Assembly: GCF_963506605.1 (NCBI RefSeq)
Contig: NC_083282.1
Location: 59,892,001 to 59,956,000 of the forward strand
Length of the DNA: 64,000 nt
From: Zootoca vivipara
Lineage: Eukaryota
Direction of reading: 5' to 3'
Shown here: positions 1 to 64,000 of the stretch, piece by piece
Position numbering within the stretch: the stretch's first letter is position 1
Layout of the letters: every line of letters starts with the position of its first letter
The notes under the pieces: model-generated
The model's input: the letters and a program-made list of their open reading frames with translations, nothing else
The model's database searches: none
Told to the model about the DNA's origin: nothing
Translations under genes and position numbers: made by a program

Positions 1-11749: not shown

Positions 11750-14249
11750 ATTTGCGTGTAGATAGTAAACTACAAAGACAGTACTGTAAGATATAAAATG
11801 GTACGATAAGGGCAAGAATCATTTTAACTTTGATATAATACTTTCTAAATCTTTTGTTACCTTTCTGTCAGACAGGTCTTTGGAAAAAGAACATCTTTGT
11901 TCCCATGCAACTCTTGCAAAGTGGAAAGATTTTCCACGTCTCATAAAAACAGCTGTTTGGTGGTGTTTCCTTGTTTTGAATTGTTTTTGCTAACCCTGTA
12001 GCTCAGAAAAATGTACTTTAAAAAAATGAAAACGAAGGGAGAAATATAGCTCAAAAGAGGAAGACAGCTGACTTGACACATGACAAAATTTCAGGAGAAG
12101 AATTAACAGAAGTATATGATGAAGAGCTTTTGTTAAACTATGGCTCTTAAGACATCAGCAGATTTAAAACGCACAAGAGACTGGAATGTGTGATATTGAG
12201 TCATTAGAGATCGCTACAATAGCATTCGCCATAAGCCACTGTTGTTCTGATCTATGTCAGATGGACAGAATTATCTGGCTTGGGTAGTGTCACCACTTAC
12301 AATTTATGTAAAATGTAATATGGAACAAAATTGGAATGTGATGAGGAAGAGGTAGCTAGCCTATAATTATTAAACTGGCTTGCAGAAGGAGTGGAACTGG
12401 GTGGCTCTTAATTTTCCTTCCTCCAACATTTTGATCTCTTGGAGGTACAAATAAGAAATGTCATGAATTGTCAGGTTTAAAAAATGGGGATTCCCAAATG
12501 ATGAGCTATTAACTTGTAAGAGGGGGAAATTGGCTTTCTGTTGCCAGGGTATGCTTTATAGCAGTCACCATGGGATGAATAGTTATCTGTTTCCACTCAA
12601 AAATCAGTAACAGGAAGCCTTGTGTTGTGATAGACAGTAATATTTTTTCCTATTTCCTTTTCAAGTTTATCCAGTAATTTTAGCATGATGCGTGTTCCAG
12701 TGGGAGTTGAAATATTCTGTTCACCTCTCTTCCAGTGTATCTAAGATCTGATTCACACATGCATATACTTCACTACAAGGCAATACTCTTAAGTCTTGTT
12801 GCTCTGACTCTCAAGAGAATGTGTGAAGCACCTTTATTGGGCAGTATTGTATTGCAGCTACCAGGTGGTGGGTGGTGATAATAATATAAATACTTTTCAT
12901 TATGTTTTATCTGTTTCAGATAATGGAAGTCATAAATGGATGCTGCCACCATCAAGTGGCAAATGTAGTGTTGAATTGCTAAACTTCCCATTCAGCAAGC
13001 AGTCATTAAGGCTCATATTTTGGATTGCCATGGAGCTGAGTAAAGCATTCTTGTGTCTGCATCCTTTAGAAGAACTTGCGTTTTACTATTCTGTGCTGTA
13101 AGAGGCCTTATTATAATGCACACTCTTCTCTTTTTCGTTTGAAGATGAGGTGCCAGATTAATTCCCCTAACAGGTTTAAGGGTAGGCTGCCAAAGTCACT
13201 CTGTCCATTTATCCCAGGCATCTTCGACCCAGCTCTTTCAGCAAGTTTGGCAAAAGTTACATAAACTCATGGTGATGGGCCTTTGAGGTATGTTTTGGAA
13301 GCTTCTGTGCAGTGGAATGCCATGCTAGTTTCTCAGAAGTGGAAGAAAATATTTCAGCTACTAGGTTAGTGGGACATGGGAGCACAGAGCCTGTTCTTAC
13401 CTTGCTGTACTTCCAACCCTCAATTACAGATGCTGCAGATGCAGATGAGCTTCACCACTTCAGACCACAGATGTGGGGTCGCATTCTCACATGCTTCTTT
13501 GTGCTGCTAAAAACCAACAGCAAATAAAACATCAGCACTGCAGACAGAGGGCTGGGAGAGAACCTTTTCTCTGCACGTGGCTAGTTTCAGAGACTTGTGC
13601 TTGTTTGAGTTTCTTTTGCCCTTTAACCCCCCCCTCCCCCCAAATATCTAGCTGGGAGAGGGGGGTGTTTGGAAGAGCAGGGAACATTCAAAACTGGTAT
13701 CTTCCATCTGAAGTACATACAGTCCATGCCATTTTATTACCTAATGGTGCTGGAGGTGTAGGCCCAGCCTCATTCTGTGCAAACTTTAAATGACATCTGA
13801 TTCCTCCTTGCAGTCCTCCAAAAGCCATGTGTGGGTGAGGATTGCAGGAGCTTGCTGAGCAAAGACAGGGGACCAACCTGTCAAGCTGCAAAGAGAGCCA
13901 CTTGTAATTTAAGCAAGTAATTTAGGACTCGCAATTTTAGAGTGTGTGGGAAAGTGCCATGTTCCAATGGCCAGAAAACATTGCAGACTTTTGTTTTCAA
14001 ATACTCCTTGGGTAGCATGTAAACCATTTTTTTGTTCGGTACAAGACATGAACTCATGCCTCCTGGTTCCTAGTTTGCTACTGTGAAGGTCTTGCTGATA
14101 ATAAAAAGCTACGGACTGATGCAAAAAAGAATACTGAGTACCTTTGATTCTGTCTCCCAGGGAGTGTGTGTTAGGGAATGAGGGAGGGAGGGAAGGAGCT
14201 TCTTCTTGCATGGCTTATAGTATCATCTACCAATGCAAAGCTTCATTAG

Positions 14250-14900
14250 AGTAAATATCTAAACAGTTTAAAGAATATAAAAACCAGACTGAGCAGAACC
14301 GTTAAGATCCACAGTTAAAATGCACAATATTACCCACCCATTAAAACAATCCAGCAATTTCAAGAGGCAGATACAGAGCAAGAATTCATGGGTGTGCCTG
14401 TGTAAATAGGTCCATCTTCAAAAGTAAGTGGAATGCCAGTATGTTGCCTCTTGCATTTCAACTGGAAGGGCATTCCACAACATTGGTGCAACAATGGAAA
14501 AAGCTCACCTCTGAGTTACTATGAGCTGATAATCATCAGGCCATGGCAAGGCTAATTGTCAGCCTTCTTAATGCCATTACAAGGCTGCAGAGATGAAGTT
14601 GGTATTTCAGGTAACCTTGCCCAGAGTTGATTAGGGCTTTATATTCAGGTAACAAAGCTTAAAAACTGGCTCAGTCACTAATAGGCAGCCAGTTCGGATC
14701 TGCAGCACTGCCATGATTTTTGACTGGTAAGGAGCAGAACTCAGCACCTGAACTGTAGCATTCTGCACCAGCTGCAGCCTCTGAGCCAGCCTTAAGGGAA
14801 GCTCCACACAGAGCATATTATAGTTGTCTAAACGTGAAGTTACCAGCGCATGAATCACTGTGGACACAAACTCTGGACACCTCCCCAGAGACTGTATTAA
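14250..14900 (-). mobile_element. Degenerate L2-clade LINE fragment (ORF2 C-terminus and 3' end)
   Basis: Translation VIHALVTSRLDNYNMLCVELPLRLAQRLQLVQNA matches the L2 ORF2 C-terminal motif (HALVTSRLDYCN...LQLVQNAAAR); boundaries approximate. Confidence 0.8.
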
Positions 14901-15969
14901 CCGTGGCATCAAAATCCACATGAAGGCGAATGGTTTTTCCCTCTCAAAGTGTCTGGTAGACCTGTCACAGCACGCCATTTGTTCATACATTTTTTGCAGC
15001 GCATATATGAAAGCTGCAGTAAACTATCTGCCTTTCCACCATCATTAAGCATGCAGCCCATCTGGTCTGTTTATGCAGAACACTGTATTTTGACTTAAGG
15101 ACTAAAGTATGCCTTTTGCTTTGAAGCAGCAACTACCGTACTTTGCTGAAGGGTATTGCCTGTAACTCTTGGGCATGCCTGGGGTGTGTGTATGTCTATG
15201 TGGTGGGGGGACAGGGGGAGAGGGTTGGTTGGTTTAAACAATTCCGTACATCTATTCCCATTACATTTCATGTGTCCCTGATTCCAGTCTAGCTGTGTAA
15301 AGTAAAAATTGCCAGTCTGGAAGGTTGTTGGCTTGTACTGTATTGTGTAAAGAGCGAGACTCTGATTGGAACTTCCCAAGTTCTTGTTGCTGTTTGAAGA
15401 TGGATGCAAAGTTTAGATTGCAAGCAAAAATGAATTTGAGCCTTCTGGTTTCAAGTGTACTTAAGCAATTATTGCCAGACCTTTGACAGCCTGTTCTAAG
15501 ACATTCTGAATTTGTCCATGAGAGACTAAATTAGAATATCACAATATATCTTTTTTGTTCGCAGACTAGGCCAGTAAAAAGTTTGAACATATACAATGAG
15601 TATTTTTATTTAGGTATGTGTTTATAAAATATCATACCACCCAATAACCAAGGTTTTTCAGATAATTTACAGTAACCATCTAAAACAAAAAGGCAAATGA
15701 AATACTGTACAAAAAGGAAGTCTAAAACAGAATAAAAACAACAGTTTAGAACCAAAATAATAACTAAAAGATTACAGTAGGGTATTCGAAAAGCACAAAA
15801 AGTTATTAAGATTAGAAATGGTGGGAAAGGTATTCTCTGGGGAGGGAATTCATGAACTAGGGTGCCACTACTGGAAAGTAACAGGTAGGTAGCCGTGTTG
15901 GTCTGAGTCGAAGCAAAATAAAAAAATTCCTTCAGTAGCACCTTAAAGACCAACTAAGTTTATATTTTG

Positions 15970-16007
15970 GTATGAGCTTTCGTGTGCATGCACACTTCTT
16001 CAGATAC
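15970..16007 (-). ncRNA. Minimal type I hammerhead ribozyme motif (PLE type)
   Basis: Minus strand GUAU-CUGAAGA-A-GUGUG(CAUG)CACAC-GAAA-GC-UC^AUAC: complete core, stem I GUAU/AUAC, stem II, palindromic AGCU stem III; predicted cut between 15974 and 15973. Confidence 0.8.
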
Positions 16008-16043
16008 ATCTGAAGAAGTGTGCATGCACACGAAAGCTCATAC
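16008..16043 (+). ncRNA. Inverted copy of the hammerhead motif with shortened stem I
   Basis: AU-CUGAAGAAGUGUGCAUGCACACGAAAGCUC^AUAC; only 2 bp of stem I remain. Confidence 0.6.
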
Positions 16044-16953
16044 CAAAATATAAACTACTGGAAAGGTCCTCTTTTGTAGCCAACTGCCTCACCTAACTGG
16101 ATGAGGCCGCATGGCAAGGGCCTCTGAAGAGGATGTTAAAGTCTCAGAAGGAATATATGCGAGGAGGCTATCCTTCAGGTAAGATAGTTCCAAGTCATTT
16201 AGGACTTCAAAGGTTAACACCAACATTTTGAATCAGGCCTAGAAAGGATCTGGAAGCCAGTGCAGATGACATTCACTGGCATAATATGGACATAGACCAC
16301 TTTCAAAGGCAGCCACACATATAATGTGTTGCAGTAATCCAAACAGCAGGCTAGCAAAGCACAGATAACTTTAGCAATTCTGTCTTCTTCAGATAGCGTT
16401 GTTGTTGGTATGGTGTCTTAAGTTGATAAAAGACAAAAACTTCAAATAGGGAAAAAGTCCTGGCCATATTTTAGTCTTTTACTTTATTACTCACTCTGAA
16501 ATATTTTCTTTAAATATAGACTTAAAGAGCTTGGCACGAATGACCCAACCAATAAAAATAGAAATGTGACTTTTTCTCAAGGTTTTCTAATGGGAAAATG
16601 AAAGCTGCTTATTTTCAGTCCTGCTTATTTTCAATTGAAGTTATTCCCCACCCAACCCCAGTCTATTAGCAATGGCTTGATAATTCCCCTGACAGGTCTG
16701 CGGTATTTAGGTTGGATTCCAGTATTACCAAAGAGGTGTATTTGCTGCTTGCTGTGACTGGCTACCATCCTGCTACTGTAGTGTTTGTATGGCAGAGGTA
16801 CTATGTTTGGCTGTGTCAGCAGCTCAGAAGGGAAGGGGCAGTAGCCTATGCAATCTTGGCAGCCCCATGTGATCAGAATATTACTGGAGCAGCATGAGCA
16901 CTTAGGCACAGTACTGCATGAATATGACTTTAGCCTCTTCAGTGTGTGTAAAT

Positions 16954-17091
16954 CAGGGATGGGGAACTTGTGGCTCTGCAGATGTTGGTGGAATCCAAGT
17001 ACCATCAGGTCTAGCCAGCATGGTTCATGGCCAGGAAAGATGGGAATTGTAGTCCTACGATATCTGGAGGGCCGTAGGTTCCCTATTCCTG
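16954..17091. mobile_element. Palindromic hAT-Charlie-like MITE (older copy)
   Basis: cagggatggggaac ... gttccctattcctg ends; core gatgggaattgtagtcc...atctggagggcc shared with 32040-32175. Confidence 0.7.
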
Positions 17092-18744
17092 ATGTGGGCA
17101 GTCTTAAGTCATGGGTGAGGAACCTCAGACCTGGTGGCCAGTCTCAGACCCAGCTTTCGCTGTCCCTTGGGGTGCTCTCCAGCCTTGTTACACACTCTCC
17201 TTGAATGTTTTGCTTCACTTGAATGTATCTTTGAACTCAGGTTTGTCTGGATGGAGGATAGAGGTATGGATGTAAACTTGTTCTATCCTTGCTTGCCTCT
17301 GGCCTCACCCACCACTGGCATGTGATCACTGAGAGTGACTTCGGGAGTTGATGTTCAGCCAAGAAGCTACTAAATTTGTAAGGAACTCAGTTGAGACAGA
17401 GTACAAGGGTGAGCTGTGAGTACTCACAAGGTGAGCTGTAATGACACTTGATTTGTAGTATCTGAGCCCCAAATGCATAGGAAAATTTCTGCTCCTAGGC
17501 TGGACCATAAATGCCCATAAATCATAGAACAGCCCTCTGTCACATTTTCACATCTCTGTCATTGCTGTGGCAGGTGTTTCACTGAACTATGTAAGTTGTA
17601 ATAGCACCAGGTTTATGAATTTATCATATCATACTATCTTACTTAGAAGCTTCTGGTGTTGCATGATAACCTGACATTCTTAGCTTTTCTTACAAAATTC
17701 TGGGGTGTCTGTCTACCATTGTGGTTCAGAGCCATCTACAGTACTTGAAGATGATAACACTGAGCTTTCCTTCTCTCTTGTCTCTGCCATTCTTAAAACT
17801 TTAAATATTGATATTTAAGAGAGATATGGTTGAAGCCTTTTTGATGTTACATTTTAGGATTACTGAATAAAATCTCTCTGGAAGCATGTATAATGACCTT
17901 TCTGAATGCAAAGGCCAGTTACTGAAATTTCGTACCTTCTGCCTTCTGTTTATCTCTCCCTAGACTGTTTCCTCTTTCTTATATTGGATAGTGTTGAACT
18001 TTAGAGAGATATTTAAATGAAAGAGCAGGGAACAAGGAAGAATGGTTCAGCAGATCAGAAGAATCTTTATTTACATCAGCCACTAGCCATAGTAAATGGC
18101 TCAGCCTGTACAGATGGGTGGGAGGTTTTGAAAGCAGGTGTCAACACCACCTTGGTGGCTACCTAGACAAAGTATGACTTATTAAAAATAATGTAAAACA
18201 AGAAGTAAGTCAGTGTGATATGTGTAAGTTGATGGGTGGATAAAGCTGCCAAGAAAGGTGAAATGAAAGCCAGGAGGTTCAGCCCCCTGTTTCTTAGCAT
18301 TTATTTCCTTTGTTTAAAGGATGTTCAAAATAGAATGCTTTACAGATTGTGCCAGCAAATAGTTCTTTTTGTGTGTGTTTTTGTAGGTTCTTTTTTTACT
18401 TCAGCTAGCTGGGAGTTTAGTCATGTTCCTCCTTTTGAAGAAAGTTCCTTGGAAATCATCAGGCAGTGGAGCTCTGAATGTCAGTGCCGTAAAAAGCACA
18501 GGAATCCAAGGTTATATGTGAGGTGCATATATATTAGAAGGGGTGGTGGTGAACTCCAGGCGATTGCCAGGTTTCTGTATCAGTAGGTGAATCTACAACC
18601 CGGTTGGGTGTGCCTAGGAGTGCTGTTAGACAAAACCGAATAAAAATGGTGGTCCCAGAATCTAGCATCACTTTTCCTGTGGCATTTCTAGGGTAGCAGA
18701 GCAAATGGCACCATGTTGGCTGCCAATTTAACAGATTTAAAAAG

Positions 18745-19260
18745 GGGAATTATCCTCATCCTACATGAGTACGTCTGTCAGTGGCTAATAATTATGATGG
18801 CTATCTTATCTCCAGTGTCAGAGGCCAGTTAAAGGCATCAAAAGCAGAAGTGTGCTCATGTTCTCCTTGCGGGTTTCCCCTAAGCATCTGGTTGCGGGAC
18901 TACCCCTACCGTTTTGAGGCAGCTGCCTTAGGTAGCAGATGTTGGGGAGCAGGAAGTGGGAGCAATATTCTGGAGGACAGAGCTGTATATTCCATGTGGC
19001 CTGCCCAACACTCCCTTAAGCATGCTTGCTGCTCCAAGTTGTTGTTGTGGAGAGCACTCTCCCATCGCCAGTATTGAAATAGGACTCAACTACTAGTCAG
19101 GCCACCTTCTGTATGTGGAATGGGGAAGGGCATCTTGTCCTTGGACTCGGGCAGCCCAATGTCTTGAGCCAGCCTTGGCTGGCTAGCTACAGTGAGAACA
19201 CAAGTACTTGACTAGATACACTTCTGGTTTGATTCAATAGGGCTCTTAATGTGTACTTAG
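18745..19260 (+). mobile_element. CR1-like LINE 3' fragment, apparently interrupted by an old MITE
   Basis: gggtttcccctaagcatctggttg ... agtgagaac...gactagat...agggctctt...ctta resembles a reptile CR1 3' UTR; highly degenerate. Confidence 0.45.
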
Positions 19261-19424
19261 GACAGGATAAGGATAACGGCCTTTTTCAAAGCTTTGTTGG
19301 GGCCCCCTCTTGATCCAAATATAAAAGTGACTCTGGAATGTGGAGGAATTTTTTGGACCACGTGGTCTTGGGCATTCAGTTGCTTTTCCATGACTTGTGT
19401 TTTCCTGAAACAGGAGCAGAGGAT

Positions 19425-19535
19425 GCTGGATCAGGCTGGGTTTTCTCCCAGCCCTACCTGGAGATGCCAGGAATTGAACCTGGGACCTTCTGCATGCAAA
19501 GCAGATGCTCTAGCACTGAGCTACAGCCCCTTCCC
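19425..19535 (-). mobile_element. tRNA-derived SINE head
   Basis: Reverse strand gives gggctgtagctcagtg..agagcatctgctttgcatgcagaaggtcccaggttcaattcctggcatctcca, with A/B-box-like motifs. Confidence 0.8.
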
Positions 19536-19760
19536 CAATGTCAAGGATGTATAGAATAAGTTTGTGAAAGAGGTTCTTTATTCAAGAAGTTGCTCTGCTT
19601 TGTTATGTGTCATGAATATTGGGGTCTGTGGAGCAGGATCTGGTTATAGGACTTTCCGCTCTGGGGAAACAAGATTTTCTTTTGCTGAGAGTAGTGGGCA
19701 GCTTTTTTTGTGTGTGGGGAGGAGCGGGAACCAGATTTGCCTTAACAAAATGATATAGCT

Positions 19761-19889
19761 CAGGGATGGGGTGTGGTGCTCTAGATGTTGCTGGACTCAA
19801 ACTCCAGTCAGCCCCAGCCTGCATAGCCAGTGATCAGGAATGATGGAAGTTAGAGTCCAATAGCCTCTGGAGGGCCATAGCTTCCAGGC
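19761..19889. mobile_element. Degenerate hAT-Charlie-like MITE
   Basis: Same family core (agatgttgctggact...ctggagggcca). Confidence 0.55.
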
Positions 19890-20582
19890 TTAGTGCTATA
19901 TGCAAGAGCTGGAATGAGCCTGAATAATATATTTACTTCAGCACAGTAAGTAAAATTGTTTGAAACCACACTGGAATAGTGCAAAACCATTCTGCCCCAC
20001 CCCTGTGTGTCCCAGAGTCTGCTATATGCCTTGCAACTGAGTAGCTGCAGCAATCCAGGTGGTAATTCATCAGCCTGGGTGTTCTTACCCTCCAAGTAGT
20101 GGGGTCAGCCATCTGGAACATGCTTGAAAGCACAGTCCAGGATTATAATCTGGAGCTTTTGAAACCGCTTTGGGCTCATGATTTCAGGATTTCTTCTTGT
20201 AGCAAAGACACAGCTCCACTTCAGTTGCCTGCCTTCTCCTGCAGGCTGTTTGCTAAGCGTCATCTGACAATCTGATTGTCAACTTGCTGTGTCTTCCCTG
20301 AAGACCTTCATTGCACTTTTAAACATGCAAAAGTTCCGTCAATTGATTTTGTCCCTTTCTTTAAGCCCAAGATGAAGGGTTGGAGACAAGCACTGTGGGA
20401 TGACCAGAGCAACAGCATGCTTCTTAAATTGAAACCAGTGCTTCATTTTGTGGTTTAACAGGTCAGTTAAGAACACAGAAGGCAATAGGTCGTCCTCACT
20501 TTCTTAAGGCTTTAACAGAGTCCCTACACACCAATATATATATATTGATTGGGGTGGGGAAAATGGGAACCCATGCTTTCCC

Positions 20583-20692
20583 TGTTTAGGGAAGTGTTTA
20601 ATGTTTAACAGACTATTTTATTTTAATATTTTGTTGGAAGCCGCCCAGAGTGGCTGGGGAAACCCAGCCAGATGGCGGGGTATAAATAATAA

Positions 20693-20728
<36 letters not shown>
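20583..20728 (+). mobile_element. LINE (L2-like) 3' tail with (GTT)n microsatellite
   Basis: gaagccgcccagagtggctggggaaacccagccagatgg..gggtataaataat followed by (GTT)n; same tail at 46542-46638. Confidence 0.75.
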
Positions 20729-21081
20729 ATGGCATGTTAGGCATGTCTTGCTGAAGATTCAATGATTGTCAAGTGCATGGCAGACCTTTCCTTTTGTCCT
20801 GTTTGCTGCTCTGAAATTAACCTCAGTTTCCCCTGACAAGATTCACCTTTTAGCATAGTGATTCTTCTATCAGTAGCTCCGGGAGTTTAAATCAGCAACC
20901 AGGAAGGAGCTCTCCATTTCCTCTTAGTCATCCAGCAATGCTCTCCCCCTCCCATGCCAAGGACTGTGTGTCATTAAGTATAGTTACTTAGGTACTTAAG
21001 GTCTGCTCTAGAAAGCTGGGCCACATTCGAGACATCCTAGCCCCAAAGTTTTCCAAAGCAAAGATTACAAAAAGCGAAGAA

Positions 21082-21200
21082 AGCTGTGTTGGCCCATAAG
21101 AAAAACCCAGATTTGTATATAGGACAATACCTTTCCTATGCCACCCAAAATGGAACAAAATTGTGTGCAAGCTTTCGAGTCCTGGAGAACTCTTAATTGG
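21082..21200 (-). mobile_element. Degenerate PLE-like fragment of a second family with a broken hammerhead
   Basis: Minus strand AAGAGTTCT-CC-AGGACTC-GAAAGCTTGCAC retains stem II and GAAA-GC-UU, but the CUGANGA box is missing. Confidence 0.45.
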
Positions 21201-21510
21201 AGACGAGGACAAAAGCTAGCTGCTGATGTGAAGTAGAAATATATAAAACACACACAAGCAAATGCTCTAGGCAGATAGTTAATGATATGCAGTAGTTAAA
21301 AGCCTTGCTTTTGCCTCTATATGGGCATAGGCTTGGCTTCAGCGCTTGGGGAATTTGAGCTACTTGAGTAGCCTGTTTTCTGTATATGGATAACCCTTAC
21401 TTGATCAAGACAGATCTGTATTAGTTTTAAACATGCAATGCTTGTAATGCAGTTTGTTGAAAGTAATAGGTCAGACTAAAGCAGATCACATGAAAGCCTA
21501 AACTGTGAAC

Positions 21511-21628
21511 CAGCCTTCAAGATGGTTTGGATTACAACTCCTATAAGCAAGAGCCAGCATAGCCAATAATTGGGGATAATGGGAGTTGTAGTCAAAACAT
21601 CTGGAGGGCACCAGGTTGAGGAAGGCTG
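21511..21628. mobile_element. Degenerate hAT-Charlie-like MITE
   Basis: cagccttc ... gaaggctg termini; gattacaactcc / gggagttgtagtc inverted core. Confidence 0.65.
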
Positions 21629-24549
21629 CTGTAAGCTCATTGGGTTCATGTGAGGCTCAAAGCAAGCAAACTTGACTCATCAGCTCTTGACAATTGTTTC
21701 TTAGGAGTGGAGTATTGCACACACTCAACGGAATCTCTTTTTGCAGCTGTCTGATGCTCAGCTTAACAAATCTATACCTAATATTAGGCTCTCACTGTCT
21801 CTCTTTCCCAACCCACTCTCTTCAGTTAGAGGCAGCAGCCTGTCAAGGTCTCTTCAGATCCCTCCAGCCCTCCCATTGTCAAATGCACCCTTGTCATCCT
21901 CTGAATAGCATTTCCACTTGATTTTAAAGTAGCTTTCTGTCAGCTGTGATAGACTAAGAATTTTAGTGACAACTCCATCAATTGGGCCACCAGGATCAGA
22001 AACATCCCTATCTTGGCAGTTGATATGTGTGCATATCTGCAAGTGGAGGCTGCTAGGTAATATCTCCCGTTGTAAGTGACTGTGGCGGGTGTGGGTGAGT
22101 GGTGCCGAAAATTTGAACTGTGAATACAGAGGGGGGGCTGTAGCATGGCCTTTCTTTGCTGTCTTGATCTTACATGCAAGCTGAAGAAGGAGAAAGCCAC
22201 CTTAAAATTTGGTGCCTGCTCACCTTTCAAAATGTATTGGGTACTGAATGCACCAGCATAATGATGCTTCACTAATGTCTTGCATTACACTGTTCTAATC
22301 AGAGTTCCCAGTTGCTGTAATGTAAGTTTTTAAATACAAGAACATGTGGTCCACATTTTATGCGTTTACAATGTGTTAGCATCAATATGCAGTTGACTCC
22401 ACTGCATTAAGGGTACTGGGAATTAAAGCTTTGTGAGGGGGTCTCAAAACAACTCTTGGTATAAGATTGCTTTAAATGTGAGGTATAGATGTGACTTCAG
22501 CTCCATCCATGAATGGGAGGAAGGAGCCCTTATGTTTGCAGAGTCCTAGTTAAGATTCAAGCCATAATAAATAAAAACGATTCCAATAACATAAATCACA
22601 AATTGTAATCAGCGAAATGACAAACAGCCTGTGAGCAGTAACCAAGTAGTGGAAAATCTTAAGTCAGCCTGTGTCAACCTGGTGTGCTCCAGATGTTTTG
22701 GACTATAACTCTCTTCATCCTCTGCCAACACAGTTTAGAGATAAAAATGCACTAAGTTTTGTTTGTTCCCTTCTTGACTAAAGATAATCATTTTTGAAAG
22801 GTGACAAATTTAGTACTTCTCCATATGGTCTGTGGCAGGATATATGCAGACCTGGCATGACAGTGGATGGAAAAGGAGATTCATAGCGGAATATATTTAA
22901 TATATTTATTGAGGAATGTGTACTTTGCTTTTCAAAGCAGCAAAAAGCCTCCACAAAGCAGCTTGCAATACTAAACTAGCCATCAACACAGTTTAAAAAC
23001 AATTAAAATTCATTACTGCAAACAAAGGCTTGCATTCAGTGTAGCACTAAGTATCTGTCCTACTGTCAGAACAAGGATTTCTGTTTGTGCAATGGGACTC
23101 GCCACCCCGTTCCCTCTATGTGCTCCCTAAATCTGTTTCCCCCACCACCACCAATCCTCCAGAACAGATTGGAAGAGGGACTCCCATTGGGAAGATGGGA
23201 CAATGCTACATTGGATACAGATTGATAGTATAATAAAACAAACAGATTTAATTCTTTTGTCTTTATTCTCTCCATTGTAGCATCCATGAAGCATGGTGGC
23301 ATGATATTTCACCAGAAGGCTCCATGCCTGCCACTCTGTAATTAGGACTATTGACTTCATATAGGAGCTTGTGTTTGCACCGTAGGAAGGGGAAATGAAA
23401 GGTCTGGCCCTTCTTCGCCCCAAAGGAATGGAAGAGGAAAGGGCTACTGGGAATTTTTCCACCTTGTAATGCATCCTGTGTTGAAAACTTTGCAGTTCTG
23501 TGCTATGAGAAGCTGTGTGTTAAACTATATATTTTGGCAGCTGAAGCTGACATTTAGTCATGTGCGCCTGTTCTCTCTGAACGGTGTGATTTCTTGTGAC
23601 CACCTGTTTCCACAGTGTTCGCAAGCAGTCCTTCCTTTATGTCAAAGTAGCTCTATTGTGTGTTTTTTTCTTAATCAGCACAACAAAAGAATGTTGTCTC
23701 TCTTCCACCACTACCCCTCTCTACCACCAGTTTCCTTTCCAAGAAAAAGAAAGAAAGCATGACTTAGGTAGGCAGCTATCCTTCCTGTCCCACAGCCATG
23801 TTGAAGTAAGTGCCAATAACCTCTGTCCATTTAGAGGAGACACAGCCACCAATGAACTTGTGCTTTGTTATACTGAGCAACGGGTATAACGTGCTGTTTC
23901 CTCTTCTTCTGTCTGTTTTGGCACACATGCCTTAAATTTCCTGTAAATGTACACTAGCAGGATAAAAATGAAATTCTATGTGGCCGAATGCTAGAAGTCC
24001 TCTACCTGGTAACTGCAGGCAGGCAAAAGAGCTGGGGCTACTCCCTAAAGTGTTTTGCAAGAGGAGCTCAATGCTATGTAGTCCTTGAAGTAATAAAAAG
24101 GATTCAAAATATGGGCCTTCCCAGGCAAGTGACTTTGTGGTGGTAACAGCAGCAGCAGCAGCAGGAGGAGGAGCAGCAGCAGGAGTGTGGAGTAAATGCT
24201 CAGGTACTACAGTATGTAGTTGCCAGCCTTCCAACAGCAGTGTTTTGTCACTGACCACATTGTGTTTCTTGCAATTTAGAGCGTTAGATGGGCTATAATA
24301 ATGTGAGGATCATTCATGCCCACTGAGGTGTGCTTATGGTGAATGTCATCCATTCCTTCTCTCCCATTGAATGCCTGAAGTGGGAGAGATGGTCATGTAA
24401 AGCCCAACAACTTGGAGGTTTGGGTGCCAAAACAATCTTGGCCTGTTCTCATAGGTAAGAGGTCAGGCTTACCGTAATCACATGGAAGACAAACTCCCCC
24501 TTCTGGTAAGCTGAATTGGCACTGCAGGATGAGCTGAAAGTTGGGTTAA

Positions 24550-24748
24550 AAGGTAAAGGGAAAGGGACCCCTGACCATTAGGTCCAGTCGTGACCGACTC
24601 TGGGGTTGCGCGCTCATCTCGCATTATTGGCCGAGGGAGCCGGCGTATAGCTTCCAGGTCATGTGGCCAGCATGACAAAGCCGCTTCTGGCAAACCAGAG
24701 CAGCACATGGAAACGCCGTTTACCTTCCCGCTGTAGCGTTTATCTACT
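24550..24748 (-). mobile_element. Sauria SINE, 5'-truncated
   Basis: Reverse complement of the 3' half of 49135-49486, including the (ACCTTT)-type tail; 15-bp TSD tgaaagttgg(g/a)ttaa at 24535-49 / 24749-63. Confidence 0.9.
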
Positions 24749-26084
24749 TGAAAGTTGGATTAAGTGCCCCCATCCCTATGTCTGTGCTCATCAGACCCTG
24801 GGAAAAGTGTTGCTTGATGTAAATCACAAAAACGATGACAGTTGAAATCTGGGAAGGAGTGTGGAGCTATTTGCATGCCAATGCCCTAAAATGGACATCA
24901 TTGGCATTTTCAGCCCATTGCCTTAATGTGTGTGGTTTTTTATATAAAAAAGTCCAAGCTCTTGACCAAGAGCATTGGGGGTTGGGGGACAACCCACTGC
25001 TATATCCAATGCTCTGTCACTGGTGCCAGGCAAGCCAGAAGGTGAGGAAGCTTCCCTGTGGCTTTTTCCTCCACCATCTCCAGTGGATTAAAATCCTCTA
25101 GTGCCATGCCCTGAAATGTTCCATTTGGGGGCTCTCCCCGGTCAGAAACAGCTTCCTACCCACTAGGGTGAAACTTGAACCTCCACAGTGGTGGAAGACA
25201 CACACTCCCCACAGCACTGCTTTTCCTTACTGCTTGGGGAGACACCTGTGTGCCCCCACCCCTCAGCCAACAACATGGGGAAGGTTATGAGTGCACTGAA
25301 AATTCATTGGTTTTCATTTTCCTTGCCTTCGCCTTTTTTTCCAATCTAGGAGTGTTTCCTGGATGCACACAAATACTATGTTTAAGATGTATAATAATTT
25401 AATTAAGATGTGTCATTAAAAATAAAAAGCTGTCTGTTGCTGTTATTTACATTTTTCAATGTAAGGAAATAGCTTTTTTAAAGTGGCTGTCATGCAGCAG
25501 GAGCTACCTTATTTTCATCTTTTGCAAGGTCAGAGAGGGGAAAGGATATTACACTGCTGCTGCTGCTGAATGGGGTTGGTGCTAGTAATGTGATGTAGGC
25601 TTCTTTGGCACCCCATCTCTTTCTCCAATGCAGCATCCTCCAGATCTTCTTGGAGAGCATCACGTTGGCTACCTAACTCCTCTTTCTTTTCCCCACAGAT
25701 GAATAGTTGGAGGAAAGAAAGGGGTGCCCCCCTACGCAGGTGTGTGCGTGTGCGTGTAGGAGGCAGGGTACGCACAAATTCTTGATTCTAGCATAGGATG
25801 TGGCACAAGAGTCTTGTTTGTGAATCTTCCAACTATATGTAGGTTTGTCCTGTGGCGGAGTGCTGCTTGGTTGGGGTCGAAAGCTTGTTGGCAAAAACAA
25901 CTCCGTTGGCAATGATTCAGATTCAGACAGTAAGGTTCTCCTGTTGAAGTGATTGTTTTGTGGGAATATTTGTGTTGGCATAGAAGCTCTATGACGTTTT
26001 GTCACCAGGCTTGAAACAGCATTGCTGCTTCTGAGAGCTGGTGGTTGATTACTGTAGTATTAAGGAGGCACTGGGCTGGATCCA

Positions 26085-26285
26085 AAGAGGAGCCATAACT
26101 CTGGCAGAGCACCTGCTTTGCATGCCGAATGTGCCAGGCTCAGTCCCTGGCACCTCCAAGAACGCTGGGAATTGGCATGTCCCTGAATCCCTAGAGAGCC
26201 CTTGCCAGTCAGCATAGAGAAGCAGTACTGAGCTAGATAGACCAACAATATGACACTCTATGAGTCAGTTCCCAATGTTTCTGCC
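26085..26285 (+). mobile_element. tRNA-derived SINE (same family as 19425-19535)
   Basis: gcagagcacctgctttgcatg...ccctggcacctcca head followed by gccagtcag...tactgagctagatagacca body. Confidence 0.7.
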
Positions 26286-27155
26286 TGTTCCTGCTTTTGA
26301 AGGGCAAACCTTATTTGAAAGGAAATTTTGGGAATGAGCACAATTTCAAAAGGAACTTGTAATACGACACACAGAGTCTGCTGCTTAAAAGAGAAGGCAA
26401 ACATTTTATGTTGGGAGTGCCTAAAGTCGGAATTTGGGCCCTAGCCACAACTGAGTATTCGGGAAACTTGCTGTCTGGTGTTATGCCTATTTTAGGATTT
26501 GTTTGTTATCACAGAAGGATTATGGTTGAGGATGAAATAATCCCATGTTGAGGAAACAATTTGGTTATATTTTAATGTGGGATAACTTCGGGGATGAATT
26601 AAATGTTCAGAGGTCATCTATCATGTATGTGGCAAGGCTCATACTTGGAACATTCATGTGTGCTACTGAACATAGGAAGCACGAGATGTGTGTGAATTTC
26701 TTCCCCCTTCCCCGCCTATTGGCAGATGCAAGGAGCATAGAAACTGGCTGGCTAGCACGTTGTGACTGAGTTACTTGATGCTTCCAGGCCCTTGGACTTT
26801 GACCTGCAACTTAGCATGTGGCAGGGCATAATCACAAGCCTTAAGCCTTCAAGTTGGTCCTTAGATATTAGTACTGTAGTAGCTATAATTTAGTAGTAGC
26901 ATTTTATCGCTCATCCTAGGGTTGATGTTCTGTATCCTCCTGCCAGGTGATGATAAGGATTTCATCAGAGATTTGGGTGCAGATGTCTGGCAGGTGGAAT
27001 GGTAATTTATATTCACCCATTGTGGTAATTTATGTGAAAATTATTTTGACTGTCTGTTTGACTGTTAGGTTGGTTGTGTGAATTGGGCAGTAAATGGAAC
27101 ATGTACTGATTCAGTAGCTTAGAATGTTCATAATACACTCATACATTTATTTATA

Positions 27156-27692
27156 CAGTGGGGCGCTGTGGGTTAAACCACAGAGTCTAGGGCTTGCTGA
27201 TCAGAAGGTCGACGGTTCGAATCCCTGCAACGGGGTGAGCTCCCGTTGCTCGGTCCCAGCTCCTGCCCACCTAGCAGTTCGAAAGCACATCAAAGTACAA
27301 GTAGATAAATAGGGACCCCTCTGTCGGGAAGGTAAACGGCGTTTCCGTGTGCTGCTCTGGTTTGCCAGAAGCAGCTTTGTCATGCTGGCCACATGACCCG
27401 GAAGCTGTCTGCGGACAAACGCTGGCTCCCTCGGCCTATAGAGCGAGATGAGCACCGCAACCCCAGAGTCGGACACGACTGGACCTGACGGTCAGGGGCC
27501 CTTTTACCTTTACCTCAGGTTAAGTACTTAATTAGTTCCGGAAGTCCGTACTTAACCTGAAGCGTACTTAACCTGAAGCGAACTTTCCCATGGAAAGTAA
27601 TGGAAAGTGGATCAATCCGTTCCAGAAGGGTCCACGGAGTACTTAACTTGAAAGTACTCAACCTGAAGCGTACTTAACCCGAAGTATGACTG
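27156..27692. mobile_element. Tigger-like MITE with its left TIR split by a Sauria SINE
   Basis: TA-CAGT at 27154-59, resumes tacctcaggttaagtac at 27511; right TIR gtacttaacccgaagtatgactg-TA at about 27670-27694. Confidence 0.75.
27160..27510 (+). mobile_element. Sauria SINE, near full length
   Basis: gcgctgtgggttaaaccacagag head, ggttcgaatccc B-box, 3' ggtcagggg..tttacctttacct tail. Confidence 0.92.
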
Positions 27693-28329
27693 TACATGTA
27701 TGTAATAAATTTGCAATGATAGGTTTATTAGAAAGAAGGAAACGCTCTCTTCAGAGTAAATGAATGGACTGTCTTGCTTTACAGCTTCATTATTGAATTA
27801 TTTTAAGCACTGCAGCAATAGGAGGTTTTATTCCATTACCATTGATTAGAGCATTTCTATGTGACTTTGTATAACAATCAAATGGTGCTCAATTCACAAA
27901 TTCCTGGTTTGGTCTTCAAATGCCCAACTGGGAGCAGTTCCCATAAAGGTGTGCCCTTCTCTTTTCAAGGGTATATTGCTCCCTTGCAGTGATCTTTCAC
28001 AATAAAAACATAGGAATGTCAAGGAGCTGTTTTGAATTCATGGTTTTGAAAGCATTTGTAAACTCTGACCTGAAGAATTTGAAGTATAGCACTTTAAAGT
28101 CTCCCTGGAACTAAATGGTTTAGTAGTTATAATATATAGGAACAGTGTATCTACTATGTATTTTGGAAAGTACTGTAGTTTGTCTATCTACCTGTTCTCT
28201 ATGGGTTTGGTCACCTCTCAAGATATTGTTGCCAAATTTTGCATTCGGGTTCTCGGTGCAGGGGCGGTCGTCTTTGTCAATACCGAAATGTCAATTTGAT
28301 GTGACTTTGCCCATTTTTTGACCTAACAG

Positions 28330-28442
28330 GTCCAAGCTGTGCCAATTTGGACACTTCTGAAGATACCACCGCTTTTGGTGACTTTGCCAAATTTGGTGTG
28401 ACAGTTCCAACCTGCACCGACTTGGATGCCTCTCAATGTACC
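28330..28442 (+). other. Candidate 113-nt host exon
   Basis: Acceptor ccattttttgacctaacag|G and donor ACC|gtaaga; unique-looking sequence with one open frame (PSCANLDTSEDTTAFGDFAKFGVTVPTCTDLDASQCT). Confidence 0.4.
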
Positions 28443-29173
28443 GTAAGAAACTTGGCACAAGGTTCCCTATGTGGAGGGGTCAGTCTTTGTTTACAACTGG
28501 ATGTCACAAACCATTTTGAATCAAGATGTTGGACCAAATTAGCCCAAATTAAACATAACCCCCCCCTCTGCATCAGGTTGGAGTCTTGAGTTGTTGTGTG
28601 TGTCCTACAACTCAACAAAATTAAAAAAAAAACTATTTTCTTGTCCGTAGAATTCCCGGACAGTGCTGGACACTTCCCGCTAGCAGGTTTATAGAAGAAA
28701 GTAAACCCTGAAAGTAAAATGTTATGTGGTTGTAATGTGGCTATACGAATAGCAGGTGGCTTTATGAGGCTATTATGGAAAGAGCTGTTAACTCATAGCA
28801 GTTTTATAATTAGTCTTGCTGCTTACTGTGACAGTGTACAAATCAACTCCCCGATTTTCCTATGCCTGTTTGATCAAGTCTCGGTTTGTTGCAGTCTTGT
28901 GCTGTACTCACAAAAAAGTTCTTCTTACACTGCAGCTACTGTTAGGGAAAGAAGCAACGCCTAGGAGCCACTCAGCAGCTCTGTTTGCAACATCATAAAG
29001 CAGTTGGAGCAGGCCAAACTCAACAGGATCGTTGCAGAAGCACACCAGCAAAAGCAAATATTGCTGCTGGCAATATATTTATATATATTAAGAGGGGTTC
29101 AGATTGCTTACTTCTGCCTCACTCACCTCTACAGCTTGTGCTACAGCAACTAACATGAGGTATAGGATGAGGT

Positions 29174-29459
29174 AGGCACCCGACTGTCTTCAGAGATAAT
29201 AGAGTTGCGCCTTTGGGGTTGAGGTCAAAGCACTGGAGAATCACAGCACCTGCTGTGGCTGCAGACACTGGTAACACGTATCTGCTGCCTCCTGTGCTGC
29301 TTTTGATGCATTAACACCACTGAAGTGACCTCTTTGGGGTGCAAGCCTGGGTAGTGTGTATAGAGGTCCTGGGCTTCCTCGACAACAAGACCCCCCTCTT
29401 GGCCTAGCTGATGTGGTCCAAAGAAAGCAGAGCAATACATTTGGCACCAGCTTAGCTGC
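29174..29459. mobile_element. TSD-flanked retroposon fragment (possibly RTE-derived; family uncertain)
   Basis: 12-bp exact direct repeat ataggatgaggt at 29162-73 and 29460-71. Confidence 0.55.
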
Positions 29460-32039
29460 ATAGGATGAGGTTGTTTATAACTACCTCTACTTAAAGGGTA
29501 GCCCTTAATAGGATTGCCAGATTGTGGTGCAGAGGGACGACCTAGACTTTTAGCAGCTGCTTTGACAGATGCAGCTGCTCATTTCCCCAGTATTCTGGGC
29601 TTAGAATCTATCCCTGCCATGCAACTTTCAAAGACACTTGAGTACTTTGATCCCAATCAGTGCTGTTGCATTCTCCTTATTGGTGATTAAATGGACACTT
29701 GCAGTTCAAAAGGGTGGTGATGGGATATCATTAGACAGATTTGCTGCCTGCCATTTTATTGTGTCAATGAGTTCTTCCACAAGACCCTGATTTATCAGTA
29801 AAAAATACTATGGAGTTTTGGGAGAAGCTTTTTGTAACAGTGGCTCATAAATGAATGTTTGCCTTGAAAATGACAGTCTGTTCGTAATGGGTGGATTAGT
29901 ACTGGTGTGTAATAGGAGAATTTGTATTTCAGGAAATGGGTCATGGTAACTTCTGGATCTGGAATGCAGGGCATTTACTTGTTGAGGATTAAAGATTTGT
30001 TTAACTTTGTTTGGAACTCCAATGCAAAAATATACAGAATGAGGTGTGTTGTAATGCTTCAAGAATCTGCCTTTGTCTCTGAGGGAAAGTGAGAAAATGT
30101 CTATTTGTTGTGGGGTGTTTTTCGTAGCCCTGGCAATTTAATGGAAGTGTTATTTAATGTGCAAACAGTCACTTTAAAATGTACATCTCTTGTCAAGTCC
30201 TAAAAGGCTAGCAATTTAATTCCTTAATACTTTGACTTAATGTAATGTGTGTGTTGTAAGCAGCATGTGGGGGAGGCGTATATTATCTATTTTTGATATT
30301 AGATCCGGTAAGCTTATGCCCAGGGCTAGTTCCAGGTTTCTGGGGGCTGTTGGGCCCAGGGTATCAGTAGTCCTCTTCCCTACCCCTTCCTTCTTAAACA
30401 AGGCTGACTAGAGAAGAGTGGTTTGTTAAATTTGTTTCCTATAATGTCCAAACTGGGTAACTGTGGGTCAAGCATGCCCTACAAGTCACAGTTTGATCTG
30501 CATTGCAATCCTAGTTTCCAGGAAGCACTTGAACGATGTTTTTCTGGTTTGGATGTCATGGGACAACTCCGTAGTGTTGATTTCTTCTGATTGATCATAC
30601 GTTACAAATAAAATAGTTGGTCCCGCAGCATTGATAATTGAATCTGTCACTCGTCTGTCATATACATTCTTTGAAACCAAGTACTGAAATTAAGAGCTTT
30701 GAAATTCAGAATGCTGGGAGATGCATTCAGTATAATTCTTAGAGATGGATGGAATACTGCATGCAGATTCTCCCCTTTGCTAGGCAGTATGGATGTTAGG
30801 TAGATTGTCAGAAACTTGTCCTAGGTACCAAGATGATCATTCAAGTGTAATGCACTTTTAATGTTACATTTATGCAAGAGCAAGTCTTTGAAAGTGATGT
30901 CAGAAGCAAGCCTGGTGCTCCGAACAGGAATTCACGGTTTTGATACAAGAAGAACAGCAAGTGGTGGTTTGAAGTTTCCACAATTGTTACCTGGATTTCT
31001 GGGGAACTTGTAATGAAAACATGTAGGCCTAAGAAGGTGCAAAAAGAGGGTTAAAAAAAAATAAAAATAAAAAAGTAGTAGTATATTTTATCCACCCACC
31101 CATTCCTGCTGTTTTATATACATAATTTTATTTGTATGCCACCTTTCTACAGTTCAAACCATGCTTAAGGTGGCTTACAACACGAAACAAATGCATAACT
31201 ACATCATAACAAAAGTAGTCATAAACAAGAAATGAAACATTAAAAATACACAACCAAATGGAAAATTTCCACATTTATCACAAGATCTAAAATAAAGATG
31301 ATAAAAAGCAAAAATACTACAACAAACCCCCTCCCCCAAATCACACACACTCAGCCCAAGACCGTTCACCTGCCTCAGCCATTGTAGCTGGAGTCAGTCA
31401 GTGCCCCTCCCAGGCCTGGCACAAATAGGCCTGCAAGCCAGGAAGCAGGTCTTCAGGGACTCAACAGCCAAGGTGACTGAATTCTTCTTTCCTTTGCAGT
31501 TTCTATCACCTATTTGTGTGCAATTAAGAGTGACAAACATACACTATGAAGCAATCAGCCAGGGGCTTTCAGTCCTTCAATTATAAATACATAGATGGGG
31601 AGTCTAGTTTGCAAAGGAATCTTTTACTAAACTATAACTGCACTCTAGATAGTGGCATAATTTCAGCTCAAAGGCCTTTACAGCCATAAAGAGAATTTCT
31701 AAGGCACTTGTTTCTGTAAATATCGAAGAGAAAAGCAGTAGTGTATCATGAAGAGGGAAAAGGCTGACTGTGCAGATAGAATCAAGAATTAGAAATAGCT
31801 CATGTGGCCACACACTTGACTTCAAGTGAGGGCTTGGATATTTGGTACGCTTCCAAAGGCTTTGTATATTTTAACCCAGAATGTACAAAGAGCTTCACAA
31901 AAGCAGAGTGCAATTTCCTTAGGGCAGGGTACTTGTCTCTCTGATAAATAAAGATGCAGTAAATAGATGTGGATTATACAGCCCTTAAGAACCAGCATAA
32001 GATGAGCCATGACAGCAGGCTATTAAGAAACATATAGAA

Positions 32040-32175
32040 CAGGCATCCCCAAACTGCGGCCCTCCTGATGTTTTGGCCTACAACTCTCATGATCCCAAGC
32101 TAAGAGGACCAGTGATCAGGGAAGATGGGAATTGTAGTCCAAAACATCTGGAGGGCCGAAGTTTGGGGATGCCTG
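32040..32175. mobile_element. hAT-Charlie-like MITE (well-preserved palindromic copy)
   Basis: 16-bp perfect TIR caggcatccccaaact / agtttggggatgcctg; 8-bp TSD atatagaa / atttagaa. Confidence 0.9.
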
Positions 32176-32999
32176 ATTTAGAAGAAGAGAAGGCTGGCTT
32201 TGGATCTGAGGCACAGGAAGTAGGTAATAGGACGGAGTTTTGAGCATAAATGCATTTTGAAGTAGTGTGTGGGATATCTCAACTCCCTATGACAGAAGGA
32301 AGGGAAGTTAAAGAAACAGGGCAGGCAGGAGATAGGAGCTCTCCCCCTGAAATAATGTAACTGATTAAAGTTAACTACTTTATTTAATAGTATTGAATTG
32401 ATTTATATCCTACCCTTGGAGGGGGAGAACTATACAAGGCAACAGAAAATGATATATTTATTACAAGCAAATTTATAACAATATATATTTTAAAAAACCT
32501 TAATTTAAAACAAAACCAATAAACCCAGGTGATAACAATCAAAGTAATAAATAAATCTGTAGCCAGATCGAGCACTAAAGCAGCACTCAGTCCAGTAAAA
32601 CCAGAAATTCACAACACATATAATGTATGTCTTGTGGTACTCTTTTAGCCTGAAATTCATTGCAAAAGTCAGAAGTGTTCTGATCCATATATTGGTATAA
32701 GAGGTGTGGAATTACATCAGTTTGCTTAAAAATGTGGACCAAAAGAAATTCTGCTCCATCCCTGCATGTTACCTTCATCATTTTGGAATACAGTAGTTTT
32801 TCTAGGCACATTTCATAGCAGGAAACTCTACCTTATTAGAAGCTCAGTGGATTGAGTCCAGTATATATGAGACCTTGTATACATTTTATCATGGTGGTGT
32901 TCCAAAAGTTCTGCGTTCAGGGACTCAAGGACCCAATTGAGTCCCTTGCTGAAGATCAGCAGGTTGCAGAAGGTTCTGAGACAGGTGCTAGGTTCATGT

Positions 33000-33745
33000 A
33001 GGGCACTTGCCTCATCTTAAGGTCCATAAATAGCAACAGCCTAGAGGTCCCGGGCCCTAAGGAAGTCAGATTGGCCTCGACCAGAGCCAGGGCCTTTTCA
33101 AAACTGGCTCCAACCTGGTAGAACACTCTGTCTCATGAGATGAGGGCCCTGCGAGATCTGATTTCTTTCTGCAGGGCCTGTAAGAAAGAGTTGTTCTACC
33201 TGGCCTCTGGCCTGGAACCAGCTTGACCGCCTCCTCCTCTCTCCTTTTTCCTTCTGTGATGGAACTCATACAGTGGTACCTCTACTTACGAATTTAATGT
33301 GTTCCGAACGCACATTTGTAAGTCGAATCCCATAGGAATGCATTGGGAGAAAAATTCATAAGTCAAAGCAACCCTATCTAAAAATTCGTAAGTAGAAAAA
33401 ATCCTATCTAAACCGCATCCAAGATGGCAGATGGAGCTCTGTTCGTAAGTAGAAAACATTCGTAAGTAGAGTTATTTGTAAGTAGAGGTACCACTGTATT
33501 TGGGGACTTTTTCTGGCCCATGTAGGACCAGTCTGGATAGTTGGCCTGATGAAGATCTGACATTTTCTTCCACAAACAGTTTTTGATTTGAGTTTCTATT
33601 GAAATGAGACTGCATTTTAATGTTGTATTTAATCTTGTTTCTAAGCTGTATTTTAATCAATTGCTTTATATCCAGTGTTAGCCACCCTGAGCCCGGTCTT
33701 GGCGGGGGAGGGCGGGGTATAAATAAAATGTATTACTATCACTAC
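33000..33745 (+). mobile_element. L2-like LINE 3' end interrupted by a Tigger MITE
   Basis: agggccttttc...cctgg..aac..tct 3' motif and terminal gttagccaccctgagccc...gggcggggtataaataaa; boundaries approximate. Confidence 0.65.
33271..33496. mobile_element. Tigger/pogo-like MITE
   Basis: 19-bp perfect TIR cagtggtacctctacttac, TA on both sides. Confidence 0.9.
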
Positions 33746-35304
33746 ACACACACACACACCCCGAACTGAGAGTTCAACCTGCAACAGTGCCCTCCTGTAG
33801 CGGCACATTGCAAGGGACGAGAGGTCTTGGAGGATGAGCTGTGATGCAGGGAAGCTTTTATGCTGCTGCTGATCTTCTGAAGCTGCTGTCCTGTGAGAGC
33901 ATGAAGACGTGTACAAAGCAGTCTTTAAATTCAGATGCTGGTGTTTGATGGTGTCCCGTTCAGTAAACTTAGATCAGGAACTTTTCAGTTATCAATAACT
34001 GAGGTTTTGTTTGAAATCTGTTGACAGCACCTTGGCAGCTGACTAATGTTAATGATTTTGCATGCTGATACACATGGACAAGATAATATCCTAGCCTAGG
34101 CAGATTATTGTTTTGTCCTATTGGAAATAGCAGTGTGGATAAAATCTGTTGCAGAAACGGAACCACAGTATGCCAAGTATTAATCACAGATCTTATTTTC
34201 TGTCTAGGAATTCTTGACAGTAGAATTGGCAGCAAGGAGCCAGCATGTGCTGGCAAATTCTTGTCTCCTGTAAAGATTTAAACGGCACATTTTCAGAATC
34301 TCTGATGGATTTTTTTTAATTAATTTTTTGTTCTATTCAACTCCCGCTACTGCAGGAAAGATGAAGCACAAAGTAGGGAATCGGGGTAAAAATGGTGGCC
34401 TGTGGAGTATATGTGTGTTTTGAATTTTAGTGAGGTTCCTCAAACTGATGCCCGTTCACATGTTTTAAACCTGAGGAAGGGCAATTCATTTGCTTTGTTT
34501 CTTTGACATAGAGGATAATTTAACTTCAGATGCTCTGGAGGTCACATGCACCAGAAGATAATGACTTTCACAATTCTCTGTGAGACGTGAGGTCGTTCAG
34601 GTGGGTGTGGAACAGGCAGGACTGGGATTTGTGCCAGACCTTATTTGGCCAGTGGGCCAGAGATTCACCACTGCTGCAATAGGGGAAAACCAGAGCGAGC
34701 TTTTGCAATTTCATGAAGTTTCATTTTGCCTGGAGTTCCAACAGAGCATTAACAATAAAACCCCCCACCACAGGACATTCCAAGAACAGTAACAGCAGAG
34801 TTCTCTTTGCACTGGATTATTTCTGTTTTATGATACACATGTATCAGCATGTTGCTACAGCATGTTTGGTGGTTTACATGTAAAGACACAACAATTTTCA
34901 AGTTTGTTGACTATTATCCTTTAAAAAAAACAATGGACAAAGCTTCACCATGCTCCACTGTTGCATTTTTGTGAACCGTGGAATTGCTCAGCAATATTTT
35001 TCCGCATGCAATTATATAGTTGAAAGTAATGCACAGCATGCTCTGCATTGTCCACTCTAAATAATTGTCCCCGAGTTGCCAATATTAAAGCTGTTTCATT
35101 AATAAGCCACCTAATTATAGCTTTTCTTAGAAACCTGCAAGCTGCAGCAACTGAAAACAAAAGTTAATGATATCTCGAGGCCAGTGTCTGACGTCCCTTG
35201 TGATCATAGTTTTTGAGGCCAGCAAGGATGGTGACTGTTGCCTTATTTGACCTCTTTGCACAGCAACACGAGCTGTGAAAATGGCCTCGGCAGTTACTGT
35301 CAAA

Positions 35305-35630
35305 TTATTATTATTGATTAAATTTATATCCCAACCTTCCAAGGGAGCGGAGCCCAGGGTGGCAAACAAATCCACAATTTAGGAACAAACACAAAGCATA
35401 AACATAGCAAATGCATTTACTGTAAAGGAGTTGAAAGACTATTACAGTTAAGAACATTCTAAAAGCAGTTGAGGTTAAAACCACTCTTCCATCCAGTGAT
35501 CCCAGGGTTGGCAGGAACAGTATCCTTCAGTCACCGAATGCCTGGATAAACAGGAATGTTCTCAGATTCCTCCTGAAAGTTAATAATGATGGAGGCGGGC
35601 ACATCTCAGGGGGCATTTCCAAACTGGAGA
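35305..35630 (-). mobile_element. LINE 3' end fragment (L2-like)
   Basis: ttattattattgattaaatttatatcccaaccttcc...gagcccagggtggc is the reverse of a LINE tail. Confidence 0.5.
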
Positions 35631-37076
35631 ATCTTCTGCAGTAGTTAGTTGCAGTTTGTTAGTTGTTTAACAAAAACGAAGTCTGTCATGTTGCAACTCC
35701 ATCCCATCTCTAGGAGTAACTTGAGAATGAGCCTGAAGACTTTTTGCTGTCTTCAGGAGTCTTTATATGAACTAAAAGCCACCAGCATTGTGGAGTCCAG
35801 ATCTGTTTTACCAGTGACTTCTGTATCATGCCACTGATGATTTCTCGGCAAACATTGGTTGTGTATTGAGATGCATATAGTTTCCTCCCTTTTTGCCAGG
35901 GTATCTACAGGAAGCTACCCAGCCAGTTCTTCCTTGGTGGGTATGCTTCTCAATACTGTACTAATATTCTGCTTCATTTTCCTGTCTGGGCCATCACAAG
36001 CTTCACTTCCCTTCCTGCGTACTGTCTCGATCTCTTTGTGCACAAGCCAGCATTATGCACACTTTGAATTCTTGACATTTCCTGACTCTGGCTCCCGACT
36101 TCAGTCTCTTGAGTCTGCTTTGGCTAGGTTACCAGTTTTTAAAATGTTAACAAGTTGAACTATACTGTATATTTCATTTCATGGATGTCATGATTACTTC
36201 AGCATGGTTTCTAAATACAACACATTTTCAAATGTTTTTGAGAGTAATGCTTGATCATATTCCTGTTTAAAAAGAGTCTAGAAAAAAAGTAAATTGCTTT
36301 CCCTTCGGTTTTTTAGTAACCTCAAACTCATATTTATGGTTGCTTTAGATAACACTTGAAGCTTAATTCACAATACATTTAAAAAATCCAAAGGCTGAAC
36401 CTTATGGGAGGATCAAGAGCTTTGTGGTGTTTGTCATTTAAGTCTTGGAAAAGGGGAGCGAAAATTATATGTATGTTTGGTTCTATTTGCACAAGGATCA
36501 TTTTGTAACAAATATTTTCTGTGAGCCTGCGTATTTGCTTGAAAAATTTTGATCGACAGGAGCAGCTCAGTTTTCTAACTTGATTTAAATTAGATTGCTG
36601 TCTGTTTGAGGGAGCAGCATTATTCAGTGCCCTGGCCAGCATTTCTTCCTCTGCTTGGGCTATCTCATCAAGTTAACGCTAAAACAAATTGAAAAGATTC
36701 ATTCAGTAAGTAGGAGTTTTGGTATGAGGAGTTTCTTCCACCCCCACTCCACCCCACCCCCCTACTTTTGGACTCTCTGCATATGACTCAGTATCGCTGA
36801 CTAAAAAACTTGCCGAAAAATGCATTAGCTAAGTGAAAAGTAAGCTGCTGAGCTTCCCACTAGTGGACTTTTTCAAAATGTTCTCTCTGATGTTACTTTT
36901 AACTTATCTCTAGGCCAGTGTGGGTTTAAAACAGGCTTACAAATAAGAGGAAGGGGAGGGGAAATATTAGTGGCTCATGGAAAGTATGTATTGAGCGTAT
37001 ATTATGGATATTTCCTCTCTCCTGTTACACACTTTCAGGTGGAATAGACACCCATCCTCTGCATTTGAAAACTCTG

Positions 37077-37309
37077 GTCACACCCACCCCATAAATTTAA
37101 AGCTGCCTTATACTACTTTAGCAGTTATTGCTTTCCCCAAAGAATCTTGGGAAACTCTAGTTTAAGGGTGCTGAGAGTTACTAGGAGAGCCCTCATAGTG
37201 CTACAATTCCCAGCACACTTAACAAGCCACAGTTCCCAGGACTCTTTGGGGGCAGCCGTGTTTGCTAAAGTGGTATAAGAGTGCTTTAAATGTATTGTGT
37301 GGATGTGAC
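37077..37309. mobile_element. Palindromic MITE (possibly PIF/Harbinger-like)
   Basis: gtcacacccac..atttaaagc / gctttaaat..gtggatgtgac imperfect inverted termini; internal ccccaaagaatc / ctctttgggg. Confidence 0.65.
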
Positions 37310-37555
37310 ATCTGATATAACCCTAATTGGAAGTGGTTGCAGAACAGTTCCTCCATCCCCCTTTCTTATTTTATTCTCAGAAAAGCCTTTGTAGGACATT
37401 GCCAGGTTGTGCAATATAGGAACAACTTGCTTCTGTTGGTGGGTTGCATATTTCTGGGCTGCTGAAATCTCTCATACAATAACTCTTTTGAATCCCCAGC
37501 CCTGATAATTCTCTTAATTATGCAAAGTTAGCACATCAGATCAAAGACTCTTTTT

Positions 37556-37719
37556 CCACCTACACCACACACTTAAAGCACATGGCTTTCCCCAAAGAAT
37601 CCTGGGAACTATAGTTTCTCCCCCAACAGAGCTATATTTCCTAGCACCCTTAATAGACTACAGTTCCCAGGATACTTAGGGGGAAGCCAGATGATGTAAA
37701 TGTGTGGTGTGCATGTAAC
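37556..37719. mobile_element. Second, shorter copy of the same palindromic MITE family
   Basis: acaccacacacttaaagcacatggctttccccaaagaatcctgggaact ... agttcccaggatacttagggggaagcca..atgtgtggtgt. Confidence 0.65.
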
Positions 37720-40700
37720 TTCAGAAAGAAGCCTCATCTCTCGTGCTAGTTTGCATAGGCAGAGAGGTGTGAAGCTAGGGGAGAACATTCAGACATGCAA
37801 TCCTACCCACATGCATATCTCAGGTGGTGCAACCACTTATCCTGCTAAATATTTGAATTAGATACATTTTCCAATCACAGTAGCTTCCAATGCTGTGATA
37901 TATCTCAGGTAGGTTTATATCCTTGGGCTTCTCAAGCATTGTACCCAAACGTTTCATAAGAGGGAAGCTATTTTGAGTTCCTGGATGACAACAGCTCTTC
38001 ACAACTATATAGCTGCTTATCTTCAGCATATTATCTTCCAGCTCCCTGTTTACTTTTGGCTGAGCTTACAGCACCTCCCATGGCAAGTCTAGAGAAGGTG
38101 TTGGTCTGAAATGAGATAGAAACTATGCAGATACGAGGAGTTCTCATGTGAGAGAAATAAGAGTTTTGTGCAACAAGAGAGATTGTTTGTTTTTGTGGTC
38201 AGTGACATCTTCTCTCTGCCTCTCTGCCCCCAAATGCATATACACGTATCAGTCGAAAGAATTCTGGGCCCTCATCCCTCGAGATATTATTCTTGACCAT
38301 ATTAATCAAGGGATTTTGAGTGGGTTGTCCAGCTGCTGCTGTTGGCTGTAAGAAAAAGGAAGTTCAAGAGTCAAACAGATACGGCTTTTTCTTTTCTTTT
38401 GCTTTGGGATTGACTTGACAAAATTGCTTTTAAAAACCAACAACAAGCAAGACATTAACCATTTAGAGAATTGAGATGACATCACCTTTCTAGTTAGATT
38501 GACAGGTAACCTTGTTTTTTAAATTAAGATACCGAGTTCAGTATTCACATGGACTTTGTACATGCATGAGTCATTATCTATATCTTTGCAATAAAGTGAA
38601 GGTCTTGTATGACTTGGGCATTTTATTGTCAGTATGTTCCAATACATCACAAAAGGGACCTTCTTTCCATAAACGTACTTGACTTTCCATGGTCTTCTGT
38701 AGTATGTCATTTAATCATTGTTATGATGGTCCATATCTTATCAAACTAATCAGCTATGGTTGGAGTGCTGTTTTGTAGGTCCTTGCAGCTGTCAAGAAGT
38801 TGACCGTTTCCAAATCCATGCCTAAAGTTAGCAGTTTCACATAACCTGGTATTAATATTTTAGGATCAAGTGAACCTTGATCATCGTAATGTGTAGAATA
38901 GCTTACTTAAGCCACATAGGTGTGCTATGCACTTACGGTGTGCAACTATGGGCAATTCCGACATAATGTACCTGGCTCACGTTGCTCTCTGCATATAGCA
39001 CAATGGCTTAATTGATATGGGATAATCTGATAAGGGTGTCTGAGAATGGAGAGTGCTGAGTTGTTGAAACCAAGCTTGATGACCTTCAAACACCTTTTAG
39101 CCCTCCGTGATCAGAAGCTTGCTTTGAGCAAGGCAGTATGCATGCACACACTGAGAGAGCTTTATTTCTGAAGACTGAGGCAAACAGTGCTCCTGATATA
39201 TTCACTGTTGCCGTTTACTGTTGGGGCACACCCAGGCTTCCTTTTGCACCACGCTTTACAGATCCAGGTCCACTGAACTGGAGCAAACGGTAATTCGCCA
39301 AAAACTCAATTGCCGCTTATGCCAATTCAGTAGCAAACGTGGATTTTCCCACCGGGACAAAAAAACATGCAAAAAACGCTCAAACACAGAAGTTTAAAGC
39401 CTAGATATGTGCCTTGAAATGTGGCACCAAAAGGCTGTCTGGATCGAGCCCATTGTTAAAGGACTGCCATTCATTACCCATAATATTTTTAGATGAGATT
39501 TATATACATGATGTGGCTGATCACGTTGCCAAGATCAGGATGAGTTACCATCTTAACATAGGTGGTGTCCAGTCCCTAATTAATCTGAACTAGAAGGTTT
39601 GTTGCTGATACCAGAGGTTTAGAACCCCCTTTGCAGATTCTGTATAATTGTGAGCTACTTCATAAGTTTAACCATGTTGGAGAGTCCTTCTGTACCTTGA
39701 CATACTGCATCACTACAAGCTTACATACCTACAAGCTTAGATAATGGCTCATTTTCTATGATCACAGTGGGCAACCTATAAAGCCTTTCATCAAGAAAGA
39801 TGCCAGGGCGGCGCTCTACCTGTTCTTTGGTCCTGATTTTTTTTTTGGCAGTTCATCAAAAGTCTCTTTAGGTTTACACTTAATAGCCAGGGTTTAAGCC
39901 ATAAATGATTTTAATTTACTTGTTTACTTGCTATTTTGTATCTTTCCTTGCTTTAAGACTGTTCCTTTTCTGGCTTTTTGGATGGGGAAGCATACAATTT
40001 CAAAGTAAATAGCTGTTCTTACTGAAGGCAGATGTTTTATACAGGGAGTCTTTAAATGCATTTGACTTGTTTGCAGTGGGGTGATAAAATATTACCATGC
40101 TTCTCTTTGGTGACTCATCCTAATAATCACTGTGTACTGGGTGTTGACTTTTGTGATAGTACTTGTTTTGCCTTATCATAGGTACATTTTAAAGCTAAAT
40201 GTGGAAGTGACTTTCCATTCAACCTTGAGCTATTCCGGTTAATTTGTTAACCTATTATGCATAACCTTGAAGGGAGAATCAAACAATGTCTGTAGATTGA
40301 TCGGTCCATAACAGCTTAAGCTACACACTTACTTGGCAATACAATGTCCATTTGTTGCTAATCTTCATCGTTCAGAGGTCAGGTTGGCACTCCAGCCCTA
40401 TGTGTAGTGGGTGCCCCCTCCCCAACTCTTGCTGCATTTCAAGCTTTCAGTGTAAACAGTCTGAGAAATTAATCCACGGTGAAGTGTCTGTGTTAGGGCT
40501 GGACGATATCTGGTTTTTAACATCAGCTAAACTATGTCTGAAATAAGAATGGAGCCATGTAGAGGCATTGGCTGGCTTCACGGTTTTCTCCGCATTGTGA
40601 TGTTTGCATAGGAAAGCAAGATTGTTTAGCTTGCAAAATGTCCCATGTTTCCCCTTTGAATCTCAGGAGCAGAGCATATACTTTTCAGGCCAAAAGTTCC

Positions 40701-42089
40701 AGGGTCAATCCTTGATATCTCTATACAGGCCTGAAAAAAGGCTCCAGAGAACCTTAAGGATGATGTAAATAAGTGCTCTTGCTCTGTGTTGTGTTTGCTG
40801 GATTGTTTTATGATATGAGTTTAGTTGCCTTGGCTGAAATAGCGGGGAGGGGGATCAATAAATGGAGCAATAGCAGAATTAGGGAAGCAAGGGTGTTAGC
40901 TTGGAAACCCTGACGACATTTTTGAATGGTATTTGGCCTTCCAGTTAAAAGATCAGAATAGCTTGATAAAATAGACTGATCTCAGCTCAGCTTTGTTTTC
41001 TCTTGATTGAGTTAGGAAGGGGTGTTCTCATTCTTTGCCTTGAAGTGAGTTCAGCATGACCTCATGCACACACAAGTTAACTGACTCTGTTGCCACTACT
41101 TTCTTGATCTTGTGCAGTTAATCTGTATCTCTGGAATATAAAGTCTTCAGAGGACCCTCCAGGCAATTAATCTCTTCACTTTCCTTGCATTGGAAATGGT
41201 CACCACCGAGTGACCAATATGTTTGTGAACTTTCCACACTTCTGTGGAATAGATCTGTGGGGTTTGTGCCGCCTCGTTTCTGATGATCTAGATGCCACAA
41301 AAGGTTTTTCCTGGGTTGCATTTCTTTCTGTTATTCATCACCTTGCAAGTCAGCAACCTTCATTGGTTGTCCTTTTTCTGTTAATCTTGCAGAGAACTTC
41401 ATAGAGAAACTGTGTAGTAACACCCAGAATTTGATGAAGCAAAGTACTGTAACAGGATAAAATGAACATGGCAGCAACTCACCTGTTGGTGAAATCTGCT
41501 ACTTTGTAGCTAATATTGATACATAATGCAGGCAAACCAATAGTTATACTTGGACAGGGTAAACTTTATTCTTCCTTGGCTCAGAAGGCCCCTCAACGAA
41601 TCATCAGGATAATTGCCGTAAATTTATTACCACCCTTCACCAGCAGATCCCACGGTTAGTTAAAACAGTATAAAATTCAGAAATGAAAACAGATGAAACA
41701 GAATAGTCTCAGGAATAGAGTGGACCCTGTCAAAGGCCAGCATTCTCAAAAAGTTGTGTAGTAAAGAAGCTGGAAATCAGATCAAGTTTTTAAGAAAGAA
41801 TGGAACTCATTTATAGTATATTTACAAAGTTATTATAAACAAATAAAGACGTTAGTGGGGTTAAAGCAAACAATGTGCAGTAAAAAAACAACAACAACAT
41901 ATAAGTAACATAGAGGGTAAATAACAATGTAGTATAATTTGGATATGCAGTAAATTAAAATATAAACAAGGAGCCACAGAAAAAGGGTGTGGGGAGTCAA
42001 AATAAGAGAATGATTGTCTGTGATTTAAATTTATTTTTATTTTGTATATTGTAAAAGCTTATAAATAAAATAAAAAAATAAAAATAAGA

Positions 42090-42540
42090 ATGCCTTGTCC
42101 CATACCACCACCACCCAAACTTCTGAGCAAGGTAGAACTACCAAGAAAGCCCTCTACTGATCTTAACACTTAGAGGATCTAGGGCAGCCTTTCAGATATT
42201 TAGGACTAAGCCATTTAGGGCTTTACACACTTGCTTGAGCTCCTGAATTGGGTCTGGAAACGAGCTGGCAGCCAAATAGCCAATGCAGCTGTTTTGTACA
42301 GGGTTTATATGAGTTCCATAGGAATCTTCAGCCAATATTGTGGCTGCTGCATTTTGTGCCTGTTGAAGTTTCTGAGTTGTCTTCAAGGGCAGCCCCACAT
42401 AGAGCACATTGCAACAATCTGATCTGGAAGTTACTGGAGCATGGAATACCATGGCTAAGTCATCTCTTTCCAAAAGGGGCTGTAGCTGGCAAACCAACCA
42501 TAGTTGGAAATAGACACTCCTAACCACCAAGGCCACCTGG
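42090..42540 (-). mobile_element. Degenerate L2-clade LINE ORF2 fragment
   Basis: Translation LAMVFHAPVTSRSDCCNVLYVGLPLKTTQKLQQAQNAAATIL. Confidence 0.8.
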
Positions 42541-42802
42541 AATGTTGGAAGGCCAGAAAATGCCGTGGTCTCTTAGCTTTGCCATGTTTGCATTGTTTTT
42601 GCTAAAAATCACAAGTCACTTTGAAATGGGGGTGATTCATTGGTAATTTCCTTATAGCTATGTAATTTGCTGTTTGTAGGGGAATGAGTAGCAGATGCCT
42701 TTGGAACGAAGAGTTTCAGTAGTTGCCTTTTCTCTTCTGTTAGCTTTCCCTATGAATGGAACATGGTGTAGTCTCAGGGCCATTAATTCATCACATTTTC
42801 TG

Positions 42803-42804
<2 letters not shown>

Positions 42805-42845
<41 letters not shown>
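42805..42845. repeat. (GT)n microsatellite; a second tract lies at about 42940-42963
   Basis: About 20 GT units. Confidence 0.95.
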
Positions 42846-42847
<2 letters not shown>

Positions 42848-44206
42848 CAGCAAGTCCTGAGTTATGTTCTTGCTGAAATCTAAGTGACACTGGACAAGTT
42901 TCACTCTAGGGATAGTTGCTACTGAGGTCCCCTGTGATATGTGTGTGTGTGTGTGTGTGTGTGATTTACATATAGATGATTTTTGACTTAATTTTTAGCA
43001 TATCGTTTCCTTTGGTACTAAAACGCTAAAGCACATTTTAAGGGAAAGGATATGGATGAGGCCTAGAAACAGAAGAGAGTAGAGCTACTACTGCAGGATC
43101 AAAAGCCAAAAATTAGCTTTCTCCATAAGTCTTTTTAAAATATATTACTTCATTTTTGGCATAGTTAATAGTTAAGACAAAGATCACTTTGTACAAACAA
43201 CAATATTCAGTTCAGACATGATGCTAAGCTAGGGATCATGGTTTGTTACTCACGTTCAGGCTGGGGAAGAATGCAGCGAGAGCCATCTGCACATTTATAG
43301 TAAACCATTAACTATGGCTTACCATGAAGTGTGAATGCAGCCATTCTGTCACTACCCCCCCCCCACACTTTTTTGCTATTTGAGAAGTAGAAAGAAGCAG
43401 ATTCATTATGCTTCATATTTTCCCCCAGGAAGCTGGAAACAACAGCCACCCAATGAAGCACTTAAATCTGCCATGTGCATGGCTTTTTGATCCCTGAACC
43501 TACTTGATCTAAACACTTGAAACACAAAATGAAATAAATGGTGCAAAATTGATTTCATTGCCAACAAAGAGTTTATGAAAATCTACCAACCTTTTCTTTT
43601 CAATTGTGCATGTTTCCCCAAACAGTAACTCTGCCAGCCACAGCTCAGCATGAGCTGCAAGAATTAATTAACAAATGAAAATCCTGGCATTTACCATTAT
43701 CACTGGCAGAGCTGTTTGTCAGAGGTTGCATTCCTTGCAGACCCATCTGATCAGAAACAGCCTTTCTGTACAGGTTCTAGTTGCCTTATCTATCTATTTG
43801 TTTTTTAAATATACACTTAATTCATTTTTGCCTGGGAATCACTTGCCTTGAATTCAGTAGGACTACTTTTGAGTAGAATTAATTAGAACTGCATTGTTTC
43901 TCATCTGAGTAAGATACTGATTGTACATCTGCAAGGCAAACTAGAAAGATGGAACTTTTATGTAGCCAAATGCATACAGGTTTTAAACAGAACGGGAAAT
44001 TCCTCCTCTGTAGTCTCTGTACAGTGACGCCAATGGGATCTGGGCTTCTGCACACTCAGAACTGTGACTATACTGGTAACCACTCGAATGTCACTAGTTG
44101 CAGGTAAGAAATCTGTCATTGGTAAATACCTTTCTCTAGCAGCTATCACTGGGTGAAGTTAGAATAGCCTTTTAGCTAGGTCCTGTTCCTGGCAAATTCT
44201 GAGTGA

Positions 44207-44266
<60 letters not shown>
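44207..44266. repeat. (AAT)n microsatellite
   Basis: About 20 perfect units. Confidence 0.97.
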
Positions 44267-44268
<2 letters not shown>

Positions 44269-46541
44269 CAAGAAGTGGCTTTTGGCCTTTACTTGTATGG
44301 CTTTAGTATTGTGACATATTGCTAACCCCTCTGTTAAGTGTGAATTTTATGAACTAACAGTATCTTGCACAGCAAATGCATTTACTCAGCATGCACATCT
44401 AGGGTGAGATTAGATATACACTTGTCCTCCATATGTGGCCCCTGTAATGTCTTTTAAGCAAAAATGATGAAGTGACACCTCTGGGCTTTTCCCCCTGCCT
44501 CCATAAATGGCACCCATTGAAATGGACCAAGGAAAGGGACATTCAGAGTGCAGTCATATATGGAGAGAGCGAGAGCGGCTGTGAGAATTTGTGGACAGAG
44601 TGCTAAACAATTTGCTTCGAGCCCCTCTCGGCCACAAATGTTCAAATGCATAAATGTCTATAAGTATTCCAAATCAAAATAATAATTCAAACGCCTAACC
44701 AAAAGTTGCTTTTGTGGAGAGAAATTGTTCGTGTAATTTCATCTGTTTGTCCATTTGGCCCATTTCCAACATCCTAAATAACCGGTTTCAGTGGTAGGAA
44801 TTGTAGATCTTCCCCCCTCCCCACCCGAAAATACAAATTAAGTACTATCATGACTGCTTTTGCATTCTTTCCCAGGCATATACATATTTAGCAGCATTAG
44901 GACACCAGATCTCTAATCAATTGCTGTTTGTGAAATGTGAGCCCTGCAAGTTTGAACTTCAGAGCAACTCCAAAGCACACAACATAAAACTGTATCTTAT
45001 CAATTTGCAACGTCAATAGAGGCTGGGGCTAGATGGTTTTGCTCTGTTTCATAACAGTCACGTATCTTCTGCAATGTCTAATCCCACCCCTTGTCAAGAG
45101 ATAAAATACAAAACAAATGCTATTGTATTCTGTCTTCTTAAAAAAGCACTTTGCTCTTCAGAAGTAGTAAGGTGAGAACGACCTTTTATCCTCATCTGTG
45201 CACCATTGCACACATTGCAGGCCATGTTAATTGGGCTGTCATGTCTATCTCTGCACACTCTCCCCTACCTACCTAAGGTGGGAGGGACTTTCTGCCTGAA
45301 ATGGGCAGTGACCTGTCTCTGTTCATTCTTATTTTTCCCCATTGTTGCATGACACCTGTGGTTCATGTTGGATATTCCTGTAGTGGTGTAGTAGGGTGGA
45401 CTTCAGCACTTTGCTCTCTGCTGTGGTGGGCTTTAAATGATTTTCTACCTTCACTAGGAAAAGAAGCAAATAGAGCTAAGAATGAAATGCAAAGCATAGC
45501 TACAAGTGCCCAATAAAGTGTATATGTATAGTCCTTTATGTAAGTGGTTTGCAAACTAACCTTGTGATATATCTCTAGCTATCTCCATCATTGTGAACTT
45601 GATCTTTGAATCGTGCTAAAGCAGAACCACGGCATATTAAAGGAACAAGCAGTGCTGCACTTGGGAAACTAGGGGAGGCTTAAAGAAGTGCAACATCTGA
45701 TAGAAGGGAAAACATGATGATTCTGCTCTAGAAGTGCCGATGATTGTAAAGAAAGAGAGCTGCCTGACTCCAGGGGTAAACGTACATATTAGAAGAGGCA
45801 GAGAACGGATGCATCCTCCACTTTGGGCCCAGAATAACTGAATAGCAGAGGAGGAGCCAGCAATCCATTTAGGCTTTAATCTTGCAATGATGCGTGGGAA
45901 GAGAGAATAGTTGCCGTTTCCCTCTTTAAAATACATGTGAGGGGGCCTGATTATTCTTCGCCTTGTCACTCGCATGTGTCTTAAAGGAGAAAGCTGATGC
46001 ACTATACTTTTATTTTGGAATAGAATTCCCAGGGAGATGTTGCCCTGTAAGACAGTACTAACACTTACCCCACCATCTAAATTTATTTCTATTATTCTGA
46101 ACTTGGGAAAATGGCCAGAAAATGATAGTGAAAGGAAAATAACACCTGCAGATCTTTTAAGCAAATGGATTGAATAACTTCACGCTGGCAGTGAAACGTT
46201 TAGAATCCAACTAAAGGATTATCTGTGAATTGGTGCCATGAAAGTCTTCACCAGCTCATGAGATGTGGTGGCAGAGTGAAATCCGGACATTTCTACCTTG
46301 ATAGGAATGCCTGAAATATTTTACCAAATTAGCGCTGGCGTGAAAATATTAATTACTTAATTAAATGAAGAATACTGCTTAATGCCAATATGGCGTCAGT
46401 GATGAATTAAACATAAGAACCAATTATTACAAGACAACAAAACAATCCCATCAAAACATTAAAATATAGATGTCCATGATTAAAATATGCAGTAAAATGA
46501 TCTCTTTAAACAGCCCAACAATAGTCACTTGAGTCTTGTTA

Positions 46542-46583
46542 ATGGCTGGGGGAACCCAGCCAGATAGGCGGGGGTAGAAATAA

Positions 46584-46638
<55 letters not shown>
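46542..46638 (+). mobile_element. LINE 3' tail with (TTA)n microsatellite
   Basis: tggctgggggaacccagccagataggcggggg matches 20651-20690, followed by about 18 TTA units. Confidence 0.75.
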
Positions 46639-46859
46639 GCATTTTATGCCAAATGCCAAGCTACGTTGACACTTAGGGCAAAACTGGACATAATGGCAGC
46701 AGGCCAGTGTTTTCAAATGTGAACCTTCCTGGTCGCACAGACAAATACAGAAATTCTGGTTTTACTCCCCAATCCTTCCTGCACCCCTGCTTACCTCCCT
46801 GCAATTCATCTCATCCCTCCCTAAATGTTTTCACCCAGCTGAGGAAGCTTCAGTATATG

Positions 46860-46955
46860 CGTGCATCTGAAGAAGTGTGCATGCACACGAAAGCTCATAC
46901 CAAAATATAAACTTAGTTGGTCTTTAAGGTGCTACTGAAGGAATTTTTTTATTTT
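46860..46955 (+). mobile_element. PLE terminal fragment carrying a hammerhead core
   Basis: 13-bp TSD gcttcagtatatg (46847-59 / 46956-68); CTGAAGA(46867)AGTGTGCATGCACACGAAAGCTC^ATAC; matches the reverse complement of about 15910-16005. Confidence 0.82.
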
Positions 46956-47222
46956 GCTTCAGTATATGAGTTCAGCTAAGGAGAACATTGCTTTTCAGTG
47001 TTTGGGGTGCTGGGGTGACGTGGGTGAGGGGTTGGTGAGGTTGGTTGCTAGCAAGGATGATTCTTCACTCATCAGCTACTCTCACACCTTTTGCTGTTAA
47101 AACTGGACCTCCGGGCCCACTTTTTCTATATTTCTGGGATGGTTCCATGTTTTAGACACATTGAACTGGTGCCGCAGCTTCTAGTTTGGCCTTCAAAGCA
47201 CTAGGTCTGCCATCCGTTAAAC

Positions 47223-47347
47223 CAGGTATGGAGAACCTGTGAATTTCCACATGTTGTTGGACTACAGCTCCCATCATCCCTGACCAATCTGGCAGGAGGT
47301 AGCAGGAGTTCAGTAATAACTGGAGCTCCACAGGCCCCCCAGCCCTG
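47223..47347. mobile_element. Degenerate hAT-Charlie-like MITE
   Basis: caggtatggagaacctgtg..atgttgttggactacagctcccatc. Confidence 0.55.
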
Positions 47348-47950
47348 CATTAGGCAGTTTGGATTGTCACATGAGACTTCAGTGCACAGTAAGGCTGTGC
47401 TGTGTAAAAGAGTTTTAATTGTTAATTTGACAGCACTATGCTATGTTTTCTGAACTGCTGAGGAAAACACTGGTAGAAACTGAATTTTTTCCTTTTTGTT
47501 ATCTTTTTTGCAAACTTATTTGCCCTATTGTTTTGCTGCCTAAAATCACTTTGCTAAACCCCCAAACACTGAATTTTAATATAAATGTGCTTTTCATTGC
47601 ATCCAGTACTGTAAGAGAGAGGGGACACTAGGCCTTGCAACCTTCACAAGTTTCGTAGAGCTGTTTATCCATCAGCTCCTACACTTTGTAAAGAGGTTCA
47701 AAATATTTCCTAGCAATTTTTGAGAGCTACATAGAGCAGGTAAAATGTAGGCAAAATGTTTTCATATATCGTCTCTTCTACCTGACTTCCTATGGCTTTG
47801 AGCATCTGATTCACCATTTTCAAAATTTGCAGGAATCTGAGCTGCCTTTCTCGCACACTTTATAAACAACCAAAATAGCAAATCCAAGGAAAGCCTTGAA
47901 ACAAATATGTCGAGATTCCTGAAATAAAAAGAGACTTTTAAATACCATTA

Positions 47951-48307
47951 CAGTGGTACCTTGGTTTAAGAACAGCTTAGTTTATGAACAACTTGGATTA
48001 AGAACGCTGCAATCCTGGAAGTAGGTGTTTTGCTTTGTGAACTTTGCCTTGGAATAAGAACACGTTTCGCTTCCTGTTGAGTGTGTTCCATTTTTGTAAA
48101 TTGAGTCCCCCGCTGCTATGGGAAAGCACACCTTGGTTTAAGAACACTTTGGTTAAAAAAAACTAAGTCTCTAAGGTGCTACTGAAAGGAATTTTTTTAT
48201 TTTGTTTCGACTACGTCAGACCAACATGGCTACCTACATGTAACTAGAGCTTTGTTTTAAGAACGGACTTTCGGAACGGATTAAATTCGTAAACCAAGGT
48301 ACCACTG
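47951..48307. mobile_element. Tigger/pogo-like MITE containing a nested PLE fragment
   Basis: 18-bp perfect TIR cagtggtaccttggttta, TA flanks. Confidence 0.9.
48161..48249 (+). mobile_element. PLE 3' tail fragment (hammerhead not included)
   Basis: ctaaggtgctactgaaaggaatttttttattttg..tcagaccaacatggctacctac is the reverse complement of about 15880-15950. Confidence 0.75.
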
Positions 48308-48334
48308 TAGTCTGTTTTTCTACTACAAATAATT

Positions 48335-48503
48335 CATGGCATACAATTTCTCCCACTTTCTCCAGTATTTTCTTCTCACCACAGCCCTCTGAAATAGGTT
48401 GGGCTGAGAGATGGAGCCTGGCCCAAAGTCACCCATTGAGCTTTGTGGATGAATGAGGATTTGAATCTTGGTCTTCCAGGTTTTAGTCTGAACCACACTG
48501 GCT
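48335..48503 (-). mobile_element. MIR/CORE-like tRNA SINE remnant
   Basis: ggttgggctgagaga..tggcccaaagtcacccattgagcttt..gatttgaatcttggtcttcc..ccacactggct. Confidence 0.6.
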
Positions 48504-49134
48504 GTCTAGTTGACATTATTAGACCGTCAAATGGGGGTTTTTCTACTAATGACCTTGGTGTACATTATAGTTGTAATGGTTTTAGCTTAGGTTTAATGTA
48601 GTGGCAAACCTTGCTCTACCCAGGATTTATACGATCAAGGCACCGCTGTTCCCAAGCTGTTCCTTTCAGTGGGACGTGCATATTTTAGGCCACTGGCGTA
48701 CAGCCTGAGTACATGGAATGATGCTTATGTGTAGCTCTTGGCCATGTCTTGTATACTTGGAATTTAATTCTATTTCAAAAATAGAAAACATACCAAAGAA
48801 GGATCCTTTTTAAGTACATTGATTTGTTGAATGTGGTGAGATAGTGTGTCTTATTGTTAAGTACCGATTCCCCTTTCTTCTATTGTATAGTCTGTGCACA
48901 AGAGTAGCCTACTGGTAATTTGGTTTCTGATTGTGTGTGTGTGTGAAGGATGGACTCCCTTAGAGTCAAACAAGCTTGATGGAATTTGTTGCAAAATGCA
49001 ATACTGTTCAAAGCATAGCTGCTGCTTCTCCTTCCCCCTTCCCCAAAGGAGCTCTTCTAGACTGTATCCTTGGGTAACCGAGGAGCCCATTGGCACTGTG
49101 AAATGCAATTATTCTGCGCCTTACATTTTTGCTA

Positions 49135-49486
49135 CAGGGGCACAGGTGGCGCTGTGGGTTAAACCACAGAGCCTAGGGCTTGCCGATCATAAGGTTGGTG
49201 GTTCAAATCCCCGTGACAAGGTGAGCTCCTGTTGTTCAGCCCCAGCTCATGTCAACCTAGCAGTTCGAAAGCACGTCAAAGTGCAAGTAGATAAATAGGT
49301 ACCGCTACAGTGGGAAGGTAAACAGCGTTTCTGTGTGCTGCTCTGGTTCGCCAAAAGCGGCTTTGTCATGCTGGCCACATGACCTGGAAGCTGTACGCCG
49401 GCTCCCTCGGCCAATAATGCGAGATGAACGCCGCAACCCCAGAGTCTGTCACGACTGGACCTAATGGTCAGGGGTCCCTTTACCTT
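49135..49486 (+). mobile_element. Sauria SINE, full length
   Basis: Head ggggcacaggtggcgctgtgggttaaacc, tail ggggtccctttacctt; 14-bp TSD ttacatttttgcta (49121-34 / 49487-500). Confidence 0.93.
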
Positions 49487-52400
49487 TTACATTTTTGCTA
49501 GTGACAAGCATTTGCTGCTTATCTAAGCAGAATGAATGGCACCAGGCTGTCCTACACACTGGAATTGCTAGCAAGGTGAAGTCAGCAAATTTTGAGGCAA
49601 GGCTGTTATGCTTTACCAAAAGTGACAAAGCCCTTCCTTCTTCTCACAAGTAATAGCAGAGAGGGAGACATAGAAAACAGGACCGGGGTGGGGGGGTGAG
49701 AGTCAAACCTGCCCCCATGCTTACTGTAATACTCCATATGACTGATTATCCAAACATCATCTGTTTCATCTCTTGTCACCTTCTCTTGTTCTGTGGCCAT
49801 GCCATATGTGTATGGCACCCCACACACTGTTAAGTGTTTCACAGCTAACACTGAGCAGATCCCTATAGAATAGGGACATGGTCTTTGTGTCTATATATTC
49901 AGGTAACCTTTAGGGCCTGACCTGCTTTTGGAAGTGCCACATTCAACTCCAGAAATTGCCCAGAGAAGGAATTGTTGTATTTTCAATAGAACACGTTCTG
50001 GTGAGTGGTCTGTAGTCCTTCCTGTTTTGCCCAAGACAAAGCCAGCTGGCCTGTGGCTGCCTGAGACAAAAGCCCACTTGGGATGATCTCTCTCTTCCCC
50101 AACCTTGTCCCCGAAAGACTCCTTTGGGCCTGAAGCCAGGCCCTTCACAGTTCCTCTAATGGGCTGTCATCTCTCAATGGAGACATTCTGTGCTGGCTTT
50201 CAGACTGTGTGTAAAACCTACTAATTTTAGCTCATAAGCGCTTCAGTGATCTCGTGGACTAAGAAAGAATGCTAAAACACTAGTTACCTCTTTGTCTCTG
50301 CGCAGGAAAATACGATCCGTTGCTTTTAAAATGGGAGATGGTTTTAGAAGCAAGCAAATAATTAGCCAATTGTCTGGAGAGAAATCTTTCTCGCAAGACT
50401 TCACTTATAATGCACAGGCTACAATAAAGATACATTTTGGAACTGAGAGAACTGTTGAAGAAAGCAAAGGCTATACCAAGAAAAAAGAACGTGGCAATAA
50501 ATGACACAGCTGTGTCCCCTTTTACTCCAAAAAGACTTAAATATTAGTGAAGCTATTTAAGTATTAGTGAAATTGTGGGACAGTACTGCATGAACCACAC
50601 TGCTGTAATTCCAAGCATCACAGGGGAATTTGTATAAAAGGTACTGCTTGGGACCTTATGTCCCCTCAACAGAAATAACTTCATAGTATATCCTTTGCGT
50701 AAGCAGAGTATTCCATGTGAAGGCATGTGGCTGCTAGCTCGTACTGTAGCTTTGCTTTAATGAGAAGTTGCATTGAGCTGTTGTAGAGCCTCAGGAAGTT
50801 TTGCTTTTTTATGAGTCCTCTACAGTATTGGCTTTTTCTTTAGGTTGTGTGTGTTAATAGCTAGTTTTTCTAGGTGGGGGGGGGGAGCAAAATAGTGATT
50901 GAGTGTCATAATATTTTCTATAGCCCTTCTGGGTCCCCACAAAGCAATAGTAGATAAAGTAAAAGTACAAATGCTTCAAAAATGCTTAGGGAATTAATAT
51001 AAAACTCATCAAACTGTTCATGCAAAAGTTCTCTTTACTAGTACTAGCCATTCAGTATAGCATGACAGTTTTTAGACAATGCTGGGTTGTTCAGCAGTTA
51101 GCATAATATAATGTAAGAATGTACAGTGGGAGGCTTCTATGGTTAGCATTAAATTGTTTAAGCTAACTGCCATTATTTTGCTTCATGAATTTAGGAAGTG
51201 TGGTGTGTTTGTGAGGAGAAAACTCCTAGACTTGGGCGTTGGGTACCACTTTAAAATTTTATAGGCTGGAAAATGTTGAGCCTGCAAATATTCTGATGAT
51301 TGTAGTTCATGTTCAGGGGACACAGAGGCATTTTGTCATGAAATTACATAGTAATATTGCCCTTTTGAATCTTGTCAATTCAATTTGTATTACTTTAGAC
51401 TTTTGTAAACTTTTGTTTGCTGGGTTTTATAAGGTAACACAAATGCGAGATTCCAAAATTTACATTCACTTGAAATGTTCCAGATAGCCTTACTTGTTAA
51501 TAGATGAATTCATCTCTCTGCAGTCATTTGCACTAAGTACTGGGAAGCATTATTTCATTGAATGGGGAGAAGAGAGAAGTGTCTTTAAAGTTTGTTGAGT
51601 AAGGCTTGGCAGGCAAACCCTATAAAATAAGAATTTGATCTTGCTTATTCTGTTTTTAAATTGGTTAAAAGTAATTAATTGCAGTTTTCTTTTCTTTTTT
51701 TAGTCCCTTGGAGGGAGTTTGGGAAGACCTCTAGCAGGTGCTGTCAATACTGATGAGAGATCTTATATGCCAAGGTATGGAGCGTTTTGTTTTGTTTTTA
51801 AAAAACAATAATACTGGTATCTACATTAGTACATCTGCTCTGACTGGAGGTGTCTTGGATTGAACCTGTGACTTCTGCATGCAGGGCATATGACATTGCA
51901 TGCGTTGAGGAAGCAAGAGAGAGCCCCATGCATTTCAAAATTTCTATTCTCTCCACCTCCTGCAGTATGTTTTTAAACAATGTGCTTTCTGCCATTATCA
52001 AAAGTTAACACAAACTATCCTTCCACAAAAGCATTACTACAACATCCCATTTTTTGCTTAGGTTATTGTTATGCATCAAGGTTTTCAATATTTTGACATC
52101 CTCCTGTTTAAATGTGGGTGGGTGGAATAGATATTTCCTGATGTTCGAACACATCAGCTTGCATCCTCTGAATATTTAGATGCACCTTTGCATCTAACAC
52201 AGCTTATTCCTAAGTTAACAGTGAATGAAAGGTGAAGAATGGGTACAGCCAAATCAAACTGCCTTTACGCAGTTCAAACTACATTATGCATGTACCCACG
52301 TATGAGGATGGCAAGGCAAAGAATTTCAGGGTGTCTCTTGGGATGTCCAGTGGCACCGAGGTGGGGTTTTCTTTTGACAGTCTGCCAGGACACTCCACTG

Positions 52401-53886
52401 GGTCCAGACTGGCATTGCCCAACCCTCTGGGTCAATCCCAAGGATTCCTCCAGTTCCCTGCCCTTGTCCCATTCCTCCTACTCCTCTGACCAGTCCCACC
52501 AAGATGTTTCCACAGGAGTCATGACACTTACAGCAAGGGCGAGTAGTCTTCAGGCTTGTTGAATCGCGTGTGTGTTTTATTAGAGCCCCAAGATTTACCA
52601 GCCAGGTACAAAAGACACATGTTAAAAAATAATGAGCAGGGAAATTCTGAGTGCTTTCTGAGCCTAGGAATTTCATTTTTGGTACCAGAACTGAACTGAG
52701 TTCACTATCCTTTCAAAAAAATAAACAGTCCACTTCTGGTTTGCTTTTAAAAATAAAATTAAATCTCTACCTCCTAATTTAAGTGGGAAAAGTTTACTTT
52801 AGGATAGTTATTGTTAAGCAGCTAGAAGTTGAAAACTCTGGCAGGATCTACTGCAGACCACCTAGAACTCTACCAATACATCCCTGTCTTATCCCTTTAG
52901 CCTTTCTTGGATTTAATATATCACTTTAAGGACTTCTTTGCAATGGCCCTCAGAAAATCACTGCCCCAATTTGTGCCTGTTGAACTGAGTTGAAAGTGGA
53001 TTGTAGAAGGCCATCCATGGGTCAGGCAGAATTTGAACCCAGGTCTCCCAGATCAGTTAAACAATATTTTTTCTGGACCATCGTGGCTCTTGCTAACTAG
53101 TCCATTCCTGAAGTTTGAGTGCTAGCTCTTTCAGCACACCCACCCATCTTTTTTTCTGCATATATATATTTAATATAAAGCAAGTATCTCTGACCTATAT
53201 CCCAAGGCTGGCAATAGGCTGAGTGCTCTGAGGATGTTTGGAGTTATTCAACTACTACATACCGTAATTATAACGTACAGAGTCCATAATACAATGCTTT
53301 TCAGTTTGGCCAGGTTTTTCCAGCTTAAATATTTGTGGCGGGTCTTTGCATTTACAGAAAGTGTTCTGAATTCACCGATCCGGATTAAATTCATCTATTC
53401 ATCTGTCAGTAAGCAACATGTAGTTCCTTAATAGAGTGTGTCACATTTAATCTAAGCAATAAATAAACTTGCATCCTCACCTCCACCTCATAATAGTTTT
53501 ATGAGCTGTGCAATCCATCTAAAATGAGGTTGTTTAAAACTGGCATAGAGTTTGGTCCAGGTATCTGCTGACTAACCAATAAGAGGCATGATGTAACCAG
53601 CAACAGATATTAAGTTTCATTGTGCTGCAGTTAATTCCAGACATTTTCAGTTAACCATAGTTTCCCACCACAGTCACAAAACTAGGGTTACAAGGTTCGG
53701 AACAAGCTAGGATCTTAATCAACTTCAAACTGTTTAATGTCCTATCTGTTTCTGAACCTGTTAACCATAGTGCCCTGGTGCAGACATAATGGGAAGCTGT
53801 GGTTAATTGATTGCTATGCTAGATTCCCCAGCTTATTGCAGCACACAAATAAGGAAAGAGGTGGCATAGGGTGAGAGGCTTACACA

Positions 53887-54128
53887 CAGTGGCGGAGCTC
53901 CACGCTGTGGCACCAGGGGGCGGAGAGCAGGTGGGGCGGGGCTGGTGGGCATCCCGGGGGCGTGGCACGCTGTCCACAGGGGTGTGCCGTGTGTACCGGG
54001 GACGTGGCGCACCGCCTGCAGGGGCGTGGCGCCCAGCGCAGGCGGGGGGGCAGCCGCAATGGCACCCCACCAGGGTCGGGCTGCCGGGGGCGGTGCGCTC
54101 CCCCTGCACTCCTCTTCCTCCGCCAGTG
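53887..54128. mobile_element. GC-rich hAT MITE
   Basis: TIR cagtggcggag / ctccgccagtg; perfect 8-bp TSD cttacaca (53879-86 / 54129-36). Confidence 0.9.
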
Positions 54129-54310
54129 CTTACACACATCTTAGTTTTTTAAGCTGAGACATGAGAATCTGGATACAGTCTGCAAGGTTCCATTTAGATA
54201 ACATGCCAAGCCATGGTTTGTGCCAGGCATGTCTTGAGCTTCCAAAATATGCAAGTGCAAACAATGCTTCTCTGCTTTCTTTTTCCATCCGTTCAGCACT
54301 TCAGTCTCTA

Positions 54311-55958
54311 CCGTGTTTCCCCCTTTTTAAGACGTAGTCATAAAGTAAGCCATGGCAGGATTTTTAAGCATTTGAGAAATATAAGACATACCCCGAAAAT
54401 AAGACATACTTCCACACCGCGGAAACCAACCCCCACAGGCACCTCCACTCACAGAGTCACTCCTTGCAGCCGGCACTGCAGGAGCGCGCTCAGTTGTGAA
54501 GCCATGCTCCAGTCAGCTGTTCTGCAGCACTCCGACGCAGCGGAGGCGGCAAGCACGGGGAAGAAAATGGCGTTTAAAAATGCCATTTAAGAGGACCCTG
54601 TTTCTTGTCTCCCTGAGGGCAGCGGTCCCGGTGGCGGGCAGCCCCTCTGCCGCAGGAAGACACTGTAAAGTCTCCCTGGAAGAAGCAGTGAGCCCAGCTC
54701 CTCGATTCGGCGCCGCTGCGTCTCCAGCATTTTCTCTATGTTCTTGAGTTCTCCACGGCCCGGTTGGGGCTCTCCGAGCCGGGCACCCCGGGGCCGCCCC
54801 CCCCCCCCGCTCCCCCGTCCATAGAGAGTGAGAGGAAGAGGGGCGCGCGGGCACATGGCGCAGCGCAGCGGCCGGGGCCCCCAGCTCCTGATCGCGGCAA
54901 AGGGCACCACCCCGCACCAGCTACGGACCTGCCCCGCAGCCCGCCGAGGGCTGCCGGGCTACGGCAACCATCCTGCCTGCGGGAGCCTCGGGGAAAGAGC
55001 CTGCGGGAGCGCGAGGAAGAGCCGCTACTGCCGCTGCTGCAGAGGCACTGCGAGCGCGCCGCCCGGCGAGCCCAGGGCGAGCTCCAGCCCTGCGGGAGGG
55101 GCCAGGCACGGAGCAAAGGGGCGACACCGGAGGGTGGCCTCGATGAATCCCGGCCTGGCGGGCCATCTCCCGGCAGACTCGAGCACAGCCCGCCGCTGAA
55201 GGAGGCGCCGAGCGAGAGTCCTCAAGGCTGAAGCACTAAGGAAGGGCTCGCGCTTCCCCTTCTCCCTCCCTACCACCGGCGCGCGCTCCCCTGGGGAGGG
55301 GGAAGGGGTCAGGGGTGTTCAGATCACGATCTGGAGAGAAAGGGGCGTCAGGGGCGGGGAGGGGAAAGGTTGCATGGAGTTTGGTTGGGGCGCTCCCTTG
55401 GCAACAAAGTTTCCCGAGGCCCAAGACACATCAGAGAAGATGTCTGCAGCTGCAAAGGCAACTGCAAAAACCCTCTCCTTAATTTCTGGCTTGGCTGCGA
55501 GGGAAAGCGTCAGCACTGATTTTGGGTGCCGTTAAAGGCGACATGTTGAGAGATGCGCGCTATGAGGGGCAGGAAGCAAAAACTCCTGTGAAGTTCCCCT
55601 GCACAAGCACCCTCGAAAGGAGCCACCAGTCGCTGCATCCTGGGAGAAGCGTGGTGTTGCTCCTTCCTCGCCATCTCCAGGGGTGAGGGAGAGGAAAGCC
55701 CCCTTTCCTTGACAGCCACTGGGGTCCGATATGGGGGAGTGTTTGCCCACAGACGGCAGCTTGTTTGCCATCTCTTGTCGGTGGCAGATGGCTGGCTTTC
55801 TCCTTCCTCCCTCCCTCCCCACGCATGGGTGTGTGTGTGTACCGTAAAAACTGTATCGGTAATAATAATAAAAAGACATCCCACCAAAAGTAAGCCACCC
55901 TGTGTTTTTTTGAGAAAAAAATGTTATAAGACGGTGTCTTAAAAAAGGGGAAACACGG
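54311..55958. mobile_element. Non-autonomous TcMar-Tc2/pogo-type DNA transposon (1648 bp) with CpG-rich mosaic interior
   Basis: 23-bp TIRs CCGTGTTTCCCC(C/T)TTTTTAAGAC (22/23 match), TA on both sides, subterminal (T)AAGAC and AAGTAAGCCA repeats at both ends; no transposase ORF. Confidence 0.88.
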
Positions 55959-56142
55959 TAGGTGTAGTAATTCACTGAGGAAGAACAATCAGAACTGTAG
56001 TTTGTCAATTTAGATACCATGTTATAGCATACTTAGCACAAAATATGGTTCCTAATTCTTGCTCGCTGGTTTATTTTATACTACAGTTTGTCAGTTTTAA
56101 GCATCACACCATCAAACTGTGGCTAAGTATTCTTAACCATGA

Positions 56143-56237
56143 AGCCTATGGCAGTAGTCTTGAGCCTATGGCAGTAGTCTTTAGGGTGTGTGTGTGTGTG
56201 TGTGTGTGTGTCTGTCTGTCTGTCTGTCTGTCTGTCT
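56143..56237. repeat. 20-bp tandem duplication followed by compound (GT)n(CTGT)n microsatellite
   Basis: agcctatggcagtagtctt at 56143-61 and 56163-81, then GT and CTGT arrays. Confidence 0.9.
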
Positions 56238-56833
56238 ACATCCTATAGTTCAAAGCTGCTTTATGTATCTCATATACAGTTAATCCTGAATCAGAGTAAT
56301 ATACTGTTCTGGGTGAAAGAAGGCCCAGACAGATTTGCAAAAATTAAGGCAGCCGTGTGCATATATCTATGTCTCTAAGATAAGCTGAAAGGGATAGGGT
56401 CACAGCTTAATATAGATTCCATTATTTAATTGCATTGCTTTTTAAAAAAGTTGCCTGTAGAAAAGTGTCTGAATAAATTGAACCTCATTTTCTGTTTTTC
56501 TTTAAATTTTTAGCTTCTCTTAAAGCTCGAACATAAAGCTTCCTTTCTGGTGTTACCAATTTCGGTACTTTCCAAAATTACAACTTCCCCTCTTCTCAAG
56601 CAGTCTTATAAAATGAAGAAAGTGAATTTTGCTACTTAGGGAAGTTTTCAAGTAGAAGACAAGATGCAAATAATGATGACTGAAGTGCTTTGCCACCTTT
56701 AATGTGCAAATATGGTTGCTTATTTGTGTACATCCAGGGCAGCTGTACAGGAGAAGACACTGAATGCTAACTGAGTTTTCATTGTTGTAAAGTTATAGGC
56801 ATCTCTTGCCTCTAAACTAACGGTCACCAGGGA

Positions 56834-57130
56834 TGTCGCAGCAAGAGACACCAGTGATTCTTCACTCTTCACCAGTCTGACTCATCTCGGCCTCTTGACT
56901 CCCTCCTTCCACGCTTCAGCTTTTGCCTCTGATTCTGGATTTCTGTCTGCCACAGACTCTCCCAGCTTACTAAGCCCTGTTACCCCTTCAGCTTCTCCTC
57001 AGTCTTTTCCATCTTCTCCCTGTGACTATTAATTGTTGTCCCACCACCACTCCCTGGCCTCTGAGCCTTCTTCCGTTGGTGGTTCCCCAGGGGATTCCTA
57101 CCACCATTCCTCTGCATCCAACCAGTCTAT
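56834..57130 (-). mobile_element. Possible degenerate solo LTR
   Basis: Pyrimidine-rich block (purine-rich on the minus strand, like U3 of the 60785 LTR) beginning TGT; no clear TSD. Confidence 0.3.
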
Positions 57131-57491
57131 GAGAATAGGATTGCAGTCTCAGTTTTACTGCCTGTCATGTGATACCAGCATGAAACCTAGAAATTTTTAC
57201 TATATAAAGTGGGGGGCATTTTTTTAGATGCTCATCATGTTGTCTAGAATTGTATTCTGCCCCATAAGTGAGAGAGCCTAGTTGTTCTGCCGTAAGCTTT
57301 TATTGATCACTGCAGATTGGCCTATCATTTCCCATAACTTTTATCTTCCGCACTTAATATGTTTACGCTGGACTCTGGTGTGTGTAGCAAATTGTAACAC
57401 ACTTCCTGCAGCCCCCCCCCCCAAAATCAAATCCTGGCTTGAGAAACTAGGTACGCACAAACTGTGTGCAGCTACACACAACTCCTTTGCT

Positions 57492-57628
57492 CAGGGCCGT
57501 CTTAAGCATATCTGGCGCCCTGGCGCCGTGATGCGAAGATCCCTACGGCGCCCCCCCCCCCCCGTTTCCCAGCACGGCTGTCTGGTGGGCGCAGCGCGCC
57601 ACCCAGCCTTGCCTTAGAGCCGGCCCTG
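57492..57628. mobile_element. GC-rich hAT (Tip100-like) MITE
   Basis: TIR cagggccg / cggccctg; perfect 8-bp TSD cctttgct (57484-91 / 57629-36). Confidence 0.9.
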
Positions 57629-60600
57629 CCTTTGCTACCACATCACACCTACCTCTGTGGAAGTGGGTAAAGCAAACCAGAAAGCTGCAGTCAACCATAG
57701 CTTCCTGGGAACTTTGGTTAGCAGCTTCCAAACTGGCCAGGGTTTGAAAGACAGCTTTCAATCCTGGGTTAAAGTTGGCTTGCCAAATGTTCCATGCCAA
57801 TGCTTGGAAGCCATTGACAATAGTTTCCAGTTTGCACATGACAGGAAGCTATGGCTAACTCTGGCTTTCTTGTTTGTTTCACTGCTTGTGCATGCAGGAG
57901 AATGCAAGCAGCAGCAACGGGGCTGTATACAGGTGCATGCAGTCCATGCATATCCCAGTTTATTATGTCAGGATCTGACTGTGCAAACATGGCCAGGGTA
58001 TTGAATGCACTGTCACCCTAAAGTACAAACGGGGAACCTGTGGCCCTCTTGATATTGTTGGATTCCTACAATGATTGGTGGTGATGGCGGGTGGAGTCCA
58101 ACAACAAAGGGAGTCTTGGTTCATTTACAACGGAAGAGGAATCTCTTAACATGTTGCAAACAAATTGATCAGTATTTTTGTTAGTCTTTAAGATACCACA
58201 AGAATTCTCCTACAAACTACCTTGACTACCCCCAGGACTTTTTCGTGCCATGGTTTGCCGTAGTTTCCCACTCTGACAACACTTGTAACTTTCGAGTTCT
58301 TTAGGGCTTTGCAACTGAAAAAGCACTTTGCTGTTTTGGTGTCCTTTCTTCGCAATTTTTTCCTCCCTCCAAATTGCCAAGCCCTTTGACCTTTTGTCCA
58401 CATAACTCTAATATTTCCTGTTTAGATAGTGTTATGTAGTTATACAGATTTATGGGAACTACTCTGAGCCCTCTGAGATATAATGAGATGCAGATCCTGT
58501 ATTACAGCTTTTTCCAAAAGTGTACATTCAAGTATTCTGCTATTGGGAAAGGAGAGACACTGGATAAAGAGAAAGCTATGCTTTGCTACCCTCCTTGAAA
58601 AGTCCTCCAGGCAAGGGCCTGAAAGGTTTCTCTGACATACATGATGGAAATCATTGGATCATGAGGCCTTAAATATTCAGCTTTGTCCCATAGATAAACC
58701 CTATGCTAATGTGGTCCAGCTAGACCTGGGAAGCATTTGTAGTAGGGTGGTCGGAAACTCTCCTGAGACTAAACAAGAGGAGGGGCAGGCAGCCTTCTGG
58801 GACTCAGAAAAACCTTCTAAAACCAGTGAGCTGATGCTGTGGGGAGTGCCTTGGCCTGGCCTCTGGCAGTTCTCCCTGAATACTATGGATATGCTTGAGC
58901 ATTCTGCACCTGCTCTTGTAATGATGTTTGTCATTCCTGCCAAAAGCTTTACGGCAATTACCTAATTAAGCTTCCCAACATCCCTATGAGGAAATGAGGC
59001 CAGGTCCTGGCATTTTACACATGGGGAGAATGAAGCTGAGAGCTGTGAGTGCATAAGAAGTGCTCAACTCCCAAGTTGCTGGTTGGTTTAGTATGGTGTC
59101 TGTGTCATCTGCAGGAAGCGTGGGGAGCTACTTACGTAATACTGTGTGAAGGTCATGTCTTCATAGCATGTTTCTTTCCCATTTCTCCTAAAATGACAGG
59201 CTTGTACAACCAATAGTGCCTGTTCATTTTGTTAAAAACACACACACACACACACTTTACTTGAGCTGCTATGCTGCATCATAATTGGCTTTTGAAACGC
59301 TCCCTGCTTTCAAGATCAGTTTTTTTGGTGTGGTGCAACATGTTAGAGTGCGGGAGGCGGGGGACTTCTAACTGAGAAACACTCAAGGCAAAAACCTCTG
59401 GGTACACAGAACTAGTTTCAGACTTGTTCGGGCCCTGTCCTCCACCTTGCCCTCTAGTTAGCCTTTGGCAATCTAATGCTTGGGAGCTGTTCTCATTCCT
59501 ATTTAGTAAATTGCTGTTGGCTCTTCTGATTTCTGCAGATGTGTTTTGTCACATAGCTTTTTACAGCAAAGCTTGCATTGAAACCCTTTGTTAGTCAGCA
59601 ATTGTGGCAGTTTGTTGAAAAGAAAAGAAAAATGGCTAGGCTAGTATAGCAGTAAAAGTCACCCATAAACAGTAGCAGAATTCTTTTCAATAAATATCTG
59701 CTTGGGTATTTGTCTCATTTAAAAAACAAAAAAACCAAGGATCAGACTGAATCAATAGGTGCATAACACAATTTCACCTTAGTATATTGCTGGTCTGGAG
59801 TGGGCCCTCCCCAATTTCCCATCCCCCAATACTATATCTTGTACACCAGAGTGTCAAACTAGACAGACAGCTATTCAGAAGATTCCTTTGCAACCCATTC
59901 TTTCAAGAAAAACCAATGTGGCCATTGTTCAGAACTTCAGCACTCTTTGCACTCTTTCCATAGCTGCCAGCCAGCAGAGTAATTGGCAGAACAGTTGACT
60001 CAAATGCCTGCACAAGAAGGGAATTGTTATCCTCCTCCTGACCTACTAACTAAATGACACACATACTAGCACCAGTGAAACACTTGAGTGATTTCATTTG
60101 TGGCCATTATTAGTCTGCACACATCTATAGGAACAACCACAGCGAACTGTTACCAGGAATAGATTGGATTTGACCTCCTAGAATTTGGTAGCTGGGTTGC
60201 CTAGCCCAGGCATCAAGCTTCTTCTTTGAAGAAACCCCACTATTGCAATAGCAGCACATGGGTGTAGATTAAGAAAACCAGGAGGAGAAAGCCACCCGCT
60301 GTCACAAATGTTTCTTGAGATCTTAGAGCAGCTGCTGTCACTTGAGGCCAGATTCACCTTCATCATGCATGCTTATTATGGGCTGCTTTGAAGACCACCT
60401 GATGCATGCTAGATACTATGCCTCCATAGTACTCCATAGTACATATACCTTTGCTGCTAGTTGGATTTTGGTTTTACATTCCTCTTAGATCTTAGTAAAA
60501 ACGGTTTAATTTGTTGCTTAATTGCAATGTATATTTATTAATACAAGATGATTTGATTGGTCTCATAATTGTATAACTATTTTGCTCAAAATTTGTAGAC

Positions 60601-60784
60601 GTACCCTTTTATTCGTGAATTACCTTAAAACGTTGCTGTTTTTCTCATGTGAACTTTCCCAATTTTGTGAACCACTTTGGGCATGATTTTCCATGGAAAA
60701 GCAGCATTAAAAAAACCTAATGCTTTGTCTTAACTTTCTCTGCAAGACTCATTTTCCAGCACCCAAGAAAGTTTATTTTGAAAG

Positions 60785-61211
60785 TGTGAGGGGCAAGGGG
60801 TATCGCGAAGCCCCTCCCCTCCTGAGTTCCAGCCCAGCCCAGAGCACGACTGAGAGCAGGGAGAGCTCCAGCTCCAGCGGGGAAACAGGAAGTGGGATCC
60901 AAGGCTCTGGCAGGGTAGAAGAGCCAGCGTCCCAGGTGGGACAGGAAGGAGGAAAGAGGGGGGGAGACCCATCCCCCCAACTCCGGAACTTCGCAGAAAG
61001 CATCGGGGGAAGAGGATGGGGCTCCCCAAGTTGTTATGCTGGCGCAAGACGCGCCAAAAGCCATTCGGAGGTTCTGATGAAAGCTGAAAAGATGTGTCTC
61101 TGTAAATAGCTCTACCTTCAGCACTGTAAATACGCAGCACCAATAAAAAGATAAAATGCAGAGCGGTGGAGAGTCGTTACTCTGAAGTAGTCCCATCCGA
61201 CCACTGTGACA
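60785..61211 (+). repeat. 5' LTR (427 bp)
   Basis: TGT...ACA termini, purine-rich U3, AATAAA at 61142-47; followed after 2 nt by the putative PBS. Confidence 0.8.
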
Positions 61212-61213
61212 GC

Positions 61214-61224
61214 AACCTCCGAAT
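61214..61224 (+). promoter_or_regulatory. Self-priming primer-binding site (non-tRNA)
   Basis: AACCTCCGAAT is the exact reverse complement of ATTCGGAGGTT at 61063-73 within the LTR; no TGG-type tRNA PBS is present. Confidence 0.8.
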
Positions 61225-61253
61225 CTTTTTTGGGCTACTTTGGAGTTGCCGGG

Positions 61254-62485
61254 ATGAGCGCGCCAGAAGCGGAGACATGGCGGCAGATCGCGGAGAAAGC
61301 CCAGCAGGACCTGCAGGAACTGGCGTTGCAGGCACAGGGGGAATTAAAGGCGGCGAAGCAAGAAACGGAGAAAATTAAAGAGGACAGGCACAACCTTGCT
61401 GAACAGGTGAGAGCACTTCAGGACAAAGAGCAGCAGTTAAGGGCGGTAGCCGTGGACCTCCAAAACAAGTTGGATGCAGAGAGAAACAAGGGAGGAGGGG
61501 GAGCCCAACTCCAAGTGCTGCCAGGAAGGAGAGCAGGGACCCTAGTAAGCAAGTTCAATGGAGACCCAAGGGAATATCATGGCTTTGAGACTGAGATCGT
61601 GTATGCTCTTGAGCTGCACCATGATGAGTTCCCTGATGATGGGCACAGGGTAGCGTTTATTGTGGAACACCTTACCGGGGCAGCCAGGGAGTGGCTCAGA
61701 CCGTTAATCGCGACAAAAAATCCTTGCATGAAGAATGTCAAACTATTTTTAGAGGCTTTAAAAACTATGTATGCGTCCGATAGCCATATGGACCAGACCA
61801 AAGAGGAACTGCATAATTTAAGACAGAGAACAATGACAGTTCGCGAATATTGGGCGAGATTCACCATGCTGGTGCACAGACTGGGGTGGGAACTGCGCTC
61901 GCCTCCGATGGAAGCGGCGTTCTACCTGGGGTTGAATGAGGATGTGAAAGATGAGCTCTCGAGAGGTCCAAAGCCCAGTAATATGGATCAGCTGAGCAAA
62001 GCGGCTCTGGCGGTGGGGGTGAGACAGGAATCCCGGTGGAACGACAAGCAAGCAACGCGCGCAAAGCGGGCTTGGTTCCCACAGTCGCAGGAGAAGCCAC
62101 TCCCCCAACAGCCATCTCACGCCATGCCAGGGGCCAGCCGAGACCAGGAACCCATGCAAATTGATAGCGCGCGCGGGGGGGGGGGGCTTTTCAAACCCCA
62201 GCGGCGCCAAGACGCAGGGAAGGAAGAGGCGGGAATTGCTTTCTCTGCAACTCCCCTCAGCATCTCGTCAGAGACTGCCCACATCGCAGGGAATGGCAAG
62301 GAAAGGCGGGAACGGTTGTGCCCTCCCCCACTGACGCAGCACCACAGCAGGGAAACGAGACAGCCTGGCTGCAGGAGACAAGGGGCAGCAGCCAGGCGCA
62401 GTCAGCACACAACAGCCCCAACCCACCCGCCCGCACAGCGAGGAGCAGCGCCAGCCCACCCCCCCCAGAGCAGGGGTGGTTCTAG
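61254..62485 (+). CDS. gag: Gag (retrotransposon capsid plus CCHC nucleocapsid), frameshifted at the G12 run 62175-62186
   Basis: ATG at 61254; coiled-coil N-terminus, KFNGDP..LTGAAREW, LRQRTMTVREY, FYLGLNEDVKDEL, EPMQID; zinc knuckle CFLCNSPQHLVRDC (from 62237) lies in the -1 frame, ending TAG 62483-85. Confidence 0.88.
62350..62419 (+). promoter_or_regulatory. -1 programmed ribosomal frameshift signal (gag to pol)
   Basis: Slippery heptamer G GGA AAC 62350-56 in the CCHC frame, 6-nt spacer, 10-bp stem GCCTGGCTGC (62363-72) / GCAGCCAGGC (62388-97); pol lies in the -1 frame. Confidence 0.8.
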
Positions 62486-64000
62486 AAGTGACGCTAACGC
62501 TCCCTAATGGGTATCCCCCGACGGTCCTCGCGTTAATCGATTCGGGGGCGTCGGCCAACTTCTTTTCGAGAAACTTTGCAGAAGCGCACCAGATCCAACC
62601 TCTGCAGCTGGATTTTCCCCTGCACGTCTCCACCATTGACGGCAGGGAGTTGCTGGGAGGGGCCATCACCCACCAGACCCCCCCCATGAGAATGACGGTG
62701 GGGAGACACTCTGAGACACTGGCATTCAACGTCACCACCATCTCAGACCCCCCCATCGTCTTGGGCATGAGCTGGCTGGCGTGCCATGACCCCTCCATCA
62801 GTTGGCACCAGAGATGCATCACGTTTGGCTCAGACTATTGTCTGGAGCATTGCATGCAACACCAACCAGGGGAGGGGCCTCCAATAGCCACGGTGGCCAC
62901 CATGCACGTCAAGGGGGGTGAGACGATACCCAAGCAGTACTGGGACCTGCAGGAGGTCTTCAGTGAAGCGGAATCCGACCACCTGCCCCCGCACAGATCA
63001 TTTGACTGCCACATCAACCTGGTGCCGGGGGCCACGCTACCCCCAGCCAAGCTGTACTCCATGTCAGATCAGGAGCTGGAGGATCTGCGTGCGTTTATAG
63101 ACAAGAACCTCAAGAGGGGGTTCATCAGAGAAAGCAAGGCAGCAGGGGGCAGCCCGGTCTTCTGGGTGGACAAGAAAGACACGCAACAGCGCCGTCTTGT
63201 GGTGGATTTTAGACGGCTGAACAACATGACAGAACCGGTGGCTTTCCCAATGCCCAGAGTGGACGATCTGCTGACAGCGGCACGCAGGGGCAAGATCTTC
63301 ACCAAGCTTGACCTGAGGGGGGCGTACAACTTGATCAGGATCCGGGAAGGCGATGAGTGGAAAACCACGATGTTCACGCCTCTGGGCTCTTTTGAATATC
63401 TGGTGATGCCCTTCAGTTTGCAAGGGGGCTCAGCATGCTTCCAGGCCTTCATGCACCACGTCCTGGGGTCCCTTCTCTTCAAGAAATGCCTGGTCTTCTT
63501 GGATGACATCCTTATTTACTCCAATGACCCAGAGCAGCATGTGAAGGATGTCAGAGAGGTGTTGCAGCGCCTGAAGGAGCACCACCTGTATGTGAAACTG
63601 GAGAAGTGTAAGTTTCACACCAAAGAGGTGGACTTCCTGGGCTACAAACTGTCAGACACGGGGCTGGCGATGGACAAGGACAAGGTGCAGGCCATCCTGG
63701 ACTGGCACAGCCCCAGGACGCGCAAGGATGCCCAACGCCTACTAGGCTTCGCCAACTTCTACAGGAAGTTCATCAAGAACTTCTCTCGCGTTACGGCTCC
63801 CATCACGGACTGTCTGAGAGGCAAGCAGAAGTTCAGGTGGACACAGGAGGCGCAAGCAGCGTTCAAAAGCCTCAAGAGGGTGTTCGCTTCCGACCAGAAC
63901 CTGTTCCACGTGGTGCAGGATGCGCCCCTACGCGTTGAGACCGATGCTTCAGACAGAGCTTTGGGAGCGATCCTGTTGCAACTGGATGCCAACAGAGAAT
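62350..64000 (+). CDS. pol: Pol polyprotein (aspartic protease, reverse transcriptase, start of RNase H), open to the window end
   Basis: No stop codon in frame on manual translation; ALIDSGA (DSG 62539-47), KLDLRGAY, YLVMPFSL, VFLDDILIYS (FLDD 63496-507), LLGFANFYRKFI, VETDASD (ETDASD 63937-54); missing from the ORF track because it runs off the edge. Confidence 0.95.

What the first reader, a model, noticed from the sequence alone, without database searches (positions are those of the whole stretch)
15957..16056. Back-to-back hammerhead ribozymes forming a perfect 49-bp palindrome
Seen: 15957-16005 and 16008-16056 are exact reverse complements with a 2-nt spacer, inside a 12-bp TSD. Each strand therefore encodes a CUGAAGA-stem II-GAAA-GCUC^ core; the minus copy has the full GUAU/AUAC stem I. 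Stem II (GTGTGCATGCACAC) and stem III (AGCT) are themselves palindromic. Known: minimal type I hammerheads of PLEs have a palindromic stem III and are thought to cleave as dimers, and PLE insertions often carry inverted pLTR pieces. Inference: in either transcription direction the antisense arm is made first, so the RNA should fold into a 49-bp hairpin that locks the ribozyme off. That hairpin could be an ADAR or Dicer substrate yielding small RNAs against the PLE family, and the DNA could extrude a cruciform.
Basis: partly seen in the sequence, partly recalled or inferred. Interest (0 to 1): 0.7.

Follow-up and report, generated by a model that had tools for sequence, protein, structure and literature searches.

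The report
Twin-primed Penelope stub at transcription start
This mirror-image pair of ribozyme motifs is one of at least 1,549 similar junctions left by a young Penelope-like jumping gene in this genome, likely formed when both cut DNA strands copied the front end of the element's RNA and the two copies were joined head to head, so it is probably a footprint of insertion and not a regulatory hairpin.

Summary
The 49-bp palindrome, 2-nt spacer and 12-bp TSD are real. They are the centre of a 175-bp insertion: a long arm (hammerhead plus 'tail') and a short inverted arm from a young RT + GIY-YIG Penelope-like element (Neptune/Nematis-type linker). The genome holds 1,549 exact head-to-head junctions and 18,022 exact hammerhead 30-mers. 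The anatomy is stereotyped. In 118 of 127 pairs exactly one arm carries the tail. Outer ends fall at two sites about 40 nt apart. Inner ends pile up 1-8 nt before the core (40 of 97 arms), about 30 nt behind a TATA box, and not at the cleavage site (1 of 97). The tail-less arm is more often the longer one (17:6), which argues against simple fold-back of the tail-bearing copy. Best reading (0.6): each nicked target strand primes on the same uncleaved RNA, both cDNAs run off its 5' end, and end-joining fuses them. A hybrid fold-back route remains open (0.25). The hairpin would lock the ribozyme, but one RNA run shows no transcription of the flanks. The structure is known; I found no paper giving this mechanism. 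This scan reached the same reading on other DNA, including other genomes.

The parts
15867..15878 (+). Left copy of the 12-bp target-site duplication (its last 2 nt also fit the element's usual 3' end)
   Evidence: TSDs of 10-17 bp in 38 of 49 sister loci
15879..15915 (-). 'Tail' of the long arm, about +89 to +125 (counting C of CUGAAGA as +1); the outer end is the inferred priming site 2
   Evidence: 47 of 49 long arms reach +118 or further
15916..16007 (-). Long (sense) arm body, -4 to +88: hammerhead, then leader down to the U-rich run at inferred priming site 1
   Evidence: 99% match to window 46862-46960; family copies
15970..16007 (-). Minimal type I hammerhead with complete 4-bp stem I, self-complementary stem II (15982-15995) and palindromic helix III; predicted cut 15974/15973
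   Evidence: sequence; feature list in PMC4209133; no Rfam hammerhead hit
16004..16009 (.). Head-to-head junction: minus arm reaches -5, plus arm -2, 1-nt microhomology at 16008, 2 unpaired nt; lies at the inferred RNA 5' end
16008..16056 (+). Short inverted arm, -2 to +47: second hammerhead core with only 2 bp of stem I; ends earlier than most (8 of 49 short arms end at or before +73) on a 3-nt microhomology with the target
16054..16065 (+). Right copy of the target-site duplication
   Evidence: junction present in unitigs of X4 and X8
46860..46963 (+). Second copy of the same subfamily in the window: single, tail-less, begins just before the core, 13-bp TSD

Best explanation
The palindrome is the centre of a short Penelope-like retrotransposon insertion, likely made when both strands of a staggered target cut primed reverse transcription on the uncleaved front end of the element's RNA and the two copies were then likely joined head to head by end-joining repair. 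Shown: TSD, two arms, a parent element with RT + GIY-YIG, the one-tail rule, two outer-end sites, and inner ends clustered at -8..-1 behind a TATA box. Inferred steps: (1) the pLTR promoter starts RNA at about -8..-4, at or just before the first base of hammerhead stem I; (2) the protein cuts both strands about 12-13 nt apart; (3) one strand primes at the tail's end (about +127), the other about 40 nt upstream (about +88; here unusually at +47); (4) both cDNAs run towards the RNA 5' end on what is usually one RNA, the upstream primer leading; (5) the two 3' overhangs are joined through 1-7-nt microhomology or short templated inserts. Two hammerheads face each other only because the ribozyme is the first thing in the RNA. 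Any read-through transcript would fold into a hairpin that silences it, as a side effect.
For: 1,549 exact junctions and 18,022 exact cores. A natural copy has a 901-aa ORF with RVT_1 and GIY-YIG above cut-off; many such frames are open. Exactly one tail in 118 of 127 pairs, or 89 of 97 without the 30 BLAST-selected loci. Outer ends are bimodal: 46 of 97 at +77..+95 and 51 of 97 at +122..+135. This matches the two RT start sites that delimit the tail, and the cutting and extension of both strands, shown in vitro for anole Poseidon (PMC11167929). Inner ends: 40 of 97 in -8..-1, 8 of 97 in -60..-9, 1 of 97 at the ribozyme cut. A TATA-like box lies about 30 nt upstream in all ten upstream variants listed, which were chosen for having one. 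After arms that stop at -4 the next base is G in 29 of 41, against 23 of 86 at six other stop positions, as a copied cap would give. The tail-less arm is longer in 17 pairs, the tail arm in 6, and 5 are within 3 nt (28 pairs). Five young pairs have the tail-less arm longer by 246-751 nt, with near-identical overlaps and 12-15-bp TSDs. One insertion inside a 13-bp TSD has arms from two subfamilies (L032). 36 of 50 junctions carry inserts, 19 of them with 6 or more nt copied from the arms, and 8 of 50 have an unpaired centre of 2 nt or less, which is tight for a fold-back loop.
Against: The transcription start is not shown: three RNA-seq runs give no pile-up of starts at -8..-4 (ordinary paired libraries may not show one). 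18 of the 29 G's follow TCA, GAA or TCT and may simply be templated pieces of the arms. Arms are nearly always from one template (6 of 127 rows differ at the main diagnostic site, only L032 convincingly), and 7 of 19 long pairs have inner ends within 36 nt at arbitrary positions. Both facts fit fold-back copying as well as two cDNAs on one RNA. The in vitro work is on a Poseidon element, not this clade. End statistics come from the first 17-43 Mb of contig C1, mostly one subfamily.
Confidence: 0.6

Rival explanations
1. Hybrid fold-back. Both strands prime, but only one cDNA (usually the tail-less one) reaches the RNA end; it snaps back, copies itself, and the copy anneals to the short cDNA from the other strand.
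For: Explains near-identical arms, shared rare variants (4 pairs flagged), the one-tail rule, the 17:6 bias and coincident inner ends in 7 of 19 long pairs. Self-annealing of 3' overhangs is proposed for inverted duplications beside L1 insertions (bioRxiv 2024.12.14.628481, passages).
Against: 8 of 50 junctions, this one included, leave 2 or fewer unpaired nt. L032 has arms of two subfamilies. Loops of hundreds of nt would be needed in both directions.
Confidence: 0.25
2. One-ended self-priming (Arkhipova et al. 2013, on an antisense template, or fold-back of the tail-bearing cDNA), with the tail made by endonuclease resolution.
For: Proposed in PMC3846280 to explain head-to-head palindromes (passages); tail ascribed to EN resolution in PMC8557442; arms concordant.
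Against: Predicts that one given arm always contains the other's inner end; both directions occur, with the tail-less arm longer 17:6, by hundreds of nt in young copies. Single insertions end at either site with clean TSDs. Later central deletions would have to rescue the model.
Confidence: 0.07
3. The fixed centre is an RT stop caused by the folded or dimeric hammerhead (or bound protein), not the RNA's 5' end.
For: The peak at -4 is the first base of stem I; two monomers cofold at -32.2 against -7.6 kcal/mol each; no start pile-up in RNA-seq.
Against: RT would meet the structure from its 3' side, so stops should fall at or inside +34..+9, where they are fewer. TATA spacing and the excess G at -5 fit a capped start. 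31 of 97 arms read on beyond -20.
Confidence: 0.06
4. One reading: a locus whose hairpin RNA locks the ribozyme and feeds Dicer or ADAR to silence the family.
For: The fold is predicted. RNA reads with opposite-strand joints near the element's start exist in three runs, so some palindromic copies may be transcribed. Small RNAs against PLEs are reported in a rotifer (PMC3846280, passages).
Against: Unique flanks show depth 0 to about 1 in run X21. No editing signature is separable from subfamily variation. Nothing marks this copy among 1,549. No small-RNA data were examined.
Confidence: 0.03
5. Assembly artefact.
For: Hairpins trouble assemblers; no listed contig bridges the centre.
Against: Clean TSD; junction unitigs in two other samples; varied junction sequences across loci.
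Confidence: 0.01

Closest known systems
EN+ Penelope-like element insertions with inverted pLTR, one-sided 30-40-bp tail and TSD (PMC3846280; PMC8557442 Fig. 2)
   Same: Head-to-head inverted pLTR piece, palindrome at the junction, tail on one arm only, TSD, TATA plus Inr-like motif in the pLTR.
   Different: Here the whole insertion is two pLTR stubs with no ORF, and the centre is fixed to within about 8 nt in a large share of copies. The published explanation is self-priming on an antisense template; the asymmetry data here favour priming from both strands.
Anole Poseidon (PAc) in vitro (PMC11167929)
   Same: Both target strands cut and extended, two internal RT start sites that delimit the tail, uncleaved RNA as template, hammerhead near the ORF start.
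   Different: This family has a C-x4-C-x2-C linker (Neptune/Nematis type). In PAc both strands used the same start sites, whereas here the genome shows one site per strand. In the two of four parts read, the paper does not explain inverted insertions.
LINE-1 twin priming (search listing; passages of bioRxiv 2024.12.14.628481; textbook details recalled)
   Same: Second target strand primes internally on the same RNA, giving an inversion inside a TSD with microhomology at the joint.
   Different: L1 inversions are mostly non-overlapping and second priming is at variable sites (recalled). Here the two copies overlap fully and the second site is largely fixed, so a palindrome results.
Minimal type I hammerheads of metazoan PLEs (PMC4209133) and non-LTR retrozymes (bioRxiv 2026.07.22.740005)
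   Same: Core, extra base at 9/10.1, G10.1-C11.1, palindromic helix III, predicted dimer dependence.
   Different: Retrozymes are direct tandem repeats; these two motifs are on opposite strands and cannot form a dimer within one transcript.

Membership tests
EN+ Penelope-like element | Parent ORF with RT and C-terminal GIY-YIG endonuclease | tested here: met
   L200 901-aa ORF: RVT_1 46.8 bits, GIY-YIG 23.7 bits, both above cut-off; same leader as the window arm
EN+ Penelope-like element | pLTRs from partial tandems, inverted 5'-truncated copy | tested here: met
   3,030-bp tandem units and inverted arms in L200-L219
EN+ Penelope-like element | 30-40-bp tail on one end and a TSD | tested here: met
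   118 of 127 pairs with one tail; TSD of 10-17 bp in 38 of 49; 12 bp here
Neptune/Nematis clade | CX2-5CxxC linker before GIY-YIG | tested here: met
   C-x4-C-x2-C in the translation; definition from PMC8557442
Neptune/Nematis clade | RT phylogeny placing it in Neptune rather than Nematis | not tested
   No tree built; no named reference proteins were fetched
Minimal type I PLE hammerhead | CUGANGA and GAAA core, NUH site, extra base at 9/10.1, G10.1-C11.1, palindromic helix III | tested here: met
   Sequence, fold, against the list in PMC4209133
Minimal type I PLE hammerhead | Match to an Rfam hammerhead model | tested here: not met
   No hammerhead family among 24 hits at E up to 10; the top hits are miRNA-precursor hairpin models below their thresholds. 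Minimal motifs may fall outside those models (inference).
Minimal type I PLE hammerhead | Self-cleavage (as dimer or protein-assisted) | not testable with these tools
   Needs an assay; 1 of 97 arms starts at the cut site
Non-LTR retrozyme | Direct tandem repeats each with a hammerhead | tested here: not met
   The two motifs are inverted and there is no tandem here
miRNA or siRNA precursor locus | Transcription and processing into small RNAs | tested here: inconclusive
   Flanks almost without reads in one RNA run; no small-RNA library examined
Twin-primed insertion | Each arm independently copied from RNA from its own target strand | tested here: inconclusive
   One-tail rule, two-way asymmetry and L032 support it; arm identity and coincident inner ends leave hybrid fold-back open

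The most novel reading that the evidence does not exclude
Twin priming is the normal insertion route of endonuclease-bearing Penelope-like elements. One protein complex places the two target 3' ends on two fixed sites of one RNA, 40 nt apart. This single geometry would explain the one-sided tail, the inverted pLTR and these mini-palindromes, which would be strong-stop cDNAs that map a capped start at the first base of the hammerhead. The ribozyme would then act as a 5' leader that removes a roughly 35-nt capped piece, not as the maker of template ends.
Probability: 0.4. Interest if true: 0.7.

Novelty: new member of a known kind. Interest (0 to 1): 0.48.

Why it matters
The locus itself is ordinary. 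The family matters because the origin of inverted pLTRs and one-sided tails in Penelope-like elements is still open in the papers I read: self-priming on an antisense template was proposed in 2013, and the 2024 in vitro study leaves the later steps unvalidated. Thousands of young copies with many intact frames give counts that separate the models and name the positions to test: two priming sites, a start at -8..-4, no use of the ribozyme cut. It also means that a vertebrate genome carries at least 1,549 short near-perfect palindromes made by one element, a possible source of hairpin RNA and local instability that was not tested here.

Tried and rejected
Rfam scan: no hammerhead hit; the miRNA-precursor hits are generic hairpin matches below threshold and were rejected. 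Ribozyme cleavage as the source of the fixed end: rejected, 1 of 97 arms starts at +29..+33. A mobile palindromic unit copied whole: rejected, because junction sequences differ between loci and the outer ends and TSDs are new each time. Apparent two-template arms at L160 and L188 were largely artefacts of aligning to another subfamily: arm against arm, L188 differs by one gap and L160 by about 2%, not conclusive. Rows L127, L185 and L212 look like alignment-edge or separate-insertion effects, and L058 and L149 are single changes; none was counted as two-template evidence. No listed holder of the locus was on record as RNA ('no RNA holder listed'). RNA-seq laid on a full unit showed no start pile-up at the Inr-like site or the cut site. 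No empty-site joint was among the rows shown, but 260 joints were not shown, so polymorphism is undecided. A genome-wide count of the base before the arm start was not obtained; the G statistic rests on 222 distinct arms in fetched loci, some selected for being palindromic. No host gene was found around the locus: 5 of the 6 window ORFs scanned (of 90 listed) had no Pfam hit and one was a Ty3/Gypsy gag. Literature searches for this mechanism found nothing relevant: 'Penelope + twin priming + inverted' 2 papers with unrelated titles, not read; 'Penelope + head-to-head + palindrome' only PMC3846280 and a plant review; 'Penelope-like + TPRT + dimer + cryo-EM' 0; 'Penelope + squamate + Neptune + inverted' 1. 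Subscription journals are mostly outside the library, and supplements (for example Fig. S2 of PMC11167929) were not read and may bear on novelty.

Full report
Observation. Window 15957-16005 and 16008-16056 are exact reverse complements around AC, and a 12-bp direct repeat lies at 15867-15878 and 16054-16065. The 100-nt strand folds at -83 kcal/mol, and none of 200 shuffles comes near. The TSD encloses 175 bp: the minus-strand arm runs on through a U-rich stretch to 15879. I number from the C of CUGAAGA (+1; 16003 on minus, 16010 on plus). The long arm is -5..+125 and the short arm -2..+47, with 1 nt of microhomology at the centre and 3 nt shared between the short arm and the right TSD. Unitigs from two samples not flagged as the source hold the outer junctions at the depth of their neighbours (X4: 11722-15903 and 16027-17323; X8: 16028-17323). 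The two junctions carry the element on opposite strands, so the inversion is real, though no listed contig bridges the centre.

The ribozyme motif. Both strands read CUGAAGA, an extra A, a G-C-closed self-complementary stem II, GAAA, a palindromic AGCU helix III and the UC cut site. These are the features that PMC4209133 lists for minimal PLE hammerheads (passages). Only the minus copy has a 4-bp stem I. Rfam gave no hammerhead hit. The monomer folds weakly (-7.6, z -1.2) and two monomers cofold at -32.2. Cleavage was not tested.

The family. Upstream of long copies lies the end of a GIY-YIG ORF. A natural 3,030-bp tandem unit encodes 901 aa with RVT_1 and GIY-YIG domains and a C-x4-C-x2-C linker, the motif that PMC8557442 gives for Neptune and Nematis and not for Penelope/Poseidon. 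Eighteen of the 150 matches listed have the full 925-codon open frame, so the family is young. The ORF's first ATG lies at about +134, just behind the tail.

Outer ends. Among 97 arms from the first 100 matches of one subfamily on C1, 46 end at +77..+95 and 51 at +122..+135 (3 matches not fetched). In 49 of the first 50 listed junctions, 47 long arms reach +118 or further, 39 short arms end at +77..+100, 8 end at or before +73, and 38 have a TSD of 10-17 bp (the simple TSD search misses some). Of 127 head-to-head pairs in all loci held, 118 have the tail on exactly one arm, 5 on neither and 4 on both, 3 of these being internal tandem copies. Without the 30 BLAST-selected loci the count is 89 of 97. 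Single, non-inverted copies end at either site with clean TSDs, as at window 46860. PMC11167929 (parts 1 and 2 of 4 read) shows that a related protein cuts and extends both strands, starts at two internal sites that delimit the tail, and uses uncleaved RNA. I infer that in vivo one strand takes each site.

Inner ends. Forty of the 97 arms start within -8..-1, 8 within -60..-9, 24 at +1..+20, 2 at +21..+39 (1 at the cut site) and 23 further upstream than -60. That is 32-fold more per base than just upstream. Upstream variants carry a TATA-like box about 30 nt before TCAGT, TCACT or CTAGT at -9..-5. After arms that stop at -4, the next base is G in 29 of 41, against 23 of 86 at six other stop positions (p 5e-6). 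A copied cap would do this, but 18 of the 29 could be templated pieces of the arms. I infer a transcription start at -8..-4, so the stubs are run-off copies of the RNA's front end. RNA-seq did not confirm it: three runs show no start pile-up there, and most reads on the leader run on into unrelated sequence, as expected for stubs inside host transcripts.

How the centre is made. Of 50 junctions (49 plus this one), 36 carry inserts, 19 of them with 6 or more nt copied from the arms; 9 show microhomology and 5 are blunt. Long pairs show 1-7-nt microhomology or repeated inserts. This resembles polymerase-theta-type joining (recalled, not tested). If the tail-bearing cDNA folded back, it should always be the longer arm. 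In 28 pairs from the set the tail-less arm is longer in 17, the tail arm in 6, and 5 are within 3 nt. L102, L156, L171, L174 and L175 have tail-less arms 246-751 nt longer, with overlaps differing by at most 1 base and TSDs of 12-15 bp. L032 joins arms of two subfamilies inside a 13-bp TSD. Eight of 50 centres leave 2 or fewer unpaired nt.

Against a clean two-cDNA reading. Arms nearly always match: 89 of 127 pairs are identical over +1..+76, and only 6 rows differ at site +42, where random pairing would give about half (my arithmetic). Seven of the 19 long pairs listed have inner ends within 36 nt of each other at arbitrary places, where independent truncation would give roughly one (my estimate). 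So the two arms usually share a template and a stopping point. One RNA copied twice, the second enzyme following the first, explains this. So does a hybrid in which the leading cDNA snaps back and its copy lands on the other short cDNA. I give these 0.6 and 0.25.

Function at this locus. In run X21 (6% of the run read, tissue not given) the unique flanks between 8 and 24 kb have depth 0 to about 1, with peaks at repeats. No host gene was identified. A>G places on the element (31-40 per run) are matched by T>C and C>T places, so no editing signal can be separated from subfamily variation. Opposite-strand joints near the element's start occur in RNA; they may come from transcribed palindromic copies or from library template switching. 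Nothing singles this copy out.

Comparison and novelty. Inverted pLTRs with junction palindromes and one-sided tails are described in PMC3846280 and PMC8557442 (passages); the former proposes self-priming on an antisense template. bioRxiv 2026.07.22.740005 (part 1 of 5 read) treats tandem retrozymes. L1 twin priming was seen in a search listing and in passages of bioRxiv 2024.12.14.628481. My searches found no paper that applies twin priming to PLEs. This scan's notes hold 17 similar findings in at least 10 genomes and one on the extra G in this genome; I had formed the reading before the look-up, and those notes are not independent evidence. Verdict: a real, ordinary member of a known structural class, whose family statistics make an open mechanistic question testable. 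Interest 0.48.

Noticed in passing
window 46860-46963 (+): Single tail-less stub of the same subfamily with a 13-bp TSD; 50 nt identical to the short arm.
   Followed up: yes
window 48167-48247 (+): Fragment of a related subfamily (downstream leader plus tail, no hammerhead), apparently inside another repeat.
   Followed up: no
window 11645-11750 (-): Older, diverged copy of the same leader with a damaged core.
   Followed up: no
window 61191-62507 (+): 438-codon frame with Retrotrans_gag and Ty3_capsid hits, in a GC-rich stretch: a Ty3/Gypsy LTR element.
   Followed up: partly
L076:820-3242: Four tandem 598-bp units, 99.9% identical: an internal-deletion derivative with promoter, hammerhead and tail; begins and ends with tail sequence. 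Fits the non-LTR retrozyme definition of bioRxiv 2026.07.22.740005.
   Followed up: partly
L205, L213, L206, L216 (whole loci): Near-perfect palindromes of 4-5.4 kb with identical arms and 13-16-bp TSDs; unusually long for a vertebrate genome and candidates for instability or assembly checks.
   Followed up: partly
L077:2391-3373: A two-subfamily palindrome (L032/L033) is itself repeated as a 324-bp perfect inverted duplication about 500 bp away.
   Followed up: no
L165, L201, L210, L219 junctions: Short direct repeats of the arm end (four copies of 10 nt in L165), like repeated re-priming at a template end.
   Followed up: partly
window 24548-24738, 27162-27511, 49148-49494: Three copies of a common SINE-like repeat (Sauria SINE by recall), 86-96% alike.
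   Followed up: no
L200:6600-6900: RNA run X23 has a depth peak over the 3' end of the endonuclease region, higher than over the leader.
   Followed up: no

What the first reader, a model, noticed from the sequence alone, without database searches (positions are those of the whole stretch)
54311..55958. Pack-type Tc2/pogo transposon apparently filled with captured CpG-rich gene fragments
Seen: near-perfect 23-bp TIRs and TA TSD, AT-rich subterminal repeats of about 100 bp, and a roughly 1.45-kb interior with no transposase and abrupt changes in composition. Short stretches translate like real protein in different orientations: minus 54692-54751 ELKNIEKMLETQRRRIEELG (coiled-coil-like), plus 54983-55096 EPRGKSLREREEEPLLPLLQRHCERAARRAQGELQPCG, and plus about 55398-55520 LATKFPEAQDTSEKMSAAAKATAKTLSLISGLAARESVSTD. 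A YY1-like AAAATGGCG lies at about 54564-72. Known: Pack-MULEs in plants capture GC-rich gene pieces, and such elements are much less documented in vertebrates. Inference: a mobile lizard Pack-TIR shuffling pieces of several host exons or promoters. I cannot identify the donor genes.
Basis: partly seen in the sequence, partly recalled or inferred. Interest (0 to 1): 0.7.

Follow-up and report, generated by a model that had tools for sequence, protein, structure and literature searches.

The report
Active lizard transposon hauling gene starts
This cut-and-paste jumping gene carries a copied front end of the brain gene IQSEC2 plus a piece of another gene's intron, sits at 19 places and is missing at this spot in some other lizards; it belongs to a family of over a thousand elements, many carrying other genes' front ends, likely picked up by DNA-repair copying.

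Summary
Confirmed and larger than proposed. Window 54311-55958 is a non-autonomous pogo-type element (23-bp TIRs, TA on both sides) with 19 dispersed copies, three identical apart from one C-run; contigs of 3 of 4 other DNA runs show the precise empty site. Interior: 729 bp of the IQSEC2 CpG island, 5' region and codons 1-48 (antisense, frameshifted, CpG-decaying), 422 bp from an intron of a Caskin gene, joined at 4-6 bp microhomologies, and a 166-bp piece without a donor. Related subfamilies show stepwise capture. The ends are shared by at least ~1,400 elements (2,789 exact end matches); 54 sampled fall into 31 interior types, 16 of 54 with a located TIR-less host donor (four further donors, all CpG islands). 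Eight intact 431-aa DD35D (Passer-like) transposase copies share the TIRs. The AGFG1 cargo joins exon 1 to exon 2 exactly, so one capture likely used spliced RNA or cDNA. No RNA reads over the interior in 3 runs. Published animal Pack-TIRs are mostly single-copy (4 multicopy in 100 genomes). This scan noted similar families in ray/shark genomes (unchecked).

The parts
54309..54310 (.). left TA target-site copy
   Evidence: empty site keeps one TA (joint 54308->55959)
54311..54333 (+). left TIR, 23 bp
   Evidence: 22/23 complementary to right TIR; 24/25 with TA to the autonomous copies' left end
54311..54410 (+). family-conserved left end (~100 bp, 37% GC) with repeated short motifs, likely transposase-binding
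   Evidence: (83-84% to autonomous copies); binding role inferred
54411..54511 (+). segment A, shared with the ~620-bp MITE of the same lineage
   Evidence: 92% to L029/L030
54512..54677 (.). segment X, 59% GC, no donor found; holds an imperfect hairpin with the YY1-like motif (54564-54572)
   Evidence: 24 of 24 matches are element copies; 34-nt pattern with up to 3 mismatches: 24 hits, all elements
54678..54699 (-). 22-bp inverted piece of the MITE's own interior; its last 6 bases are the microhomology to IQSEC2
54694..55422 (-). captured IQSEC2 CpG island: upstream/5' region, start codon (54822-54820) and codons 1-48, frameshifted
   Evidence: 84% to G000:C16:40149472-40150235; donor ORF matches PDB 9m46_A IQSEC2, E 6.8e-24; CpG decay
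55419..55840 (+). captured non-coding piece from a large 5' intron of a Caskin gene; 4-bp microhomology at 55419-55422
   Evidence: 95% to G000:C14:30302814-30303230; 20 of 20 matches = 19 elements + this TIR-less locus; gene context
55841..55958 (+). family-conserved right end
   Evidence: 93% over 95 bp to autonomous copies
55936..55958 (-). right TIR, 23 bp
   Evidence: 25/25 with TA to autonomous copies
55959..55960 (.). right TA target-site copy

Best explanation
This is a recently mobile, non-autonomous pogo-type DNA transposon that carries copied host DNA (the IQSEC2 gene start and a Caskin intron piece), likely moved in trans by the intact DD35D transposase copies that share its ends and likely filled step by step by repair synthesis that switched templates at short microhomologies. 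Shown: ends, target duplication, 19 copies, empty sites, two donors, junction microhomologies, nested subfamilies (620-bp MITE -> +X+IQSEC2 -> distal part replaced by the Caskin piece), decay of the cargo, transposase copies with the same TIRs. Inferred: that these transposases moved it; that capture happened during gap repair or fork switching; that the cargo is passive; that the bias to CpG-island gene starts comes from open chromatin at promoters being the easiest template (or from such cargo helping copies stay accessible).
For: Mobility: 19 copies on 11 contigs with unrelated flanks, 18 of 19 TA/TA; L001-L003 differ by 0 substitutions in 1,649 columns; empty site in 3 of 4 DNA runs. Direction donor->element: donor ORF intact and continuing 226 aa; 30 of 181 donor CpG positions changed (24 C>T/G>A) vs 31 of 528 others, P 4e-5; CG count 96 -> 68; match limits coincide with segment joints and no family end lies in 30 kb (C16) or 140 kb (C14) around the donors. 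Order: non-CpG divergence from donor 4.6-6.1% for IQSEC2, 3.6-4.4% for Caskin; four older copies carry a longer IQSEC2 piece and lack the Caskin piece. Microhomology: 6 bp (chance 0.003) and 4 bp (0.019) by random breakpoints in the same templates. Transposase: 8 copies, 431 aa, 0-2 aa apart, D174-D278-D314, DDE_1 + HTH_Tnp_Tc5. Family-wide: 2,789 exact end matches, control 0; TIR-less donors for four more cargos.
Against: No capture intermediate or founding locus was found. The third joint (Caskin/right end) has at most 1-2 bp of homology. Segment X has no donor in the assembly. The AGFG1 cargo is spliced, which plain DNA gap repair from the gene cannot give. One copy (L027) took 835 bp from beside a solo right end on C5, a different route. 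Many sampled interiors are GC-rich tandem arrays shared within the family or unidentified; only 16 of 54 have a located donor, and the cargos tested were picked partly because they looked like gene starts, so the CpG-island bias is not an unbiased estimate. Insertion sites are not CpG islands (0 of 36 1-kb flanks), so target choice alone does not explain the bias.
Confidence: 0.8

Rival explanations
1. Cargo is taken by neighbour capture: an element lands beside a gene start and a later transposition or deletion uses one end plus flanking DNA (end bypass, Pack-CACTA-like), or recombines with a distant half-element.
For: L027's extra 835 bp plus right end match C5:64608517-64609508, where host DNA abuts a solo right end with no left end in 18.5 kb upstream. 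Passer inserts preferentially near gene starts in human cells (PMC9976928, passages).
Against: No end of this family near the IQSEC2 (30 kb), Caskin (140 kb), C14:7.0 Mb (7 kb) or C3:67.87 Mb (20 kb) donors; only sister-family elements 2.5 kb from the C13 donor and about 26 kb from the AGFG1 exon. Cargos are sandwiched between family-internal pieces with microhomologies.
Confidence: 0.15
2. Capture is generally RNA-templated: promoter-proximal transcripts or their cDNA patch the break left in the element, which would explain both the gene-start bias and the spliced AGFG1 cargo.
For: AGFG1 cargo joins the last base of exon 1 (C5:28919835) to the first base of exon 2 (C5:28917519), skipping a 2.3-kb GT-AG intron; 29 of 50 fetched motif loci show the junction and 39 of 50 the exon-2 piece. 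Five of seven located donors are CpG islands.
Against: The C13 cargo keeps its first intron; the Caskin piece is deep intronic; the IQSEC2 piece reaches about 750 bp upstream of the start codon, past the island edge. A processed pseudogene, or intron loss after DNA capture, would also give the AGFG1 junction; no retrocopy was among the 54 motif hits but the motif is strict.
Confidence: 0.15
3. The cargo is functional: the captured IQSEC2 promoter drives transcripts, or a short coiled-coil peptide or small RNAs that act on IQSEC2, and copies are kept for that.
For: CpG o/e is still 0.69. In 9 of 19 copies two frameshifts put about 20 residues of the IQSEC2 coiled coil back in frame with the captured start codon.
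Against: In the window copy that frame stops after 28 residues; none of 24 copies keeps the donor's 48 codons. Zero depth over 54592-55737 in 3 raw RNA runs (about 6 in 100 of each run read, tissue not known). CpG loss fits methylated, silent DNA. The insertion is not fixed.
Confidence: 0.07
4. A native CpG island between two MITE halves, a segmental duplication or an assembly artefact.
For: None beyond the CpG-island look of the interior.
Against: 19 copies with unrelated flanks; precise empty site in other samples and interior contigs present in all 4 DNA runs laid.
Confidence: 0.01

Closest known systems
Animal Pack-TIRs, multicopy class (Tan et al. 2021, PMC8277862; read: abstract, sections 7, 9, 14, other passages, term search of supplements)
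   Same: TIR element with host DNA inside, TIR-less parent on another chromosome, distinct target sites, short microhomologies, GC-rich cargo in multicopy cases.
   Different: They found 370 Pack-TIRs in 100 genomes, only 4 multicopy (example: 3 copies, one 291-bp piece), mostly old inactive elements; lizard anoCar2 had 0 with almost no TIR annotation. Here: 19-24 copies of one two-donor chimera, at least 50 elements with AGFG1 exon 1, a family of at least ~1,400 elements, intact transposases and a polymorphic insertion. Their filters (90% identity, unique best hit, no intronless cargo) would drop this case.
Plant Pack-MULEs and Pack-TYPE elements incl. Pack-Mariner (Gisby and Catoni 2022, PMC8903248; passages read)
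   Same: Conserved ends, variable interiors from several loci, TA target for Pack-Mariners, stepwise subfamilies.
   Different: Plant; most Pack-Mariners are low copy; pogo DD35D driver here. The GC-rich 5' bias of Pack-MULEs is recalled, and cited only indirectly in PMC8277862.
Bat Helitrons with captured promoters and first exons (Thomas et al. 2014, PMC4224331; passages read)
   Same: Vertebrate, bias to gene 5' ends, thousands of copies, sequential capture, some intronless cargo.
   Different: Rolling-circle, no TIR or TA duplication; their retroposed cargos are 3'-anchored with poly-A and TSD, whereas the spliced AGFG1 piece here is the 5' end only.
Passer (PS) family of pogo transposons (Gao 2020 PMC7386202; Wang 2023 PMC9976928; passages read)
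   Same: DD35D, HTH_Tnp_Tc5, 400-500 aa, 1.6-4 kb, short TIRs, TA target with A at -3 and T at +3 favoured (26 of 52 each); present in reptiles.
   Different: Gene capture was not seen in the passages read; no Brk domain detected; no tree built here.
Anolis hobo hAT elements with extraneous DNA (Novick et al. 2010, PMC3014272; passages read)
   Same: Lizard TIR elements with shared ends and filler DNA, inter-element recombination.
   Different: hAT; filler described as genomic DNA with TE fragments, the word exon does not occur in the text.

Membership tests
Pack-TIR (multicopy) | Both ends of one TIR element with target duplication | tested here: met
Pack-TIR (multicopy) | Interior copied from host locus whose parent copy has no TIR element at its edges | tested here: met
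   IQSEC2 and Caskin donors; segment X without donor
Pack-TIR (multicopy) | Several copies at distinct target sites | tested here: met
   19 copies, different flanks
Pack-TIR (multicopy) | No cargo-free element at the orthologous site (transposition, not in-place gap filling) | tested here: met
   empty site with one TA in 3 of 4 DNA runs; this locus only
Pack-TIR (Tan et al. operational filter) | At least 90% identity to a unique parent | tested here: inconclusive
   Caskin piece 95% passes; IQSEC2 piece 84% with gaps does not; a youth filter, not a biological definition
pogo/Passer (autonomous partner) | DD35D catalytic triad | tested here: met
   D174-D278-D314 in 8 of 8 copies, read from sequence motifs
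pogo/Passer (autonomous partner) | DDE_1 plus HTH_Tnp_Tc5 (with or without BrkDBD) | tested here: met
   single HTH_Tnp_Tc5 is allowed per PMC7386202
pogo/Passer (autonomous partner) | Short TIR, TA target, 1.6-4 kb, 400-500 aa | tested here: met
   3.1-3.7 kb, 431 aa, 23-bp TIR
pogo/Passer (autonomous partner) | Placement in the Passer clade on a transposase tree (Fot is also DD35D) | not tested
   no reference transposases fetched; PDB search gave no hit
pogo/Passer (autonomous partner) | Transposase mobilises these ends | not testable with these tools
   needs a cell assay
Pack-MULE | Long TIRs and 9-10 bp target duplication | tested here: not met
   23-bp TIR, TA; works like a Pack-MULE, is not one
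Helitron with captured exons | No TIR, no target duplication | tested here: not met
   TIRs and TA duplication present

The most novel reading that the evidence does not exclude
A living vertebrate cut-and-paste family works as a genome-wide sampler of gene starts: one intact Passer-type transposase drives over a thousand elements that keep swapping in CpG-island promoters and first exons of many genes, partly by copying spliced RNA into the DNA element, and cargo that keeps the element open is favoured - a Pack-MULE-scale system caught in action in a reptile.
Probability: 0.3. Interest if true: 0.82.

Novelty: new variant of a known kind. Interest (0 to 1): 0.64.

Why it matters
Gene capture by TIR transposons is counted as rare and mostly one-off in animals. 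Here it is frequent, serial and still moving, with the transposase intact and insertions varying between individuals, so the open question of how Pack elements acquire cargo becomes testable in a vertebrate: by a census of junctions, by population data and by a cell assay. Dozens of extra copies of promoters and first exons (IQSEC2, AGFG1 and others) also confound CpG-island calls, gene models, methylation and read mapping in this genome. The exactly spliced AGFG1 cargo points to an RNA step inside a DNA transposon lineage.

Tried and rejected
Donor for segment X: none by DNA search, by a 34-nt pattern with 3 mismatches or among fetched loci. Coding exon at the C14 donor: 276 frames within 20 kb gave only reverse-transcriptase fragments and sub-threshold hits; the gene was found only on widening. 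Two apparent donors were other family copies: C2:71366664 for L099 and C9:14110095 for L164. Captured host promoter as leader of the autonomous element: not supported; the 446-bp leader matches 8 autonomous copies and other repeats, 8 of 9 fetched lower matches had a family end and the ninth was a short piece found at 25 or more places (40 of 57 candidates scored). Pfam on 207 frames of 21 sampled interiors named only ArfGap above noise. PDB gave no name for the C13 exon or the transposase; Pfam none for the C13 and C14:7.0 Mb exons, so MYO1D-like, RFX7-like and CASKIN1 (versus CASKIN2) are recalled names. The protein atlas gave no answer. Host gene around the insertion: none found among 88 long window frames; short exons would be missed. 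Literature searches that found no description of this family; Repbase and Dfam were not available.

Full report
Observation. The element spans window 54311-55958 (1,648 bp), with 23-bp TIRs (22 of 23 complementary) and TA on both sides. The ends are 37-39% GC, the interior 57-71% GC by segment, CpG o/e 0.69. No long interior frame matches a Pfam family. The ~100-bp ends are not inverted repeats of each other beyond 34-35 bases; they are family ends with short repeated motifs.

Mobility. A search of the own genome (1.44 Gb, 48 contigs; 40 of 4,052 candidates scored) gave 18 near full-length copies at 93-100% identity and one with an internal deletion; the Caskin tile confirms 19 (20 of 20 candidates scored). 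Flanks are unrelated and 18 of 19 have TA/TA. L001, L002 and L003 differ by no substitution in 1,649 columns, L004 by 2, the oldest by 76. Contigs of 3 of 4 public DNA runs laid (three samples) join 54308 to 55959, leaving one TA; the fourth shows no contig at that joint. The insertion is therefore not fixed.

Donors of this copy. Positions 54694-55422 match C16:40149472-40150235 on the opposite strand at 84%. That locus has no family end in 30 kb, is a CpG island (GC 0.69-0.77, o/e 0.9-1.0) and opens a 226-codon exon whose product matches the IQSEC2 N-terminal chain 9m46_A at E 6.8e-24. The element holds about 600 bp upstream of the start codon and codons 1-48. Direction is shown by decay in the element: 30 of 181 donor CpG positions changed (24 by C>T or G>A) against 31 of 528 others (Fisher P 4e-5), and deletions break the frame. 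Positions 55419-55840 match one TIR-less locus, C14:30302814-30303230, at 95%, between the start-codon exon (30.2526 Mb) and the ankyrin exons (from 30.3252 Mb) of a Caskin gene; it is not a CpG island. Segment X (54512-54677) has no donor.

History. A ~620-bp MITE shares the left 203 bp and the right end. Four older copies carry X, a longer IQSEC2 piece (to about 750 bp upstream) and the MITE's distal part; the 19 copies of this subfamily replaced that distal part with the Caskin piece. All share the same left IQSEC2 breakpoint, so one capture. Non-CpG divergence from donor is 4.6-6.1% for IQSEC2 and 3.6-4.4% for Caskin, fitting that order. The X/IQSEC2 joint runs through a 22-bp inverted piece of the MITE and shares 6 bp with the donor; the IQSEC2/Caskin joint shares 4 bp (chance 0.003 and 0.019); the third joint shares at most 1-2 bp. 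One copy (L027) instead took 835 bp and its right end from C5, where host DNA abuts a solo right end.

The family. A 22-letter TA+TIR pattern has 1,402 forward and 1,387 reverse exact matches, control 0: at least about 1,400 elements. From the first 100 listed matches (C1, first 53 Mb; about 66 elements) I fetched 56 loci; 54 could be delimited (one mis-paired and one without partner dropped), 52 with TA on both sides. They fall into 31 interior clusters at 80% reciprocal coverage (27 at 50%), median 1.4 kb; 40 of 54 interiors have GC above 0.55 and CpG o/e above 0.6. TIR-less donors were located for four cargos: AGFG1 exon 1 (Pfam ArfGap, PDB 2olm E 9e-30; native locus C5:28.92 Mb); a first coding exon plus intron start on C13, 11 other matches (MYO1D-like, recalled); a first coding exon on C14:7.02 Mb (RFX7-like, recalled); and an unnamed island on C3 copied whole at 98%, 8 other matches. 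All four are CpG islands. That covers 16 of 54 sampled elements, partly by cluster membership; the others were not searched, and several are GC-rich tandem arrays of a family-internal unit. The tested cargos were not picked blind. Insertion sites themselves are ordinary DNA (median flank GC 0.44; 0 of 36 flanks island-like).

Spliced cargo. A strict AGFG1 motif has 54 hits; 46 of 50 fetched lie at family ends, as do the 4 known ones; one is the native gene and three are other, unrelated copies. In the native gene exon 1 ends at C5:28919835 and exon 2 starts at 28917519; element copies join these two bases exactly (29 of 50 show the junction, 39 the exon-2 piece; the rest have deletions or variants). 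This needs a spliced template: RNA, cDNA, a retrocopy, or intron loss after capture. The C13 cargo keeps its intron and the Caskin piece is intronic, so an RNA route is not general.

Driver. A DDE_1 search (118 of 118 candidates scored) gave a group of near-identical intact frames. Eight of 18 fetched sit in 3.1-3.7-kb elements with the same TIRs and encode a 431-aa protein, 0-2 residues apart, with HTH_Tnp_Tc5, DDE_1 and a DD35D triad. These features fit Passer as described in PMC7386202 and PMC9976928 (passages); no tree was built. That they mobilise this element is inferred from shared ends and youth.

Function. In the window copy the captured start codon gives 28 residues and stops; in 9 of 19 copies a double frameshift restores about 20 coiled-coil residues; none of 24 keeps the donor frame. 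Three raw RNA runs (about 6 in 100 of each read, tissue not known) gave no depth over 54592-55737; one guessed-RNA contig set had small pieces there. The cargo is best read as passive.

Comparison and verdict. Tan et al. (PMC8277862; sections 7, 9, 14 read; supplement term search) report 4 multicopy families among 370 animal Pack-TIRs, and 0 for the lizard, which had almost no TIR annotation. Plant Pack-TYPE elements (PMC8903248, passages) and bat Helitrons (PMC4224331, passages) reach this scale; Anolis hobo elements take filler DNA (PMC3014272, passages). My searches found no account of this family; repeat databases and subscription papers were not searchable, and bioRxiv supplements were closed. 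Earlier notes of this scan describe high-copy pogo/Tc2-type Pack-TIRs in ray or shark genomes and a gene-start-carrying Helitron in this genome (unchecked; they also call the host the common lizard, not tested here). Verdict: a real multicopy, two-donor Pack-TIR from an active Passer-like family with unusually wide capture; new variant of a known kind; interest 0.64.

Noticed in passing
L181, L089 and others vs G000:C5:28919835/28917519: AGFG1 cargo of the same family joins exon 1 to exon 2 exactly, without the 2.3-kb intron: a spliced template inside a DNA transposon.
   Followed up: partly
L244 (C4:1.322 Mb), L245 (C10:2.391 Mb), L246 (C19:41.747 Mb): Three further diverged copies of AGFG1 exon 1 and promoter without this family's ends (one keeps the intron start); likely carried by another element class.
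   Followed up: no
L130-L134, L143-L146, L148:737-2131: Sister families with 91-94% identical transposase DNA but different TIR variants and 5' leaders; a sister non-autonomous element on C13 also has a GC-rich, CpG-rich interior.
   Followed up: no
L135:1230-2025: The autonomous element's leader holds a 158-bp tandem array whose unit number varies between copies (3.1-3.7 kb total).
   Followed up: partly
L067, L083, L068, L082, L092, L160, L162, L165: Many interiors are arrays of a ~120-130-bp GC-rich unit also present once in the small MITE; origin unknown.
   Followed up: no
L062, L064, L069, L071, L073, L081, L085, L158: Largest sampled cluster (8 of 54), 96-100% alike, AT-richer interior without Pfam hit; donor not searched.
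   Followed up: no
L086:1485-5984 (-): One AGFG1-carrying copy holds a 6.1-kb nested insertion with a 1,500-codon open frame, not identified.
   Followed up: no
window 61191-63999: Ty3/gypsy-like LTR retrotransposon with open gag and protease-RT frames running off the window.
   Followed up: no
window about 53880-54130 and 57492-57628: Two short GC-rich, very high-copy repeats flank the element (depth steps); not identified.
   Followed up: no
window 54565-54588: The YY1-like motif is one arm of a hairpin that is a perfect 11-bp inverted pair in older copies.
   Followed up: no
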